Positions 1 through 64,000 of a stretch of DNA of 64,000 nt are shown piece by piece (position 1 is the stretch's first letter; each line of letters begins with the position of its first letter). A program made the position numbers and the translations under genes. This stretch comes from Patescibacteria group bacterium. Its GTDB lineage: Bacteria > Patescibacteriota > Patescibacteriia > UBA1558 > S5-K13. The notes beneath the pieces are model-generated. The model ran no database searches, was not told the DNA's origin, and was given only the letters and a program-made list of their open reading frames with translations. The DNA lies in contig JAQUXC010000001.1 of assembly GCA_028692545.1 (NCBI GenBank), positions 1,365 to 65,364 on the forward strand, given 5' to 3'.

Positions 1-174
1 ATTACTAATAAGGACTTAAAAGAAATTTTAATAAAAGAAGGGTATATATCATCTGGTAATGAATCAATTGCAATGTATTTTTTGAAATTTCTTAAACCAA
101 AATTTCCTGTAAAATTTATAAAAATTTGGGAAACAGAAAATAGATATGCTGTTGTATATTCAGAAGAAGTTTAA
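1..174 (+). CDS. 3'-terminal fragment of an unidentified protein (5' end outside window)
   Basis: Open frame from window edge to TAA at 172-174; followed immediately by hairpin terminator; no family recognised. Confidence 0.3.
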   Translation: MTNKDLKEILIKEGYISSGNESIAMYFLKFLKPKFPVKFIKIWETENRYAVVYSEEV

Positions 175-176
175 AA

Positions 177-224
177 TGTTCCACCTGTCTGCGCGTAGCC
201 GCTTCAGCGAAGGCAGGTGGAACA
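177..224. promoter_or_regulatory. parS-like site split by 32-nt GC-rich insert (TGTTCCAC-[insert]-GTGGAACA); also forms a 15-bp-stem hairpin/terminator after the upstream ORF
   Basis: Half-sites identical to the three intact copies downstream; the insert ctgtctgcgcgtagccgcttcagcgaaggcag sits between them. Confidence 0.5.
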
Positions 225-343
225 TTTTATATATATTTTGGCTCATTTGAGCCATTTTTTTGTACATTTAATAAAATAATAGTTACAATATTGGCTATTT
301 TATGTATTTTTTGATATTTTAAGAATATTTATATGAGTCAAAT

Positions 344-359
344 TGTTCCACGTGGAACA
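344..359. promoter_or_regulatory. parS (ParB binding site) TGTTCCACGTGGAACA
   Basis: Perfect 16-bp palindrome, one mismatch from B. subtilis parS TGTTCCACGTGAAACA. Confidence 0.75.
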
Positions 360-463
360 ATCTATGTAATTTTTTAGTAAATTAAATAAAAGATAGTTCT
401 ATGTCATTTTATATTATAAATTTTTATTAATTATATATTTATAGTCTTTTATAGTATTTAAAA

Positions 464-479
464 TGTTCCACGTGGAACA
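464..479. promoter_or_regulatory. parS (ParB binding site) TGTTCCACGTGGAACA
   Basis: Identical 16-mer, ~120 bp from previous copy. Confidence 0.75.
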
Positions 480-588
480 ATTTAGCTAAACTTGGCTTAT
501 TTTATGTCTTTTTTATATTTAACAAAAAAATAGTTTTAAGTTTTTTATTTATTATTTAGTATTTTGAGGTTATTTATATAAATCAAAT

Positions 589-604
589 TGTTCCACGTGG
601 AACA
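589..604. promoter_or_regulatory. parS (ParB binding site) TGTTCCACGTGGAACA
   Basis: Identical 16-mer, ~125 bp from previous copy. Confidence 0.75.
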
Positions 605-662
605 ATTTAGTATATTATTTGTTTATTAGAGTTATTTTTTTTAGAAATAAAAAACTCCCCTA

Positions 663-725
663 AGATCAAAACATTATGTATTTTATACCTGGGGAGTTTC
701 ACTCCCCATTTTTAGGCCTATTACC
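663..725 (+). terminator. Alternative-hairpin (attenuator-like) element ending in intrinsic terminator
   Basis: AACTCCCC (663-670), GGGGAGTT (701-708), ACTCCCC (711-717) then ATTTTT; the middle segment can pair with either flank. Confidence 0.3.
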
Positions 726-1087
726 AAGGGTATTTTATCTATATTAAATAAGATACTTTTAGTAATTTCCATTTTCATTCTTGCTCTGAGGAGCATTGTA
801 TTTTTATATTTTTCTAAACAATCCTTATTATTTTTATACTTTTTTATTAGATCTCATGCTTTTTGCACAGGATTCTAAATTTATAAAATTTTATTTTTAT
901 TTTTGTAATAAAGGCTGTCTAGAATTGTTAATGTTCTACTATAATATAAGTATATCATAAGTTTTCAAAAAAGTCAATCTCATATTTTGGCTTATTCAAG
1001 CCAAAAATATAAATTTTGTTTTATTATTGCTTTATATTAAATAATATATTTATACATTTTTGTAAAGTTATGCACATATAAATACAC

Positions 1088-1150
1088 TTATCAACAGACT
1101 TATCCACAGATTTAACATTCTTATACCCAAGAATTAACATGTTATCCACA
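1088..1150 (+). promoter_or_regulatory. DnaA-box cluster (TTATCAACA, TTATCCACA x2, TTATACCCA), putative oriC element
   Basis: Consensus DnaA 9-mers at 1088-1096, 1100-1108, 1142-1150, all same orientation, in AT-rich non-coding DNA next to the parS cluster. Confidence 0.55.
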
Positions 1151-1369
1151 GATTTTTAATATGATTAATTGATATTTTTTGTTGTGATCTTGTATTTTTA
1201 ATGAAATTTATGAATTTATATTAAAATTTAGTAAAAATGTATCAATTTGTATAATTTTTATATATTTGTAAAAATAGTTAAAATAAGCCAGTTGTGTTAT
1301 AATTATGAGTATATATTCATAATTGACCTTATTTCATTATCTTCAGAATGATGATAAAATTTATCTATT

Positions 1370-1927
1370 ATGGATATTGTAAAAAAAGTAAAACAATTTG
1401 TTGAAAGTGAATGCAAAAAACCCACAAGCAAGTATGGATATGAGCCTTTTGTTTATCATTTTTTACCAATGCTCAAATATGCAAAGGATCTAAGTGAAAA
1501 ATATAAAGCTGATCGAGAAATTGTCTTGCTTTCTGTATGGCTTCATGATATTGGCTCTATTATATGTGGAAGGGAAAATCATCATATTACTGGATCGCGT
1601 ATTGCAGAGGAGAAATTAAAAGAATTAGATTATTCAAAAGAAAGAATAAAATTAATTAAAAATTGTATTTTGCATCATCGTGGATCAAGAAATGAGAAAA
1701 TGAAAACAATTGAAGAAAAAATTGTAGCTGAGGCTGATGCAATGAGTGCGTTTGATAACATTTCAGGAATTTTCAAGGCTGCATTTGTTTATGAGAAACT
1801 TGATCAAGGTGAGGCAAAAAGGAAAGTAAGAAAAAAATTTGAAAACAAGTGGAAACAATTATCTCCAATTGCAAAAAAGATTATAAAGAAAAAATATGAT
1901 GCAATTATGTATATATTAAAAGATTAA
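1370..1927 (+). CDS. HD-domain phosphohydrolase
   Basis: H..HD motif (WLHDIG), later HH and D residues typical of the HD superfamily. Confidence 0.7.
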   Translation: MDIVKKVKQFVESECKKPTSKYGYEPFVYHFLPMLKYAKDLSEKYKADREIVLLSVWLHDIGSIICGRENHHITGSRIAEEKLKELDYSKERIKLIKNCILHHRGSRNEKMKTIEEKIVAEADAMSAFDNISGIFKAAFVYEKLDQGEAKRKVRKKFENKWKQLSPIAKKIIKKKYDAIMYILKD

Positions 1928-1939
1928 TTATAAATATAA

Positions 1940-2374
1940 ATGAAGAGACTTAAATGTAATATTGGTGAATATGGAATTGTTTTAAATAGTAAAAAAGAAT
2001 TTTTGATTTTGAAACTTCCTATAAACAAAGAATTTAAAAAAGAAATGTGGATGTTGCCAGGTGGGAGACTTAATTACAATGATCAAGCGGAAAGCGGTTT
2101 AATGCGAGAAGTATTTGAGGAAACTGGACTCAAAATAAAAATTGTCAAACCAATACATGTTGCTAGATGGGGTATTGAAAAACCAATAAAATATTCTGTG
2201 TTTTTTTTATGCAAGTTAACAGGTAATAAAGTTATAAAACTCAGTAAAGAACATACTGAATATAAATGGGTTGATTTTTCTTTTATAAATAAGATTTCGT
2301 GGAATAATATAAATACTAAAATTGCAGTAAAAAAAGCAAAACTAGAATATTTAAATATATTAAAAGAAAATTAA
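1940..2374 (+). CDS. Nudix hydrolase
   Basis: Nudix box GGx5Ex7REVFEETG present (LPGGRL...REVFEETGL). Confidence 0.8.
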   Translation: MKRLKCNIGEYGIVLNSKKEFLILKLPINKEFKKEMWMLPGGRLNYNDQAESGLMREVFEETGLKIKIVKPIHVARWGIEKPIKYSVFFLCKLTGNKVIKLSKEHTEYKWVDFSFINKISWNNINTKIAVKKAKLEYLNILKEN

Positions 2375-2379
2375 TAATT

Positions 2380-2742
2380 ATGAAATTATCAACAAAACAA
2401 ATAAATTTTATAAACAAAAATTATACAGCAGTTTTTACAACATGTGACTCAAGAAATAAACCAAATTCTATTTTTGTAGAAATTTGTAAAATTGAAGATG
2501 AAGACAAAATTATTATCACAGATAATGAAATGAAGATTACCAGAAAAAATTTGCAAGAAAATTGTAATGTTTGTCTTTTGTTTAATGACAATAAATATAA
2601 TGTGATAAAAATTTTTGGAAAAGCCAAATATTTTAAGTCGGGCAAATATTTTGAATACGTAAAAAAATTAAAAGATAATATTGGACATAATCCCAAAGCA
2701 GCGGTTGTAGTAAAAGTTTTAAAAATAATTGAAATTTCTTAA
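2380..2742 (+). CDS. Pyridoxamine 5'-phosphate oxidase-like FMN-binding split-barrel protein
   Basis: Size and sequence pattern of PNPOx-like/general stress protein 26 family; weak. Confidence 0.45.
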   Translation: MKLSTKQINFINKNYTAVFTTCDSRNKPNSIFVEICKIEDEDKIIITDNEMKITRKNLQENCNVCLLFNDNKYNVIKIFGKAKYFKSGKYFEYVKKLKDNIGHNPKAAVVVKVLKIIEIS

Positions 2743-2747
2743 ACAAA

Positions 2748-2786
2748 AAGAAAAGGGAACCGAAGTTCCCTTAATGTGCGATTGAT
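2748..2786. terminator. Bidirectional hairpin terminator between convergent genes
   Basis: GGGAACCGAAGTTCCC hairpin flanked by A/T runs. Confidence 0.6.
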
Positions 2787-2794
2787 GAGATACG

Positions 2795-3103
2795 TTATTG
2801 ACAGGAGCAGGTGTGTTTTTTCTTCAACATGCTGAGCGTAAGCTTTCCATCTCCGCGTTTGATTTTTCCGATTTTTTTTGGTTTGTATCCGTCTGGAACA
2901 TCAAACATTGTACCATCTTCAATCGGAGTTTGAAGGATGAAACTTATTTTTTCAGTCCCAACGGATTCTGCGGGGCAGTCGTAAAGCACTTCACCATTGT
3001 GTTCAGCGCTTTGAACTATACTACCTATTGGTAGTTCAATTTGGAAAACTTCATTAGCTGGTGTGTTTTCCGGAATTTGGACTATTCCTTTCTTATACAG
3101 CAT
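2795..3103 (-). CDS. Hypothetical protein (102 aa)
   Basis: ORF with moderate GC and good coding appearance; no family recognised. Confidence 0.5.
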   Translation of the reverse strand: MLYKKGIVQIPENTPANEVFQIELPIGSIVQSAEHNGEVLYDCPAESVGTEKISFILQTPIEDGTMFDVPDGYKPKKIGKIKRGDGKLTLSMLKKKHTCSCQ

Positions 3104-3248
3104 TTTTACCTCCTGCTGTTTTTTATTTCGCCTATATATTACTATGCCAATCTTATATTGTCAATTGTATAATCTAGTATTTGATGTTTGATTTTAATAT
3201 TTATATAAATAATGATAAAATGTATTTATATTATTAATAATTAATTAA

Positions 3249-4298
3249 ATGGAAATAAATAAGCTTTTAAAGATTGCTGTTGAAAAAAAGGCATCTGATT
3301 TACATCTTGTAGTAGGTCATGTTCCAGTTTTGAGAATTGATACGGAAATTAAGCCAATGAAAGATGAATCGGAAATAAGTAATGTTGAGTTAAAGAAAAT
3401 GGTGGAAGGTATATTGACCGTAAGTCAGAAAAAGAAATTTTATGAAGATAGGGAATTAGATCTTTCTTATGAAATAAATAATGTCGGTAGATTTAGAATT
3501 AATCTGTGTTGGGAAAAAGATAATGTAAGTCTTGTTTCTAGAATTATAAACAACAAGATTCCAAACATGAATGATTTGGGATTAAATGATGTTGTTGCTG
3601 AAATGTTGCTACAAAACCAAGGACTTATTCTTGTCACAGGGCCAACTGGTAGTGGAAAATCTACAACTCTTGCTTCAATGGTAAATTATATAAATGAAAA
3701 TAGAAAAGTTTCTATTATAACCCTAGAAGATCCTATTGAGTATTTGTTCCCAAAAGCAAGTAGTATTATTACTCAGCGTGAACTTGGTTCTGATATGAAA
3801 ACATTTGCCGCAGGATTGAAACATGTACTTCGTCAAGATCCTGATATTGTAATGGTTGGTGAGATGAGAGATTTGGAGACTATTGCCCTTACTTTAACAC
3901 TCGCAGAAACTGGACATTTAGTACTTGCAACACTTCATACTCCAAACGCATCTCAGGTTATAGATAGAATAGTAGATGTTTTTCCTGCTTATCAACAAAC
4001 TCAAATAAGAATGCAGTTTTCTATGGTATTAAATTCTATAATAGCTCAGCGTATATTACCTAAAAAAGGAGGGGGACTTATTGTTGCAAGAGAAATATTG
4101 ATAAATACCCCTGCTATTTCAAATATTATTCGTGAGAACAAAATACCTCAAATTAAAACTGTCATACAAACTAGTGCTGACAAAGGCATGTCTACAATGG
4201 TTCAGGCAGTAAAAAGATTATATGAAGATGATTTAATAGAAGAAAGTTTAGCAGCATCACTTCTTGCAGAAGAAGATATGAGGCAAAGCACCTCCTAA
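3249..4298 (+). CDS. pilT: Type IV pilus retraction ATPase PilT
   Basis: Walker A GPTGSGKSTTLA, Asp box, His box; PilT/PilU length and motifs. Confidence 0.9.
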   Translation: MEINKLLKIAVEKKASDLHLVVGHVPVLRIDTEIKPMKDESEISNVELKKMVEGILTVSQKKKFYEDRELDLSYEINNVGRFRINLCWEKDNVSLVSRIINNKIPNMNDLGLNDVVAEMLLQNQGLILVTGPTGSGKSTTLASMVNYINENRKVSIITLEDPIEYLFPKASSIITQRELGSDMKTFAAGLKHVLRQDPDIVMVGEMRDLETIALTLTLAETGHLVLATLHTPNASQVIDRIVDVFPAYQQTQIRMQFSMVLNSIIAQRILPKKGGGLIVAREILINTPAISNIIRENKIPQIKTVIQTSADKGMSTMVQAVKRLYEDDLIEESLAASLLAEEDMRQSTS

Positions 4299-4317
4299 AA
4301 AAATAAATAATCAAAAT

Positions 4318-5091
4318 ATGGAAATAAATAATAAAGAACTTAGTATAATTATTTTAGCTGCAGGCAAAGGGGTTAGAATGAATCAGGATATTCCAAAAGT
4401 ATTGACTATGCTTGATAATGGTAATTGTTTAATAGAAAATCTTTTGGAAAATATAAAAGAGACAAATTATATCAATAATGTTTCTGTTGTTGTTGGATTT
4501 AAAGGAGATGATGTGATAGATAAATTAGGAAATAAATATAAATATATTTGGCAGAGAGAAACCTTGGGAACAGGGCATGCTGTAGCTCAGTGCAAAAATG
4601 AATTAAAAGGTCATTTCGATAATCATCTCATACTTTATGGTGATACTCCTTTTATATCTCCTGCGACAATAGAAAATATTATAAATATGCACATGGAAAA
4701 CAATTCTATTTTTTCTATATTAACCTTGCAATTGAATAATTTTGAAGATATTAATTCATGTTATATGAATTTTGGTAGAATAGTAAGAGATGCTAATGGT
4801 GAAATTACAAAAATAGTTGAATTCAAGGATGCTACTGATGAGGAAAAAAATATTACGGAAGTTAATCCAGCTATATTTTGTATAAAAGATGAGTGGTTAT
4901 GGAAAAATTTAGATAATATAAATTCTAATAATAATCAAAAAGAGTATTATCTTACAGATTTGATAGCTATGGCACATGATCAGGGTATAAAAATAAAATC
5001 TTTTATATCAAAAAATAATTTTGAATTTATAGGTGTAAATACTATTGAACAGTTGAATTTTGCTAAAAAAGTTGGCTTGAATGTTATTTAA
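4318..5091 (+). CDS. Sugar-phosphate nucleotidyltransferase (GlmU N-terminal-domain-like)
   Basis: N-terminal LAAGKGVRM and GTGHAV motifs of NTP-transferase fold; no acetyltransferase repeat domain. Confidence 0.6.
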   Translation: MEINNKELSIIILAAGKGVRMNQDIPKVLTMLDNGNCLIENLLENIKETNYINNVSVVVGFKGDDVIDKLGNKYKYIWQRETLGTGHAVAQCKNELKGHFDNHLILYGDTPFISPATIENIINMHMENNSIFSILTLQLNNFEDINSCYMNFGRIVRDANGEITKIVEFKDATDEEKNITEVNPAIFCIKDEWLWKNLDNINSNNNQKEYYLTDLIAMAHDQGIKIKSFISKNNFEFIGVNTIEQLNFAKKVGLNVI

Positions 5092-5211
5092 TATATATAA
5101 TATATATTTTATAGATACATTCTTTGTTTTAATAAAGAATTTAGGTAAACTATTGACACAAGGCACAAGTTTCGGTAGTATTACACTACTTAATTAAATT
5201 TATTTTTTATT

Positions 5212-5598
5212 ATGACTAAAGAAATTAAAAATCAAGGAACCAAAAAACAAGGCAAGTCTGATAAAGGAAATATAATCTTAAAAGATGTAAAATTTGAGAT
5301 AGAATCAGGCATGGTTGTTAGAGTTCATGAAAAAATTAGAGAAAAAAATGCAAAAGGTGAGGAAAAAGAAAGAATTCAGATTTTTGAAGGTATTGTAATA
5401 GCTCATAAACATGGTAAAGAAATAGGGTCTACTGTTACAGTTAGAAAGGATTCAAATGGTATAGGTGTTGAAAAAGTGTTTCCATTAAATTCACCTTTAA
5501 TTGACAAAATAGAGTTAAAAAGTAGAATAAAGTCTAGTAAATCAAAGCTATATTATCTTAGAGATTATAAAAAGAGATTAAAAAAAGTTAGTATATAA
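5212..5598 (+). CDS. rplS: 50S ribosomal protein L19
   Basis: RVHEKI...QIFEGIVIA...TVRK...GVEKVFPL...KLYYLR pattern typical of L19. Confidence 0.9.
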   Translation: MTKEIKNQGTKKQGKSDKGNIILKDVKFEIESGMVVRVHEKIREKNAKGEEKERIQIFEGIVIAHKHGKEIGSTVTVRKDSNGIGVEKVFPLNSPLIDKIELKSRIKSSKSKLYYLRDYKKRLKKVSI

Positions 5599-5632
5599 TT
5601 TATATTAAAACTTCACGATAAGAAGCTTGTTT

Positions 5633-5720
5633 GCACGGATGGTGAAATTGGTAGACACGCAAGCTTGAGGGGCTTGTGAGAGTTTTTCTCGTGGAGGTTC
5701 AAGTCCTCTTCCGTGCACCA
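5633..5720 (+). tRNA. tRNA-Leu (anticodon GAG), CCA encoded
   Basis: Cloverleaf with long variable arm; anticodon loop TTGAGGG. Confidence 0.8.
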
Positions 5721-5775
5721 TATGTAATTTGATAAATAATTCAAAATTCATCATTGGTTATTCATAATTAATTTA

Positions 5776-5852
5776 GGGTCCTTGGCTCAGTTGGTTAGAG
5801 CGTCTCGTTTACACCGAGAAGGCCATAGGTTCGAATCCTATAGGACCCACCA
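5776..5852 (+). tRNA. tRNA-Val (anticodon TAC), CCA encoded
   Basis: Acceptor GGGTCCT/AGGACCC, anticodon loop TTTACAC. Confidence 0.8.
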
Positions 5853-5906
5853 TACACGCCTTGTGTGCAATTATTAATGATGAATTTTGAATTTTCAAAA
5901 TAAATT

Positions 5907-6158
5907 ATGATTTTCTATGTATACATAGCTCGCTGTAATGATGAAACATTATATACTGGATATTGCAAGGATTTAGATGCTCGAGAAAAAAAACATAACA
6001 TCGGTGAGGGAGCTAAATATACAAAATATAGGACGCCAATCAAAATTATTTATCACGAAAAATTTGATAGTAGAGTAGGCGCAATGAAAAGAGAAAGACA
6101 AATCAAAAAATTGCCTAAAGTTGAAAAAGAAGATTTGATAAATCGTAAATTAAAATAA
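5907..6158 (+). CDS. Small GIY-YIG nuclease family protein (YhbQ/UPF0213-like)
   Basis: N-terminal IFYVYIARC..LYTGY and conserved R/E residues of GIY-YIG; 83 aa; embedded between tRNA genes. Confidence 0.7.
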   Translation: MIFYVYIARCNDETLYTGYCKDLDAREKKHNIGEGAKYTKYRTPIKIIYHEKFDSRVGAMKRERQIKKLPKVEKEDLINRKLK

Positions 6159-6167
6159 AAATGTCAT

Positions 6168-6244
6168 GGGCTTGTGGCTCAGTTGGTTAGAGCATCTGCT
6201 TTGCAAGCAGAGGGTCGTGGGTTCGAATCCCACCAAGTCCACCA
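6168..6244 (+). tRNA. tRNA-Ala (anticodon TGC), CCA encoded
   Basis: GGGCTTG acceptor with G3:U70 wobble (Ala identity); anticodon loop TTTGCAA. Confidence 0.85.
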
Positions 6245-6253
6245 TCAAAAATA

Positions 6254-6282
6254 CACTGTTAAAATCAGTGTTTTTTTATTAC
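6254..6282 (+). terminator. Intrinsic terminator after tRNA cluster
   Basis: CACTG..CAGTG hairpin followed by T7. Confidence 0.6.
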
Positions 6283-6555
6283 AAAAATATATAAAGTATT
6301 TATTTTTATTTTTTAGGGTTATCGGTTTATACACACTTAATAGATATATGTAAGTTCTTATGAAAATTTAAATTATATTATGTATTATGAAATAATAAGT
6401 TATTTTAAAAAAAATAAAATATATACTAATAAAATAAATTTTAATGCTTAAAATATTTTTTGATGATGATTAGTATTACTTGACTTAATTTATAAAATAT
6501 GGTTATATTTACTATTGTTCTTTTTTATTTACAAAACAATCCAAGGAGGATTAAA

Positions 6556-8835
6556 ATGAAAACACTCTATATCTTAATCATCGCTCTGTTGATAAGTATA
6601 GCAATAAGTGCCGAAACAACTTATTTTAATAATTGCTCTTTTAGGGCAATTGATACGGTTGACGGTGAATTTTTTTGGGGTTTATCAATGAATGAATTGA
6701 AGGCTCAAAAATTTGTATTGCAAGATGGAAATATTAGTATTGTACAAGAGGTTAATTTACCAGACACTCTTAGCATAGATCAATTCCCAGAAATTATTGC
6801 AATTTCTGATGAATTTTATGGGGGTGGGTTTGTATTAAGGGCTGATTGTACAGTAGTTTTTTGGTTGTCACAACTTCCAGATAATCATTTTAGACTACAT
6901 TACAAAAGTGGACTAAAATCTATAAAAAAATATACCAACAATCAAATCGCCCTCTTTTACACTAGGGAAGATACGGGAGGCGGTAGTTCCATTATCCTAG
7001 AAATTGAAAATGGAGATGAAATTGAGGGTATGTACAGTGGTGACGGTACAGGTATTTGTTTTGGTGGAAATCAAAATATGACTGTAATAGGGGGTACTAG
7101 GCTTGGAGGTTATAATGGTTATGGTGATAATTTACCATGGGCATTTTTAACTGTACATCGAACTAGTGCATATAATTATTCCTACTTTTTTGACAATTAT
7201 TATGATATTACCACAGCAGTATTCGTTGATGGTGATAATATCTTTGCTATTATAGAAACCAATCCAGATGAATCCGGTTTTATAACCAGAAGTTTGGTCA
7301 AAAAGCCTTATTCTGGACAACCAATTAATATTTGTACTGATATAGTGCAATATAGTAATCACCCTTACCTATTTGAAAAAATTGGAGATTGGATATACCT
7401 CGGACAACTTAATGATTTGAAGAGGTATAATATCAATAGTGAGATTATGCAATCCGTAAATATCTTGTTTGATGACAATTTTATCAGATCCTCTACAAGA
7501 TTTCAGGATAAGATATTAATAGCATTAGACAATGGATTGGTTTTGTATCAACCATCAAACTCAATGCATCTAATAAACTTTTATCCACATAGAAATCCTA
7601 TAGAAGTGGATAATTGCACAGCAGATACACTTTATGTGTATCCAGGTCAAATATTTCAATACAATGGATCTATGAATCCAATAGAAGAAAATTTTTGGCC
7701 TGGGAGTGTAATTGGATTAGATTCAATAACGACTCTTGATGTCGGATTGGAGATAATAAATTTTCATTGGGATTGCTCATTGTTGGATAATGAAGGATTG
7801 TTATATATTGATAATCTTCAGATGGGTTGGGTTAGTAATGGTTATTTTGGTATTGATGATTGTGGTTTGCTTGTAATGAATTTACAAAATCACATACCTG
7901 AGGGTGAATGTGGGCATATTATTACCAGTGTAAATATTACAAATAATACTCCACTTGGAATAATTGAAGAATCTTGCATAGATAATAAAACAATTATTTC
8001 CAACAATGGAGTTATTGGTGATATCGATGGATCTGGAGGAGTAGATCAAAATGATGCAATAATTGGTTTGGGACAGTGGATTAATCAGAATATTTTGCAG
8101 ACCGGTTATAATCCAAACGGTCAGATTAATATAATGAGGCAATCAGTCCTTGCTCCACATCCCAGTACAGCAAATATATGGGCAATAAATGGATATTTAC
8201 ATAATCCAGAGGATTCATTTTTTGCTAATTTGGGAATAGGGAGCCTTTATGAAGTTGAAAATTGGGTTCCACCCAATTATATAAATAACCAAGGTCTCAT
8301 AATTATAGATACTAATGATAATTTTGTCAGTATATTTTGGCAGAACTTTGATAATAGTTTTGGTGGCCAAGATATTTTGATTACAAATAACAAGGTTATG
8401 CGATGGGAATCAGAAAAAGGATTAGAGCCAATTATTTTCGAAAGAAATAAAAATCAACTAATCCAATTTCAAATTCCTATAAATGCTAAGTTATTATCAT
8501 TATCAACAAAACAAATCAATTATAGTTCATCTGGAAGTAACGATGATCTTATTGATTTAGATAAGGTACTGAACAATGTCTACCCCAACCCCTTCAATTC
8601 TCAGACTTCAATTAGTTTTAATTTGTCAAAAACAGGCAATGTACAAATTGAGGTTTATAATATTAGAGGGCAATTGGTGAAGACACTATTTGCTGGCCAA
8701 AAATATGCTGGTAACCACCAGATTATTTGGAATGGTACTGATAATAAGGGTAATTTAGTTACAGGTGGAATTTATTTCTACAAACTTAAATTAGATTCTT
8801 ATGTCAATACTAAGAAAATAGTGTTGATAAAATAA
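6556..8835 (+). CDS. Large secreted protein with T9SS-type C-terminal sorting domain (Por_Secre_tail)
   Basis: RBS AAGGAGG 6 nt upstream of ATG at 6556; signal peptide MKTLYILIIALLISIAISA; C-terminal ~80 aa VYPNPF...IEVYNIRGQLV...GIYFYKLKL matches T9SS CTD pattern. Confidence 0.7.
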   Translation: MKTLYILIIALLISIAISAETTYFNNCSFRAIDTVDGEFFWGLSMNELKAQKFVLQDGNISIVQEVNLPDTLSIDQFPEIIAISDEFYGGGFVLRADCTVVFWLSQLPDNHFRLHYKSGLKSIKKYTNNQIALFYTREDTGGGSSIILEIENGDEIEGMYSGDGTGICFGGNQNMTVIGGTRLGGYNGYGDNLPWAFLTVHRTSAYNYSYFFDNYYDITTAVFVDGDNIFAIIETNPDESGFITRSLVKKPYSGQPINICTDIVQYSNHPYLFEKIGDWIYLGQLNDLKRYNINSEIMQSVNILFDDNFIRSSTRFQDKILIALDNGLVLYQPSNSMHLINFYPHRNPIEVDNCTADTLYVYPGQIFQYNGSMNPIEENFWPGSVIGLDSITTLDVGLEIINFHWDCSLLDNEGLLYIDNLQMGWVSNGYFGIDDCGLLVMNLQNHIPEGECGHIITSVNITNNTPLGIIEESCIDNKTIISNNGVIGDIDGSGGVDQNDAIIGLGQWINQNILQTGYNPNGQINIMRQSVLAPHPSTANIWAINGYLHNPEDSFFANLGIGSLYEVENWVPPNYINNQGLIIIDTNDNFVSIFWQNFDNSFGGQDILITNNKVMRWESEKGLEPIIFERNKNQLIQFQIPINAKLLSLSTKQINYSSSGSNDDLIDLDKVLNNVYPNPFNSQTSISFNLSKTGNVQIEVYNIRGQLVKTLFAGQKYAGNHQIIWNGTDNKGNLVTGGIYFYKLKLDSYVNTKKIVLIK

Positions 8836-9124
8836 ATATATTACCTCACCTTGCATAATGCGGGGTGGGGTTTTTGTTATATTGTATATTATTATATAAG
8901 TGATAAACTAAAATTATAATAATTAATATAAAAATACGGTAAGTTTTGAAAATATACTAGAATCTGCTCCACATGGCGTTAGATATCCAGACAAAGAAAA
9001 TTAATAAATACATTAAATATTATATAGAATCCCCTGACAGTAGTCTGGGGATTCTATTTTTCTAAAATTAATGAAATATATTATTTAATAGTGCGTATTA
9101 TAAAATATCAGTGTATAATGATAA

Positions 9125-9688
9125 TTGATGCTAGATTGTGAGACAAAAAATGATGTAGAATTGGTAAAACTTGTTTTAAAAGACCAAGATTATTTTTCGT
9201 GCCTTATGAAAAGGTATGAAACAAAACTTATAAATTATATAAGAAGAATATCAAATTTTTCACTTGAAGATGCTGAGGATATTTTACAAGAAGTTTTTAT
9301 GAAGGTTTATCAAAATTTGAATAATTTTGATGAGAGTTTCAAGTTTTCATCTTGGATATATAGTATTACTCACAATGAAGTAATAAGTCATTTTAGAAAA
9401 ACTAAATCTCGCCCACAAAAATTTGATTTGGATATAAAAGACGATATTTTAGAAAATATTATTTCCGATATGAATGTAGAGAAAGATGCTGATAATAATA
9501 TTTTAAAAGAAAGGATAAAAAAAGTTTTTTCTAATATGAATATAAAGTATAGAGAGGTTTTGATTTTGAAATTTATTGAAGGCAATGATTACAATGAAAT
9601 ATCAGATATTATAAAAAAACCAAAGGGTACTGTAGGTACTCTTATAAATAGAGCAAAAAAACAATTTCAAGATAAATTTAAAAACTAG
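9125..9688 (+). CDS. ECF-type sigma-70 family RNA polymerase sigma factor
   Basis: Region 2 (ILQEVFMKVYQNLNNF...SWIYSITHN) and region 4 HTH (YREVLILKFIEGNDYNEISDII...GTVGTLINRAKKQ). Confidence 0.8.
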   Translation: MMLDCETKNDVELVKLVLKDQDYFSCLMKRYETKLINYIRRISNFSLEDAEDILQEVFMKVYQNLNNFDESFKFSSWIYSITHNEVISHFRKTKSRPQKFDLDIKDDILENIISDMNVEKDADNNILKERIKKVFSNMNIKYREVLILKFIEGNDYNEISDIIKKPKGTVGTLINRAKKQFQDKFKN

Positions 9689-9698
9689 AATAAATTTT

Positions 9699-10475
9699 AT
9701 GGGAAATATAATACAGAAAGTTCTGGACAAAATAAAAAGTAGTAAAATAACACCAAAACCAAGATGGATTTTTGTTGCTAGAAATATCTTTTATTGGTTT
9801 TTAGCACCAGTATTTTTGATTTTTGGTGGTCTTTCTTTTTCTATTATTATTCATATGTTTTTAAACAATGATTGGGATTTGAGAGCAAGAGTTGGGAGTA
9901 GTCTTTTTGGATTTTTGATAGCAACTTTGCCGTATTTTTGGATTATTCTTTTTGTTTTATTTGTTATTGCGGGGTATTTTTATTTTAGAAGAACAAAATC
10001 AGGTTACAAATATGAATTTTTGAAAACTGTTTTTTATGGTGGACTTATAATAGTTGTATTGGGTATGTTTTTCTATTTTTCAAGATTTGGTGTATATATA
10101 GATAGAAATTTATCAAAGATGGAATTTTATAATAGATTTTCATGTCCAAATGCAAAAATGTGGAATAGACCTGATAAAGGTATTATTTCCGGAGAAGTAA
10201 TTGATTTTGATTCAAATGGAAATATGAGATTTGTAGATATAAATGGAAAACCATGGGATGTGAAGTTTCCAAAAGAAATGCCACCGCATTTTAGGAAAAT
10301 GATTGAGGAAAACAATAATAGAATAAAAATAATAGGTAATAGATTTGATGATGCTCATTTTGATTTAGAATCAATAAGACCTTTTAGATGTGGCTGTATG
10401 ATGGAGGATTGTAATTGTGGAAAAAATGAAAGAAATTTTCCAGATATGCGTAATAATAGTTGTACGCATGATTGA
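9699..10475 (+). CDS. Membrane protein with C-terminal Cys-rich domain, putative anti-sigma factor
   Basis: Immediately downstream of ECF sigma; 3-4 TM helices; C-terminal CGC/CNC motifs. Confidence 0.4.
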   Translation: MGNIIQKVLDKIKSSKITPKPRWIFVARNIFYWFLAPVFLIFGGLSFSIIIHMFLNNDWDLRARVGSSLFGFLIATLPYFWIILFVLFVIAGYFYFRRTKSGYKYEFLKTVFYGGLIIVVLGMFFYFSRFGVYIDRNLSKMEFYNRFSCPNAKMWNRPDKGIISGEVIDFDSNGNMRFVDINGKPWDVKFPKEMPPHFRKMIEENNNRIKIIGNRFDDAHFDLESIRPFRCGCMMEDCNCGKNERNFPDMRNNSCTHD

Positions 10476-10509
10476 GTAGGCCACTCTAATTAAATATTAA
10501 AAAAAAATT

Positions 10510-10992
10510 ATGAAAAAAACTTTATTAGTAGCTGTTTTGGGTTTAATTCTTACAATGGGTATAGTATCTCTAATAAATGCTCAACAGACAAATGGTTCCA
10601 AAAATTTTGAAAAATCAAATTTTTTCCCAGGAAGAAATGAAGATGTAAAAAAAGCAATTGAAAATAATGATTACGCCACTTGGAAATCTTTAATGGCTAA
10701 TAAGCCAATGTCAGAAAAAATTAATGAATCAAATTTTGCAAAATTTTCAGAAATGCATAAACTTATCCAAGCAAACGATGCTGAAGGAGCAAAAAAGATA
10801 GCAGAAGAATTAGGAATAAATTCTAGAATGGGAAATGGATTCAAAATGAAAGGACAAGGGCAGGGAAAAGGCTGTGGATGTGCAAATGGTGACGCAACAA
10901 AACAATGTGGATGTTCTGAGAGTGGTACCTGTGGTCAGTTTATAGATGAAAATAAAGATGGACAATGTGATAAACGTAATAATATACAATAA
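10510..10992 (+). CDS. Secreted Cys-rich protein
   Basis: Signal peptide MKKTLLVAVLGLILTMGIVSLINAQQ; C-terminal GCGC/CGC/CGQ motifs. Confidence 0.5.
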   Translation: MKKTLLVAVLGLILTMGIVSLINAQQTNGSKNFEKSNFFPGRNEDVKKAIENNDYATWKSLMANKPMSEKINESNFAKFSEMHKLIQANDAEGAKKIAEELGINSRMGNGFKMKGQGQGKGCGCANGDATKQCGCSESGTCGQFIDENKDGQCDKRNNIQ

Positions 10993-11012
10993 TAAAAAAA
11001 TCACTTTATTAA

Positions 11013-11057
11013 ACAAAACCTCTATTTAGAAATATTATAGAGGTTTTGTTTTTTATT
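11013..11057. terminator. Bidirectional hairpin terminator
   Basis: AAAACCTCTAT...ATAGAGGTTTT inverted repeat with T-run. Confidence 0.6.
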
Positions 11058-11061
11058 GAAT

Positions 11062-11685
11062 TTAATTTGATTTTTTAAAAATATTTTTTATTAATATAAA
11101 AGTAAATTGTAGTATTATATTTGTAATAATAAGACCTATTAAAAGTATTCCAATATTTTCAAGAGGTTGCCATTTTATAAAAAATAAAATTATCAAAATA
11201 GGCCAAATATTTTTTAGATCTTGTAGTGATGGACCTATCATTGCACCAATATTTAATGATAATAAAATTAGTATCCAGCTTTGCCACTCGTTTAATTTTA
11301 TTTGAGAAATTATATTTAATGGTATAATAATTAGATCTTTGAAGTTGGTTATTTCTTGAATGTTTAAATAGTTGTCTAGTAAAAATTTATTTATCAAATA
11401 TAAAAATAGAAAACCACCGAGCGTAGGTGCGAGAGAAATAAATAATTGTCCTAATATTGGAATCTTTGATTTGTAGTGAGATACTTTTGGCTGTCTAGAA
11501 AATATTTTGAATTCTTTTATTTCTGCTCCAGTCAATATACATGCTATCGCATGAGATGTTTCATGTATAAATGCTCCGACAAAATAAAATATTGTTGTAA
11601 TAGTGTTGTTTAGATATTTGTTATTTAAAAAATTACTAAAATATCCAAGTATAGTTATAATAATAATTATTAATCCTATATTCAT
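11062..11685 (-). CDS. Integral membrane protein with HExxH motif (putative membrane metalloprotease)
   Basis: Multiple TM segments; HETSH in predicted TM region. Confidence 0.45.
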   Translation of the reverse strand: MNIGLIIIIITILGYFSNFLNNKYLNNTITTIFYFVGAFIHETSHAIACILTGAEIKEFKIFSRQPKVSHYKSKIPILGQLFISLAPTLGGFLFLYLINKFLLDNYLNIQEITNFKDLIIIPLNIISQIKLNEWQSWILILLSLNIGAMIGPSLQDLKNIWPILIILFFIKWQPLENIGILLIGLIITNIILQFTFILIKNIFKKSN

Positions 11686-11770
11686 TTATTTATATTTAAT
11701 TATTCGCTATAATAAGTATATCACTCTTGACTTTAATTTTATATTTGATTAACTTAATTATACAAAATAT

Positions 11771-12328
11771 ATGTTTCAAAAGCACGCAGGCGGTACACAG
11801 CTTTTAAATCCAAAAGAAATATTGGAGAAAATAGTTGGTTTAGGATATGGAGACCATGTAGGTGGACTGGGCTGTGGTCCAAAAGCATATTTTGTCTTTC
11901 AGGCAGCAAGAATAGTTGGAGACAGGGGTTTGGTATATGCTGTGGATATACTAAAAGATGTGTTGTCATCAGTTGAAAGTCATATAAAAATTCAGGGATT
12001 ATCTAATGTTAAGTTGGTTTGGAGTAATTTAGAGTCATATGGTGCTACAAAGATTCCTGAAAGTTCATTGGATTTAGCTATGTTTGTAAATGTTCTCTTT
12101 GAATCATCAGATGTAGCTAGTATGCTTAAAGAAGGTATAAGACTTACAAAGAAAAGCGGAAAAATACTTGTCGTGGATTGGAAAACAATTGGTGCCCCAT
12201 TGGGCCCTAAACCTGATCATAGAATAAAATCATCTTATGTGAAGGAAATATTAGAAGCATATGGATTAAAATTAGAAAGTGAGTTTGACGCTGGTCAATA
12301 TCATTTTGGATTATTATTTAGAAAATAA
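11771..12328 (+). CDS. Class I SAM-dependent methyltransferase
   Basis: Motif I VGGLGCGPK and downstream acidic loop pattern. Confidence 0.7.
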   Translation: MFQKHAGGTQLLNPKEILEKIVGLGYGDHVGGLGCGPKAYFVFQAARIVGDRGLVYAVDILKDVLSSVESHIKIQGLSNVKLVWSNLESYGATKIPESSLDLAMFVNVLFESSDVASMLKEGIRLTKKSGKILVVDWKTIGAPLGPKPDHRIKSSYVKEILEAYGLKLESEFDAGQYHFGLLFRK

Positions 12329-12332
12329 AATT

Positions 12333-12752
12333 ATGATTTCTTTTTTGAGTGCAGAATATCTTTTTGACGCATACCCACCCGCAATAAGTAGAGGAGCTTT
12401 TTTCTATTCGTTGGGTTTTCTTTTTTTATGTATTATATTTGCAATATTGTTACAATATTTTTTTATAAAACATAAAAAGCCAATCTTTAATAGAAAATTT
12501 GATAAATATGAAAAAGAATTAGAAAAAAAGTTGGTAGATTTGCTGTTTACATTTGGTTTGATAGGTATATTTTTATTATTTTTTAGAAAAATAAGGGTTC
12601 CATATTTTCAGATGAGATTTATAATGATGTTTTGGCTAGGTACTGTATTTGTATGGTTTTCCAGTATTTTACAGAATTACCTTACAAAAGTACCAGAATC
12701 AAGAGCATTAGATGAAAAGCAGAGAAAATATGAGAAGTATTTAGAAAAATAA
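12333..12752 (+). CDS. Hypothetical membrane protein
   Basis: ORF with 3-4 hydrophobic helices; start chosen at ATG 12333 to avoid overlap with upstream gene. Confidence 0.45.
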   Translation: MISFLSAEYLFDAYPPAISRGAFFYSLGFLFLCIIFAILLQYFFIKHKKPIFNRKFDKYEKELEKKLVDLLFTFGLIGIFLLFFRKIRVPYFQMRFIMMFWLGTVFVWFSSILQNYLTKVPESRALDEKQRKYEKYLEK

Positions 12753-12797
12753 ATCTAGAAAATAATATATAATAAGGGTCACATTTATGCGACCTTT

Positions 12798-13145
12798 ATG
12801 TTTTATAAAAATAAAATAGGAAAATTTGGACAGAAAATAGCTATATATTATCTTAAAAATAAAGCACATAAAATTATTGCAGAAAATATATACTTTAGAG
12901 GTGGTGAAATAGATATATTAACAGAAAAAGATGGTATTTTGAGATTTGTAGAGGTAAAAACTAGAACAAACTTGGAATTTGGATATCCGGAAGAATCTAT
13001 TTCAAAAAGAAAGTTAGAACATTTAAAAAGAGCTATTGATGCTTATATTTTGGAAAATAATATAGAAAAGCAGTATAATTTAGAGTTTGTAGGAGTGTTA
13101 TTGAGTGGTAAAAATGCAAGAATAAAGCATATTATCATTGACTAA
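12798..13145 (+). CDS. YraN family (UPF0102) putative endonuclease
   Basis: GEIDILT...VEVKTR motif typical of UPF0102. Confidence 0.75.
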   Translation: MFYKNKIGKFGQKIAIYYLKNKAHKIIAENIYFRGGEIDILTEKDGILRFVEVKTRTNLEFGYPEESISKRKLEHLKRAIDAYILENNIEKQYNLEFVGVLLSGKNARIKHIIID

Positions 13146-13191
13146 TATATAATTATCAATTATAATATCATATTACATATAGGAGGTAATA

Positions 13192-13647
13192 ATGAAAGCA
13201 GGTATAGTTCATCATCTGGGTGAATATGTAGATAGGTGTTCTAGATTTTTTGAGAAAGAGATCAAAGGTGGTTATGCCTATTTTTATGTAGGTAATAAGT
13301 CTGGTGGACAAATCTTTGATTTTTTTAGTAAAGATGTGTCAAATGGAGCTTATTCACAACTACTGGCGTTTATGGGATTTGTGCATGAATTTCGCAAGGG
13401 CATGCATAAAAAAAACGTCACCTTCTCCTTTGGCTCTGTGGATGTGTTGATTTATGGAATAAGTAATAAAAACCATAAGAGAGCTATGGCTGTGGTTATT
13501 TTGGCTGCATATGCAAAAATAGTCTCGAATAAAAATGTCTTTACAGAGATTCTTCAGCAGGCAGCCAAAATTGCTCAAAACAACAACAGGATGGAGGAGT
13601 TGATAATCCATGTGTTTGGAGAAGATCCATTTGCATGGATGGACTAA
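13192..13647 (+). CDS. Hypothetical protein (GC-elevated, strong SD)
   Basis: AGGAGG 7 nt upstream; no recognisable family. Confidence 0.5.
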   Translation: MKAGIVHHLGEYVDRCSRFFEKEIKGGYAYFYVGNKSGGQIFDFFSKDVSNGAYSQLLAFMGFVHEFRKGMHKKNVTFSFGSVDVLIYGISNKNHKRAMAVVILAAYAKIVSNKNVFTEILQQAAKIAQNNNRMEELIIHVFGEDPFAWMD

Positions 13648-13654
13648 TATTTTT

Positions 13655-13700
13655 AAAACTGAGAGGTTTTGCTTTGTGCAGAACCTCTCTTTGTATTTTT
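13655..13700 (+). terminator. Intrinsic terminator
   Basis: GAGAGGTT...AACCTCTC hairpin then T-run. Confidence 0.6.
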
Positions 13701-13804
13701 CCACATTTTATACCCATTTTCAGTATATTTTTCAAGTTGACAAATTTTGTAGAAGTAATAAGGTAATATATACTGAGTGACTTAAATATTAATAAATTAG
13801 GCCT

Positions 13805-14743
13805 ATGAAAAAAATAGCTTTGATTTTCAGAAAGACCATATTTTTATCTATGGTTTTGTTTTTGTTTTTCGTGGTTACTAATTTTGCTAAAGCATCTGAG
13901 ACAAATTATGACTTAGAATTTAGTAAAGAATGTAGCTTGAGAAACTGTACGGTTCCTGTTCCAACACTAGATAAACCAAATAATCAAACATTTTATTTTG
14001 ATGAAAAATTTTATCTTACAGGACTTACTTGGAACGATACTGAAATAGATATTTATGTAAATGGTAAGTATAAAGGATCTGCTACTGTTGTAAATGATGA
14101 AAATAGTGATATTGCAAATTTTTATTTTTCTGTTGATGAAAAAACATTATCTAAAGGTGATCAAAATTGGGAAGTCATTGCTTGGTCAAAAAATAGATAT
14201 GATAGAAGTTTTGTTTCTCAAAAAAATAAGTTTGAAATTCAATTAAGACCAGCATCAATTGTAAATCCAATTTTGGATAACAAAATTCCGGAGATTATTC
14301 CAGAAAGTGAAATAATATCTGATGATTCTACAAGTGTTGCTGAGACTGATAACTCAGATTCAAATAATATTAATGTTGAGATAGTAGAATCTGTTGATAC
14401 TGAAACTAGCTCCTCTACAAATGTTACTATAGTTGGTGATGAAATTCCTGGAAATGTTGTTGTAAATACAGCAACTAGTTCAGATGGAAGTGTTAATATA
14501 ATAGAATCTGATGAAAGTAATAAAGATATCTCTGCAATTAGCGAGAAACAAGAAATAGATAATACTGATTCAGAGACAATACAACCGGCAACTCCAAGTG
14601 AAGTTGAAAAAGATATTGTGAAAGACGATTTAGATCTATCCAACAATCAAACGAAAAATAAAAAATTGGGAATTTTTCTTTTGTTTGTGCTTGTCGTGGT
14701 TGTAATATTTACTACTGTTGTAACGAAGAAAAAAAAGGATTGA
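13805..14743 (+). CDS. Cell-surface protein with acidic Ser/Thr/Asp-rich repeat region and C-terminal membrane anchor
   Basis: N-terminal signal/TM, low-complexity D/S/E/T region, C-terminal hydrophobic helix followed by KKKKD. Confidence 0.55.
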   Translation: MKKIALIFRKTIFLSMVLFLFFVVTNFAKASETNYDLEFSKECSLRNCTVPVPTLDKPNNQTFYFDEKFYLTGLTWNDTEIDIYVNGKYKGSATVVNDENSDIANFYFSVDEKTLSKGDQNWEVIAWSKNRYDRSFVSQKNKFEIQLRPASIVNPILDNKIPEIIPESEIISDDSTSVAETDNSDSNNINVEIVESVDTETSSSTNVTIVGDEIPGNVVVNTATSSDGSVNIIESDESNKDISAISEKQEIDNTDSETIQPATPSEVEKDIVKDDLDLSNNQTKNKKLGIFLLFVLVVVVIFTTVVTKKKKD

Positions 14744-14756
14744 TATTTTAGATTAT

Positions 14757-14796
14757 TCAAAAAAAGGTCTAACTAGTTGTGTTAGACCTTTTTTGT
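14757..14796. terminator. Bidirectional hairpin terminator
   Basis: AAAAAAGGTCTAAC...GTTAGACCTTTTTTG. Confidence 0.7.
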
Positions 14797-14817
14797 TTAT
14801 AGTTTTTAAATCTTTAG

Positions 14818-15273
14818 TTATATTATATGTTTTGTATTAGATTTTTTGGATGATATAAGTATATATACTATTATAGATATGCTTATGTATATATCTGCAA
14901 AATTTATAATAGAAAGGCTAAATATTTCTAAAAAATCTATTACTCCATTATAATATATCCTATCAATCAAATTACTAAAAGCTCCTATTATTATAACTCC
15001 GATTAAAAATGATTTTGTATATTCATGTTTCTTTATATGTTTTATGAATATAGAGTTTAATATTATAATTATTATAATTGTTAGTATTTCAATAATTATT
15101 TGATTTATTTTTAAACCAAATGCTATACCTGTATTTTGTGTAAAATGTAGTGATAATAATTTATTAAAATAAACTCCACTTTTATGGAGTTTATTTATCG
15201 CTAAGTATTTTGTAATTCTATCTAGTAGAAAAAGTAAAAATAATAATATAAATATTTTTGTACTTTTTTTCAT
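14818..15273 (-). CDS. lspA: Lipoprotein signal peptidase II
   Basis: NTGIAFG, GAFSNLIDR, VIDFL motifs; start set at MKKSTKIF to abut upstream gene. Confidence 0.8.
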   Translation of the reverse strand: MKKSTKIFILLFLLFLLDRITKYLAINKLHKSGVYFNKLLSLHFTQNTGIAFGLKINQIIIEILTIIIIIILNSIFIKHIKKHEYTKSFLIGVIIIGAFSNLIDRIYYNGVIDFLEIFSLSIINFADIYISISIIVYILISSKKSNTKHII

Positions 15274-15274
15274 T

Positions 15275-15637
15275 TTATAAACTTTTTCTTTTGCATTCCA
15301 TACATTTTGTAGCCGTTGGAAAAACCATACATCTTTTTTCATCTATTGGTTTGCCACATTTTTCACAAGTTCCATAAGTACCTTTTTTTATTCTCTCTAA
15401 CGCTTCATCTACTTTATTTAATGATTTTTCAAGTGTTTTTTCTAGATACAAATCACTTTCAAAATCTGCAACCTCTGAGGCGTTTTCATCTTCGTGTTCT
15501 CCGTAATTTGGAAACTTTGCATCATAGTCATTGTCAGCATTGTCATTTTTGTCAGCGAAACTCTCAAGTTGCTTTATTAATTCTTCTTTTTCTTGTAGTA
15601 ATTTTTCTTGTATTTTATCTAATGTTTTTTTATCCAT
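15275..15637 (-). CDS. DksA/TraR family C4-type zinc-finger protein
   Basis: C-terminal CEKCGKPI...CMEC four-Cys finger after coiled-coil region. Confidence 0.7.
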   Translation of the reverse strand: MDKKTLDKIQEKLLQEKEELIKQLESFADKNDNADNDYDAKFPNYGEHEDENASEVADFESDLYLEKTLEKSLNKVDEALERIKKGTYGTCEKCGKPIDEKRCMVFPTATKCMECKRKSL

Positions 15638-15715
15638 GTGTTTTATATGTTATTTAAAAAGTATAATTATTATATTTGGCTAGTGCTTTTTTGTCAATGG
15701 CTTATATATAAACAA

Positions 15716-15753
15716 AAAACAGGAGCAATGCAGTTGCTCCTGTTTTTATACCT
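15716..15753. terminator. Hairpin terminator
   Basis: CAGGAGCAATGCAGTTGCTCCTG + T-run. Confidence 0.6.
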
Positions 15754-15761
15754 AATAATTT

Positions 15762-16043
15762 TTATAATACAGCTTCTTTTGCTGCTTTTGCTAATCTGAA
15801 TTTTACTACTGTTTTTGCAGGAATTGTAATTTTAGCTCCTGTTGCTGGATTTACTCCTTGTCTTTCTTTTCTTTTTGCTTTTACCATTTTACCAAATCCT
15901 GGTAAAACAAATTCTCCGTTTGTTTTTACTTCTTTGTATGCTAGTTCAACAAGAGTTTCCATGAATGCTACTACATCCTTTTTTGGTAATCCTGTCTTTT
16001 CTGCTAGCACAGTCATTAGCTGTGACTTTGTCATTTTTGCCAT
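15762..16043 (-). CDS. HU family DNA-binding protein (with Lys/Ala-rich C-terminal tail)
   Basis: MAKMTKSQLM...GFGKM.VKAKRKERQGVNPATG arm motif; start at internal ATG 16043. Confidence 0.85.
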   Translation of the reverse strand: MAKMTKSQLMTVLAEKTGLPKKDVVAFMETLVELAYKEVKTNGEFVLPGFGKMVKAKRKERQGVNPATGAKITIPAKTVVKFRLAKAAKEAVL

Positions 16044-16160
16044 TTTATTTAACTTAATGATTAGTTTTGCCCAATATTCATGGGCACATTTATTATACCA
16101 CTTTCTAATTATATGATAAATAGAGGGTTTTGTTAAGTGCAAAAAAATTATAGTCCATTT

Positions 16161-16646
16161 TTAAAGTATTTTATGGATCATTTTGTAAACTTTTTCATTT
16201 ATATCAATGAATTTTTCTTTTTTTATGTTTTTTATATTTATCCAGACCAATTTATTTATTCCAATTTCTTCATATTCATCTGCAAATTTTCTTATTATTT
16301 TTTCTTTACTTGATATTTTACATTTATAAAAAAACATATGAGAGTGCCATGCTTCATCCCCCTCCTTAAAATAAAAAAAATTTTCAAACAAAGCTACTAA
16401 TTCTTTTATTTTTAAATTTTTTATATTTGTTTCTTCCTCTACCTCTCTTTTTAAGGCTTTCTCAATTGTTTCTCCAATTTCTATGCCACCACCAGGAAAC
16501 CATAGTTTTCCAGATTTACTTTCTGTCAAAAGAACTTCATTTTTTTTATTTAATATAATAGCATAAACACCAGGTCTAAATGTGAATTTGGATATAGGAA
16601 ATTTTACAGTTTTTCCATGGTTGTTTTTGCATGTTATGGTTTTCAT
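16161..16646 (-). CDS. Nudix hydrolase
   Basis: GGGIEIGETIEKALKREVEEETNI Nudix box. Confidence 0.8.
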   Translation of the reverse strand: MKTITCKNNHGKTVKFPISKFTFRPGVYAIILNKKNEVLLTESKSGKLWFPGGGIEIGETIEKALKREVEEETNIKNLKIKELVALFENFFYFKEGDEAWHSHMFFYKCKISSKEKIIRKFADEYEEIGINKLVWINIKNIKKEKFIDINEKVYKMIHKIL

Positions 16647-16716
16647 ATTTTTATATTAATTATTCGTAATATTATCACTTTAAAATTTTTTGGTAAATAA
16701 AAATAAGTGTATTATC

Positions 16717-17283
16717 CTATTGTTTTTTTAATTTTGTTTTATATTTTTTTGTAAACAATATTAATAATATGAAGATTAAAATTATTATTCCTGTGTCAAT
16801 AAGTATGATTGAAAAAAAAATATATTTTTGTTTTATATAATTAGAATCAAAATCTATCGGCAAAACACCAGATCCTAAACTTATTAAATCTTCTTGTGCA
16901 TTAGTAAGAAGTTTGGTTCTGCTACAAATATTGGTGTTTAATTTGTTTTCTTTATCATATGCATAAACAATATATTCTTCGTTTTGTTCGAAAGGATATC
17001 CGCAACTTGCTTGATCTCTTGCGGTTGTTAAAATAATTATTTTATAATTAGGTCCTTTCCAGATTTGTGAAACTTCAAATGTAATTTTTATAGGATCAGA
17101 ACTTTCAATAAATATTTTTTTTGGTATATCTATATTAATAACCTTACCAACAAAAACAGAAGTAGCTTGTTTGAGTGACTCTTCTGGTGAAAGTGGTTGA
17201 ATACATGAACAAGCACTAACAATAGTTGTGTTTACAAAAAATAAAGGTCCAATGATAAATGATAGTAAGATTATTTTTTTCAT
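16717..17283 (-). CDS. Secreted/anchored protein with TIMP/NTR-like N-terminal domain
   Basis: Signal peptide then CSC immediately at predicted mature N-terminus as in TIMP/netrin-like (NTR) modules; C-terminal TM + basic tail. Confidence 0.4.
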   Translation of the reverse strand: MKKIILLSFIIGPLFFVNTTIVSACSCIQPLSPEESLKQATSVFVGKVINIDIPKKIFIESSDPIKITFEVSQIWKGPNYKIIILTTARDQASCGYPFEQNEEYIVYAYDKENKLNTNICSRTKLLTNAQEDLISLGSGVLPIDFDSNYIKQKYIFFSIILIDTGIIILIFILLILFTKKYKTKLKKQ

Positions 17284-17518
17284 ATCATAAGTATTATTAA
17301 ATAATAGCAGTTAATATTTTTTTGTAAAACAAAAAATCACTAATAAATAGTGACCCTTTATGTTTTACATCTTCGTTTATCTCAATCTAATTGAGCTAAG
17401 TTCGATGGTCGGGGTGATCTCGTCATACGCATGCCATGGCGACATGTCGTGAACGGGGCCGGCCTTATTCTTCCAATAATTTTTAAAATAAAAATAACCC
17501 ATATAGAGTTATATTTAA

Positions 17519-17595
17519 TGGTCGGGGTGAGAGGACTCGAACCTCCGGCCTCATGCTCCCAAAGCACGCGCGCTAGCCAACTGCGCCACACCCCG
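17519..17595 (-). tRNA. tRNA-Pro (anticodon TGG), CCA encoded
   Basis: rc gives CGGGGTG acceptor, anticodon loop TTTGGGA. Confidence 0.8.
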
Positions 17596-17691
17596 AATTT
17601 AATTTTGAATTATGAATTTTGAATAAATTAGTTAATTAATGAATTTCTAAATTTATTCATCATTTGAAACTTATTATTCTAAATTGTTTAT

Positions 17692-17766
17692 TGGTGCCGC
17701 GGGGCGGAATTGAACCACCGACACGAGGATTTTCAGTCCTCTGCTCTACCACTGAGCTACCGCGGC
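17692..17766 (-). tRNA. tRNA-Phe (anticodon GAA), CCA encoded
   Basis: rc GCCGCGGTAGCTCAGTGGTAGAGC..., anticodon loop CTGAAAA. Confidence 0.85.
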
Positions 17767-17910
17767 TTGATAAATTTTTTTCTAATTTTTATTTTTTATT
17801 ATTTTTATTTACTGTCCATCTACGCTAAGGCTTCGATGGATCATTCTTCTCTCTTCTTTGAAGAGTCGAATGGCGTAGCCATTCGAAGTTCCGCTCCGCG
17901 GAACGAAGAA

Positions 17911-17987
17911 TGGTGGGCGCACCAAGAGTTGAACTTGGGACCTCAACATTATCAGTGTTGCGCTCTAACCAACTGAGCTATGCGCCC
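17911..17987 (-). tRNA. tRNA-Ile (anticodon GAT), CCA encoded
   Basis: rc GGGCGCATAGCTCAGTTGGTTAGAGC..., anticodon loop CTGATAA. Confidence 0.85.
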
Positions 17988-18188
17988 AACAATTACAAAA
18001 TAATTTTCTTTCAATAAAAAAACTCCTTTTTGAACCCCTTATATTACTTTATAACTAATTTTAATAGAATAAATTTTAGGAGTCAATAAAAGGAGTTTTC
18101 CCTTAACAACTAAATTGTGGCAGAAATTTCATCGAGCTAAGCCCGATGACCGATCTAATTGATTCGTGAGAATCAATTGACTCCTTAG

Positions 18189-19678
<1,490 letters not shown>

Positions 19679-19918
19679 TTGGAATATTTTTGTGAAAAAT
19701 ATTCAAAAACTTATAAGTGAAAAAATTTCCTTATCTTTAGCTTTCTGCCACAATTTAATTGTCAAGTTGCGAAATTTTTATTATACAAATACTTTATTGC
19801 GTAAAAAAAATTAATATAGAATAAAAATATCTATATAGTAAAATAATATTATACCTTTTCAAGAAACATGTCAATACTTATTATTGATTTTTTTGTTGAT
19901 AAGTGAGAATATTAAATT

Positions 19919-20374
19919 ATGTCTATAATAAGCTATAAAATAAGGGAATTAGAGTATAGTGATCTTGATTTAGAAAAGGGGTTTTTTTATACTTTAGGAA
20001 ATTTAACAGATTCTCCTATTTTGGATTTAGAAAAATCAAAAAAAATATATGATAAAATAAAATCTCAAGGTACTTATATTTTTGTCGCTGTTTCAGATGA
20101 TGAGCAAATAGTTGGTAGTATTTCATTATTGTTAGAGCAAAAATTTATTCATGGTGGATCTATAGTTGGCCATATAGAAGATGTTGTAACAAGAAAAGGG
20201 TATGAAGGAAATGGAATAGCGAGTGCATTGTTGAATTGTGCGATAGATTTTGCCAAAGAAAATAAATGTTATAAAGTGATTCTTGATTGTAAAGATGATC
20301 TTATAAAGTTTTATGAAAAATTTGGATTTGAACATTTTAAACACAAAGGAAATTGCATGAGAATTGATTTTTAA
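19919..20374 (+). CDS. GNAT family N-acetyltransferase
   Basis: Motif A region VTRKGYEGNGIASALL; size 151 aa. Confidence 0.7.
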   Translation: MSIISYKIRELEYSDLDLEKGFFYTLGNLTDSPILDLEKSKKIYDKIKSQGTYIFVAVSDDEQIVGSISLLLEQKFIHGGSIVGHIEDVVTRKGYEGNGIASALLNCAIDFAKENKCYKVILDCKDDLIKFYEKFGFEHFKHKGNCMRIDF

Positions 20375-20476
20375 TTAGGTTTTTATTATTGACATAAGTT
20401 TTTAGAAGTGATATTATTTTAAATAATGGATTTCTATAAATCCATTGATGTAAGTTAACAAATAAGCGATAAAGAA

Positions 20477-20830
20477 ATGTCAGAAAGAGACAAAGAGTTT
20501 CTAGAAAGTCTTGTAAAATTCCTTGTAGACAGTCCAGACAAGGTAAAAGCAACAAGAACTGTTGATGAAATGGGAGTATTATTAACTCTCGATGTAGATC
20601 CAAATGATATGGGTCAAATAATCGGCAGAAGAGGTAACACAGCAAGAGCAATTAGAACTCTACTTAGAGTAGTAGGTGCTAAGAACAATGCAAGGGTTAA
20701 CCTAAAGATAAATCAACCAGAAGGTGTTAGAGTTCCTTCAGAATACAATAGTTCAGAACATCATAGTTCAGAACATAGAGGTTCAGAAGTAGAAGCATCA
20801 ACATCAGATGTAGATGATCTAAAATTATAA
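20477..20830 (+). CDS. KH-domain RNA-binding protein (KhpA/UPF0109-like) with acidic C-terminal extension
   Basis: GQIIGRRGNTARAIRTLL KH GXXG loop; located upstream of trmD as in rpsP-khpA-rimM-trmD clusters. Confidence 0.75.
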   Translation: MSERDKEFLESLVKFLVDSPDKVKATRTVDEMGVLLTLDVDPNDMGQIIGRRGNTARAIRTLLRVVGAKNNARVNLKINQPEGVRVPSEYNSSEHHSSEHRGSEVEASTSDVDDLKL

Positions 20831-20893
20831 ATTTTTTTTAAAACAAAAGGCCGTCTTTACAGATGGCTTTTTGTTTTCTATATTTAATATATT

Positions 20894-21538
20894 ATGCAAT
20901 TCGATATAATCACAATTTTCCCAAAAGTTTTGGACTCTTATTATAATGAGAGTATTATTGGTCGTGCACAAAAAAATAAATTAATAAAGATAAATTATAC
21001 AAATCTTCGAGATTTTACTACCGACCAACATAGAAGTGTTGATGACTCACCATATGGTGGGGGACCAGGAATGATTTTAAAAATTGAACCAATAGCACGT
21101 GCATTAAAATCAATTCGTAGGAAGAAGAAATCAAAAATAGTTTTACTTGATCCAAAAGGAAAATTATACAATCACAAAAAAGCACTTGAATTTTCAAAAC
21201 TCGATCAAATAATTTTTGTAAATGGGTATTATGAAGGAATAGATTCTAGAGTAGATGAGCTGGTAGATGAAAAAATTTCTATGGGAGAATTTGTGCTATC
21301 AAATAGTGAACTTGCAACTGCTATGATAATTGATTCTGCCTCGCGACTTATAAAAGGAGTACTTGGAAATGAAGAATCTCTTAGTGTAGAATCATATTCT
21401 GATAATTTTGTAGAATATCCACAATACACAAGACCAGAGCAAATTAAGATTGAAAAAAATATTTATAAAGTTCCAGAAATTCTTTTGTCTGGTAATCATA
21501 AGGAAATAGAGACGTGGAGAAGAGAAAAAAGAAAGTGA
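20894..21538 (+). CDS. trmD: tRNA (guanine37-N1)-methyltransferase
   Basis: FDIITIFP...SPYGGGPGMIL...GYYEGIDSRV motifs of TrmD. Confidence 0.9.
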   Translation: MQFDIITIFPKVLDSYYNESIIGRAQKNKLIKINYTNLRDFTTDQHRSVDDSPYGGGPGMILKIEPIARALKSIRRKKKSKIVLLDPKGKLYNHKKALEFSKLDQIIFVNGYYEGIDSRVDELVDEKISMGEFVLSNSELATAMIIDSASRLIKGVLGNEESLSVESYSDNFVEYPQYTRPEQIKIEKNIYKVPEILLSGNHKEIETWRREKRK

Positions 21539-21855
21539 TTATTTTTTCCTACCTACTGGCAGGCAGGTATTTTTATTTATTATGCCCATTGTTTTTTTAC
21601 TTTTTGAAGTTATGATTTTAGAAAATTAGTATCAAAATTACCATATAGTAGATCACTACTTTTTTTATTTTTCAATGCGTTTTTTAGTACAATAGGTAGT
21701 ATATTAAGTTTATATTCTAATTTTCCAATTTTTTATCATAAAAATTAAATATTTTATGTATTTATAATCTCATATTTAAGACTAAAAATCAAACAAAAAA
21801 TACCTATTTCTAGGTATTTTATATTTTATGCCAAATATTGAATATTAGATTTTAT

Positions 21856-22098
21856 CTAGATTAATCTTTTATTTCTAAAAGCTATTCCGGAAGCTGTTTT
21901 TAAATATCTTTCAAAATCTAAAGCTTTTTTCTTATCTAAAAACACGCAATAATAAATTAGTTTCCAAGGTCTAAATTTATTAGTATATGGAGATATTCCT
22001 CTGTTATGATCATTCAATCTATTTTTTAAATATTTAGAAAAACCTGTATAAAATTTGGATTTAAAATTAATGCTTTGAATAATATAAATATAAAACAT
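21856..22098 (-). CDS. Small GIY-YIG nuclease family protein (YhbQ/UPF0213-like), paralog of 5907..6158
   Basis: FYIYIIQS...FYTGFS GIY-YIG motif; 80 aa; adjacent to tRNA-Leu. Confidence 0.65.
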   Translation of the reverse strand: MFYIYIIQSINFKSKFYTGFSKYLKNRLNDHNRGISPYTNKFRPWKLIYYCVFLDKKKALDFERYLKTASGIAFRNKRLI

Positions 22099-22262
22099 AA
22101 AAATAAAATCACTAATAAATTAGCGACCCTTTAAAATACATGTGCTCTCCTTCGGAGAATTGGTGTACCATTCGTAGCGTATTTATACCAGAAGAACAAA
22201 TATTAAAAAATAAGTCCTTCTTCGCCAAAGGCTATGAAGGACATTCTTCGCTACGCGAAGAA

Positions 22263-22347
22263 TGGTACCGGGAAGAGGACTTGAACCTCCAAGCCTTGCG
22301 GCACATGCTCCTAAGGCATGCGTGTATACCAATTCCACCATCCCGGC
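22263..22347 (-). tRNA. tRNA-Leu (anticodon TAG), CCA encoded
   Basis: rc GCCGGGATGGTGGAATTGGTA..., long variable arm, anticodon loop CTTAGGA. Confidence 0.75.
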
Positions 22348-22435
22348 ATTTTCAATTTATCAAATGAATAATAAATTTATTACCTCTTTTGATAATGAAA
22401 TTATTATAGATTTAATATTTTATATAGTCAAGATG

Positions 22436-23029
22436 CTATTTATTACATTCTGCACTCATCAATTTTTCATTGAAACATGTTCCTTGTTGACATATACAAT
22501 CTTCACTTGTATAAGCTGCACAAAAATCAAATAGAGTTGTGCACATTTCTGGTTTTTGATATTGATCAATGAATTTTTTGTTTATGCAACTGCGTGAATG
22601 ACATCCTGGTAATGGTACACAGTCTTCATGATTATTGCATTGTGAATGATTCTCTGTAATTACAGAATTATCTTTTATTATTTCAAAATTACTTATTTCT
22701 ATTGTTTCGTTATTTATAATATAATCAAAATTTGCTTTTAGTGCGATATGTCCATCTTCATAACTTACTATTGCTTTGTTATTTTCTTCTATTTGTAAAT
22801 CTGTAATATAGAAGGTTCCACCAAGAACTGCTTTTTCTGAAGATAAGTTTGATATATTGTCTTTCAAATAATTTTTTAATTTTTCTTCTATGGATAATTG
22901 TTCTTGTTTTACATCTTCATTGTTTTGAGGATTTTCTACATTTTTTGTATTGTTATTATTTTTGAATAAAATTACCACTGTTAGTAATATTACAAGTGTA
23001 AATAATATTATTAGTATTTTTTTTGTCAT
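22436..23029 (-). CDS. Secreted protein with Cys-rich C-terminal domain
   Basis: N-terminal TM/signal; 12 Cys in last 60 aa. Confidence 0.5.
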   Translation of the reverse strand: MTKKILIILFTLVILLTVVILFKNNNNTKNVENPQNNEDVKQEQLSIEEKLKNYLKDNISNLSSEKAVLGGTFYITDLQIEENNKAIVSYEDGHIALKANFDYIINNETIEISNFEIIKDNSVITENHSQCNNHEDCVPLPGCHSRSCINKKFIDQYQKPEMCTTLFDFCAAYTSEDCICQQGTCFNEKLMSAECNK

Positions 23030-23163
23030 AGAATTTTTATCCTATCTTTAGGATAGTTATTTATTATATTATTAATGATATCAGTTTGTGCTTATAAATC
23101 AATCTATTATTGTTTTCATAATAATATATTGTAATAAAAAATAAATATTGATACAATCTATTT

Positions 23164-23706
23164 ATGGATATTTTAGCAATAGTATTTATTTGGCCAATTA
23201 TAATATTTGCTCTAGGACTTACATTTATTGCCTTTGGTGATTTTATGATGAGTGGGCATGGGAATTTAGCATTTTCAATATTATATTCTATATTGTCACC
23301 TGTTTTTACAATTTTGTTTATTATATTGATATTTAAATTTTTTAAAAGGTCTAGAGAAGATAAAATAGGAAACTTTGTAGATAAAATTCGCAATGTTAGT
23401 ATAGGATTTTCTCTATCTCTATTATTTCCTATTGTTGTAAGATACTTTATAGAAGCTACAGACAATTCATTAATAGGAACTATTTTTGGTTTAATTGTTG
23501 GATTTACATTGGTAGTTTCTGGTATGTTTATGAAGAGAAATAAAATTTTGATATATAGTAATATATTAGGTGGCGCTATGGTTCTCATTTATACATATGC
23601 TCAATTATGGAATTTAGGGCAAGGAGCCAGAATAATAGCAGCAGCTTTTGCTCTTATTGTTGCTGTTGTAGTGTCAGTATTGAAATTAAAAGACAAATTA
23701 ACATAA
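23164..23706 (+). CDS. Hypothetical integral membrane protein
   Basis: 5-6 hydrophobic helices; preferred over overlapping antisense ORF 23064..23588. Confidence 0.55.
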   Translation: MDILAIVFIWPIIIFALGLTFIAFGDFMMSGHGNLAFSILYSILSPVFTILFIILIFKFFKRSREDKIGNFVDKIRNVSIGFSLSLLFPIVVRYFIEATDNSLIGTIFGLIVGFTLVVSGMFMKRNKILIYSNILGGAMVLIYTYAQLWNLGQGARIIAAAFALIVAVVVSVLKLKDKLT

Positions 23707-23710
23707 TTTC

Positions 23711-24118
23711 ATGAATCAGAAAAATGTAGCTATAAAATTGATATTTGGTGGTGTTATACTGTTGTTTGGTACCGCCTTAGCTTTTTTTACTGCAAGTTAT
23801 CTTGAAACAAATGAAGTATTTAGTTATTGGACTACATTAGTTATTTTTACTGGTATATATATTTTTGCAGGTATTATAATTCACAAAATATATTCTATAA
23901 GTTTAGGATTTTTGTTTTCTGGGGATATATTATTACTTTATGTATTGGGAGATAATTTTGGTGATATAAATATTTGGGCTAAGTTTATAATTTTGGTAGC
24001 TGTATTAATTATATTATATTCTATTACTTGGCTTGTGTATTCAAAAAAAGATTTTGATCAACCTTCTTTACCGATACAAAATTTAATTAATCCAAATACT
24101 CCAAATATCTCTAGTTAA
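23711..24118 (+). CDS. Hypothetical integral membrane protein
   Basis: 4 hydrophobic helices; 5-nt spacing from upstream gene. Confidence 0.55.
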   Translation: MNQKNVAIKLIFGGVILLFGTALAFFTASYLETNEVFSYWTTLVIFTGIYIFAGIIIHKIYSISLGFLFSGDILLLYVLGDNFGDINIWAKFIILVAVLIILYSITWLVYSKKDFDQPSLPIQNLINPNTPNISS

Positions 24119-24119
24119 G

Positions 24120-24551
24120 TTATTTTAATTTTTCCCAATTTTCAATTTTACCTTGTATAGTTTCAAAAATAGAATTAGCTTCTATTTTTTTTATTGCTTT
24201 GAGTTTTTTAATTTCATCTGGAGATCTTTTTTCTAATTTTTTTATTAGATGATTGAATTCATATTCTAATTGTTTTGAGTTTACTTTTATTGTTTCAAAT
24301 TTTTTTGGTATTTGAATCTTTTTTACATCAAAATTATAATTTCTTCTTTTGGCTTCTTCTATTATATATAGTAAATACTGATTTATTGATGAAATAGAAT
24401 TTTTTGATTTTTTGAATCTTTCTAATTGAGGGTGATTTTTGTAGCCTTTTGTTTTTCCTTCAAGGACTTTTTTTGCAAGAAGAGATTCTCGCCACAAAGC
24501 TACGAGACCAATCTTGTCTAAATATTTTGGATGTATACTCCAGAGTCTCAT
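24120..24551 (-). CDS. Pyrimidine dimer DNA glycosylase (Pyr_excise / T4 endonuclease V-like family)
   Basis: N-terminal MRLWSIHPKYLD..GLVALWRESLLAKKVL...GYKNHPQLERF matches the conserved N-terminus of this family. Confidence 0.6.
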   Translation of the reverse strand: MRLWSIHPKYLDKIGLVALWRESLLAKKVLEGKTKGYKNHPQLERFKKSKNSISSINQYLLYIIEEAKRRNYNFDVKKIQIPKKFETIKVNSKQLEYEFNHLIKKLEKRSPDEIKKLKAIKKIEANSIFETIQGKIENWEKLK

Positions 24552-24554
24552 TTT

Positions 24555-25016
24555 TTAATTTAGCTTATATAAATAGAAGTTTAATATAGTGGCAAATGAA
24601 ACCCAGAATAAATATGGGAGTAATAGATATGCGGATGTTCTATTAAGTTTGTAAAAGTTTGTTATTGTTAATATTATAAAAATCAACAGAATAAGAATGT
24701 TTATTAATCCATACAATGGATTTTGTAATGCAAAAAATGAAAAAGACCAAGCAATGTTTAGTATCAATTGTATTGTAAAAATGAAAATTGCTTTTTTATT
24801 GTTTTCTTTTTGCAATATTAAATAAAGAGATATTCCCATTAGTATAAATAGAGAAGTCCATACTGGAGCAAATAACCAATTTGGTGGATTAAATGATGGT
24901 TTTTGTAATGTGCTATACCAAGTAGGAATATTTGGTGTTGTAAAAAGTGAACCAATAAATCCAGCTGAGAGACATACTAAGATTGAGACTATAAATTGTG
25001 CTATTTTTTTTAACAT
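24555..25016 (-). CDS. TspO/MBR family tryptophan-rich sensory protein
   Basis: WY..L.KPSFNPPNWLFAPVWT.LF..MGISLY pattern, 5 TM, Trp-rich. Confidence 0.8.
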   Translation of the reverse strand: MLKKIAQFIVSILVCLSAGFIGSLFTTPNIPTWYSTLQKPSFNPPNWLFAPVWTSLFILMGISLYLILQKENNKKAIFIFTIQLILNIAWSFSFFALQNPLYGLINILILLIFIILTITNFYKLNRTSAYLLLPYLFWVSFATILNFYLYKLN

Positions 25017-25031
25017 ATTTTTGTTTAATTA

Positions 25032-25442
25032 TTATTTATTAAAAAATTTTTTAATAATATTTCCGAAATCTTCTATTGTTTTATATTTTTCTATTTTTAT
25101 ATTTTTGTTTCCAGAAATCATTACAGGAATTCTTTTATCTTTTTGTTCACGATAAAAACATAAAATATTTTTTTCCATTGCCTCACTAGATCCAAGTTCA
25201 TAGCCAACTCCAATACTTGGAGTAGATATTTCAGCAATAATAATATCAGATTCCTTTAACCAACTCATGTCTCTATTATATATAAATTTATCTGTTTTGA
25301 TTTCACCTTTTGAATTTAAATTAACATTTCCAACATGTTCAGTAAGAACTGTCCCGTATTGAGATAAAATTTTGATCATTTGGCGATAAATATCTTTGTC
25401 ATCTCTTCCGCCAGTTATTGATCCTGCAAAATAAATTTTCAT
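25032..25442 (-). CDS. 2'-deoxynucleoside 5'-phosphate N-hydrolase (DNPH1/Rcl)-like / nucleoside 2-deoxyribosyltransferase family
   Basis: IYFAGSITGGRDD...YGTVLTEHV...ESDIIIAEISTPSIGVGYELG...ILCFY closely parallels DNPH1 signature blocks. Confidence 0.65.
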   Translation of the reverse strand: MKIYFAGSITGGRDDKDIYRQMIKILSQYGTVLTEHVGNVNLNSKGEIKTDKFIYNRDMSWLKESDIIIAEISTPSIGVGYELGSSEAMEKNILCFYREQKDKRIPVMISGNKNIKIEKYKTIEDFGNIIKKFFNK

Positions 25443-25770
25443 GTTATTTAGGTTATTGTTGGTTTTGTAATTATATAACTAATAGTAATTATATAACATA
25501 AGTGAGTAAATAAAAGTATATATGATTTTATTTGTTGAAATTTAAAATTTTTTGAATTAGATTAAATAATATTTACCAACAAAACAAAAATACCTATTTG
25601 TGATAAGTATTTTTGATGGTGCCGCGGGAGAGACTTCCCGCCTTCACTACTCCCTTTGCTGAAGCTTCGGGAGTCAAGAAAGTTTCGGCGGGATAAACTT
25701 TTCGTCTCTCCTTAATTTTTGTTTTAATAATGTTTTATAAAAAATAAAAACTCTCGAACTTGTCGAGAGG

Positions 25771-25858
25771 TGGTGCCGCGGGAGAGACTCGAACTCTCAC
25801 GAATTATACATCCATTGGATTTTAAGTCCAACGCGTCTACCAATTCCGCCACCACGGC
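25771..25858 (-). tRNA. tRNA-Leu (anticodon TAA), CCA encoded
   Basis: rc GCCGTGGTGGCGGAATTGGTAGACGC..., long variable arm, anticodon loop CTTAAAA. Confidence 0.8.
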
Positions 25859-26107
25859 ACAAACATAAATTTTTTAAAGCTTACTAAATTTCTTAATTAC
25901 AGAATATATTATAATTTTTCGCCCTTACGAAGCTTTAGCGAAGTAGGGCGTCACCACGGCATTTTTTAATTATGAATGATGAATGATGAATTTTGATGTA
26001 AGTTAATTGCTCAGTTTTTAAAACTCATTTTCAAAATTATACTTAATATTATACATAATTGTATTTATTAGGCAAGTATATTATAGTCTTTATTATTTTT
26101 TAATTTT

Positions 26108-27133
26108 TTATATTTGAATATAAGCTATTATCTTTGGATTTATTTCAAATTTTATACCTGATTTTTTTATTTTTTCATTTATTACATCTTTTAATAAATT
26201 AAGACCGCCCTTATTTTTTATTGTTTCTATATTAAATATTCCATTCTCAGAAAATATATTTTGAATTTCATAAAATACTTTTTCGTTTTTTAGATCCTCA
26301 AAAATTTTGTCTATAGTTTTTATTAAATCTATTGCCGTATCTTTACTTTCTTCTAGAAGTAAAACGTCTATCAATCTTTTTGCTCCATCTTCTCCTTCTA
26401 AAACATTTATGAAACTTTGTTCCAATATTGATGTATTTTCTTCTAAAGATTTTTTTGTATCTTCATTCATAAACTTTTCTGTATTTAATCTAAATCCAAC
26501 ATTTTTAAAACCTATGTTTGCGAGCATATCTGCATCAAAAACAATTTTATCTTCTATAGTTATGGGATCAGGGTATCTTTTTCCACTATTTATATATTTT
26601 ACCAAAAAAGGATGGTTCATATGTCTTTCTATTGCAGATTTTACAGTTTCTATAAATTGATCATTTATTTTTATTCCATCTATTGTTGTACCTTCTATTT
26701 TTTTTAATATTTCTTCTGCTCTTTGGATGCCTGCAGTATGATGGGTTTTTAAATCAGATATTAATTTTCCGCTATCATGCAAAATAGTTGCAGTAGTTGC
26801 AGAAACTTTTTCTTTTTTTGATAAGTTTGGAATTTGTTCCATTATTAGAAGCGCGTAATCCAAAACTGTTTTATTATGATTTTCTAAAACTGCCAAATTT
26901 CCCTCTTTTTTTTCTTTTAGTTCTTGATCGGTTTCTTCTTCTATATCTTGTGCATATAAGTATTCTCTCATTTCTATTACTTGAGAGTATTTTTGTTTTT
27001 CTGTTCCATTTTCATTGTCATTTTTCATTTGACTATTATTTTTCATTTCAGGTAATTTGAAATAATATTCATCATTTAAATTTAGAGATTCAGCACTGTT
27101 TGTATTATTATATAAATTTTCAGCTTCCTTCAT
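26108..27133 (-). CDS. HD-domain protein with Glu/Lys-rich N-terminal region
   Basis: ILHDSGK ... HH ... FDADML HD-domain motifs. Confidence 0.6.
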   Translation of the reverse strand: MKEAENLYNNTNSAESLNLNDEYYFKLPEMKNNSQMKNDNENGTEKQKYSQVIEMREYLYAQDIEEETDQELKEKKEGNLAVLENHNKTVLDYALLIMEQIPNLSKKEKVSATTATILHDSGKLISDLKTHHTAGIQRAEEILKKIEGTTIDGIKINDQFIETVKSAIERHMNHPFLVKYINSGKRYPDPITIEDKIVFDADMLANIGFKNVGFRLNTEKFMNEDTKKSLEENTSILEQSFINVLEGEDGAKRLIDVLLLEESKDTAIDLIKTIDKIFEDLKNEKVFYEIQNIFSENGIFNIETIKNKGGLNLLKDVINEKIKKSGIKFEINPKIIAYIQI

Positions 27134-27682
27134 AGTTTTTTATTATTAATAATGTTTATAATAATAGCATTATTATTGTATTTTGTCAACATAAATTTTT
27201 TTATTTTATAATTATAGTATTATAAATATTTAATATTTTAAACTTTGGATTAAAGTTTATTATTTATGTGTTTTAAGCTCTTGACTTATTTTTTATTTTC
27301 TATATAATTATTTACAGTTATCCACAAGTAATAATTAACAAAAAAACTTGTATCAAATAGAAAAAAATATAACAAACAAATATAGATTGAGCGGATTTTA
27401 ATACTCTAATTTTATTAGTTATAGAACCGCTAGATAGCGGTTTTTTTGAACCTTAAAAATGTAATCAATAACTAGTAGTAATATCAGGCTTTCTTATGAA
27501 GATTTATCTGGTAGAAATATTTTTTTCTCAAACTGGAGAAATCTTTTGTAGAATCTCTCGCACCTTGGTGCTACTTACTACTAATTATTGCTTATATTAT
27601 TGTGAGCAAAAATTAGCTCATTGAAAATTTATTTTAAGGTATACTGAAACAAAGAAATATTTTATGTTTCAGTGATTGCAAT

Positions 27683-30806
<3,124 letters not shown>

Positions 30807-30898
30807 GAAACATTAAGTGTTTGTTTGAAAGAAAGTATAACTTAAAATAAATTAAAATCATTAGATAGCTTGATGTGAATCACAGTTCACGTCAGGAA

Positions 30899-31007
30899 TT
30901 TGGTGATTTTAGCGGTGGGGAAACACCCGGTCCCATTTCGAACCCGGCAGTTAAGCTCACTTGCGCCGATGATATTGCATTTTTGTGAGAAAGTAGGTAG
31001 TTGCCAA
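30899..31007 (+). rRNA. rrf: 5S ribosomal RNA
   Basis: GGTCCCATTTCGAACCCGGCAGTTAAGC...GCGCCGATGATA core. Confidence 0.85.
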
Positions 31008-31012
31008 TTATA

Positions 31013-31047
31013 TGAAAAACTCGAGTTTATACTCGAGTTTTTCTTTT
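31013..31047 (+). terminator. Intrinsic terminator after 5S
   Basis: CTCGAGTTTATACTCGAG hairpin + T-run. Confidence 0.7.
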
Positions 31048-31063
31048 TATGTGTTTTCAAAAT

Positions 31064-31282
31064 TTAATTTATTTCAACAATTTTATTATGAGTTGTATGT
31101 CCTTTTATAATTTCTATATTTGATTTTGAAGTTTTGAAATGTTTTGAAAGAAATTTTATAAGTTCTTCATTTGCTTTTCCTTTTTCTGGGATTGCATTTA
31201 ATTTTATTTTTAAAAAATCATCACGTTGTTCCGTGATTTCATTTTTTTTGGCATTTGTTTGAATTTTTATATTGTATTTCAT
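31064..31282 (-). CDS. DUF167/YggU family protein
   Basis: KGKANEELIKFLSKHFK...IEIIKGHTT pattern of UPF0235. Confidence 0.65.
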   Translation of the reverse strand: MKYNIKIQTNAKKNEITEQRDDFLKIKLNAIPEKGKANEELIKFLSKHFKTSKSNIEIIKGHTTHNKIVEIN

Positions 31283-31331
31283 ATATCAATGGTAGAGGCG
31301 TAGCAATGCTACGCCTCTACGTGATGATTTT

Positions 31332-31940
31332 TTAAAAATCAAAAATACCTTTTCCTTGTCTCAAAATTTCAATATTATCATCTACCAAACTTACTATTGT
31401 TGATGGTTCATTGTTTAACTCTCCTGCATCAAGGATAAGATCTACTTTTCCATACCAATCCTTTTTTATATCATTAGGATTTATATAATTTATTTCACCG
31501 GCTAAATTTACACTTGTTGTAACAATTGGATTTCCTAAGCTTGATACAATATCAAGACAAACACGATTATCAGGGATTCTAATTCCAATTGCTTTTCTTT
31601 TTGGGTCTTGGAGAATTTTTGGAGCATCACTAGATGCTGTTAATATAAATGTATATGGTCCTGGTAGATATTTTTTTAAAATTTTGTACTGCATGTTTGA
31701 AACATTTGCCCATCTGCTAATATCTTTTAAATCACTACAAATTATACTTAGTGGTTTTTGTTTTTTGCGGTTTTTTATTGTCTGAATTGTTTGAATTGAT
31801 TTTTTGTTTAAAATATCGCAACCAATACCATAAATAGTATCTGTTGGATAGACTACTATTTTTCCAGATTTTAGCATTTCAACTGCACCATTAATAATTT
31901 CTTGATCTGGATTTTTGATGTCGATTTGTTTTATTACCAT
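31332..31940 (-). CDS. tsaC: L-threonylcarbamoyladenylate synthase (YrdC/Sua5 domain)
   Basis: VVYPTDTIYGIGCD motif and overall YrdC fold pattern. Confidence 0.85.
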   Translation of the reverse strand: MVIKQIDIKNPDQEIINGAVEMLKSGKIVVYPTDTIYGIGCDILNKKSIQTIQTIKNRKKQKPLSIICSDLKDISRWANVSNMQYKILKKYLPGPYTFILTASSDAPKILQDPKRKAIGIRIPDNRVCLDIVSSLGNPIVTTSVNLAGEINYINPNDIKKDWYGKVDLILDAGELNNEPSTIVSLVDDNIEILRQGKGIFDF

Positions 31941-32034
31941 GAATTTATTTTATACCCAACGTCCGACGTTGGCAACGTCGGACGTTGCATCAGCTAAAGA
32001 AAATAAGGTAAAATAGCTATATAATAAAAATTTT

Positions 32035-33510
32035 ATGAATAGTTTTGAAAAAGGAAATCTAGCTCAGAATCTGGACAATTCAACAAGTTTAGAATTTGAA
32101 GAAAAATCAGAAGATTTTGTAATTGATCAAAAAGAAAATCAACAAGAAGAATTGATGAGTCTTTTGAATATAAATAAGGTAGAATTACAAATTATGATTT
32201 TAGAGTTAGAGGGTTATCTAAGTCAAGTAAATTTTGTACAACATTTGAAATTTAATTCTAGAGTTAAGAAGGGTTTTTTAAGTAATAACATTTTTAAGAA
32301 AGGAAAAGAAATTTTAGAAAGCAATATCCTTGAATCAAAAACGAGCATTAAAAGACCTTCTTCAAAAATAAGCTCAGATATTATTAGAGAATTAGATATA
32401 ATTAAAAAGATTTTTAATTTTAACGTATTAGATGTAGATCCGACAGCTCTAAATTTTTTATTGAAAGCTTTACAAGAAAATGATCTAGATAGAGTTTCTA
32501 AAATATTTAAATCTGGTAATGAATATGGAGTTGGGGGGCTAAATAAGGAATTTATTTTAGATGTAGATGAAAAAAGTGAGAATAAACTTTTAGAAATTGA
32601 AGATTTGTCGAAAGATAAAAAGCTTATATCAGATTTTTATAAATTATATGGAAACATTGTTATATCTGTAGATAATTATATAAATAGATTATCCGACTAT
32701 TGCAAAAAATTTACTTTAGAAGATTTAGATAAGGATAAATTAAAAGAAATAATTTTTAAGGATTTGCATGGTTCAGTTGATGAGGTTATGGAAATTTTAA
32801 TGACTACTAAGGAAAAATCAGATCAGTCCAAAAAAATTAAATATATATTAGAAGAGTTGAGCAATAAATTTATTAAAAGAAAAACAGTAACAAAACATTT
32901 TTTGGCTATTTTTATTGATTCAGTTAATATGAAAAATCCAAAAGATGATAAAAGTAAACTTTTTTTTGAGAGATTAAAATTAAATATGGAAAGAGTTATT
33001 CTTGATGAAAGTGTTGTTGATTTGCCAATAAACTTTAATCAAGAAATAGAGCATGATATAAGAGAATATAAACCAGAAATTAAAAATCCTCATAAAAAAC
33101 AAGTTTATATACCTATGGGTGTTTCTAGTGATATGGGATTTGTAGCAAATGACAAGCCACTTGAAGCTTTAAAAACCTTATTATGGGCTCAAAACCAAAA
33201 TACAGATATTAAATTTAGAGTAATAGACTCAATTCAAGAAAATAATTATAGAGCTCTCGGGATAGATGAAGACAGTGCAAATAGTATGTCAAGACGCAAA
33301 GGATTTGTAGATAGAGAGTGGTATGAAGAATATAACAAAGGTCTTAAATTATCAAATGATATACTTGGTTATGAAGGTAGATCTAGATTTGATGATGAAA
33401 ATAAATATTTAGATGATTTATGTGACAGAGATAAGTCTTTTCAATCTTGTTTTAATACTATGATTGAACCAAAATTATTTGAAAGAGCAAAAGAAAAAAT
33501 CCACAATTAA
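32035..33510 (+). CDS. Hypothetical protein, Lys/Glu/Asp-rich (491 aa)
   Basis: Long ORF; no recognisable motifs. Confidence 0.5.
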   Translation: MNSFEKGNLAQNLDNSTSLEFEEKSEDFVIDQKENQQEELMSLLNINKVELQIMILELEGYLSQVNFVQHLKFNSRVKKGFLSNNIFKKGKEILESNILESKTSIKRPSSKISSDIIRELDIIKKIFNFNVLDVDPTALNFLLKALQENDLDRVSKIFKSGNEYGVGGLNKEFILDVDEKSENKLLEIEDLSKDKKLISDFYKLYGNIVISVDNYINRLSDYCKKFTLEDLDKDKLKEIIFKDLHGSVDEVMEILMTTKEKSDQSKKIKYILEELSNKFIKRKTVTKHFLAIFIDSVNMKNPKDDKSKLFFERLKLNMERVILDESVVDLPINFNQEIEHDIREYKPEIKNPHKKQVYIPMGVSSDMGFVANDKPLEALKTLLWAQNQNTDIKFRVIDSIQENNYRALGIDEDSANSMSRRKGFVDREWYEEYNKGLKLSNDILGYEGRSRFDDENKYLDDLCDRDKSFQSCFNTMIEPKLFERAKEKIHN

Positions 33511-33524
33511 GTGAAGAGGAAATT

Positions 33525-34493
33525 ATGGATATATTATCTGGCTATCCAAAAGAAGAAGTCGCTTTTATACTTGGCTATAATGGACTCAAAATAGGTCATG
33601 AAAAAGAATTTAGATATGATATTTTAGCTAAAATAATTAGTGTTTATAAATTACTAAAAGAACATAAAGATGAGATAAGAGAGATTATTAAGACAAGCCC
33701 AGAAAGAGAAAATTATGATCCAAAATCTATAATAAGAGATTCAGATAGGTACATTAAAGATCTAAGTGTATTTTTGGGATCTTTAGAAGGACTAAGTGAA
33801 GAATACAAACAGATGCTTATTCAACTTTCTGAATTAGAAATAAAAGAGCCTCATCAAAAAGAGCAAATAGCAATATTGAAAAAGTCTATAAAAGAATATT
33901 TAAAAACAAATCCTAACGATAATAATACAAAAATTAATTTGAATAAATTCAAGGGTGCTGGATTATTTCAGTGGGAGCAAAGATATATTTTGAATTCATA
34001 TTCTGGTATAGCAAAACAAATAAAGAACAAAAAATGGTATGATGATTCAAAATTTCCAGAGTTTTATTATATACAAGATGCTGGAAAAAGTTTTGGTGTC
34101 AAAGATGAAGACAATGATTATTTTGATTTTAGGGAATTTTATTCTTCTTATAAAGAGGATATTAGTCCAGAAGATTTAAATCAAATAGTGTCAAAAAGCG
34201 GTTGGCAATCTTTTGCAACGTTTTTTGCATTAAATAGAGAAACACAGACTAAATATTTTAATAGTCAAATAAAACCACTTTTAGAAAATTATTATTTGGC
34301 GACATCTATTAATAAGAATCAAGCTATTGAGAGATACAAAAAAGATTCTAAAAATTTTTCTACTTTTTTCGATGTGATATTATTTATACAAAAAAATATA
34401 ATTTCAAAATCTTATTATGACTCAGCTCACGGAGACAAGAATTTTATAGATAATAGAAATAGTTATGATTTTGATGGAGAAATTTTATTATAA
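33525..34493 (+). CDS. Hypothetical protein (322 aa), co-operonic with upstream
   Basis: 14-nt gap from upstream ORF; no motifs recognised. Confidence 0.5.
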   Translation: MDILSGYPKEEVAFILGYNGLKIGHEKEFRYDILAKIISVYKLLKEHKDEIREIIKTSPERENYDPKSIIRDSDRYIKDLSVFLGSLEGLSEEYKQMLIQLSELEIKEPHQKEQIAILKKSIKEYLKTNPNDNNTKINLNKFKGAGLFQWEQRYILNSYSGIAKQIKNKKWYDDSKFPEFYYIQDAGKSFGVKDEDNDYFDFREFYSSYKEDISPEDLNQIVSKSGWQSFATFFALNRETQTKYFNSQIKPLLENYYLATSINKNQAIERYKKDSKNFSTFFDVILFIQKNIISKSYYDSAHGDKNFIDNRNSYDFDGEILL

Positions 34494-34514
34494 TTTTGAA
34501 TTGTGAATAAAAAT

Positions 34515-34548
34515 AAAAACCGCCTCGCTAAGTGAGGCGGTTTTTATA
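34515..34548. terminator. Bidirectional hairpin terminator
   Basis: AAAAACCGCCTCGCTAAGTGAGGCGGTTTTT. Confidence 0.75.
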
Positions 34549-34557
34549 AAGATTATT

Positions 34558-35310
34558 TTATTCTTTTGCGTTTTTCCAAACTATTTCAAATATAGATTTT
34601 TGGGTTTTGTATATTTCTTCGTTTTCTATAATTACGCCTATTAATTTTTTGTCAGAAAAAGTCATAAAAGAAACTTTGTTGTCATAAATTTCCATTTCAA
34701 GATACATTGGATATTCTTTTCCATCGATGTATCTGAGTTCTGTAACTTCTTTATCATAATCTTTCATATAATCTCTTGCATATGGAGTATCTGCAAGTAT
34801 AGCACGTTTATAAATTTTTAATTCTTTTCTTTTTGTAATGTATTTGTCATTTGCACGTCCCATGTATTTTTCCATTCCATAAATATCAGCATAGGTTACG
34901 ATTTCTGTTTTTGAAGACAGAGAATCATTGAGGGTTTTTGCAAGTCCGTCTTTTCCTTCATATATTCTTACTCCTGGCTGATTTGAAACAAGGTTAAAGC
35001 TTGATAGTAGCATTGGCATCTGGGAATCAAGAGAAATTTCGGCTTTTTTTACTTCTCTTTCTCTGTTCTCTATATATTCCCTTAGTTTATCTGGGTGATT
35101 TGGGGAAAAAGAGAGGATTTTATTGGTTTTTCCTTGTTTTATAAGTCCTTTTTTTACTAAATCTGATAAGGCATTGTATATAACACCTCTTTTTAATGGG
35201 GTTTTTTTGATAATATCACCTGCTAGTGACTTGCCATTTATAAGCAAATGTTCATATACAATGGCCTCATTTTGAGATAATCCTAACTCTATTAATAGAT
35301 CTTTGTGCAT
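34558..35310 (-). CDS. TrmB-family transcriptional regulator
   Basis: N-terminal winged-helix LGLSQNEAIVYEHLL...LSDLVKKGLI; C-terminal TrmB-like domain length. Confidence 0.65.
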   Translation of the reverse strand: MHKDLLIELGLSQNEAIVYEHLLINGKSLAGDIIKKTPLKRGVIYNALSDLVKKGLIKQGKTNKILSFSPNHPDKLREYIENREREVKKAEISLDSQMPMLLSSFNLVSNQPGVRIYEGKDGLAKTLNDSLSSKTEIVTYADIYGMEKYMGRANDKYITKRKELKIYKRAILADTPYARDYMKDYDKEVTELRYIDGKEYPMYLEMEIYDNKVSFMTFSDKKLIGVIIENEEIYKTQKSIFEIVWKNAKE

Positions 35311-35573
35311 ATGTTTTTGAGTTATCCACAGCTCATATTTAGAGCTATATTTGGAATAATTATTTAAATCTTTACAAAACCCCTTATTTATTGGGTTATG
35401 TTGATATTATACTATTATTTGAAAATAATATCAATTTTATTTGACAAATTTGTAAATAAATTTTATAAGAATATGTTATACAAATATGACAATAATTATA
35501 TATTATAAAAGATAATATAATATAGTAAATATAGGCATTTTATTGTATATTTATATATTACTTATCATAAGTA

Positions 35574-35608
35574 CTTGACAAGTCATTATAGATATGCTAT
35601 GATGATTA
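35574..35608 (+). promoter_or_regulatory. Consensus sigma70-type promoter TTGACA-17-TATGAT
   Basis: Perfect -35 and near-perfect -10 with 17-nt spacer at the left edge of the GC-elevated segment. Confidence 0.55.
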
Positions 35609-35611
35609 ATC

Positions 35612-36216
35612 AAGCTAAAGAAACAAAAAAATAGCTTGAGAAAGAAAGAACTTTAAAAAACTACATAAAAGCCATCTTAATAAACCAAGTGTTTAAAAAG
35701 ATGGTGCAAATAAGCTGATGTTAAGAAATCCTTCAATGCTTGTAAGGGTTTCTAACTAGCTTGTTCGTAGGATGAGGAGATTCCAAAAATGGAGTTAAAC
35801 ACTGATCGAGTTTCGCGAACAAACTTGATAACAGTGTCCTTTCAAGTAAGCCTTGTGTCTTCCCGAATTCTTATAAAAAGAGTCGAAGATCACTGAAAGA
35901 AAGCCACATCACCCGAAATCTTTTTAAGGAGATCGGCTGGGAAGTAAGGAATTAACCACTCTTTGCTCTCAGGAATTTCCTTACAAAGAGTCCCGGGTAA
36001 TAATTCGGGACTTTGTGTTAAAAAATAGACCTTCGAGGTTTTTGAACCTCGAAGGTCTGGGGAAAAATAGTTCTTTGAAAATTCATGTTATGTTATTCAC
36101 CGCTTTTTCTGATTATTGGATTAGTCATAAGAAGCGGTGAATAACCAGTATCTCTATTGTCTCTAACCACTTACTATTTGAAAGAGTAGAAGTTAAGGTG
36201 AGGCAAGGGAGGAGAT
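35612..36216 (+). ncRNA. ~600-nt structured leader/possible ncRNA preceding ORF 36217
   Basis: GC-elevated, multiple stable hairpins (e.g. GACCTTCGAGG...CCTCGAAGGTC at 36040-36070), no long ORF; downstream of consensus promoter. Confidence 0.35.
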
Positions 36217-36915
36217 ATGAAAAATATTTATTCAACAGTACTTTTTCTGGACAGTCGGTCCAGAGAAATATTTCCGGAGTTTGGGTCTATGACTCAAACT
36301 CTGGAGGGGTTAATTTTTCGACTGGGGATTAAATCTCCGGTTGAGGCTAGGGATTTTTTCCCTAACATCCGGGATGGAGCATTCATTTGTCCTTTCCCAA
36401 CTTTTATACCCCTAGAGGGGTATAATGCCCAGTCTTCGGCCGGGTTTGTAAGGATCGTTGGAGTTAGTTACTCCAACGCAACTCTTCTCGGGGGAATTTT
36501 TTCCGCCGGGAAGGGGTTATTCAAAACAAAGGAGTCCCTTCAGGGACTCCTTCTACCCCCGGAAACCTTATTCCGGTGGGCTGAAACCCATAAAAATCTT
36601 AATTGCAATACGGCAGATGCCGTGTTGGAAGGCTTGTATGCTCGTCAAGGGCATATGGGTCTTTATATAGTGGAGGGTCAGAGCAATTATGCTCGGGCCC
36701 TATACATCCAGCCTCCCAAGGGCTGGAGAGGAGAAATAATTACTTTTCCCTGGGAACACCGGACTGATATATTTGGTCCTGTTCCAACCGAGGTCACTCA
36801 GGAGGACCTACAACCCTCCGAGTCTCCAGACCTCACCTCCTCATCAGAACAAGAATGTCCTCCCGAGGAAGAGGTTTTGGAATTCGAAGTTCCAGAGATC
36901 CTCGTTGAGGATTAA
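36217..36915 (+). CDS. Hypothetical Pro/Gly-rich protein with acidic C-terminal tail (232 aa)
   Basis: SD GGGAGGAG 6 nt upstream; GC and amino-acid composition very different from neighbours. Confidence 0.55.
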   Translation: MKNIYSTVLFLDSRSREIFPEFGSMTQTLEGLIFRLGIKSPVEARDFFPNIRDGAFICPFPTFIPLEGYNAQSSAGFVRIVGVSYSNATLLGGIFSAGKGLFKTKESLQGLLLPPETLFRWAETHKNLNCNTADAVLEGLYARQGHMGLYIVEGQSNYARALYIQPPKGWRGEIITFPWEHRTDIFGPVPTEVTQEDLQPSESPDLTSSSEQECPPEEEVLEFEVPEILVED

Positions 36916-37052
36916 TTCCGGAAAAGTCAGTTTGTAAATTCTGACTTAAAACAAAAATTTATATGCGGTTATGGGAAGCGTGTTTGGTTACCGCTTCCCT
37001 CCTTTAATCAAATTGTTATTGAAAAATAATGGTTTGATATTGAGGATTATAA

Positions 37053-37087
37053 AAATCAACCTCCGAGGTTTTTAAACCTCGGAGGTT
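37053..37087 (+). repeat. Hairpin copy 2 (TCAACCTCCGAGG-TTTTTAAA-CCTCGGAGGTTGA), homologous to hairpin at 36040-36070
   Basis: Same loop, stem differs by compensatory T:A to C:G change. Confidence 0.6.
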
Positions 37088-37325
37088 GATAGATAGCTCT
37101 TTAACAAAATCTTAATAATATTTATTTGGCGCAGAACTTATTATTTATTATGTTCGCGCAAATAAATGATAATCCTATTTTATTTTAGGATAGTTTTATT
37201 ATGCAGAACTTATAGGACTTTTATATCTAATAATTTTTATACTTGGTCGTATAATTATTGTTGAATACAAAGGGCTTCTGCGTCGAAACAAATATTATTA
37301 AGAAAAAATTATCCATGGAGGAAAA

Positions 37326-37577
37326 ATGAAAAATCTATATCGTCAGGAGTGGGTGGAATCCAATCGCGACATGGGATGTCAGTGTGACGGATATTCTCTT
37401 CATTTAAGCAAAGAGGATGCTGCGGAATTTATTGGGGCATATTGGGACAATATGCCCGACAATGCCCCACAGACCTATTCACGCCCAGAAGGCGTGCCAC
37501 AACTTATTGAGGTTGATGAAGAAATCTATACCAAGATTTCAAAATCAAAATTTGGCGTTCGATTTTGGGAGCGCTAA
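37326..37577 (+). CDS. Hypothetical protein (83 aa)
   Basis: SD GGAGGA 7 nt upstream. Confidence 0.5.
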   Translation: MKNLYRQEWVESNRDMGCQCDGYSLHLSKEDAAEFIGAYWDNMPDNAPQTYSRPEGVPQLIEVDEEIYTKISKSKFGVRFWER

Positions 37578-37595
37578 AAATCAAAAGGAGGAAAA

Positions 37596-37886
37596 ATGCA
37601 AAGAATTTTCTTTTTTCTGGGAGAGTTGAAGTTTCAGCTTTCTCAAGTCCCACTCTTAGTGACATACGTTATCATTACTATGATAGCGGTGCCAATGTCA
37701 TTTCCCCCTTGCATGTTGGTTCAGGGGATTTCTCTTACTTCAATTGGAGTTGAGGAATGGCAAAAAATTTTGTCATTTTTTATTCAATTTGAAGTTTCTT
37801 GTTTATTTTTACTAATACTCTGGCTTGTTTGGAGTATAGTAAAGACAATTAAATCTCTCAAACAGATGAATTCTGCGAGAGAGTGA
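37596..37886 (+). CDS. Hypothetical small membrane protein (96 aa, 2-3 TM)
   Basis: SD AAGGAGG 6 nt upstream; hydrophobic segments. Confidence 0.5.
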   Translation: MQRIFFFLGELKFQLSQVPLLVTYVIITMIAVPMSFPPCMLVQGISLTSIGVEEWQKILSFFIQFEVSCLFLLILWLVWSIVKTIKSLKQMNSARE

Positions 37887-37912
37887 ATTTACAAGAACTA
37901 AAAGGAGGAAAG

Positions 37913-38026
37913 ATGAAATCAATTAAAAGCTCTGATAATACAATCAGGGCTTTTTACTTTAATAAATTTTTAATTGACAATATCATTGTTATATGTTATA
38001 ATTTTATAGTTCAATTAGTCCTTTAA
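37913..38026 (+). CDS. Possible small ORF (37 aa)
   Basis: SD AAGGAGG 6 nt upstream of ATG; below ORF-track cutoff. Confidence 0.3.
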   Translation: MKSIKSSDNTIRAFYFNKFLIDNIIVICYNFIVQLVL

Positions 38027-38132
38027 TAATTGAAAAGTGACGGCCGATGTCACTATAAATAAAGATTGGGGAAAATCCTACCAGAAAGGGTAAAAAATAC
38101 GCCCGCGACTTTGGGTAAAAAAGGAGGATACA

Positions 38133-38906
38133 ATGAAAGGTATCCAAAATAGTCAGAAATTCTCGTTAGAGAAATTTCAATCCCATAACTTAAAGGTTTC
38201 GATGGAACAAATAATTGGCCTTAATAATGGTCAATGTGTCGCAATATTCTATCATAAACCTTACTACTCACGGCCTAGTTACAATGTAGCCCAGTCTGAT
38301 CAAGATATTCATCAACTTTATGAGGGTCAGACTACCCAACACACGGGAACAGTAAGAAACGAAGTTTTGGTAATAAAAGAGATTGCCAAAAAGATTGTGT
38401 TGACTGAAGACAAGATATATTGCGGTTCTATAACTGGACTCGCGACGCTTATTGATGTATTTCAGAAGCAGTCCGGGGAGTTTTTTATTGAGGATAATCT
38501 GTGGACCAGTTGGAACAATTCTCAAGAATGGAATGAATCAATAAAGGATTTTTCCTTTAGAAGATTTGAGGTGGGGTCTGGTACGGAACTAGACAAGTAT
38601 AACCAAATGGGCATAGAAAAAATGGAGGAACGGAAAAATTTTTTCCAAAAGACTATGTCTGATGCTATTTCATTGGGAATATCCAAAGATAGAGCTCTTC
38701 AAATCGTGACGAATAATAATGTCACGGTTTTAGAAGCAGTTACTCAATTGGTATTCAAGGATGTTCCTAAAAAGGACGCTCGGAAAATAGCAAATAAAGC
38801 AAGTGCATGGAGCTATGCACAAGTGATTCTTGGGTATGATCCCAAGATCATAACTGGAAAATTCGAAAATTTAATTTCTGCGTGCCGAGAGTACGCAAAT
38901 TTATAA
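38133..38906 (+). CDS. Hypothetical protein (257 aa) with possible UBA-like helical segment
   Basis: SD AAGGAGG 6 nt upstream; segment LGISKDRALQIVTNNNVTVLEAVTQLV resembles UBA/EF-Ts N-terminal-type helical bundle (weak). Confidence 0.5.
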   Translation: MKGIQNSQKFSLEKFQSHNLKVSMEQIIGLNNGQCVAIFYHKPYYSRPSYNVAQSDQDIHQLYEGQTTQHTGTVRNEVLVIKEIAKKIVLTEDKIYCGSITGLATLIDVFQKQSGEFFIEDNLWTSWNNSQEWNESIKDFSFRRFEVGSGTELDKYNQMGIEKMEERKNFFQKTMSDAISLGISKDRALQIVTNNNVTVLEAVTQLVFKDVPKKDARKIANKASAWSYAQVILGYDPKIITGKFENLISACREYANL

Positions 38907-39062
38907 TAATATTATTCTGGGGATATGTATCACCTATACAATATTGATACACTTCCCCTTTTTTATTCCAAAAAATTTTTAATTTATAATTAAAATTGCC
39001 TTTCAAATTATAATTTGATATATTTGTATATGATTTACTTAATTTATTATTAATATTTTTTT

Positions 39063-40046
39063 ATGTTAAAAACTGCAGTTATTGGTCCTGGAAGATGGGG
39101 TACTACAAATGCTTGGATATTATCTGATATTAGTGAAAAGGTTTATGTATTTGGTGAAAGTGATGACAAAGATTTGATAAATTTAAAAGAAAAAAGAGAA
39201 AATGATTATATAAAATTGAAAGACAATATAGCATTGTCATCTGATATAAATGAAGTCCTAAATTATGCAAGTGATTTTGTCTGTGTTGTAATAAACGGAC
39301 AAAATACAAGAGAATTTTTTGAAAAATACAAAAATGAATTTTTAAATTACAAAGGTGATGTAGTATTGATGATGAAATCTCTTGAAAAAGAAACTGGCAT
39401 GAGACTTTCCAAAATTTATGAAGAAGTCACAGGACGTAGCGACAATTTGGCAGTTTTGGTTGGCCCTGCTCATCCACAAGATTTGGTAAATGGACTTCCA
39501 ACTGCAATGGTTGTCTCAGGTACAAATCAAGAAGTAATAAATCGTATTGAAATGAAATTCAATCATCCGCTTTATAGATTGTATTGGAATGAAGATTTAA
39601 TAGGAGTAGAAATTGGTGCAGCACTAAAAAATACAATTGGTATTATGGCTGGAATTTTGTCAGGACTTAACATGGAACCATGTTATGGAATTCTTATAAC
39701 TCGTGGTCCAATAGAAGTTTCAAAAATTATAAAAGCACATGGAGGAGAATTTCATACCCCATTTGGACTTTCGCATTTAGGCGATTATGCTGCGACTGTT
39801 TTTTCTCATTATAGTTTTAATTTTCAATATGGAAAAACATTTGCAATGGGAGAAGATTGGGATAAGAGCAAGGTCGCAGAAGGATCTGAGACTATTTTAG
39901 CAGTAAAAGAATTAACCGGAGATTTCAAAAAAATAGATGCTCCAATTCACAGAGCACTTTATAATATTTTGTATAATAGTGGAGATGTAAAAAAAGAATT
40001 GAGAGTATTGTTTGAAAAATCCAAAAGACATGAGTTTTGGGATTGA
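39063..40046 (+). CDS. gpsA: NAD(P)H-dependent glycerol-3-phosphate dehydrogenase
   Basis: N-terminal VIGPGRWGTTNA Rossmann motif, length and C-terminal domain pattern of GpsA. Confidence 0.75.
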   Translation: MLKTAVIGPGRWGTTNAWILSDISEKVYVFGESDDKDLINLKEKRENDYIKLKDNIALSSDINEVLNYASDFVCVVINGQNTREFFEKYKNEFLNYKGDVVLMMKSLEKETGMRLSKIYEEVTGRSDNLAVLVGPAHPQDLVNGLPTAMVVSGTNQEVINRIEMKFNHPLYRLYWNEDLIGVEIGAALKNTIGIMAGILSGLNMEPCYGILITRGPIEVSKIIKAHGGEFHTPFGLSHLGDYAATVFSHYSFNFQYGKTFAMGEDWDKSKVAEGSETILAVKELTGDFKKIDAPIHRALYNILYNSGDVKKELRVLFEKSKRHEFWD

Positions 40047-40056
40047 TATTTTTAAA

Positions 40057-40092
40057 ATAAAAAGAAAAGCCAGATTTTAGAAACCTGGCTTT
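40057..40092. terminator. Bidirectional hairpin terminator
   Basis: AAAAGCCAGATTTTAGAAACCTGGCTTTTTTTG. Confidence 0.7.
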
Positions 40093-40120
40093 TTTTGTTG
40101 ATTTGTTTGGTTTATATTGT

Positions 40121-40510
40121 CTAGGGTGATGCAGGAGTATCTGTAGGAATTGTTACATTGGTTTTGTGGTTGTGACATCCTTTTCTTCTGCAGACCATTA
40201 CACTTCCAAATGTATCGTGTTTACCGATAGATTTAAACATTGCAATAGGTGATCCACATGATATGCAATTTTTCCAAAAGTTTGGAATTATTGTTTTGCA
40301 GTGTGGGCAAAACAATTCAACAATTGTACTATTAGGAATTTCTTTTCGAGATATATTTTCAAAGTTACCCCAAATTGCAGATAAATTTAGAAGTGTTTCT
40401 TCTTCATTGAATTTGGCGATGACTTCAATAGTTTCTTGTCCTTGTATCAGGATTTCATTTGTGTTGAGATCCTTTCCACAAGTACTGCAGACGAGTTTTA
40501 CTATTTTCAT
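40121..40510 (-). CDS. Zn-ribbon protein (multiple CxxC pairs)
   Basis: CSTCGK...CPHCK...CISCG...C..KGC; SD AAGGAGG upstream. Confidence 0.55.
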   Translation of the reverse strand: MKIVKLVCSTCGKDLNTNEILIQGQETIEVIAKFNEEETLLNLSAIWGNFENISRKEIPNSTIVELFCPHCKTIIPNFWKNCISCGSPIAMFKSIGKHDTFGSVMVCRRKGCHNHKTNVTIPTDTPASP

Positions 40511-40519
40511 TGTTCCTCC

Positions 40520-40798
40520 TTAACATTTTTTTGTCGTTCTGATTTTGAACTCTTCGCCACTTACAGCACATTTGATAGATGTGAGTGGTTTATTACAATA
40601 TTGACACCGTGGTATAGATTTTAGAACGAGTCCGTTGTTTTTGAGAATTTTTTGTGTTAGGTTTTCGACGGATGTTGTTCTTGATCCATTTCCGATCTGA
40701 GTTCTAAATTTTCCACTCAGTTTGTTGTTGAAGTTTGCGGTGAAGAGTGCTCTTCCACATTTTGGACACATTGGAAGAATATTTTTTTGATCTGGCAT
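40520..40798 (-). CDS. Zn-ribbon protein (CPKCG...CQYC)
   Basis: Two CxxC pairs; SD GGAGG upstream; co-directional 9 nt from downstream Zn-ribbon gene. Confidence 0.55.
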   Translation of the reverse strand: MPDQKNILPMCPKCGRALFTANFNNKLSGKFRTQIGNGSRTTSVENLTQKILKNNGLVLKSIPRCQYCNKPLTSIKCAVSGEEFKIRTTKKC

Positions 40799-40841
40799 TT
40801 TACCTCCTACGGTATGTTGTTTTTTATAATTAAAAACCTCG

Positions 40842-40907
40842 GTTTAATACCGAGACTATAATTTTATATTTTGTATATTTATTAAATAAAATTATGCTCG
40901 GCAACCG
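40842..40907. promoter_or_regulatory. Two CTCGG-N-CCGAG palindromes upstream of Zn-ribbon operon
   Basis: CCTCGGTTTAATACCGAG and GCTCGGCAACCGAGAG in AT-rich promoter region. Confidence 0.4.
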
Positions 40908-41010
40908 AGAGTATAATCAAGGATATAATAATAAACAACTTATTTATTTTTTGTACCCTATATTTTTGTAGTTTTATCTTTCTCATAAAGTAAATATTAT
41001 ACTTGAGTTT

Positions 41011-43707
41011 TTATTCTGTCAAATCTAAGTATAACTTTATTTTTTGTTCTCTAAAGTTTTCATCTTGATCATAAACTATTACAGACAATATATGTTCCCC
41101 ATTTTCAATTAAATCATTAAAATCGTAATTATAATTATATGGGTAGTTGTTATTTGATCCTATAAACTTATCATCTATTTTGTAAACTACTCTATTTATT
41201 TCATTTCCATTTTTTGCATTTACATTTACTTCTATATTTATATTATTTTCAGAAATTGTACTATTGTTTTGTGGACTTGTAATATTTAGATTAGGTTTAT
41301 TTTCCTCTGTATGAGTAGTCTCATATTCTGTGGGAGGATCACTTGTTTCTATATTATTTTCCTTTGCCCATTTAACTACCGCTTCTTCCCATGAAAAATA
41401 ATTTGGATCAACACTAGGATCTTCTGGAATACTACCGAGTGGATCTTCTCTATTTATATAATGTAAAATATTGTGAATTTTATTGAATGTTTTTTCTATT
41501 ATGGATCCAGGTGGGGTATTCTCTGTAGCGAGTAATCCAGAAGAACTATCTATCCTTACTTTTGTTTCTTGCATCATAGCACCACCAAGCATTGGTTTTG
41601 ATATTTCTTTTCTATCATAGCCAGCAAACCCTGTTTTTGGAATGTCTTTTAGAGCCTCTCTCATAAATGCATTCCAAATAGGAGCAGCTACAACACTACC
41701 ATCGGCACCACTAGTCATTTTTTTGTTGTCATTGTTTCCTACCCAAACAGCTGTGGCAATATTTGGAGTATAACCTATTGTCCAAGCGTCATTGAAATCA
41801 TTTGTAGTTCCTGTTTTTGCTGCAACAGGAATATCGCCAAGAGTTAGATAATTATTTTCTCCAAATATAAAACTTCTGGCGCTATTGTCGGATAGAGCAC
41901 TTGTGGTTTTTCTTGTTGCTTCTTCATCCATTACTTTTTTACCTTTTGAATCTTTTGCTTCATAGAGGACTTTTCCATTTGAATCTTCTACTTTTAGAAT
42001 TGATCTTGTTGGTTTTTCTACGCCATTTCTTGCAAGAGTCGCAAATCCATTTAAATGTTCCATCATTTTTACTTCAAGTCCACCAAGAACAAGAGATAGT
42101 CCATATCTGTCTTCACTTCCTATCGTTGTATATCCAATATTTTTTAAATAATTTAATGCATTTGGAATTCCTACGAGGTATAAAACTTTTACAGCTGGAA
42201 TATTTAGTGATCCAGAAAGTGCATTTCTAAGGGCTATTGGTCCATGATTTTTTAGATCATAATTTTTTGGCTCATAGTTTCCTGAGTCAGTTTTGAATAT
42301 AGTGGGAACATCAAACACAATGGTTTCTGGTTGATATCCTTTTTCAAAAGCTAGTGTATATATAAGAGGTTTTATAGAACTTCCTGGTTGTCTTTTTGAT
42401 AAGGTAATATTCACTTGTCCATCAATATCATCATTCCAGAAATCACGTGAACCAACCATGGATATTATATCTCCACTCTTTACGTCTATTGAAAGAAGTG
42501 CAGCATTGTTTGCATTGTATTTAGATGGATAATTTTCTGTTTTTTCTTTTATTAAATTTTCTGCAAATTCTTGTTTTTTGTAATCAAGTGTTGTGATAAC
42601 TTTTAGCCCACCTTGTTCTACTAATTTTTCTCCCAAAATTTCTACGAGTTCATCTTTTACATAAAAAACAAAGTGAGGTGCTTTTATATTATTTTCTTTT
42701 TGTTTGAAAACTAATTTTTCAGCTATTGCATTGTCATGTTCTTCTTGAGTAATATATTTTTGTTTGAGCATTAGTCCTAAAATATATTGTTGTCTTCCAA
42801 TAAGTTCTTCCCTATTTGGACCATAAGGAGAATAATATGAAGGAGCCTGAGGCATTGCTGCAAGAGTGGCTGCTTCTGCTATTGTTAGGTCTTTTGCGTG
42901 TTTGTCAAAATAGTAGTTTGAAGCAGACTCTATTCCATATAACACTGATCCATAAGGAATTTCATTGAAATACATTTTGAGTATTTCTTCTTTGGAGTAT
43001 TTTCTTTCTATTCTATATGATAAAATCCATTCTTTTATTTTTCTCTCTATACTTCTTTCATCTGTAAGAATTGCATTTTTTACAAATTGTTGAGTAAGTG
43101 TAGAACCACCTTGCGCTCTTTGACCCTTTAATCGTGGTACTATCTGACCTCGTAATATTCCCCAAATAGAAATTCCTTTGTGATTATAAAAATTTTTATC
43201 TTCTATTGATATAGTTGCATTTACTACATAAGGGGGCAAATCTTTTATTTCTATTAGAGTACGTTGCACATTACCATGAACATCATAGAGCATTGTTTCT
43301 CCAGTTTTATCATAAATTTTTGTACTCTGTACGATAGATCTATCTATAATCTTGTTTGGATCTGGTAAGTCACGGGAGTACCATGCAAATAATATAAGTG
43401 TAAATATTAATAATAATATAAAAGCTATAATTGCTTTTGGTATCATTTTAATAATAAACTTTTTGAATTGCTTTTTGTTTTTTTTCAGACTTTTCAATGT
43501 ATATTTTGTAGAGATATTTTTTATAGGTCTATTTTTTAATTCTACATTTAATTTTTTTGAAAAGATTTTTGGCGTTTTGAATATATTTTTTCTTTTTTGC
43601 AATTTTTGAATTCTTGGATTTACTGAATAACTAACATTAGAACTACCTACACGTTTGTTTGTCCAGCTTGATTTATTCCCTAGGTTTTTAAAATGATCTA
43701 TTGGCAT
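41011..43707 (-). CDS. Penicillin-binding protein 1A (bifunctional glycosyltransferase/transpeptidase)
   Basis: GT51 motifs (EDKNFYNH, RAQGGSTLTQQ), transpeptidase SxxK (GSSIK), KTGT; start uncertain (43707 or internal 43446). Confidence 0.85.
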   Translation of the reverse strand: MPIDHFKNLGNKSSWTNKRVGSSNVSYSVNPRIQKLQKRKNIFKTPKIFSKKLNVELKNRPIKNISTKYTLKSLKKNKKQFKKFIIKMIPKAIIAFILLLIFTLILFAWYSRDLPDPNKIIDRSIVQSTKIYDKTGETMLYDVHGNVQRTLIEIKDLPPYVVNATISIEDKNFYNHKGISIWGILRGQIVPRLKGQRAQGGSTLTQQFVKNAILTDERSIERKIKEWILSYRIERKYSKEEILKMYFNEIPYGSVLYGIESASNYYFDKHAKDLTIAEAATLAAMPQAPSYYSPYGPNREELIGRQQYILGLMLKQKYITQEEHDNAIAEKLVFKQKENNIKAPHFVFYVKDELVEILGEKLVEQGGLKVITTLDYKKQEFAENLIKEKTENYPSKYNANNAALLSIDVKSGDIISMVGSRDFWNDDIDGQVNITLSKRQPGSSIKPLIYTLAFEKGYQPETIVFDVPTIFKTDSGNYEPKNYDLKNHGPIALRNALSGSLNIPAVKVLYLVGIPNALNYLKNIGYTTIGSEDRYGLSLVLGGLEVKMMEHLNGFATLARNGVEKPTRSILKVEDSNGKVLYEAKDSKGKKVMDEEATRKTTSALSDNSARSFIFGENNYLTLGDIPVAAKTGTTNDFNDAWTIGYTPNIATAVWVGNNDNKKMTSGADGSVVAAPIWNAFMREALKDIPKTGFAGYDRKEISKPMLGGAMMQETKVRIDSSSGLLATENTPPGSIIEKTFNKIHNILHYINREDPLGSIPEDPSVDPNYFSWEEAVVKWAKENNIETSDPPTEYETTHTEENKPNLNITSPQNNSTISENNINIEVNVNAKNGNEINRVVYKIDDKFIGSNNNYPYNYNYDFNDLIENGEHILSVIVYDQDENFREQKIKLYLDLTE

Positions 43708-43800
43708 ATGAAAAGTTTTTTTAGAGTCACCTCGACCGATCCCGCATTGCGGGACTTCGGTCGAAATGACTTCCGATATCGGTCGAGACGACAACAAAAG
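43708..43800 (-). promoter_or_regulatory. GC-rich nested hairpin leader upstream of PBP1A
   Basis: TCGACCGA[TCCCGCATTGCGGGACT]TCGGTCGA nested hairpins plus CCGATATCGG hairpin. Confidence 0.4.
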
Positions 43801-44017
43801 ATGATGTCTTACAATTTTCCAAAATAATTTTTAATTAAATAACCTTATCACTTATTATGTATTATAGCAATATTATATTATAAAATAAAACTATTGTTTT
43901 ATTGGGGTTTTCGTATTAATATTTATATATTAAGAAGTATAAAGTTAAAAGTTGGAAGTTATAAATTTTATGTTTTATTTATAACTTTATAACTCAGTAC
44001 TTTCTAACTAAATTTTT

Positions 44018-45214
44018 ATGGATAAAATTAATAATGACAAATTTAATGAACTTCTAACTCGTGGAGTGCAAGATATTGTAGGACGTGAGGATTTGGAGAA
44101 AAAATTAAAATCAAATGAAAAAATGAAAATTTATATTGGGGCTGATCCAAACAGGCCAGATATTCATATTGGTCACGCCGTGGCAATTAGAAAACTTCGA
44201 AAATTTCAAGAGTTAGGACATAAAATAATTTTTCTTATTGGTGATTTTACAGCACAGATTGGAGATCCAACTGGCAAAGATGAGGCACGTCAACAATTAT
44301 CCCCGGCTGAAGTAAAGAAAAATGCAAAAACTTATAGAAATCAAATCTCAAAGATATTAGACTTCAAAGGAAAAAACAAGGCTGAGATAAAATATAATTC
44401 AGATTGGAATAAAAAATTAAAATTTCAAGGCTTGATAGAGCTTGCCTCAAACTTTACAGTACAACAATTTTTAGAGCGTGATATGTATCAAAAAAGAATA
44501 AAAGAAGGTAAGCCAATTTCACTTCACGAATTTTTTTATCCACTTATGCAAGCATATGATAGTGTATTTATGGACGTTGACATGGAAGTTGGTGGAAATG
44601 ATCAATTATTCAATATGCTTTGTGGCAGAACTTTGATGCAAAAGTTGAAAAACAAGAATAAAATTGTAATGACCTTCCAAATGCTTGAAGGAACTGATGG
44701 AAGAAAAATGTCAAAGTCATATGACAATTATGTTGGAGTAAATGATTTGCCAAATGATATGTTTGGAAAAGTTATGTCTATCACAGATGATTTGATTATA
44801 AAATATTTTATGCTTTGCACAGATTTGAAAATGAGTGAAATCAAAGAGCTAGAAAACAAAATGAAAAGTGGTGAAAATCCAAGAAACTTGAAATCAAGAT
44901 TGGCATATGAAATTGTGAGTATTTATCATGGAGAACAATATGCAAAATTAGCGCAATGTGAATTTGATAATGTTTTTAAAAACAAAGAAAAACCGGCTGA
45001 TATAAAAAAGGTTTCTCTAGGTGATGATAAGGATATTATCAATTTACTTTATGAATTTGAATTGGTAACATCAAAAACAGAAGCAAGGAAAATGATTGAG
45101 CAAAATGCTGTGAAAGTAAATGATGAAAAAATTACTGATATGAATTTTGTCTTCAAAAAAGGCGAAAAATATTTGATTCAAGTTGGAAAGAGAAGATTTT
45201 TGGAAATAGAATAA
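44018..45214 (+). CDS. tyrS: Tyrosyl-tRNA synthetase
   Basis: HIGH motif (DIHIGHAV), IGDPTGK, KMSKS (RKMSKS), C-terminal S4-like domain. Confidence 0.9.
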   Translation: MDKINNDKFNELLTRGVQDIVGREDLEKKLKSNEKMKIYIGADPNRPDIHIGHAVAIRKLRKFQELGHKIIFLIGDFTAQIGDPTGKDEARQQLSPAEVKKNAKTYRNQISKILDFKGKNKAEIKYNSDWNKKLKFQGLIELASNFTVQQFLERDMYQKRIKEGKPISLHEFFYPLMQAYDSVFMDVDMEVGGNDQLFNMLCGRTLMQKLKNKNKIVMTFQMLEGTDGRKMSKSYDNYVGVNDLPNDMFGKVMSITDDLIIKYFMLCTDLKMSEIKELENKMKSGENPRNLKSRLAYEIVSIYHGEQYAKLAQCEFDNVFKNKEKPADIKKVSLGDDKDIINLLYEFELVTSKTEARKMIEQNAVKVNDEKITDMNFVFKKGEKYLIQVGKRRFLEIE

Positions 45215-45247
45215 CCCTGTTTTGCTGGATTGTGTATTTATAAAAAG

Positions 45248-45281
45248 ATAAACGTCGGATGTTTAGTCCGACGCTTTTTTG
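45248..45281 (+). terminator. Intrinsic terminator
   Basis: CGTCGGATGTTTAGTCCGACG hairpin + T6. Confidence 0.7.
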
Positions 45282-45298
45282 ATAGTTTATAAAAGTGG

Positions 45299-45709
45299 TT
45301 ATATTGACCACCTCCTTATTTCTTTTATGATCTTATTCACATGGTTTTTGGTTTGTTCCACTGTGTGCATACTGGTGTTGTGTGTAATAGTCTCATAGAA
45401 ATCAAAGGATCCTTTTTTCCTCGAGAATAACACCATATTTGGATACAGGTTTTTGTCCCTGCACAGTTGAAAGACTTCGTAAGCACTTTGGAACAAATTT
45501 TTGTCCATTTTGAGTGATTTACCGTCGCGACTGTCCATATCAATCAAAAGCAGATTAGCCTTGTTTTCGGAGAACATAGTTCTTATATTCTCCCCATCAT
45601 GTGCTTGGGTTATGGAGTCCAAAATTTGAACTTCAAAACCTTTCTCTACAAGAGCCTTGAGAACTGGTGTTAGGAATTTTTCATTCCTTGAATATAATAG
45701 GACTTTCAT
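45299..45709 (-). CDS. Stand-alone receiver-like (CheY-like) domain protein
   Basis: LLLIDMD acidic pocket pattern; SD GGGAGG; weak. Confidence 0.45.
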   Translation of the reverse strand: MKVLLYSRNEKFLTPVLKALVEKGFEVQILDSITQAHDGENIRTMFSENKANLLLIDMDSRDGKSLKMDKNLFQSAYEVFQLCRDKNLYPNMVLFSRKKGSFDFYETITHNTSMHTVEQTKNHVNKIIKEIRRWSI

Positions 45710-45721
45710 CTTTACCTCCCG

Positions 45722-46183
45722 TCACACATAAAGTAGTGACTCTAATTTTTCTTTTATTTGATGTCTGTTGTGTAGCATTGAACTTGTCTTTTCCAAGACA
45801 ATAATATCTGTTGAAAAATCAACTCCATGCAAGAATTCATCTTTCATTTCTTGAATTTTTGTTTCGGTGCATCCGGAATATATTATGAACGCTCCTGGAT
45901 AGAAGATTGATTTGAGTTTTTTTAAAAGTACAAACCCATTTGTTTCTGTCATCTCAAGGTCGCTTATGATAGCGACAATTTTTTGATTGGATTCCACGGC
46001 CTTTAAAAGCTCTTTGTAGTCATCGTGGAATACAAGAATTGATGTATTGGGTATATCAATTTTTTGCAGAGCATATTTTAATAGCTCTAGATCACCCAAG
46101 TTATCATCTATTATCGCGATACATAATCCTCCTTGTTGCAATTGATGCAACAAGTTTTTAGATTTTTTTACGTAGTGCGTCAT
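45722..46183 (-). CDS. Stand-alone response-regulator receiver domain protein
   Basis: IAIIDDN, ISDLEMTETNG, conserved K; SD GGGAGG. Confidence 0.6.
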   Translation of the reverse strand: MTHYVKKSKNLLHQLQQGGLCIAIIDDNLGDLELLKYALQKIDIPNTSILVFHDDYKELLKAVESNQKIVAIISDLEMTETNGFVLLKKLKSIFYPGAFIIYSGCTETKIQEMKDEFLHGVDFSTDIIVLEKTSSMLHNRHQIKEKLESLLYV

Positions 46184-46383
46184 TTATCCTCCCGTCTAAA
46201 TTGACAATTTCTATCTGTAGAATACAACTTTTTTTGAAAAAGTCAATTCCATAATCATTGCATAATAGGTTAATAGTATAATTGTTTAATAGGATAATAT
46301 AGAAGTTTGTTTTTATTTTCCCTGTTTTATTGTATAATTTATAGGTGAAGATTAAATAAAAATAAAAATTATTTTAAAATTAT

Positions 46384-46827
46384 ATGTTTAGTAAAAAAAA
46401 TAAGAATAAAAAAACAATACCAGTTCAAAGTGAAAAAAAAGAAGAATCAATCTCTAAATTTGAAGATACAAAAAATTGGATAGAAGAAGAGGAAGAAGAG
46501 GGGGAATTATTGGTAGACGTTTTTCAACAAAATGATAATATATTAATTCGTTCTACTGTGGCTGGAGTAAAGCCAGAAGATATTGATATAGATATCAATA
46601 ATGATATGATAACAATCAGAGGGAAAAGAAAAGAATGTTCTGGGATAGATGAAGATGATTATTTTTATAGAGAATGTTATTGGGGTAGTTTTTCTAGATC
46701 CGTAATATTGCCTTGCGAAGTACAGGCTAGTAAAGTAAAGGCAAATTTGAAAGATGGGGTGTTGACCGTTACGTTACCAAAAGTCAAAAAAGAAAAATCT
46801 GTAAAAGTCTCGATAGATGTTAAATAG
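46384..46827 (+). CDS. Hsp20/alpha-crystallin family small heat-shock protein
   Basis: alpha-crystallin domain pattern ...ITIRGKRK...SFSRSVILP...KDGVLTVTLPK. Confidence 0.8.
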   Translation: MFSKKNKNKKTIPVQSEKKEESISKFEDTKNWIEEEEEEGELLVDVFQQNDNILIRSTVAGVKPEDIDIDINNDMITIRGKRKECSGIDEDDYFYRECYWGSFSRSVILPCEVQASKVKANLKDGVLTVTLPKVKKEKSVKVSIDVK

Positions 46828-46891
46828 TAATTATTATTTTTTGTAAATTGGATTCCCTCATTTTTTATGGGGGTTTTTATTTAAGAAATTT

Positions 46892-48820
46892 ATGTTTTTT
46901 TTCAAAAAAAAAGATAAGCAAGAAAATCTAGAAAACGAAAAAGGGGTTCAAGAAAAAAAGAAACCATTTTTTGTTATTTTAGCTAGAGTTTTTGTGATAG
47001 TTTTTATAGTACTGATTGTAATAGCTCTTTTCTTATTGTCATATAATTCTTTTTTTTCACACAAGGTATTTCCAGGTGTTTATTTGAATGATATTAGTAT
47101 GGGAGGAAAAAGTTATTCAGATGTGTATAATTTTCTTGATGAAAATAGTAACAAATTTATAAATGATGGAATTGAATATAAATTTAATGAAAAATCTATA
47201 ATAATAAAACCAATTGTAAGCATTGGAAGCGATGGTGCGACAAGAGAGCTTGTAAGTTTTTACAATGATGAGACAGCGAAAGAAATTTTTTCTATAGGTA
47301 GAAGGTCAAACTTTTTTTTAAATATGTTTGAGCAGTTGAAGGTGTTACTTATACAGCCAAAGAATATAGAATGGAAATATGATTTTAGTGATGAGACTTG
47401 GAAAGATATATTGAAAGAAAGTTTTTCTGAATTTGAAAAACCATTTACTCCACCACATACAGAATTTGAAAATGGTGAAATGATAATAAAAGATTCAATA
47501 GATGGAGAAGAATTTAATTATGATTTACTTGTAAAATTTACAAAACAAAAAATAAACAAATTTGATTTTAGTAAAGTTATACTTGTTTTAAATTCTATAA
47601 AATCTCCTGTTACTATTGATATGGCAAAAGAAAAAATAGAAAATGCAAAAAATATTATAGATTTAAAAGAATTAATATTTCATTACAAAGAAGATGATTG
47701 GAAAATAAATTCTGATATATATACAAATTGGATAGTTTTTATAATAGATGATGCAAATAATACAAAAGTGAGTTTTGATTTTGATAAATTCAAAGAATAT
47801 TTTGAAAAACATATATCTATATCTATAAATCAAGAAAGTAAAGACGCGAAGTTTGAAATTATTGGAGGTAAGGTAAGTAAATTTCAAGGTAGCCAAGATG
47901 GATATGAACTGAATTTGGAAGAAAGTTTCAAGATAACAGAAGAAAAAATAAATAATTTAGAAAATAATATAGATTTGGTTGTAGATGTGAAACAATCAGA
48001 TGTTGAAACAAAAAATGTAAATGATTTTGGCATAAAAGAAATAATAGGCAGTGGAGAATCAGATTTTAAAGGTAGTCCAAAAAACAGAATTCACAATATA
48101 AAAACTGGAGCAGCAAAATTAAATGGAATGCTTATTGCGCCCGGCGAAGAATTTTCTACAATAGGAAATTTGTTGCCAATTGATGCAGCAGGCGGATATC
48201 TTACAGAACTTGTAATAAAAGACAACAGAACTATTCCAGAGTATGGTGGAGGACTTTGTCAAATAGGAACTACTGTTTATAGAGCAGCTATTGATAGTGG
48301 ATTAAAGATTACAGAGAGGCGCCCACATTCTTATCGTGTTGTTTATTATGAGCCAGCAGGAACTGATGCGACAATCTATGATCCATGGCCAGATTTGAAA
48401 TTTGTAAATGATACAGAACATTATATTTTGATTCAATCAAATATAGTTGGTACAAAATTATATTTTGATTTTTGGGGAACAAAAGATGGAAGAAAAGTTA
48501 CTATTTCAAAACCAGTTATTTATAACATTGTAAAACCTGCTCCTACAAAAGAGGTGCAAACTGATACTTTGGCGCCAGGAGTAAGAAAATGTACAGAATC
48601 AGCTCATGCTGGAGCAGATGCTTATTTTGATTACAGGGTAGAATATGCAGATGATAGAGAAGTTTATGAAGAAAGAGTTAGATCTCATTATGTTCCATGG
48701 CAAGCAGTTTGTCTTGTTGGTGTAGAAAAAAAAGTTGAAGAAGAAATTCCAACAGAAACAACAACTGGGGATATGGGAGATACTAATACAGAGAATACTG
48801 CTACATCCTCTCAAGAATAA
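46892..48820 (+). CDS. VanW-family protein with N-terminal TM anchor
   Basis: YGGGLCQIGTTVYRAAIDSGLKITERRPHSYRV...GTDATIY..DLKFVNDT VanW signature. Confidence 0.75.
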   Translation: MFFFKKKDKQENLENEKGVQEKKKPFFVILARVFVIVFIVLIVIALFLLSYNSFFSHKVFPGVYLNDISMGGKSYSDVYNFLDENSNKFINDGIEYKFNEKSIIIKPIVSIGSDGATRELVSFYNDETAKEIFSIGRRSNFFLNMFEQLKVLLIQPKNIEWKYDFSDETWKDILKESFSEFEKPFTPPHTEFENGEMIIKDSIDGEEFNYDLLVKFTKQKINKFDFSKVILVLNSIKSPVTIDMAKEKIENAKNIIDLKELIFHYKEDDWKINSDIYTNWIVFIIDDANNTKVSFDFDKFKEYFEKHISISINQESKDAKFEIIGGKVSKFQGSQDGYELNLEESFKITEEKINNLENNIDLVVDVKQSDVETKNVNDFGIKEIIGSGESDFKGSPKNRIHNIKTGAAKLNGMLIAPGEEFSTIGNLLPIDAAGGYLTELVIKDNRTIPEYGGGLCQIGTTVYRAAIDSGLKITERRPHSYRVVYYEPAGTDATIYDPWPDLKFVNDTEHYILIQSNIVGTKLYFDFWGTKDGRKVTISKPVIYNIVKPAPTKEVQTDTLAPGVRKCTESAHAGADAYFDYRVEYADDREVYEERVRSHYVPWQAVCLVGVEKKVEEEIPTETTTGDMGDTNTENTATSSQE

Positions 48821-48930
48821 ATTTGGTTTCGTTAAACGGTTTTGATGTCCATAACGTTAGACGTAAAACGTAATATTTCGTCCTGCTAAGCGAGACAGGT
48901 TGCCACCTAAACCGTATATCGTATAATGAT

Positions 48931-49425
48931 TTACAAAACTATAAGTTTTGTAATTTTTGTTTTAGTGTCTAGTATTGCAAAAGTACTTTTATTGAATAAT
49001 CCAGCGAGAGTTCCTGGATTTAGAACTTTGCAATTATTTATTTTTTCTTCCCATGGTTTATGAGTATGACCATAAAAGACAAAATTATATTTGTCAGTTT
49101 TTGCTAATTCTTTTGCAGACTCAGGAAAATGAGTAAAGGCAATTTTTATGTTATCTATTTCAATCTCACCAAATTCTTCAAAAAGTTTTATATTTTTTGT
49201 ATCTTTAGATGTCATTTTTTTCATCATTTCATGATCTCCGTCTACATTTCCAAGTGATAAATAAATATCTCCTTCAAATTTTTGTGCTAAATATTTCATC
49301 ACGCCAGGAGCACAAACATCTCCACAGTGAATTATTATTTTTATATTTTCCTTTGTTAATATTCCAAGCATTTGATCAATTCTTGGAATATTGTCATGGG
49401 AGTCAGACATTATTGCTATTTTCAT
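48931..49425 (-). CDS. YfcE/MJ0936-family metallophosphoesterase
   Basis: MKIAIMSDSHDN...HCGDV...GNVDGD...FTHFP...GHTH motifs. Confidence 0.8.
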   Translation of the reverse strand: MKIAIMSDSHDNIPRIDQMLGILTKENIKIIIHCGDVCAPGVMKYLAQKFEGDIYLSLGNVDGDHEMMKKMTSKDTKNIKLFEEFGEIEIDNIKIAFTHFPESAKELAKTDKYNFVFYGHTHKPWEEKINNCKVLNPGTLAGLFNKSTFAILDTKTKITKLIVL

Positions 49426-49466
49426 AAATTTAGATGATTAGTAAGTTAGGATAGTTATGGTTCATT

Positions 49467-50282
49467 TTATATTATTTTTTTATGATGAAAATATATTTTG
49501 TGCTTTATTTTGTTTTCCATACAATATAATTTTATATCCTTTTCTAAATTAATAAAATAATCATTTTTTGTAAAATAAATTTCTTTGTATTTTGAAACAA
49601 GGCTAGGAAATTTGTTTTCTAAAACTTTGAAAATATTGTTTTGAATTGATGGGTATAAATTTAGATTTTCAAACCAATATTCATCAACAAAATTTTTTGT
49701 AATATTTATTATTTCTTTCCAATTTGTAATTTCGGGAAGTATTGGAGAAACAAACAAAATTGTTTTTATATTATTTTTATGTGATTTTTCAAGTGTATTG
49801 ATTCTATTTTCTATTTTTGGTGAATTCTTTTCAAAAAATTTCTTGATATTTTCATCAGATGAACACATCGAAATTACTACTTCAATATTTTTGAATTGTT
49901 TTAATAATTCTAAATCTCTCAAAATAAGATCTGATTTTGTAAGAATATTAAAATGAGCATTTACATCTTTGATATTTTCTAATATTTTTTTTGTAATTTC
50001 AAATTCTTTTTCTGCTTCTTGGTATGGATCTGTTACAGAACCGATTACTATTATTTTATTGCATATCTTTTTTATTTCTTTTTTGATAATTTCTGGTGCA
50101 TTTATTTTGACATCAACGAATTCTCCCCACTCTTCACTGTGATTTGTAAATTTTTTCATAAAACGAGCGTAACAATAAATACATCCGTGTCCGCATCCAG
50201 TATATGGATTTATAACAAAATCAGCGCCTGGAAGTCCTGACTTTGTAATTATTGATTTCGCAGTAATCTGTTTTATGAGCAT
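49467..50282 (-). CDS. Radical SAM protein, spore-photoproduct-lyase-like (SplB family DNA repair)
   Basis: NPYTGCGHGCIYCYAR CxxxCxxC cluster characteristic of SPL-type radical SAM enzymes. Confidence 0.6.
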   Translation of the reverse strand: MLIKQITAKSIITKSGLPGADFVINPYTGCGHGCIYCYARFMKKFTNHSEEWGEFVDVKINAPEIIKKEIKKICNKIIVIGSVTDPYQEAEKEFEITKKILENIKDVNAHFNILTKSDLILRDLELLKQFKNIEVVISMCSSDENIKKFFEKNSPKIENRINTLEKSHKNNIKTILFVSPILPEITNWKEIINITKNFVDEYWFENLNLYPSIQNNIFKVLENKFPSLVSKYKEIYFTKNDYFINLEKDIKLYCMENKIKHKIYFHHKKII

Positions 50283-50891
50283 TTATTTAATAATTCTATA
50301 ATTTTCATCTTCTATAAATACAGCTTCTTCATCATTAATTTCTATTATATGATAGTCAACTGTTTTTTTAAATTTTTGTAATTCTTTTTTCATATTTGGT
50401 TTGAAATGTGGAAGTATTGAAATATTTGTAAGGTTTAATCCTGTTAAGTTTTTTAATTTTATGATATTTTCATCTGATTCAGATCCCCAACCAGCAAGCT
50501 TTATGTTATATCCAGCAATAATACTTCCAGCACTTACTCCAAAATATAGTGAGTTATTTTTTATTACAGATCTTTTTACAAAATCAAATATGTCAGTTTT
50601 TTTCATTCTATCTAATATACAAAATGTGTTTCCACCACAAACCCAGATAATATCAAAATGTTTTTTGTTATCAGTAAATTTATCATTGTGCATATCAAAA
50701 GGAGTCACATTTGTAATTCCAATACTTTTTATTTTTTCTTTTGTATACTCTATATAAGCTTCTGGCTCTATATCTAATTTATAAAAAATCAAAAGCAAAG
50801 AACAATCTTTTGCCTTTTTTGGTAATTTTGAGATAAAAAACTTTTTTAAATTTTGAGTTGAAAGTCCGTCCGAACTGAGAAATAATTTCAT
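50283..50891 (-). CDS. Peptidase S51 (dipeptidase E-like)
   Basis: VCGGNTF, GVSAGSII, H in LPHF: Ser-His-Glu triad context of PepE family. Confidence 0.7.
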   Translation of the reverse strand: MKLFLSSDGLSTQNLKKFFISKLPKKAKDCSLLLIFYKLDIEPEAYIEYTKEKIKSIGITNVTPFDMHNDKFTDNKKHFDIIWVCGGNTFCILDRMKKTDIFDFVKRSVIKNNSLYFGVSAGSIIAGYNIKLAGWGSESDENIIKLKNLTGLNLTNISILPHFKPNMKKELQKFKKTVDYHIIEINDEEAVFIEDENYRIIK

Positions 50892-50895
50892 AAAA

Positions 50896-51219
50896 TTATT
50901 TTATAATTCCATTTACAATAGATAGTGTCAAACTTAGAAGCAATGCATACCAAAAACTTATTACAGTAAAACCTGGTACAAAATGTGAGGCAAGAAGTAT
51001 CATTACTGCACTTATTACAAATGTAAAAAGGCCAAGAGTGAGAATTGTAAGTGGTAATGTCAAAAATATTAATATTGGTTTTAATACTGCATTCAAAAGT
51101 CCTATTACAAGTGCTGTAATAAGTGCCGTTGCAAAATCAGTGATTTTTATTCCAGATAATATTTTTGGTGATACAAATATTATAAGTGCATTTATTAGCC
51201 AAACCGCAAGCATTTTCAT
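50896..51219 (-). CDS. DUF360/YvlD-like membrane protein (phage-holin-4-like family)
   Basis: 3-4 TM helices, WLINALIIF...ALVIGLLNAVLKPIL pattern. Confidence 0.5.
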   Translation of the reverse strand: MKMLAVWLINALIIFVSPKILSGIKITDFATALITALVIGLLNAVLKPILIFLTLPLTILTLGLFTFVISAVMILLASHFVPGFTVISFWYALLLSLTLSIVNGIIK

Positions 51220-51352
51220 AATTTTTTGTATTTAATTGTTATATATTGTATTATATAATTTTATAACACTTATAGGAAATCAATATTTGATTTTATTGTT
51301 TTGTGAAACAGGTATTGTTTTCTAAAAAAAGATATATTACGGGAGGAATAAA

Positions 51353-51712
51353 ATGAAACAGAGAATAATCTTTGTTAGCGATGACTTGGATGAGCATGAG
51401 AAAAACCTGTTATCTATTATAGGAAAGTATTTTGAGTCCTTTGAAAAAAAGGGGTTGATGGATAACAGAGAATTTGTCTTTGTAGGCGGAACAAATATAG
51501 AAATAGGGGTAGGGGATGAGGATATTGTTATTTTTTTTGTGACAAAAAAGAATGTTGCAAATGAAGACTATGTATCCTTATTATCACTTCCTTTTAAGAA
51601 AAAGTTCTTTGTCTCTACAATTTCAGCTCATTCTTTTCGTGCAATTGGGGTAACGGAAGACAATTTCATTCCAATTATTCCAAAAGATGGTTTCTTGAAA
51701 ATTTTTTCCTAG
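51353..51712 (+). CDS. Hypothetical protein (119 aa)
   Basis: SD GGGAGG 7 nt upstream. Confidence 0.45.
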   Translation: MKQRIIFVSDDLDEHEKNLLSIIGKYFESFEKKGLMDNREFVFVGGTNIEIGVGDEDIVIFFVTKKNVANEDYVSLLSLPFKKKFFVSTISAHSFRAIGVTEDNFIPIIPKDGFLKIFS

Positions 51713-51786
51713 TTTTTTATTAGGAGAATAATTAGGGAGGGGTTTTACCTCTCTCTTTTTTATTTTTCTAAAAAAATGTTATATTT

Positions 51787-52819
51787 ATGTATATGAGAGT
51801 AAACAAAAATTTATTAAAAAAATTATATTTAGCATTTCTTGTATTATTTATTATTTCAGCGATATCAAAAAATGGCCCATTATTTTTTATTTTTATAATA
51901 ATATTATTAATTTATATATTTAATAAAACAAATTTTAAAAACATTATAAACAAAAATATGTCTGAAACAATAAATTTAGATGATTTAAAATTGAAGAAAA
52001 ATTTCAAGAAAATATCCACTATAATTATATTATTTGTCTTGTGTTTGTGGTTTTTCTTTTCTTCTATAATAATAATTGATGCAGGACAAACTGGTGTTTA
52101 TTCTCTTTTTGGTAAAGTAAGAGATTCTGAACTTAGGTCTGGTTTTCATCTTGTAATTCCACTTGCAAGAGTACATAAAATGAGTATAAGAACAGAGGAA
52201 TATACTATGAGTATAGCTGCAAAAGAAGGAAAAAGGGTAAATGATGATTCTATATTAGCTCTTACAAAAGAAGGGCTTAGCGTGGCACTTGATATTACTG
52301 CACTTTATAAATTGAATGAAGAATCAGCATCGGAAGTTTACAAAACATTGGGCTTGAATTATGAAGAAAAAATTATAAGACCGGAAATAAGAAGCTCTAT
52401 AAGAGAAGTCAAATTATGAGGCAAAAGATATTTATTCAGAAAAAAGGCAAGAAGCTGCAAAAGGAATTTTGGATAATCTGAAATCAAAATTAGAGCCACG
52501 TGGAATAACTGTAGAAGATTTGCTTCTTAGAAATATAAATCTTCCAGCAGATCTTGCTCAATCCATACAAGAAAAACTTCAGGCAGAACAAGAAGCTCAA
52601 AAGTATGACTTTTTATTAGACAAAGAGCGAAAAGAAAAAGAACGAAAAATAATTGAAGCAGAGGGTCAGCGTGATGCTCAGAAGATTATAAGTGATAGTC
52701 TTACAGAAAATTATTTGTATTATTCATATATAAACCAGTTAAAAGATAGACAGGGAACTATTTATGTTCCTACGAGTCCAAGTACAGGAATGCCATTATT
52801 TAGAAATTTAGGGGAATAA
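51787..52819 (+). pseudogene. SPFH/band-7 (prohibitin/HflKC-like) gene interrupted by a +1 frameshift near 52403-52419
   Basis: ORF 51787..52419 (N-terminal TM + SPFH core) and ORF 52469..52819 (frame +1, coiled-coil AEQEAQK region) together form one band-7 protein; frame 2 is open from 52403. Confidence 0.6.
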
Positions 52820-53047
52820 AATAAATTTTATTATAAAAAATAACCTAGTTTTAAAATTAGGTTATTTTTTGTTGATAAATATGTTGTATATATAATACAT
52901 AGATATCTTTTTATAATAGATGTTAATGAGCCATTAAGATTTTGTACTCCTCTTATTTTTTGTTATTATTGGGGCTTGATTTATTTTGATAAATATATTA
53001 TATTTACATTACTTTGTGACTAGTTTTGACAAAGTTTTGTTATAATA

Positions 53048-53132
53048 AACATGGTATGCCGCTATCGTCTAGTGGTTAGGACATCAGGTTTTCATCCTGG
53101 CAACCGGGGTTCGATTCCCCGTGGCGGTACCA
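53048..53132 (+). tRNA. tRNA-Glu (anticodon TTC), CCA encoded
   Basis: GCCGCTATCGTCTAGTGGTTAGGAC..., anticodon loop TTTTCAT. Confidence 0.75.
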
Positions 53133-53287
53133 CTCGCTTTGCGAGAATTTCAAATTTTAAATTCCAAAATTTGTTGTTTGGTGTTTGTAATTTGAAATTA
53201 ACTAATCGAGCTTAGCTCGACTAATACGTTTACTCGGTTCTCTGGTTTGTCCGACTAGTACTTGGTAAACGAAGAAAGGACTAACTT

Positions 53288-53659
53288 ATGTTAGACAAAA
53301 AAATAAAGGACGAAATTATCAAAAAGTTCAAGACACACAAGAATGACACAGGTTCTGCTGAGGTTCAGATTGCTATTTTAACCGAAGAGGTGAAGGAACT
53401 TACTGAGCATTTGAAGAAACACAAGAAAGATTTTTCTTCAAGAAGAGGTTTGATAAAAAAATTAAATCAAAGAAGAAAGCTTCTTAGATTTTTGGAACGT
53501 GATAATCAAGAAAGTTTTGGAAAATTAGTAAAAAAATTAAATTTAAAAATTACTAAAATTTCTGAAATGGCTCTTGAAGAAGAAGCAAAAATTGAAAAAG
53601 ATGTAGAACAGGAATTAGAAGGAGATTTAGGAGAAATTGACGAAGAGTTGGAAAAATAA
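53288..53659 (+). CDS. rpsO: 30S ribosomal protein S15 with acidic C-terminal extension
   Basis: TGSAEVQIAILTEEV..LTEHLKKHKKDFSSRRGL...RRKLL pattern; located directly upstream of pnp. Confidence 0.85.
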   Translation: MLDKKIKDEIIKKFKTHKNDTGSAEVQIAILTEEVKELTEHLKKHKKDFSSRRGLIKKLNQRRKLLRFLERDNQESFGKLVKKLNLKITKISEMALEEEAKIEKDVEQELEGDLGEIDEELEK

Positions 53660-53711
53660 TTTATCAATTAATTACAAGAAAATGTTTTTCAAAAAAAATA
53701 AAGAATATACA

Positions 53712-55931
53712 ATGGAATTTGCTGGGCGCAAATTGATAATAGAAGCACAAAAATATGCTCCTCAAGCCACAGCAAGTTGTCTTGTAAGATATGCTGATAC
53801 ATCTGTTCTTTCAACAGTTGTTCAAGGAGATCAAAGAGATGGTATCGATTATTTTCCTCTTACAGTTGATTATGATGAAAAAATGTATGCAGCAGGAAAA
53901 ATAAAAGGTTCTAAGTGGGTAAAAAGAGAAGGTAGGCCAACTGATGAGGCAGTTTTAACGGCCAGAGTAATAGATAGATCTATAAGACCACTTTTCAATG
54001 AAGAATCAAGAAAAGATTTGCAATTAGTTACAACTGTTTTGGAATATGATGGAGAAAATGATCCAACTTTTGTAGCTCTCTTGGGTGCATCAATATCACT
54101 TTCCATTTCTCCAATAGAATGGGCAGGTCCAGCTATTGGTTTCTTTGTAGGTAAAATAAATGGGGAATTGGTTTTGAATCCTACGGTTGAAGCAAGGAGC
54201 AAAAGTGATTTTGAAATTTTTGTTACCGGTACTCCATATGGTATTGATATGATAGAAGCAAGATGTAAAGAAGCAAGCGAAAAAGATATTATGGAAGCAA
54301 TAGAATTTGCAGACAAACATATCAAAAAACTTATTGCTTTTGTAGAAGATATAAAGAAAGACATAGGAGAAGAAAAAGTTTTGGAAGATTCAGGATTATC
54401 TGAAGAAGAAAAACAAGCAATAGATTTGGTAACAAGAAAAGTTGATGAATTTTTGGTTGATAAAAATGCAAATACAATATTCACTCCAGATAAAGTGCAA
54501 ACAGAAGCTAATATCAAAAAACTCATTGTAGATTTAGATGCAATACTAAAAGAAGACAATGAAGTGTCAAAAGAACTTCGAGCAAGAGGAGTAATGTTGC
54601 TTGATCAAAGACTTACTGAAAAAGCTAGAAATATGATTTTGGTTGATAAGGTAAGACCAGACGGAAGAAAGATAGATGAACTAAGAGAAATAAATTGTGA
54701 AGTTGGGATATTTAATCGTACTCATGGTACGGGATTATTCAAAAGAGGTCTTACTCATGTACTTTCAATTGTAACTCTTGGTTCGCCAGGTGATGAACAA
54801 ACATTAGATGGCATGGAAGTTGAGTACAAAAAAAGATATATGCATCACTATAATTTTCCTGGATTTTCTGTTGGACAAATTTCTCCAAATAGAGGAACTT
54901 CAAGAAGAGAAATAGGTCATGGTGCACTTGCTGAAAATGCACTTATTCCAGTTCTTCCAGACAAAGAAGATTTTCCATATACAATAAGAGTTGTTTCAGA
55001 AGTATTATCTTCAAATGGATCTTCATCTCAAGCATCTGTTTGTGGTTCTACGCTTGCTCTTATGCATGCTGGAGTTCCAATAAAAAGACCAGTTGCTGGA
55101 ATTGCTATGGGTCTTATCACAAGCAAAGATGAAAAAGATTATGTAGTTCTTACTGATATTCAAGGTGTAGAAGATCACAGTGGAGATATGGATTTCAAGG
55201 TTGCAGGAACTGAAGTTGGAATTACAGCTATTCAGCTTGATATAAAATTAAGAGGAATTAGTATAGAAGTATGTAGAGAAACTTTGGAAAAAGCAAAAAT
55301 TGCAAGACTTCAAATTTTGGAAATAATGAACAAAACAATTTCAGAACCAAATAAGGAATTGTCTCCATTTGCTCCTAGAATTATAAAGATAAATATTGAT
55401 CCAGAACAAGTAAGAGAAGTAATTGGTCCTGGCGGAAAAGTAATAAACAAAATTATTGATACTTATGATGTTCAAGTTGATATAGAACAAGACGGTACAA
55501 TATTTATAACTTCTACAAATCAAGAAAATGGTGAAAAAGCAGTCGAATTCATAAAAGGTATGACAAAAAAACTTCAAATAGGTGAAATTTACGATGGAGT
55601 TGTCACAAGAATTATTACTGATCAAAGAGGTGGAGAAGTAGGTGCTATTGTAGAAGTACTTCCTGGAAAAGATGGAATGGTTCATGTATCAGAATTCAAA
55701 TATGAAAGAGTAGAAAAAGTTTCTGATATTGTAAAAATTGGTGACAAAATCAAAGTAAAAGTTATCGATATAGATTCTGAGAAGGATAGAGTTTCTTTGT
55801 CAGCAAAAGCATTGTTAGAAAAACCAGCAAACTTTGATGAGAGTTTTCAAGAAAGACCTAGAAGAGATTTTGGAAATAAAGGTGGTTTTAATAATAGAAG
55901 ACCTAATGGTGACAATAGAAGAAGATTTTAA
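53712..55931 (+). CDS. pnp: Polynucleotide phosphorylase
   Basis: Two RNase PH domains, KH (VIGPGGKVINKI) and S1 domains; start at MEFAGRKL. Confidence 0.9.
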   Translation: MEFAGRKLIIEAQKYAPQATASCLVRYADTSVLSTVVQGDQRDGIDYFPLTVDYDEKMYAAGKIKGSKWVKREGRPTDEAVLTARVIDRSIRPLFNEESRKDLQLVTTVLEYDGENDPTFVALLGASISLSISPIEWAGPAIGFFVGKINGELVLNPTVEARSKSDFEIFVTGTPYGIDMIEARCKEASEKDIMEAIEFADKHIKKLIAFVEDIKKDIGEEKVLEDSGLSEEEKQAIDLVTRKVDEFLVDKNANTIFTPDKVQTEANIKKLIVDLDAILKEDNEVSKELRARGVMLLDQRLTEKARNMILVDKVRPDGRKIDELREINCEVGIFNRTHGTGLFKRGLTHVLSIVTLGSPGDEQTLDGMEVEYKKRYMHHYNFPGFSVGQISPNRGTSRREIGHGALAENALIPVLPDKEDFPYTIRVVSEVLSSNGSSSQASVCGSTLALMHAGVPIKRPVAGIAMGLITSKDEKDYVVLTDIQGVEDHSGDMDFKVAGTEVGITAIQLDIKLRGISIEVCRETLEKAKIARLQILEIMNKTISEPNKELSPFAPRIIKINIDPEQVREVIGPGGKVINKIIDTYDVQVDIEQDGTIFITSTNQENGEKAVEFIKGMTKKLQIGEIYDGVVTRIITDQRGGEVGAIVEVLPGKDGMVHVSEFKYERVEKVSDIVKIGDKIKVKVIDIDSEKDRVSLSAKALLEKPANFDESFQERPRRDFGNKGGFNNRRPNGDNRRRF

Positions 55932-55952
55932 TTAATCGTGAGATATATAAAA

Positions 55953-55989
55953 AAAATGCGGGCTTTGTATAGCTCGCATTTTTTGCTAA
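55953..55989 (+). terminator. Intrinsic terminator
   Basis: AATGCGGGCTTTGTATAGCTCGCATTTTTTG. Confidence 0.7.
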
Positions 55990-56002
55990 AATAGAAACTA
56001 TT

Positions 56003-57565
56003 ATGAGCTATAATTTTAATACGAATTTTAATCCAGAATTCAATTGGCAAAAAGAAGCCAAATTTAAACATAGAAAAAAAATAACAAAATTTTCTTTGAT
56101 ATTATTTTGTATTTTTGTTTTTATTTTTTTGATGCAAAAATATTATTTTATTTCTGACAAAAATATAACACTAAGTAGTATAATACCAGATGAATCAAAA
56201 GCAATTTTTCACATATCTAATTCTTCAAAAATATTTAATGTAGAAAAAAATAAGTCCATATTTTCTCAAAAAACAAAAGAAAAGTTATCTTATTATTTAA
56301 ATGATAATACAGAATTTACAGATTTATTTTTAAGAAGTATAGAAGATGGTTTTTATTGGATAGAGTATGATAATGATTCTCAGGCATTTTTGTTTAAAGT
56401 AAAAGATTTGTCTGATATAAAGAGTAAATTTTTAGAAACTTTTAAAAGTGTAGAAAATTATGATTATAGAAATAAAAAAATATATAAAACACAAGTAAAT
56501 TGGGAGAAAAATAAATTTTTACCAATTGAAAATAATTTTCTTTATATAAGTTATTTAAATAACTATACAATAAGTGTTTCAAATAGTTCAGATCTTATAA
56601 ATAAAATTATAGATAAATATCAAGATAATTTGAGATTTGATTATCTTAGTAGTATAAAAGATAAATTCAATAAGTATTTTGTGTATTATTCTGACATAGA
56701 TCTTAAGATAAATGATTATGAAGATATAGATAATTCAAAAAGTTGGTTGAAAGATATTTCTTTTATTATCAAAGATTCTACTGACAAGACATTTTTTATA
56801 AAATTAAATAATAGTTCAAAAATGTCAGAATTATCACTTAGTACATCTGAAAATATAGGTGATAAGTTGAAATTAGAAGAGGAAATAAAGGTTATATCAA
56901 AAATTTTCGGTGAAGATTTTTTATTTTATTATAATAGTATAAAATCTATATCGAACGTAAATAATACAAATTTGGGAAAAAACATAGATGATTACTTATC
57001 TGTTAATATAGGTGGTTTATATAATATAAACTTGAAAGAGGATATTTTAAATATAAAAAATCCTTATTTTTTCGTTTTGTACCCAAAAGATAAATTTGTT
57101 TTGATGGCTAATGATTTTGATTCAATATCGAATATATATAGAAAGATGTTGGCTCACTACAAACCATTAGAAAGGCAAATGTTTCTTCCTGACGGTAGCA
57201 GAGTGACGGAGTATTATATGAATGCAAATTCTATTGATTTGAAGATGTATCAAGATGGTGATTTAGTTTGGTATTATGATGATTTACCAAGTATACCTAG
57301 TTTTGATATGGTAAAATGTGCAAATCGTTATATATTATCTAATTCTAAAAATTATATTTATAAATTCTGTCAAAATGGTTCAGAAATTGATCCAGATTTA
57401 GGTTTTATAAATGAGATATTTATATCAAATATTGATAATTTGGATAATAAATCAAATATATTACCATTTACAGAGTTATTTAATATAAAATTGAAAAATA
57501 TAAATTTTATTGATTTTGGTAAAAAAAATAATGATGTTCAAATGATTTTTCAGTTTATTTATTGA
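56003..57565 (+). CDS. Hypothetical protein with N-terminal TM anchor (520 aa)
   Basis: Long AT-rich ORF; no motifs recognised. Confidence 0.5.
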   Translation: MSYNFNTNFNPEFNWQKEAKFKHRKKITKFSLILFCIFVFIFLMQKYYFISDKNITLSSIIPDESKAIFHISNSSKIFNVEKNKSIFSQKTKEKLSYYLNDNTEFTDLFLRSIEDGFYWIEYDNDSQAFLFKVKDLSDIKSKFLETFKSVENYDYRNKKIYKTQVNWEKNKFLPIENNFLYISYLNNYTISVSNSSDLINKIIDKYQDNLRFDYLSSIKDKFNKYFVYYSDIDLKINDYEDIDNSKSWLKDISFIIKDSTDKTFFIKLNNSSKMSELSLSTSENIGDKLKLEEEIKVISKIFGEDFLFYYNSIKSISNVNNTNLGKNIDDYLSVNIGGLYNINLKEDILNIKNPYFFVLYPKDKFVLMANDFDSISNIYRKMLAHYKPLERQMFLPDGSRVTEYYMNANSIDLKMYQDGDLVWYYDDLPSIPSFDMVKCANRYILSNSKNYIYKFCQNGSEIDPDLGFINEIFISNIDNLDNKSNILPFTELFNIKLKNINFIDFGKKNNDVQMIFQFIY

Positions 57566-57779
57566 AAATTTGCCCTGTGGATAAACTGTTGATATTTATT
57601 AAGATATAAATTTTACTTTATGTCTAATTTATTTTTTAATAAAATATGATTTTGTTTTTTTGGCTTAAATAAGCCATAATATTAGATTGACTTTTTTGGT
57701 TTTACATGATATACTTATATTATAATAGTACATTATCAATTATTAACTTGATAAATCCCACCCACTAAACCCTAAAACA

Positions 57780-58140
57780 AAAATAAAAAAAGTTTAAAAG
57801 CAGAGTTCCTACCAGGAAAATAAAAACAAAAGGTGAGAACTTAGCAACAATCAAGCCTGAAAGCTTGAAAAAACAAAAAAAGTGAGGGATAAAAGAAAAA
57901 ATAAAGGGTGAGAAAATTAGGTTAATTATTATAAAATGTCTCGAAGGGAATTTCCTGCTTCTAATTAGTTGGAAATAGAAATCTCCCTTTGAGATGTAAA
58001 GCTCTCTGGACGGTGATTTACTCGATGTTTTTTAAAACATTGAATGAATTCTGTAAGAGAGTGAAAAGTACCTCTCTTGCATTCGTCTCGAATAAAAACA
58101 TAAAGGACGTTATAAGCACAGAGGGGTCTTTTTTTATTTT
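57780..58140 (+). ncRNA. Candidate structured non-coding RNA (A-rich GGTGAG repeats, long hairpin, T-run end)
   Basis: Three AAA(A/G)GGTGAG(A/G)A repeats, ~25-bp imperfect hairpin 57935-57995, GC hairpin + T9 at ~58120-58140; no ORF. Confidence 0.3.
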
Positions 58141-58210
58141 AGTAAATTTGACATTATATTTTGAATATATTATTATATTGAATTATTACATTAATATACT
58201 GGAGGTTAAA

Positions 58211-58714
58211 ATGAAATTGAAGTCGGGAGAAGCTGTCTTTGACAGGCCGAATAGTCATTTTCACGATAATGATGCTGATTTTTCAAGAGCTCTTGGTCAA
58301 GCACTTACCTATGTAGAAAGTGCTGGGAGAGAGTTTATTGAAGAAGAGGTTTATCTTGGGAGATTTATAGGACAATCAACTTGCGTTTCTACTGATGCCA
58401 ATGATGAAATCATATATGCTCAGAGAACTGGTAGGACTGGTTTGACAAGATTTGTCAAAAACCATTTACCCGAAGACTGCAACTATATGGTTTTGGTTTT
58501 GAAAAAAGCCAAGAAAGGCGATGGGTATATTCTTATAACAGCTTTTATAGGGCGTCTTTCTTTTCCCGAGCCTTGGGATGAAAATGCTTTCTCCAAGCAT
58601 GAAGACCCAGATAGAGCTCGAAAAGACTCAATCGATTTTTGGTCTTCTCATGCCTTGATCTGGGAAACGGAAGAAATAATCCCAGGGACTGAAACTTTGA
58701 TTTGTCCTTGGTAA
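58211..58714 (+). CDS. Hypothetical protein (168 aa, GC-elevated)
   Basis: SD GGAGG 7 nt upstream; TTGACA-17-TATTAT promoter at ~58148-58177. Confidence 0.5.
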   Translation: MKLKSGEAVFDRPNSHFHDNDADFSRALGQALTYVESAGREFIEEEVYLGRFIGQSTCVSTDANDEIIYAQRTGRTGLTRFVKNHLPEDCNYMVLVLKKAKKGDGYILITAFIGRLSFPEPWDENAFSKHEDPDRARKDSIDFWSSHALIWETEEIIPGTETLICPW

Positions 58715-58779
58715 AGTATTTTAACTTTTAATAGTGCAGGGGAGTTGTAATGACTCCCTTGTTTTTTATTTGAAAAATT

Positions 58780-60132
58780 TTAGAGTTGAATTTTTTCCAA
58801 TTTATGAAGTTTGTTCTTTGTATATAAAAAAGTAAATATTGCAGCAGACCAATTTATAAAAAATATAGCCCACCATATTGATTTTATTTGAAGTTTAAAA
58901 ATATTTGTGAGTACATAAAATATTGTTATGGGCATAAGTATTTGTCTGTATAAGCCCACATATATGCCATATAAAGGTTTTTTTATTCCCTGAAGAATTG
59001 ATATGCAAATGTTTAGTATCGTATATGTAATATAAAATAACACAGATATTCTAAGATAAGTTGTTCCTATATTTATAACATTTTGATCCTTTGTAAAAAA
59101 CATCATTAATTGACGAGAAAACGAAAATACAAATAATGCTCCTACAATAGTCACGATGATTCCATACCTCAAGCCTTTTTTAAAAATTTCTTTTAATCTG
59201 TCGTATCTTTTTGCTCCATTGTTTTGACCTGATAGTGTAAGAACGGCAATATTTAATCCAATAGCTGGGAGTATTGCAATTTGTTCCATTCTTGTAGCTA
59301 TTCCATATGCTGCAACAGAATCTTTACCAAATGCACTGACAAAATAAGTTATTACAAAAACTCCTATTGCAACAGACATCATACTTAAGCTTGCAGGAAA
59401 ACCTTGTTTTATAATATCAATATAATATTTTTTATTAGGTATTAAATTTTTCAAATGAATATGTTTGAAATCCTTCTCTGTTATAACTTTTCTGAGTAAA
59501 AGTAGGAATTCGATAAAATGAATAAGTATTGTGGCAAGAGCTACTCCTGCAAGCCCCATTTTTGGAAAGCCAAACCATCCAAACATAAACCATGGATCTA
59601 ATAATAAATTTAATAAAAATCCAATTATTATAAGATTTCTAAAGGTTTTTGTATCTCCTTCTGCTATTAATATTCCATTTAAAACATTTGTTAATAAAAA
59701 GAAAATTGTTCCATAAAAAATTATATTAGTATAACTTAGTGTCATTTTTAGATAGTCACTATTTGCTCCTAAAATTTTAAAAAGTGATGGCGCAGCAAAA
59801 AGTCCTAGTATAGTGAGAAATATTGAAAATATTATTGCAAATGAGATTGCCTGGCAACCATATTTTTCCGCCTTTTCTTTTTCTTTTTCACCAAGTGAAT
59901 TTGTGATAAGTGCTGTTGCACCATTTGATATACCAGATCCCATAGCAAGAATTAAAAAAAATATAGGAAATGATAGTGACATTGCAGCGAGTGCTTCAGT
60001 TGAAATCATACCTCCATAATAAGTATCTACAACGTTGTACATTGTATTGAAAAAGAAGCCGACGCTTGCCGGAATTGCAATTTGACCAATAAGTTTTGGA
60101 ATTGGTTCTGTAATTAATTTGTTTTCCTTCAT
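58780..60132 (-). CDS. MATE family efflux transporter
   Basis: 12 TM, N-terminal IAIPASVGFFFNTMYNVVDTYYGG pattern of NorM/MATE. Confidence 0.8.
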   Translation of the reverse strand: MKENKLITEPIPKLIGQIAIPASVGFFFNTMYNVVDTYYGGMISTEALAAMSLSFPIFFLILAMGSGISNGATALITNSLGEKEKEKAEKYGCQAISFAIIFSIFLTILGLFAAPSLFKILGANSDYLKMTLSYTNIIFYGTIFFLLTNVLNGILIAEGDTKTFRNLIIIGFLLNLLLDPWFMFGWFGFPKMGLAGVALATILIHFIEFLLLLRKVITEKDFKHIHLKNLIPNKKYYIDIIKQGFPASLSMMSVAIGVFVITYFVSAFGKDSVAAYGIATRMEQIAILPAIGLNIAVLTLSGQNNGAKRYDRLKEIFKKGLRYGIIVTIVGALFVFSFSRQLMMFFTKDQNVINIGTTYLRISVLFYITYTILNICISILQGIKKPLYGIYVGLYRQILMPITIFYVLTNIFKLQIKSIWWAIFFINWSAAIFTFLYTKNKLHKLEKIQL

Positions 60133-60920
60133 TTTATTTCTATTCCTATTGGCGCATGATCAGATCCTTGTATTTGATCTAATATATAAGCACTTTTTAT
60201 ATTTTTCATAAATTTTTTTGACACACAAAAATAATCAATACGCCAGCCAACATTTCTTACTCTTGCACCAGCTCTAAAACTCCACCAAGAATATTGAATT
60301 TTTGTAGGATTTAATTTTCTAAAAGTATCTACAAATCCGTATTCCAAAAATTTAGTCATCCAATTTCTTTCTTCATATGTAAAACCTGCATTTCCATTGT
60401 TTTCCTTTGGTCTTGCAATATCAATTTCCTCGTGTGCTACATTGTAATCGCCACAAATGATTACTGGCTTCTTTTTTTCTAATAATTTTATATGTAACAA
60501 AAGTTTGTTGTTGAATTTTATTTTGTAATCAAGACGAGCCAAGTCATCTTTTGAATTTGGAAAATATACATTTATCAAATAAAACTTTTTTAATTCTAAT
60601 ATCTGTACTCTTCCTTCATCATGAGTATATATTTTTTTTGAAATAACTTCTTTTTTTAAAGAATTTTTTATCAACATCATTGTACCGCTATAACCAGGTC
60701 GTTTTGCGCTATTCCAAAATTCATCATAATTTTTGAAATCAAAGGACTCTTTGTTTTTTGCATTATCATCTATTTTTATTTCTTGTAAACATAAAATATC
60801 AGGATTTTGTTTTTTTAAAAAATCAAGGAAGCCTTTTTTCATCATTGCTCTTATTCCATTTATATTCCAAGAAAGTATTTTTAACCTGCTAGATAATTTT
60901 TTGACATTATTTTTGGTCAT
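60129..60920 (-). CDS. xth: Exodeoxyribonuclease III (Xth/APE family)
   Basis: LKILSWNINGIRA, LQEIK, PD..SDHAPI motifs. Confidence 0.85.
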   Translation of the reverse strand: MTKNNVKKLSSRLKILSWNINGIRAMMKKGFLDFLKKQNPDILCLQEIKIDDNAKNKESFDFKNYDEFWNSAKRPGYSGTMMLIKNSLKKEVISKKIYTHDEGRVQILELKKFYLINVYFPNSKDDLARLDYKIKFNNKLLLHIKLLEKKKPVIICGDYNVAHEEIDIARPKENNGNAGFTYEERNWMTKFLEYGFVDTFRKLNPTKIQYSWWSFRAGARVRNVGWRIDYFCVSKKFMKNIKSAYILDQIQGSDHAPIGIEIK

Positions 60921-61115
60921 ACTAAAATATATAATTAATATCTTCAAGAAAATCAAAAAGATTTTTCTGTTTATTAACCCATTAGATAATTTATCTAACG
61001 GGCTTCATGAAATTATTATAACATTCCGCCCCCATGGTTGCCACCCCTAGCATTGCTTTTATTGATTATATATTATAAGATTTCGACATTAAAAAGAATT
61101 AAGGAGGAAACAGAA

Positions 61116-62333
61116 ATGTTTTCAAGAGAACGTTTAATGGCAATGGCTAGGTGCCTAATTTGGGGTCTTAAAACAGCAAGAAAAGCAGACTTCAAACGAG
61201 GAGACGTAGTTGTCGTTGGGTTTTGCAGGCTTTATATTGAGCTTGCAGCAAATGTTCAGAGCTTACTTATTAAGGAAGGAATTCATGTTATCCCTGAAAT
61301 GATGATGACACCAGAAATGGAACTGAATCTATATTCTTTGGGTGATAATGATCAACTTCAATTCCTTCCGCAGTGGCTCCTGAATAAGCAAGAAAATCTT
61401 AATGGCATGATCATGATTCTGGCCTATGAAAATTTGAATCATCTCAAGGATTTGGAACCAACAAAAATGGCACTCGCTCAGAAAAGCAAAAAACCACTTC
61501 TTGATATTCGCAATCAACGTGAAAGGAGTGGTGATTTTGGATGGACTTTATGCGTGATGCCAACTGAGGCACTTGCTGAAGAGGCTGGAATGAGCCTTGA
61601 AGAATATGAGGAAGAAGTTGCCAAAATTTGTCACCTTGATGATGATCCGGTTGTTTTTTGGAAAAATCTTCACAATGAGGCAATGGAAGTAAAAAGATAT
61701 CTTAATTCCTTGGATGTTGATTATTTCCATGTGGTCTCAGATTCGGGCAAAACAGATTTGAAGGTCTATCCTGGAGAATCCAGACAATGGATTGGTGTGT
61801 CCGGTCATAATATTCCCAGCTTCGAAATTTATACATCACCTGATTGCTATAAAACCGAAGGCACATTCTTTGCCAATAATACAATGTTTAAAGATGGTAA
61901 TCGTGTGACAGATGTTAACCTTGAATTCAAGGATGGTAGAGTGGTAAGCTGTTCTGCTAAAGAAGGTGAAGAATTCCTAAAAAAACAGGTCAGCATGGAT
62001 GATACCTCCGATATGCTTGGTGAGTTTTCTCTTACTGATGCAAATGCCTCATCTATAACGCGATTTATGGCGAGTACCTTGTATGATGAGAATGTCGGTG
62101 GAGAGTTTGGTAACTGCCATGTGGCGATTGGTAGAGGTTTTGGTGATTCATATTGCGGAAACAAAGAATGGACCCCAGACCTTATGAAGCAAATAGGAAT
62201 CAATTCATCAGCTCAGCACTGGGATTTGATTTCAACCGAGAAAAAAATCGTCACTGCTCATCTCAAAGATGGGCATGAGATTGTTATTTACAAAGATGGT
62301 AGTTTCATTATTCCGGAACCGGTTGGATGTTAA
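61116..62333 (+). CDS. Aminopeptidase, M29 (AmpS/PepS) family
   Basis: SD AAGGAGG upstream; conserved blocks GEFSLTDANAS...LYDENVGGEFGNCHVAIG typical of M29. Confidence 0.6.
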   Translation: MFSRERLMAMARCLIWGLKTARKADFKRGDVVVVGFCRLYIELAANVQSLLIKEGIHVIPEMMMTPEMELNLYSLGDNDQLQFLPQWLLNKQENLNGMIMILAYENLNHLKDLEPTKMALAQKSKKPLLDIRNQRERSGDFGWTLCVMPTEALAEEAGMSLEEYEEEVAKICHLDDDPVVFWKNLHNEAMEVKRYLNSLDVDYFHVVSDSGKTDLKVYPGESRQWIGVSGHNIPSFEIYTSPDCYKTEGTFFANNTMFKDGNRVTDVNLEFKDGRVVSCSAKEGEEFLKKQVSMDDTSDMLGEFSLTDANASSITRFMASTLYDENVGGEFGNCHVAIGRGFGDSYCGNKEWTPDLMKQIGINSSAQHWDLISTEKKIVTAHLKDGHEIVIYKDGSFIIPEPVGC

Positions 62334-62382
62334 ATTGCAATATTTCATTATCGAATCGGTGGCCCTTTGGGTCGCCGATTTT

Positions 62383-62440
62383 TTATTACTTGTTGACAAC
62401 TTAGTTGACAACTTTTTGATATGGGTGTATACTAAAGTTG
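62383..62440 (+). promoter_or_regulatory. Promoter (TTGACA-17-TATACT) overlapped by two GTTGACAAC palindromes (putative repressor operators)
   Basis: acttGTTGACAACttaGTTGACAAC; third related site GTTGTAAACAAT at 62437-62448. Confidence 0.5.
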
Positions 62441-62460
62441 TAAACAATAAATTTTGTGAT

Positions 62461-63111
62461 ATGAACATAAAAGAATTAATTTTAAAAAACATAAACAAAA
62501 ATGGTAAAGTAGCTACATCAGAGATTACTTCAATTACTGGTTTTTCTCGAGCTTATATAAATCGTTTTATTTCTGAACTTGTGAGTGAAAAAAAAATTAT
62601 GCAAATTGGCAAAGCAAATCAAGCACATTATATAAAATATAATAAAAATATCCCAAAAGAAATTAAGAAATTAGAAAAAAATTATAATAAAAATATAATT
62701 GATAAAATTTTGGATATATTTGATATACCACTTATGGGAACTGCTGATTGTGGGGAGCCACTTAGTATCGCAGATGATTATATAGAAGATTATATGCAAT
62801 TATCATCCAAATTTATAAAAGGAAAAAAAGAAGATTATTTTTTTGTGCGTGCAAAGGGAGATAGTATGAATAAGGAAAATATAAAAGATTTAAATTACGT
62901 ACTTATAAAAAAATGTGATAGCTTTTTAGGAAATGGAGAAAATGTATTAGCTGTTATAAATGGACTTGGAACCATAAAAAAGTTTTATAAGAAAAAAGAT
63001 ACAATTGTGTTGTCTCCAAGCTCTAGCAACAAAAAACACAAACCAATATTACTCCATAGAGATGATGAAGTATTTGTTTGTGGTAAAGTAGACCATGTTT
63101 TCGATTTTTAA
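62461..63111 (+). CDS. LexA-like repressor: N-terminal winged-helix plus C-terminal S24 peptidase domain
   Basis: S24 motif RAKGDSMN and downstream VLAVINGLGTIKKF; N-terminal HTH region; start at internal ATG 62461. Confidence 0.65.
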   Translation: MNIKELILKNINKNGKVATSEITSITGFSRAYINRFISELVSEKKIMQIGKANQAHYIKYNKNIPKEIKKLEKNYNKNIIDKILDIFDIPLMGTADCGEPLSIADDYIEDYMQLSSKFIKGKKEDYFFVRAKGDSMNKENIKDLNYVLIKKCDSFLGNGENVLAVINGLGTIKKFYKKKDTIVLSPSSSNKKHKPILLHRDDEVFVCGKVDHVFDF

Positions 63112-63532
63112 ATAATTATTAATCTCTATAAATTAAAAATATAGAGTTAGAAAGGTAAAAACATATAAATAAAGATGAATAAAAAAGACAAATAAATTTA
63201 TTTAATTTAGCCTGAACTTTAATAAATAAAAATATTTGCCTTCTCTTACTTAAGTGAATAATAACAAAAACATGAAAAAAATAAAAGCTTTTTTTAAGAA
63301 AAAAGAATCATATGACAAAAGATTGTATGCACTATTAAAAAACAGGCAAGTTGTTGTAAGGTTTTCATAAAATAAACAAAAAATCCAACATTAAAAAGGT
63401 CGCAAGTTATTCCGGCCTTTTTTGTTTACAAAATTTGTAAACTGTACTAATCTATAAGTCTAAAATAACAAAAAAGGAAATGTCATTCGTAGTCAGTTTG
63501 GATAATCTGACGAAGAATGATAAGGAGGAATT

Positions 63533-64000
63533 ATGAACGATTCCAGTGAGTATTTAGATAGGATCCTTTTGGATGCCTATAGTATTGGTTCCATTATAAG
63601 GTCTCTTGCTGCGCAAATAAAGCTGGACTATAAGGATAGGCAAGATGATTTGATTGTAATTTCTGTGTTGAAGGGTGCTTATTTCTTTACAGCTGATCTT
63701 CAAAGAGCACTTTCTCCAGAGTTGGATCCTGTAGTTGAGTTTATTCAGCTTTCTTCTTATGGAGCTGGAAGTAAGTCATCCGGAGAGTTGAAATTCAAAA
63801 AAGAATTGGAAGATGTAAACATTTCCGGTAAAGATTTGCTTGTTGTAGAGGATATAGTTGATACCGGATTGACTATTTCAAAACTCAGAGAATATCTCTT
63901 AGAGAAGGGGGCGAAGTCTGTGAGAATTTGTGTTTTTCTTGATAAAAGTGAAGCACGTATGGTTGAGGTTAAACTTGACTATGTCGGTTCAAAAATTCCC
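63533..64000 (+). CDS. hpt: Hypoxanthine-guanine phosphoribosyltransferase (3' end beyond window)
   Basis: SD AAGGAGG upstream; PRPP-binding motif LLVVEDIVDTGLT. Confidence 0.75.
   Translation, partial: MNDSSEYLDRILLDAYSIGSIIRSLAAQIKLDYKDRQDDLIVISVLKGAYFFTADLQRALSPELDPVVEFIQLSSYGAGSKSSGELKFKKELEDVNISGKDLLVVEDIVDTGLTISKLREYLLEKGAKSVRICVFLDKSEARMVEVKLDYVGSKIP

Follow-up and report, generated by a model that had tools for sequence, protein, structure and literature searches.

A predicted parS centromere beside a putative replication origin in an uncultivated Patescibacteria genome

INTRODUCTION

That parS sites lie beside the replication origin is what the ParABS field expects, and the principle is textbook. 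In Pseudomonas aeruginosa, parS1-parS4 form the cluster nearest to oriC; proper segregation of the chromosome requires one of these four sites, and a single one, whichever it is, suffices. The genome carries further parS-like sites as well as half-sites bound by ParB (PMC4368675, PMC7022226). The 16-mer TGTTCCACGTGGAACA considered here is identical to the experimentally tested parS2 and parS3 of that organism and to sites of P. putida (PMC4368675, PMC7022226). An origin can lie apart from dnaA, as in Escherichia coli, and at oriC of Bacillus subtilis, with its basal unwinding system, tandem co-oriented DnaA boxes adjoin AT-rich DNA (PMC8287927).

Here we describe a locus at the left end of a 64,000-nt stretch of DNA from a Patescibacteria group bacterium (contig JAQUXC010000001.1, positions 1,365 to 65,364, forward strand), hereafter called the window. 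It resembles the P. aeruginosa system in carrying the same 16-mer as parS2 and parS3 and in having a handful of sites clustered near oriC, which here is a probable oriC. It differs in that the sites are 120-125 bp apart within one intergenic region and 464 bp from a set of DnaA boxes, in that no degenerate site occurs in the other 63 kb, and in that parAB is not nearby. Since such a layout is expected near a replication origin, the arrangement of parS sites and DnaA boxes is as such fairly ordinary. Two features set the locus apart, namely the very tight packing of parS sites and DnaA boxes in a gene-free region, which is common to other loci of the Patescibacteria type, and the lack of dnaA on the side that is visible. 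No description of parS arrays at Patescibacteria origins was found in the literature searched.

RESULTS

The gene-free region and its flanks

The non-coding region 175-1369 (1,195 bp, 22% GC) holds both the parS copies and the DnaA boxes. No credible open reading frame was found in it, small ones included, and an Rfam search of positions 1-1500 at a permissive threshold matched zero families. Its flanks are the following:

1-174, + strand: 3' half of a PTPS/QueD-family gene; the full gene (about 115 aa) continues past the left window end
1370-1927, + strand: HD-domain hydrolase gene (PF01966), which opens a + strand gene run; a flank, outside the element

The QueD-like fragment comprises the last 57 codons of its gene, with a TAA stop at 172-174. 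Alone it has no Pfam match; its homologues (65-71% identity, 111-116 aa) carry PF01242 (PTPS). On the other side, the + strand genes downstream of the DnaA-box cluster form a putative HD-NUDIX-PNPOx operon.

When genome contigs were scanned with the HD protein, all homologues retrieved had at most 61% identity and none had parS nearby, and the contigs of the QueD-like homologues were non-syntenic and without parS; no close relative for a conservation check of 175-1369 was found among these HD and QueD homologue loci. An exact-protein look-up with the HD, NUDIX and 778-aa proteins of the window retrieved short Logan contigs only and nothing upstream of the window. One Logan contig (L001) starts at window position 581, 8 bp before the third parS. 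The 57-aa upstream fragment gave no match in a word-index search. Nor does the protein collection contain the QueD-like protein in full length, as would be the case if the assemblies broke off inside its gene or a little upstream of it.

Three intact parS sites in tandem units

The intact sites and the repeat units to which they belong are:

298-620, + strand: three tandem units of about 120-125 bp, with a parS at the end of each (repeat-family comparison)
344-359, no strand: parS 1, within the extended palindrome ATTGTTCCACGTGGAACAAT
464-479, no strand: parS 2, exact TGTTCCACGTGGAACA
589-604, no strand: parS 3, within the 24-bp palindrome AAATTGTTCCACGTGGAACAATTT

The first-pass annotation had placed TGTTCCACGTGGAACA at 344, 464 and 589. 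An exact scan of the 64 kb recovered these three copies, and no further match appeared even when three mismatches were allowed (chance expectation 0.02 and 0.13). The 16-mer differs at one position from the B. subtilis consensus TGTTNCACGTGAAACA, as had also been stated, and all three copies are exact matches to a validated variant of the 16-bp palindrome. All four reverse-complement half-sites of the window fall inside the parS cluster. Each of the four copies in the window, a split one included, is flanked by A-W...W-T, and the 484 metagenomic parS sites among the matches listed have A at -2, T at +2 and A/T at -1/+1 in every GC class. A Noc-type site was considered and rejected, as the sequence differs from the Noc site. 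The identification of the TGTTCCACGTGGAACA copies as parS is strongly supported at the level of sequence, by which the locus belongs to the class of chromosomal ParABS centromeres, with the copies as predicted ParB sites. We regard the centromere reading of the locus as highly probable.

The starts of the intact sites are 120 and 125 bp apart. The spacing of about 120 bp that had been given for four sites thus describes two of the three intervals, but not the third, since 167 bp separate the start of the split copy from that of the first intact parS; nor is it general, as other arrays, among the matches listed, are spaced at 40-200 bp. A 120-bp phasing as a functional rule was rejected on that ground. 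The repeated flanks that had been noted are present: 291-312 and 493-514 are 82% identical, and the 78-nt cores around the parS sites, at the spacing of 120 and 125 bp, are 62-81% identical (100/62/81%). Since the units share this identity and each ends in a parS, the array arose by tandem duplication, and its spacing reflects no more than two such events.

The split copy and the hairpins around the array

Three hairpin-forming features border the intact sites:

177-224, + strand: split parS, consisting of TGTTCCAC (177-184), a 32-bp GC-rich insert (185-216) and GTGGAACA (217-224)
239-261, + strand: second hairpin, TGGCTCATTTGAGCCA, with a T7 run; terminator-like (terminator scan)
656-713, no strand: overlapping CTCCCC/GGGGAG hairpins, preceded by an A-run and followed by a T-run, closing the right side of the array

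The copy at 177-224 had been counted as a fourth parS. The copy itself is real, but its half-sites lie 32 bp apart and it therefore cannot be a canonical ParB dimer site; we did not count it as parS. Its insert is unique in the window. The RNA of 160-245 folds into a long hairpin (-38 kcal/mol, z = -7.75), the base of which is formed by the two parS half-sites. This hairpin starts 3 nt past the stop codon; TTTTATATATATTTT comes after it, with a T-run from 225, so that 177-240 presents a stable GC-rich stem-loop and a U-run directly after a stop codon. With the hairpin and T-run in this position, the copy looks like a terminator. It is most likely not a working parS and is a probable intrinsic terminator of the upstream queD-like gene; in the most economical reading, a palindromic insert would have entered the dyad of a one-time parS and turned it into a transcription terminator of that gene.

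The terminator scan also returned a + strand terminator at 690-713 (8-pair stem, 5 GC pairs, TTTTT tail), and the structure at 656-713 is possibly bidirectional. The three intact parS sites are thus bracketed by predicted terminators, at 177-261 on the left and at 656-713 on the right, which may insulate the partition complex from transcription.

A second kind of palindrome recurs in the region:

988-1003, no strand: palindrome TGGCTTATTCAAGCCA, belonging to the enriched TGGCT(T/C)ATT motif set

The motif TGGCT(T/C)ATT occurs at 239-254, 292-300, 493-501, 988-1003 and 1282-1290, the last of these on the minus strand, and three of the five window copies of TGGCTTATT lie inside the intergenic region, compared with 0.09 expected. 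The set includes two palindromes of the type TGGCT-N6-AGCCA; one of them is the hairpin at 239-261, which is 86% identical to 982-1003. From its enrichment, the motif may be a candidate site of another DNA-binding protein.

A promoter-like site (TTGACT, 17-nt spacer, TATACT, with TG) was observed on the minus strand at 977-949. Downstream of it lies a stretch (645-945, minus strand) that is more stably folded than shuffled sequences (z = -4.6), although it contains DNA palindromes that may account for this, and that ends at the alternative CTCCCC/GGGGAG hairpins of 656-713. This stretch has no Rfam match and no relatives were found for it; judged by these signals, it could contain a gene for a small RNA or a small protein.

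The DnaA-box cluster and the AT-rich DNA beside it

Past the array, the following features were found:

1068-1150, + strand: five DnaA boxes clustered within 83 bp, all in one orientation
1068, + strand: DnaA box TTATGCACA
1088, + strand: DnaA box TTATCAACA
1100 and 1142, + strand: DnaA box TTATCCACA
1121, + strand: DnaA box TTATACCCA
1151-1369, no strand: AT-rich stretch (10-24% GC per 50 bp), candidate unwinding region and promoter of the HD gene

The cluster begins 464 bp past the last parS, and the co-orientation for which it had been singled out extends to all five boxes; two boxes show no mismatch, two show a single mismatch and the fifth shows two. Their phasing is 12/20-21 bp, with those at 1100-1150 forming a 22-bp tandem repeat, and the extended box TTATCCACAGATTT occurs twice, at 1100-1113 and 1142-1155. 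This is the sole cluster of at least three DnaA boxes within the 64-kb window, and at least four boxes within 90 bp were found in none of 300 Markov simulations of 64 kb (0/300). A DnaA-box cluster as expected of an oriC is thus present.

The adjoining segment 1151-1300 lies at the 99.5th percentile for low duplex stability, but many intergenic regions of the genome are equally AT-rich, a point against the oriC reading. An extended -10 element (TGT-TATAAT, 1295-1303), read from the sequence as the putative HD gene promoter, has the DnaA boxes 150-230 bp upstream of it. In its tandem co-oriented boxes adjoining AT-rich DNA, the locus resembles the B. subtilis oriC and basal unwinding system, from which it differs in that dnaA is not adjacent. 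In DNA of 20% GC almost any sequence satisfies the DnaA-trio pattern of that system ((NAN){3,} within 16 bp of a box; PMC8287927), so that it does not discriminate and a match to it carries no weight.

Replication strand, missing genes and chromosomal setting

GC skew in the window is dominated by the coding strand, with 66% of the coding bases on the + strand, and coding-strand and strand-independent effects were therefore separated. The strand-independent skew is +0.09 over the whole window and +0.10, +0.08 and +0.08 by thirds. Uniformly positive, it implies that the whole window belongs to one replichore, with the + strand leading. The cumulative GC skew, to which the first-pass annotation had looked for a decision, has its minimum at the left window edge (the window covers the right side of the locus). 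Such a skew is consistent with an origin at that edge or farther left and does not pin its position.

None of dnaA, dnaN, parA, parB, recF, gyrA and gyrB was found in the 64-kb window by motif scan or tblastn (all E>0.1), which bears out the lack of the first four that had been reported. Adjacency of dnaA and dnaN, a common feature of origins that is not obligatory, is thus not seen in the window, where the left neighbour is the queD-like gene. If oriC lies here, it would be away from dnaA on the visible side, as in origins of the E. coli type; to our knowledge, E. coli has no ParABS and no parS.

The contig carries 16S, 23S and 5S rRNA genes, nine tRNA genes and genes for rplS, rpsO, pnp, tyrS and a class A PBP, and parAB is absent from the window. 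Its proteins are filed at NCBI under Patescibacteria group bacterium; MAGs encode the proteins MDD3283975.1, MDD4304122.1 and MDD4695153.1, and reads are deposited as SRR22315502. With rRNA, tRNAs and core genes on the same contig, a plasmid or phage origin is excluded, and the chromosomal assignment made at the outset stands.

Several other features of the window were recorded. The 16S rRNA gene (18189-19679, minus) is unlinked from the 23S-5S genes (27672-31009, plus), from which 8 kb of protein and tRNA genes separate it, and the 23S match covers 3,136 nt where the model has 2,925 positions, corresponding to an insertion of about 200 nt. At 36000-39000 the GC content is 33-39%, compared with about 28% for the genome; the ORFs 36217-36915 and 38133-38906 in this stretch have no Pfam match, about 1.2 kb without long ORFs separates them, and the stretch may be foreign DNA. 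The 778-aa protein encoded at 6499-8835 has Por_Secre_tail (type IX secretion sorting) and FlgD_ig domains and is followed by an ECF-type sigma factor gene, and 62269-63111 encodes a LexA-like protein with an N-terminal HTH-type region and a Peptidase_S24 domain.

Other loci with the same parS

A metagenome scan for two sites of the TGTTCCACGTGGAACA type 95-120 bp apart retrieved at least 120 contigs. Among the matches listed, the arrays of GC-rich contigs lie mostly directly upstream of parA or parA-parB, and those of low-GC contigs lie beside gyrA, the recF/gyrB junction (L104), gidA, tadA-dnaX, parA or parB. Arrays placed upstream of parA or parA-parB, or beside dnaA, behave as ParB sites would and not as dispersed repeats.

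The closest counterparts come from three contigs (L021, L129 and L130) whose DnaA is named Candidatus Moranbacteria, with the order rnpA, parS array, four DnaA boxes, dnaA, dnaN, and from L109, in which 19 parS lie between rnpA and dnaA-dnaN with DnaA boxes alongside. These loci share with the window the same parS in AT-rich repeats directly beside DnaA boxes, including TTATCCACAGATTT, which is the Moranbacteria box nearest to the array (L021, 13540) and which also occurs in the unrelated, dnaA-linked origin region of L104 (4662). They differ in being flanked by rnpA and dnaA-dnaN and in having at least 7 to 19 sites, whereas the window has three (and one split) sites, queD-like and HD flanks, and boxes reversed relative to the array. 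This comparison gives the strongest support for an origin at the locus, by analogy with a Moranbacteria parS array and DnaA boxes upstream of dnaA. Together with the uniformly positive skew it favours the origin-proximal position proposed at first pass, but the origin itself is not thereby pinned, with one side visible.

Among the matches listed, L046 is the other locus with split copies; it has two, identical to each other, with a 42-nt insert of 74% GC, and also nested palindromes of repeated half-sites. A 692-aa ORF of this contig (L046:1261-3339, minus; Pfam Wzy_C, E = 3e-8) stays open across eight full parS, the two split parS with their 42-nt GC-rich hairpins and the nested half-site palindromes. 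In it the palindromes are translated as recurring peptides, namely NVPRPPRVDEQPSRVEAGGTF (twice), KCSTWNI, MFHVEH and NVPRGT. Judged by the reading frame, palindromic elements that carry parS seem to have inserted in frame into a gene for a membrane protein.

Many metagenome contigs were also seen to start or end inside parS arrays (L021, L030, L037, L026, L060, L100, L114 and L131-L136). Most Moranbacteria dnaA contigs stop 300-575 bp upstream of dnaA, and L129 has a scaffold gap inside its parS array. It seems that such arrays regularly break short-read assemblies at the origins of the genomes concerned.

DISCUSSION

We read 175-1369 as a chromosomal centromere directly beside a probable oriC, an interpretation that we favour with moderate confidence; the region of the cluster at 1068-1150 is, to a similar degree, the probable site of that oriC. 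In the mechanism that we propose, the three parS sites would serve as loading points for ParB dimers, which as CTP-dependent clamps would spread into the neighbouring DNA, and the resulting partition complex would serve ParA and SMC loading. DnaA would oligomerise on the phased boxes and open the adjacent AT-rich DNA, so that newly replicated origins would be caught at once for segregation. The array would be shielded from transcription by the hairpin of the split parS and the second hairpin with its T-run on the left, and by the pair of hairpins and T-runs at 656-713 on the right. The split copy, as a former parS with a GC-rich palindromic insert in its dyad, would now act as a terminator and no longer as a ParB site.

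The centromere may be real and the DnaA boxes nevertheless serve another purpose, either in a DnaA-controlled promoter region of the HD-NUDIX-PNPOx genes or as a cluster that titrates DnaA, with oriC itself kilobases to the left, beside dnaA. DnaA-box clusters do occur away from origins, as the DnaA-box clusters of B. subtilis and datA of E. coli. The boxes lie just upstream of the extended -10 promoter, as would suit a DnaA-regulated gene, both dnaA and dnaN are absent from the window, the DnaA boxes of other Patescibacteria-type loci adjoin dnaA, and the skew places the origin only at or left of the window edge. On the other hand, the boxes are co-oriented and phased at two helical turns in a gene-free region of 1.2 kb, 464 bp from the centromere, and the same pairing of parS with DnaA boxes is found at dnaA-linked origins; moreover, an origin separated from dnaA has precedent in E. 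coli (PMC8287927). We regard this alternative as possible and clearly the less probable one.

A bolder form of our own reading goes further than a centromere beside oriC, and we put it forward as rather doubtful. It takes the locus as an origin-plus-centromere module detached from dnaA-dnaN and set among unrelated housekeeping genes, with the parS palindromes as expandable hairpin elements. If this were true, parS palindromes would duplicate in tandem and gain GC-rich inserts at the dyad that turn them into terminators, as at 177-224 and in two copies of L046, and they could spread in frame into coding genes, as in L046. Rickettsia palindromic elements are in-frame palindromic insertions. The parS-bearing palindromes of L046 resemble them in being in frame, and the split copy of the window resembles them as a palindrome grown from its centre; it differs in that the window has one such copy, which is non-coding and shows no sign of mobility.

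It is very unlikely that the palindromes are not ParB sites at all, being instead a selfish or structural repeat (REP-, MITE- or RPE-like) or an operator bound by some other dimeric regulator. The split copy of the window, like the nested and split copies of L046, indicates that such palindromes can grow and multiply, those of L046 stand in frame inside a Wzy_C-like ORF, and the terminator scan flags parS 2 and parS 3 as weak terminator-like hairpins. Against this, the 16-mer agrees with a validated parS at 16 of 16 positions and is limited to one cluster in 64 kb, and the same arrays, among the matches listed, stand mostly upstream of parA or parA-parB in GC-rich contigs and beside dnaA in low-GC ones. 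A partition site of a plasmid, a phage-plasmid or an integrated element is scarcely credible, for although metagenome arrays directly upstream of parA or parA-parB are common and may include plasmids, here the contig bears the rRNA, tRNA and core genes listed above, no parAB, rep or integrase gene lies beside the array, and the skew is uniform across 64 kb.

Under the favoured reading of a centromere beside a probable oriC, the locus provides a concrete and testable candidate for both elements in an uncultivated Patescibacteria genome. Along with L109 and the Moranbacteria locus, it indicates that close packing of parS arrays and DnaA boxes is a recurrent feature of these small AT-rich genomes. 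The assembly breaks linked to such arrays matter for the closing of these genomes and for estimates of replication rate, which need the position of the origin.

Follow-up and report, generated by a model that had tools for sequence, protein, structure and literature searches.

A GC-rich, hairpin-tiled predicted transcription unit beside a TrmB-family regulator gene recurs across CPR bacteria

Introduction

Searches for GC-rich intergenic regions in AT-rich bacteria have uncovered the large structured RNAs OLE, GOLLD, ROOL and raiA (PMC8723152, PMC11109978). The locus described here lies in a 64,000-nt stretch of a Patescibacteria (CPR) genome, hereafter the window, and resembles these RNAs in its long intergenic stretch of outstanding GC content, its dense structure and a conserved covarying motif. 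However, Rfam gives no match, and whereas those RNAs are free-standing and non-coding, here a 5′ leader runs into ORFs and the anomaly extends through coding sequences. The type I toxin mRNAs tisB and zorO are highly structured with long 5′ UTRs (PMC6690012, PMC5397157). They share with this locus a leader that is both long and structured, a conserved single-stranded stretch that follows a hairpin and precedes the ribosome-binding site, and small hydrophobic ORFs, here in some slots (ORF3, and 58 aa in relative L007). In contrast, no antisense RNA is known here, the SDs are not consistently sequestered, the chief payload is a soluble domain of ~190 residues, and structure spans the whole coding region. 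Phages and CPR bacteria carry the stem-loop arrays known as TIGR-Tas (PMC12045711). Tandem hairpins behind one promoter in CPR genomes are common to both, but this locus has no Nop-domain protein, repeated unit or box C/D motifs, and its loops span 4–9 nt rather than the ~30 nt carrying two spacers in TIGR-Tas.

Integron and CALIN arrays are similar in their fixed promoter, promoterless same-strand ORFs, intervening hairpins and slot contents that differ in relatives. Here, however, an integrase is missing, none of the attC features is present in the hairpins, and a conserved 600-nt leader precedes the array; the slot boundaries coincide with conserved SD and 3′ modules, suggesting homologous rather than site-specific exchange. 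In the minimal mobile elements of Neisseria and similar systems, alternative genes are swapped by homologous recombination between conserved flanks. These likewise place unrelated genes in one slot with conserved bounds and no dedicated recombinase, but their flanks are housekeeping genes, whereas here they are short non-coding RNA modules inside one transcript. In Thermococcales, TrmB controls operons of sugar transporters and glycolytic genes. The present locus also has a TrmB-family HTH regulator adjoining a presumably controlled promoter, with a TATCA-containing palindrome directly beside the −35 element, but its targets are neither sugar transporters nor glycolytic genes. Single-stranded RNA phages (Leviviricetes) have plus-strand RNAs of ~3.5 kb with few ORFs and pervasive secondary structure. 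The segment matches them in these respects, but it is part of the chromosome and has a sigma-70 promoter, and no homologs of replicase, coat or maturation proteins were found.

Results

The sequence-only reading had singled out the segment for its raised GC content, consensus promoter, long leader and five ORFs. In 400-nt windows, GC indeed reaches 0.36–0.49 at 35600–37000 and 0.30–0.39 at 37000–38900, against 0.22–0.30 in both flanks. GC3 is 0.446 in ORF1 and 0.36 in ORF5, compared with 0.185 ± 0.054 (maximum 0.342) for 42 reference ORFs elsewhere in the window, and these values, 3 to 5 s.d. above, set the segment clearly apart from host genes in the composition comparison that had been proposed. 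The predicted folding of 35625–37200 has a mean z of −6.2 against dinucleotide shuffles, whereas the 23S and 16S rRNAs of the window score −1.4 and −1.6 and ordinary genes −0.2 to −0.6; because the shuffles keep dinucleotides, the excess lies beyond the reach of composition alone. Open frames of 232, 83, 96, 37 and 257 aa are present as described, each with GGAGG or AAGGAGG 4–5 nt upstream. Most genes of this genome lack an SD (22 of the 42 reference ORFs have none, and only 4 have one of at least 5 nt). The AAGGAGG claimed for all five ORFs is exact for ORF3, ORF4 and ORF5, while ORF1 carries GGGAGGAG and ORF2 TGGAGGA. No integrase or transposase was found at the segment and, as had been noted, there are no convincing terminal repeats; an AT-rich inverted repeat that brackets it (35466–35492 and 39015–39041, 78% complementary) is probably due to chance. 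Searches of the segment against Rfam, Pfam, PHROG, PADLOC, phage and plasmid collections gave no match.

The five ORFs had been taken for one unit, but a predicted terminator and a second consensus promoter set ORF5 apart. The segment is accordingly described here as two predicted transcription units, unit 1 running from P1 to the terminator and unit 2 consisting of ORF5 (Table 1). The 37-aa frame ORF4 (37913–38026) overlaps both the terminator and the ORF5 promoter P2, its region aligns to non-coding DNA in L007, and the terminator aligns to a terminator hairpin there; ORF4 is thus a predicted terminator plus promoter and not a gene.

Table 1 Features of the segment and of the adjacent regulator gene.
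Feature	Position	Strand	Remarks
TrmB-family HTH regulator	34558–35310	−	PF01978, E 3.6e-11; divergent from unit 1
Promoter P1 (predicted)	35575–35603	+	TTGACA-17-TATGAT with TG extension, 11/12 matches
Non-coding leader	35604–36216	+	~600 nt; chain of local hairpins; folding z −5 to −10
Leader core motif	35891–35993	+	covariance-model matches in five lineages
14-bp perfect hairpin	36027–36058	+	first copy of inter-cassette hairpin
Junction motif ATAGTTCTTTGAAAATTC	36067–36085	+	single-stranded, directly 3′ of hairpin
Long hairpin and SD module	36092–36232	+	hairpin 36092–36145; SD 36205–36214; ATG 36217; first codons
ORF1	36217–36915	+	232 aa; occupies variable slot 1
Post-cassette module	36926–37090	+	hairpins ~36924–36947 and 36973–37002 (conserved); 16-bp perfect hairpin 37055–37090
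AT-rich conserved spacer	37098–37325	+	upstream of ORF2; 83% identical to L007 overall
ORF2	37326–37577	+	83 aa; 71%-identical homolog P0006 in L007; coding-type composition
Variable slot 2 with ORF3	37594–37905	+	flanked by direct repeats of AAAAGGAGGAAAnATG
ORF3	37596–37886	+	96 aa; membrane-like; T-rich second codon position
Intrinsic terminator (predicted)	37925–37954	+	12-bp stem and U run; −14.6 kcal/mol, z −6.1
Promoter P2 (predicted)	37974–38002	+	perfect TTGACA-17-TATAAT with TG, 12/12
ORF5 5′ UTR	38036–38132	+	three hairpins; better conserved than ORF5 itself
ORF5	38133–38906	+	257 aa; GC3-rich; homologs at 66–67% identity

The TrmB gene has a host-like composition (GC 0.30, GC3 0.22) and no folding excess (z −0.5). 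Full-length homologs with 25–39% identity occupy the equivalent position in L011, L013, L014 and L016, and L017 also has a TrmB gene there. P1 is the promoter that the sequence-only reading had picked out; its counterpart in the syntenic relative L008 is TTGACA-17-TACTAT. The palindrome that adjoins the P1 −35 element is not kept in L008.

The ORF-free structured leader likewise stood up to scrutiny. It folds far below its shuffles, and comparison of 35604–36216 with L008 revealed no conserved ORF; the two leaders are 76% identical, have an equal MFE (−214 kcal/mol) and hold 120 pairs in common. The core motif is a 25-bp three-tier hairpin (~35923–35987) in which CGG is unpaired, GAAAU forms a bulge and the AUUAACCAC loop is invariant, being of UAACCAC type in all five lineages. 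A covariance model matched it in the window, L008, L014, L016 and L017, always in the leader and on the transcribed strand, but not in L011, L013 (weak look-alikes only), L009, L010 or L018. Across the five sequences, whose alignment was fitted to the model, 95.7% of cells are paired and both sides have changed in 15 of 25 pairs, figures reached by 0–1 of 500 shuffles (slid controls, 0–4). Most likely, a protein or RNA partner recognises this hairpin. Further downstream, the 14-bp hairpin shares 86% identity, across 36 nt, with the region around the 37055–37090 hairpin and is replaced in L008, at an unchanged position, by two different hairpins. The junction motif is supported by the sequence GTTCTTTGAAA, which lies upstream of cassettes on the same strand in L007, L008 (twice), L009 and L018.

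ORF1 is a real protein, as indicated by its frame length, its relatives, its confident model and the coding-type GC1/2/3 of its homologs. Its open frame of 237 codons was reached by none of 2000 shuffles, while the rRNAs attain only 113–130 codons, and its positional composition is of the coding type. The statement that it belongs to no recognised family needs qualifying: 67 remote relatives align with it in one in-frame stretch of ~185 residues, with gene GC from 0.46 to 0.70 (GC1/2/3 of 0.74/0.50/0.87 in L011), while searches of Pfam, NCBIfam, PHROG, PADLOC, PDB and BFVD returned neither a known family nor a structural neighbour. The structure prediction that had been suggested gave a confident AF2 model from the family alignment (pLDDT 88, pTM 0.77), with a beta-rich domain of ~190 residues and an acidic disordered tail. 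The domain is new, belongs to an uncharacterised CPR family and has enzyme-like invariant polar residues.

Comparison with L007 and L008, both short or truncated contigs, indicates that the genes behind the leader are probably exchangeable between SD and 3′ hairpin modules that flank the slots. The left half of the locus is syntenic throughout with L008, yet slot 1 holds genes unrelated to ORF1 in both relatives. The module at 36092–36232 is 84–88% identical in L007 and in two L008 copies and would act as a conserved expression adaptor ahead of slot 1; the post-cassette module is 88% identical to L008, where the upstream cassette differs. The spacer that follows is more conserved relative to L007 than ORF2 itself and includes a 60-nt invariant block (37226–37286). 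ORF2 is, by its homolog and composition, a real gene. Slot 2 is missing from L007 exactly between the direct repeats, and ORF3 is an insertion with a duplicated SD-ATG sequence on its flanks; a search for ORF3 homologs found none. Homologous recombination between the conserved modules is the simplest route of exchange.

ORF5 is a gene conserved in its own right, behind a predicted consensus promoter and a structured 5′ UTR that belong to it alone. The window, L001, L004 and L007 share an unchanged P2 −35 region, TTGACAAT, the middle hairpin of the 5′ UTR has two compensatory pairs, and differences within ORF5 are distributed over codon positions as 0.24/0.16/0.60. Its relatives elsewhere stand alone between rnpA and dnaA. 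The AF2 model has a pLDDT of 61, and no fold match was found.

The neighbourhood search proposed at the outset revealed that the arrangement of TrmB gene, long leader and ORF1-family gene recurs in distant CPR lineages. Among nine complete contexts, a TrmB neighbour is present in six and absent from three, and seven have a gene-free leader of at least 650 nt (650–1300 nt in these other loci). GC enrichment and excess predicted folding of the ORF1 transcription unit were seen at all nine ORF1-family loci examined. In seven genes the sense-strand z lay between −3.2 and −12.8, and in each the MFE was 18–50 kcal/mol lower for the sense than for the antisense strand, while the adjacent TrmB and host genes tested had z of −0.5 to +1.2. 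The partner TrmB gene keeps the host composition at the loci tested, and the GC excess follows the transcription unit. In z the two strands differ modestly, and since antisense z is strongly negative too, a DNA-level contribution to folding may exist. Hairpin centres compared along the protein alignment (39 versus 34.6 ± 4.8) are not conserved, which points to selection for a generally closed RNA and not for a particular shape.

Discussion

Rather than foreign DNA inserted at random, the segment is this genome's version of a locus type that recurs across CPR bacteria and had not been described before. The sequence-only reading had offered a horizontally acquired cassette or a highly expressed operon: an exceptional promoter-driven unit, judged by composition and translation signals, and cassette-like gene exchange both hold, while recent acquisition as the cause of the composition is not supported, given the synteny of TrmB gene, left boundary and leader in a related Komeilibacteria genome. 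A recent mobile element, prophage or plasmid remnant, with composition and SDs reflecting a higher-GC, strong-SD donor, would account for the high GC3, the SD usage unlike that of the host, the slot contents that differ between close relatives and the virus- or mobile-associated neighbours of some homologous loci (STIV_B116-like, Bro-N, AbiEii, HEPN/NTase). We nevertheless regard it as rather unlikely, because the left junction, P1 and leader share the 76% identity to L008 with the adjoining TrmB gene, the arrangement is common to lineages with highly diverged TrmB proteins, and unit GC varies by host (0.46 to 0.70) yet always exceeds the local level, a misfit to one donor pool. The folding excess goes beyond composition, mobility genes and convincing terminal repeats are absent, and phage, plasmid, PHROG and IMG/VR searches gave no match. 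An assembly chimera with DNA of a higher-GC organism can hardly be credited: the compositional shift is abrupt in a metagenome-assembled genome, and two Logan contigs end at ~37139–37211, but the left junction, from the TrmB gene through the leader to ORF1, does not differ between independent Logan assemblies of two runs and is syntenic in L008, L007 and L008 match the order ORF1, spacer, ORF2, terminator and P2 piece by piece, and unrelated assemblies show the same architecture.

The absence of a tyrosine recombinase from every context examined, perfect hairpins that have neither extrahelical bases nor a GTTRRRY core, and slot boundaries that lie outside the hairpins make a CALIN-type array, with promoterless cassettes inserted site-specifically at hairpins downstream of a fixed promoter, decidedly improbable. 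Its single strong promoter with same-strand ORFs and hairpin modules, the unrelated genes in one slot and the two related hairpins that bracket ORF1 1030 nt apart would fit, but hairpin-tiled coding sequences are left unexplained by integron biology. That the core at 35600–37100 is one large non-coding RNA, with ORF1 a spurious frame, is very improbable. Its rRNA-like GC amid an AT-rich genome, the extreme z continuing through ORF1, and the lack of a curated family or of a homolog in a word-indexed search speak for it, against which stand the frame length, in-frame relatives, codon-position composition and model confidence given above, and no Rfam match even at E ≤10. One part of this proposal is retained, namely that the leader ahead of ORF1 is non-coding RNA. 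A neutral origin, in which a recombination hot spot left the GC excess and palindromes behind through GC-biased gene conversion and template-switch mutation and the RNA structure has no role, is unlikely, though consistent with cassette exchange and duplicated modules, lineage-specific hairpin positions and the well-folding antisense strand. However, the anomaly extends from the promoter to the terminator and leaves the adjacent TrmB gene unaffected at the loci tested, all seven genes fold more stably on the sense strand, the compensatory evolution of the leader motif is genuine, and the pattern holds across deep CPR lineages. Gene conversion could still add to the GC excess.

In the explanation that we favour, the divergent TrmB-family regulator would gate transcription from P1, producing a transcript that begins with the long leader and its covarying hairpin and continues into strong-SD ORFs, with the ORF1-family protein as the recurrent payload of the locus type. 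Selection would drive the transcribed unit, and not TrmB or the tested neighbours, towards high GC and sense-biased back-to-back hairpins, the selected property being a generally closed, double-strand-rich mRNA. Such a fold might yield a long-lived transcript resistant to nucleases that attack single-stranded RNA, and we infer that this could be what is selected. The unusually strong SDs, most of them in open stretches that separate the hairpins, would give ribosomes access; in the predicted fold, SDs are mostly unpaired. As a whole, we hold it on balance probable that unit 1 represents a conserved CPR locus whose RNA is selected to remain closed and whose genes are exchangeable, with ORF5 as a separate gene beside it.

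A GC-rich segment with two predicted transcription units

The window comes from a metagenome-assembled genome of the Patescibacteria (CPR), with an overall GC content of 0.30. A sequence-only reading had pointed to a compositionally distinct segment between a divergent TrmB-family regulator gene (TrmB; 34558-35310, minus strand; an HTH domain is present in its product) and gpsA, and each element that it described is present on quantification. The GC content is 0.36-0.49 at 35600-37000 and 0.30-0.39 up to 38900, compared with 0.22-0.30 in both flanks. GC3 is 0.446 in ORF1 and 0.36 in ORF5, against 0.185 ± 0.054 (maximum 0.342) in 42 reference ORFs of the window. The claimed promoter (P1, 35575-35603) is TTGACA-17-TATGAT with a TG extension, and GGAGG or AAGGAGG is found at five of five start sites; Shine-Dalgarno (SD) sequences of at least 5 nt occur in just 4 of the 42 reference ORFs, and 22 have none. 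The 16S rRNA 3′ end carries CACCUCCUU, although most genes of this genome lack an SD. As had been supposed, no recognised family emerged, with Pfam, PHROGs and Rfam giving no match even at permissive thresholds.

The segment is not the single five-gene unit first proposed. An intrinsic terminator and a second promoter (P2) separate ORF3 from ORF5, which forms its own unit, and the 37-aa ORF4 was dropped as a gene, since it spans the terminator and the ORF5 promoter, and the sequence aligned to it in L007, a related Logan contig, is non-coding. The palindrome TACTTATCATAAGTA next to P1, whose left half alone (TACTTATCA) is retained in the related contig L008, is a possible TrmB operator. Another perfect palindrome of the window, (AA)ATTGTTCCACGTGGAACAAT(TT), has two copies 243 nt apart (342-361 and 585-608) that look like operator sites. 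The whole segment is flanked by an AT-rich inverted repeat of 27 nt (35466-35492 and 39015-39041, 78% complementary), probably a chance occurrence in AT-rich DNA.

ORF1 is a real gene with a confidently predicted fold

A giant non-coding RNA was suspected first, because nothing else in the window is GC-rich apart from the rRNA genes. Sliding-window folding of the plus strand at 35625-37200 gave a mean z of -6.2 and a minimum of -9.5, compared with -1.4 and -1.6 for the 23S and 16S coding strands and -0.2 to -0.6 for ordinary genes. The plus strand of this region was much more stable than the minus strand, a G-U signature that indicates an RNA-level feature. The global minimum-free-energy fold is a chain of ~35-40 local hairpins, which ruled out a rod-like (viroid or obelisk-type) or long-range fold. 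Perfect palindromes at the DNA level were also rejected, as they are merely mildly enriched and most stems need G-U pairs. The 16S (18189-19679, minus strand) and 23S (27672-30807, plus strand) rRNA genes are themselves unlinked and oppositely oriented. Against a model of 2925 nt, the 23S match covers 3136 nt and thus holds ~210 extra nucleotides (an insertion or expansion). Downstream of the 5S rRNA gene are three GC-rich perfect hairpins of 13-14 bp (31014-31043, 31292-31320 and 31957-31987).

ORF1 is a real gene. Four lines of evidence excluded a spurious frame within a giant non-coding RNA: the open-frame statistics, the remote homologs, the composition by codon position and the confident fold. 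The ORF1 open frame of 237 codons was reached in none of 2000 shuffles, rRNAs getting to 113-130 codons, and its composition by codon position is coding-like. A word-indexed search had returned ORF1 alone, but this orphan status was overturned by an exhaustive HMMER/phmmer search, which recovered 67 relatives at 30-44% identity and E values from 7e-16 to 1e-3, each aligning in one in-frame stretch of residues 6-190. The family shares an N-terminal domain of ~185 residues with invariant Arg35, Ala71, Gly76, Gly92, Gly154-Gln155-Ser156 and Glu180, and the motifs AQSSAGF, EGQSDY and FPxEHRxD. AlphaFold (AF2), supplied with 34 relatives as alignment, gave a model of ORF1 (pLDDT 88, pTM 0.77) in which a beta-rich domain is predicted to precede an acidic disordered tail. 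The family had no match in Pfam, NCBIfam, PHROG, PADLOC or PDB sequences, and the model had no convincing structural neighbour in the PDB or BFVD. Members named by source belong to Candidatus Berkelbacteria and Pacebacteria/Paceibacterota. In the NCBI annotation, ORF1 (PHZ07_00270), ORF2 (PHZ07_00275) and ORF5 (PHZ07_00280) are all hypothetical proteins; scans of viral contigs with these three found nothing, and two metagenome scans by DNA pattern gave zero matches.

The locus type recurs across CPR genomes

Genomic context was retrieved for nine further loci encoding ORF1-family members, one of which (L012) is cut by its contig end. The window conforms to a layout in which a divergent TrmB-family regulator is followed by a gene-free leader of at least 650 nt and an ORF1-family gene on the opposite strand. 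This conserved neighbourhood recurs in L011 (Berkelbacteria), L013, L014, L016 and L017, where 660-1320 nt without a called gene follow TrmB; small lineage-specific ORFs precede the ORF1 homolog in all of these except L016. L018 lacks TrmB but has a gene-free stretch of 974 nt, and TrmB is also absent from L009 and L010. The TrmB proteins of the window, L011, L013, L014 and L016 are mutual full-length homologs (25-39% identity). Nothing further is common to the ORF1-family loci, and their small ORFs all differ. Some of them adjoin toxin-antitoxin or abortive-infection genes (AbiEii, HEPN/NTase, PIN and PemK), a neighbourhood that may be coincidental, such genes being common in CPR genomes. A literature search found no description of this locus, leader motif or protein family. 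The descriptive findings are well supported, and we rate the segment a new kind of locus.

Conserved modules bracket exchangeable genes

The nearest relatives of the first unit are L007 and L008, a Candidatus Komeilibacteria contig located by a DNA pattern drawn from the SD module. Window positions 34558-36223 are syntenic with L008 at 76% identity, and the syntenic stretch takes in a large upstream gene, TrmB, the promoter and the whole leader, up to the ORF1 start codon. In L008 that upstream gene is one ORF of 1174 aa; this genome has two ORFs of 491 and 322 aa instead. Past the conserved SD/ATG module the three genomes diverge, each holding a different gene in the first variable position (slot 1). 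After slot 1, a hairpin module of the window (36926-37047) is present in L008 at 88% identity, followed there by the SD module once more and then by another unrelated ORF, GC-rich and truncated at the end of the contig. ORF2 has one relative, on L007 (71% identity), and a block of 60 nt in the spacer upstream of ORF2 is identical in the window and L007. L007 lacks ORF3, which is in slot 2; the missing stretch is exactly that enclosed by two direct repeats of AAAAGGAGGAAAnATG. In these alignments, conserved non-coding modules bracket slots that hold different genes. Homologous recombination between the modules would be the simplest mechanism of exchange, because no recombinase is present. Two independent same-strain Logan assemblies (L005 and L006) both end in the conserved AT-rich spacer past slot 1, and these breaks may reflect strain heterogeneity at a cassette boundary. 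Chimeric assembly, by which the segment would be an artefact of joining, is unlikely for its left and middle parts.

Transcripts are GC-enriched and tiled with hairpins

The most unusual property of the locus is hairpin tiling together with GC enrichment. The GC content of the ORF1 transcription unit exceeded that of the host in every locus examined; besides the window, L009 and L011, the same pattern was seen in L013, L014, L017 and L018, and more weakly in L010 and L016. The L009 coding sequence is a near-unbroken row of hairpins of 10-17 bp (-649 kcal/mol over 1061 nt). Sense-strand z values ranged from -3.2 to -12.8 in seven ORF1-family members, whereas they were -0.5 to +1.2 in the adjacent TrmB and other host genes, and the sense strand was more stable than the antisense strand by 18-50 kcal/mol in all seven. 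The anomaly runs from promoter to terminator in the window, L014, L017 and L018.

The positions of the hairpins are not conserved across the family: mapped on the protein alignment, their centres coincided 39 times against 34.6 ± 4.8 (p ~0.2), and therefore each lineage has its own hairpins. The leaders of the window and L008 are equally stable (-214 kcal/mol) at 76% identity, and at places different hairpins substitute at the same position. The common factor is a generally closed RNA rather than a conserved shape.

A leader hairpin and a junction motif are shared between lineages

One part of the leader, 35892-35966, is near-invariant between the window and L008 and also matches L014 (72% over 85 nt, E 1.6e-7). 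The consensus of this core is a three-tier hairpin of 25 bp in which CGG is unpaired, GAAAU forms a bulge and the loop AUUAACCAC is invariant. A covariance model located further leader hairpins in L016 (loop CUUAACCCAC) and L017 (loop AUAAACCAC), both on the transcribed strand between TrmB and the first ORF. Across the five lineages, 95.7% of cells are paired and 15 of the 25 pairs have changes on both sides, figures that come from five sequences only in an alignment fitted to the model; at most 1 of 500 shuffles matched them, and controls with slid partners gave 0-4 such pairs and ~45% pairing. In L013 there are two weak look-alikes whose loops are of the CUAACCAC type, and the hairpin was not found in L009, L010, L011 or L018. 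Rfam covariance models, covering riboswitches, OLE, GOLLD, ROOL, HEARO, raiA, group I/II introns and other families, gave nothing at gathering thresholds on 35000-39500 (best at E ≤ 10, 25.9 bits against a 50-bit cut-off) and no matches on six related loci. Enrichment of the loop heptamer TAACCAC was not significant (10 observed, 5.2 expected), and pairing of the loop with 16S rRNA or a transcript site lacked support.

Upstream of the cassettes, directly after a hairpin, lies a single-stranded junction motif, (A)A(T)AGTTCTTTGAAAA / GTTCTTTGAAA(A). The GTTCTTTGAAA(A) form is always on the transcribed strand, 110-170 nt upstream of the cassette start, and the motif recurs even where the ORF1 of the lineage is just ~32% identical.

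ORF5 forms a separate, conserved unit

ORF5 has relatives at 66-67% identity, from which it differs at codon positions 1, 2 and 3 in proportions of 0.24, 0.16 and 0.60; the protein is therefore under purifying selection. In other Patescibacteria these relatives stand alone between rnpA and dnaA, an interval that is the classical origin region, and there too they are GC3-rich (0.41 against a genome GC of 0.32). DNA similarity starts 100-160 nt upstream of ORF5 and takes in P2 and the 5′ UTR, which is better conserved than the coding sequence. The 5′ UTR folds into three hairpins and is a candidate cis-regulatory RNA; its middle hairpin shows two compensatory pairs and has a conserved CCAGAA loop. 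The structure model of ORF5 was poor (pLDDT 61) and gave no fold match, its profile did not match Tas or Nop proteins among PDB sequences, and a synteny search via gpsA in reference genomes found nothing.

Features of the locus and of related contigs (strand in brackets where noted)
Feature	Contig	Position	Properties
Gene upstream of TrmB	Window	32035-34493	No Pfam domain
Gene upstream of TrmB	L008	2635-6159 (-)	No Pfam domain
Palindrome TACTTATCATAAGTA	Window	35559-35573	Perfect 7-1-7, directly abuts -35 of P1
Leader core hairpin	Window	35891-35993	UAACCAC-type loop; covariance-model score 110 bits
Junction motif	Window	36070	
Junction motif	L007	3	
Junction motif	L008	1120 and 468 (-)	
Junction motif	L009	5888	
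Junction motif	L018	4833	
Slot 1	Window		ORF1, 232 aa
Slot 1	L007		Hydrophobic ORF, 58 aa
Slot 1	L008		108-aa protein, N-terminal TM segment
Contig ends, window positions	L005, L006	~37139 and 37211	
Intrinsic terminator	Window	37925-37954	Between ORF3 and ORF5 promoter; 12-bp stem and U run, z -6.1
ORF5 promoter (P2)	Window	37974-38002	Perfect TTGACA-17-TATAAT
ORF5 5′ UTR	Window	38036-38132	
ORF5 5′ UTR	L001	7395-7491	
ORF5 5′ UTR	L004	148-244	
ORF5 relative between rnpA and dnaA	L001	6936-8483	
ORF5 relative between rnpA and dnaA	L002	5697-7244	
ORF1-family gene	Window		GC 0.47; reference 0.30
ORF1-family gene	L009		GC 0.59 (GC3 0.68); host GC3 0.23
ORF1-family gene	L011		GC 0.70 (GC3 0.87); TrmB GC 0.48
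Toxin-antitoxin/Abi neighbours	L009	7029-8290	
Toxin-antitoxin/Abi neighbours	L012	2658-7353	
Toxin-antitoxin/Abi neighbours	L013	8682-9936	
Toxin-antitoxin/Abi neighbours	L014	628-1205	

Alternative explanations

The sequence-only reading had also offered a horizontally acquired cassette. Recent acquisition accords with the composition, the SDs and the variable gene content. Against it stand the L008 synteny, deep conservation alongside a TrmB partner that is host-like, a GC level that depends on the host, and an excess of structure that holds against shuffles. There is also no mobile-element gene or match: no PHROG hit fell below E 0.006, blastn against 50,697 phage and 72,556 plasmid records gave no match, and IMG/VR held no relatives. 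A prophage, plasmid or IS element was rejected, as integrase, transposase and replication genes are lacking and the sole repeat is the weak AT-rich inverted one. An integron or CALIN array accords with the layout, but no integrase (IntI tyrosine recombinase) domain was found in ORFs at 33.5-40.5 kb or in 10 homologous contexts, attC features are not apparent on reading the hairpins, and the structured coding regions would be unexplained. attC sites are imperfect hairpins with extrahelical bases and R″/R′ (GTTRRRY) cores at cassette 3′ ends, whereas the locus hairpins (36027-36058 and 37055-37090) read as perfect and lack GTTRRRY. GC-biased conversion with template switching may contribute to the composition, but leaves the sharp transcript boundaries, the strand bias and the covarying motif unexplained.

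Known RNA-linked and defence systems were also considered. TIGR-Tas arrays occur in CPR bacteria and combine a Nop-domain protein with box C/D units flanking two spacers of 8-12 nt (PMC12045711); at this locus the hairpin loops are 4-9 nt, no ORF has a Nop domain, ORF1 is beta-rich, and there is neither a repeated unit nor a box C/D unit with spacers. A known anti-phage system was rejected for want of a component match: PADLOC defence HMMs did not match ORF1, ORF2, ORF3, ORF5 or three ORF1 homologs, and TrmB matched solely the wHTH regions of CasR/Csa3 models. A structured mRNA of the type I toxin-antitoxin kind would have a sequestered SD with an upstream standby site, a small hydrophobic toxin and an antisense RNA; here small hydrophobic ORFs occupy only some slots, and P(unpaired) of the SD is 0.04-0.98 across loci, without consistent sequestration.

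Proposed mechanism and significance

We propose that TrmB would control P1, that the leader hairpin would serve as a recognition site for a partner, and that the closed fold would make the transcript long-lived and protect it from cleavage by single-strand nucleases. Translation would depend on the strong SDs because the RNA is closed and the genome makes little use of SDs; most of the SDs fall in unpaired windows (P(unpaired) typically 0.5-0.9). In tisB, a sequestered SD is served by a standby site (PMC6690012). For SD sequestration with ribosome standby at the GTTCTTTGAAAA junction, support here was inconsistent across loci. As a whole, the mechanistic reading proposed above has our moderate confidence. 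A further step is speculative, and we consider it rather improbable: these would be TrmB-gated CPR operons whose whole mRNA is selected to be near fully double-stranded, an armoured transcript with the leader hairpin as its recognition handle. An ORF1-family enzyme and swappable small proteins would then be expressed or persist while single-strand-specific RNases destroy ordinary mRNA; alternatively, the RNA itself would be bound, packaged or exported. Toxin-antitoxin and Abi nucleases are abundant in such genomes. If true, this would amount to a new post-transcriptional strategy, a new RNA motif and a new protein fold.

The CPR account for a large part of bacterial diversity; to our knowledge, most of their genes have yet to be characterised, as has virtually all of their regulatory RNA. 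The locus adds a leader RNA motif that covaries and accompanies one specific regulator family, and a confidently folded protein family without sequence or structural relatives. It also serves as a warning that GC islands in AT-rich metagenome-assembled genomes need not be foreign DNA or RNA genes. The surprising point is the protein-coding transcripts, which are tiled with lineage-specific hairpins and have a GC content far above that of their hosts in all lineages examined. They imply that sustained selection, or a mutational process, acts on the structure of entire transcripts in a defined set of genes, and may bear on the recognition or packaging of RNA or on how mRNA survives in organisms laden with RNase toxins.
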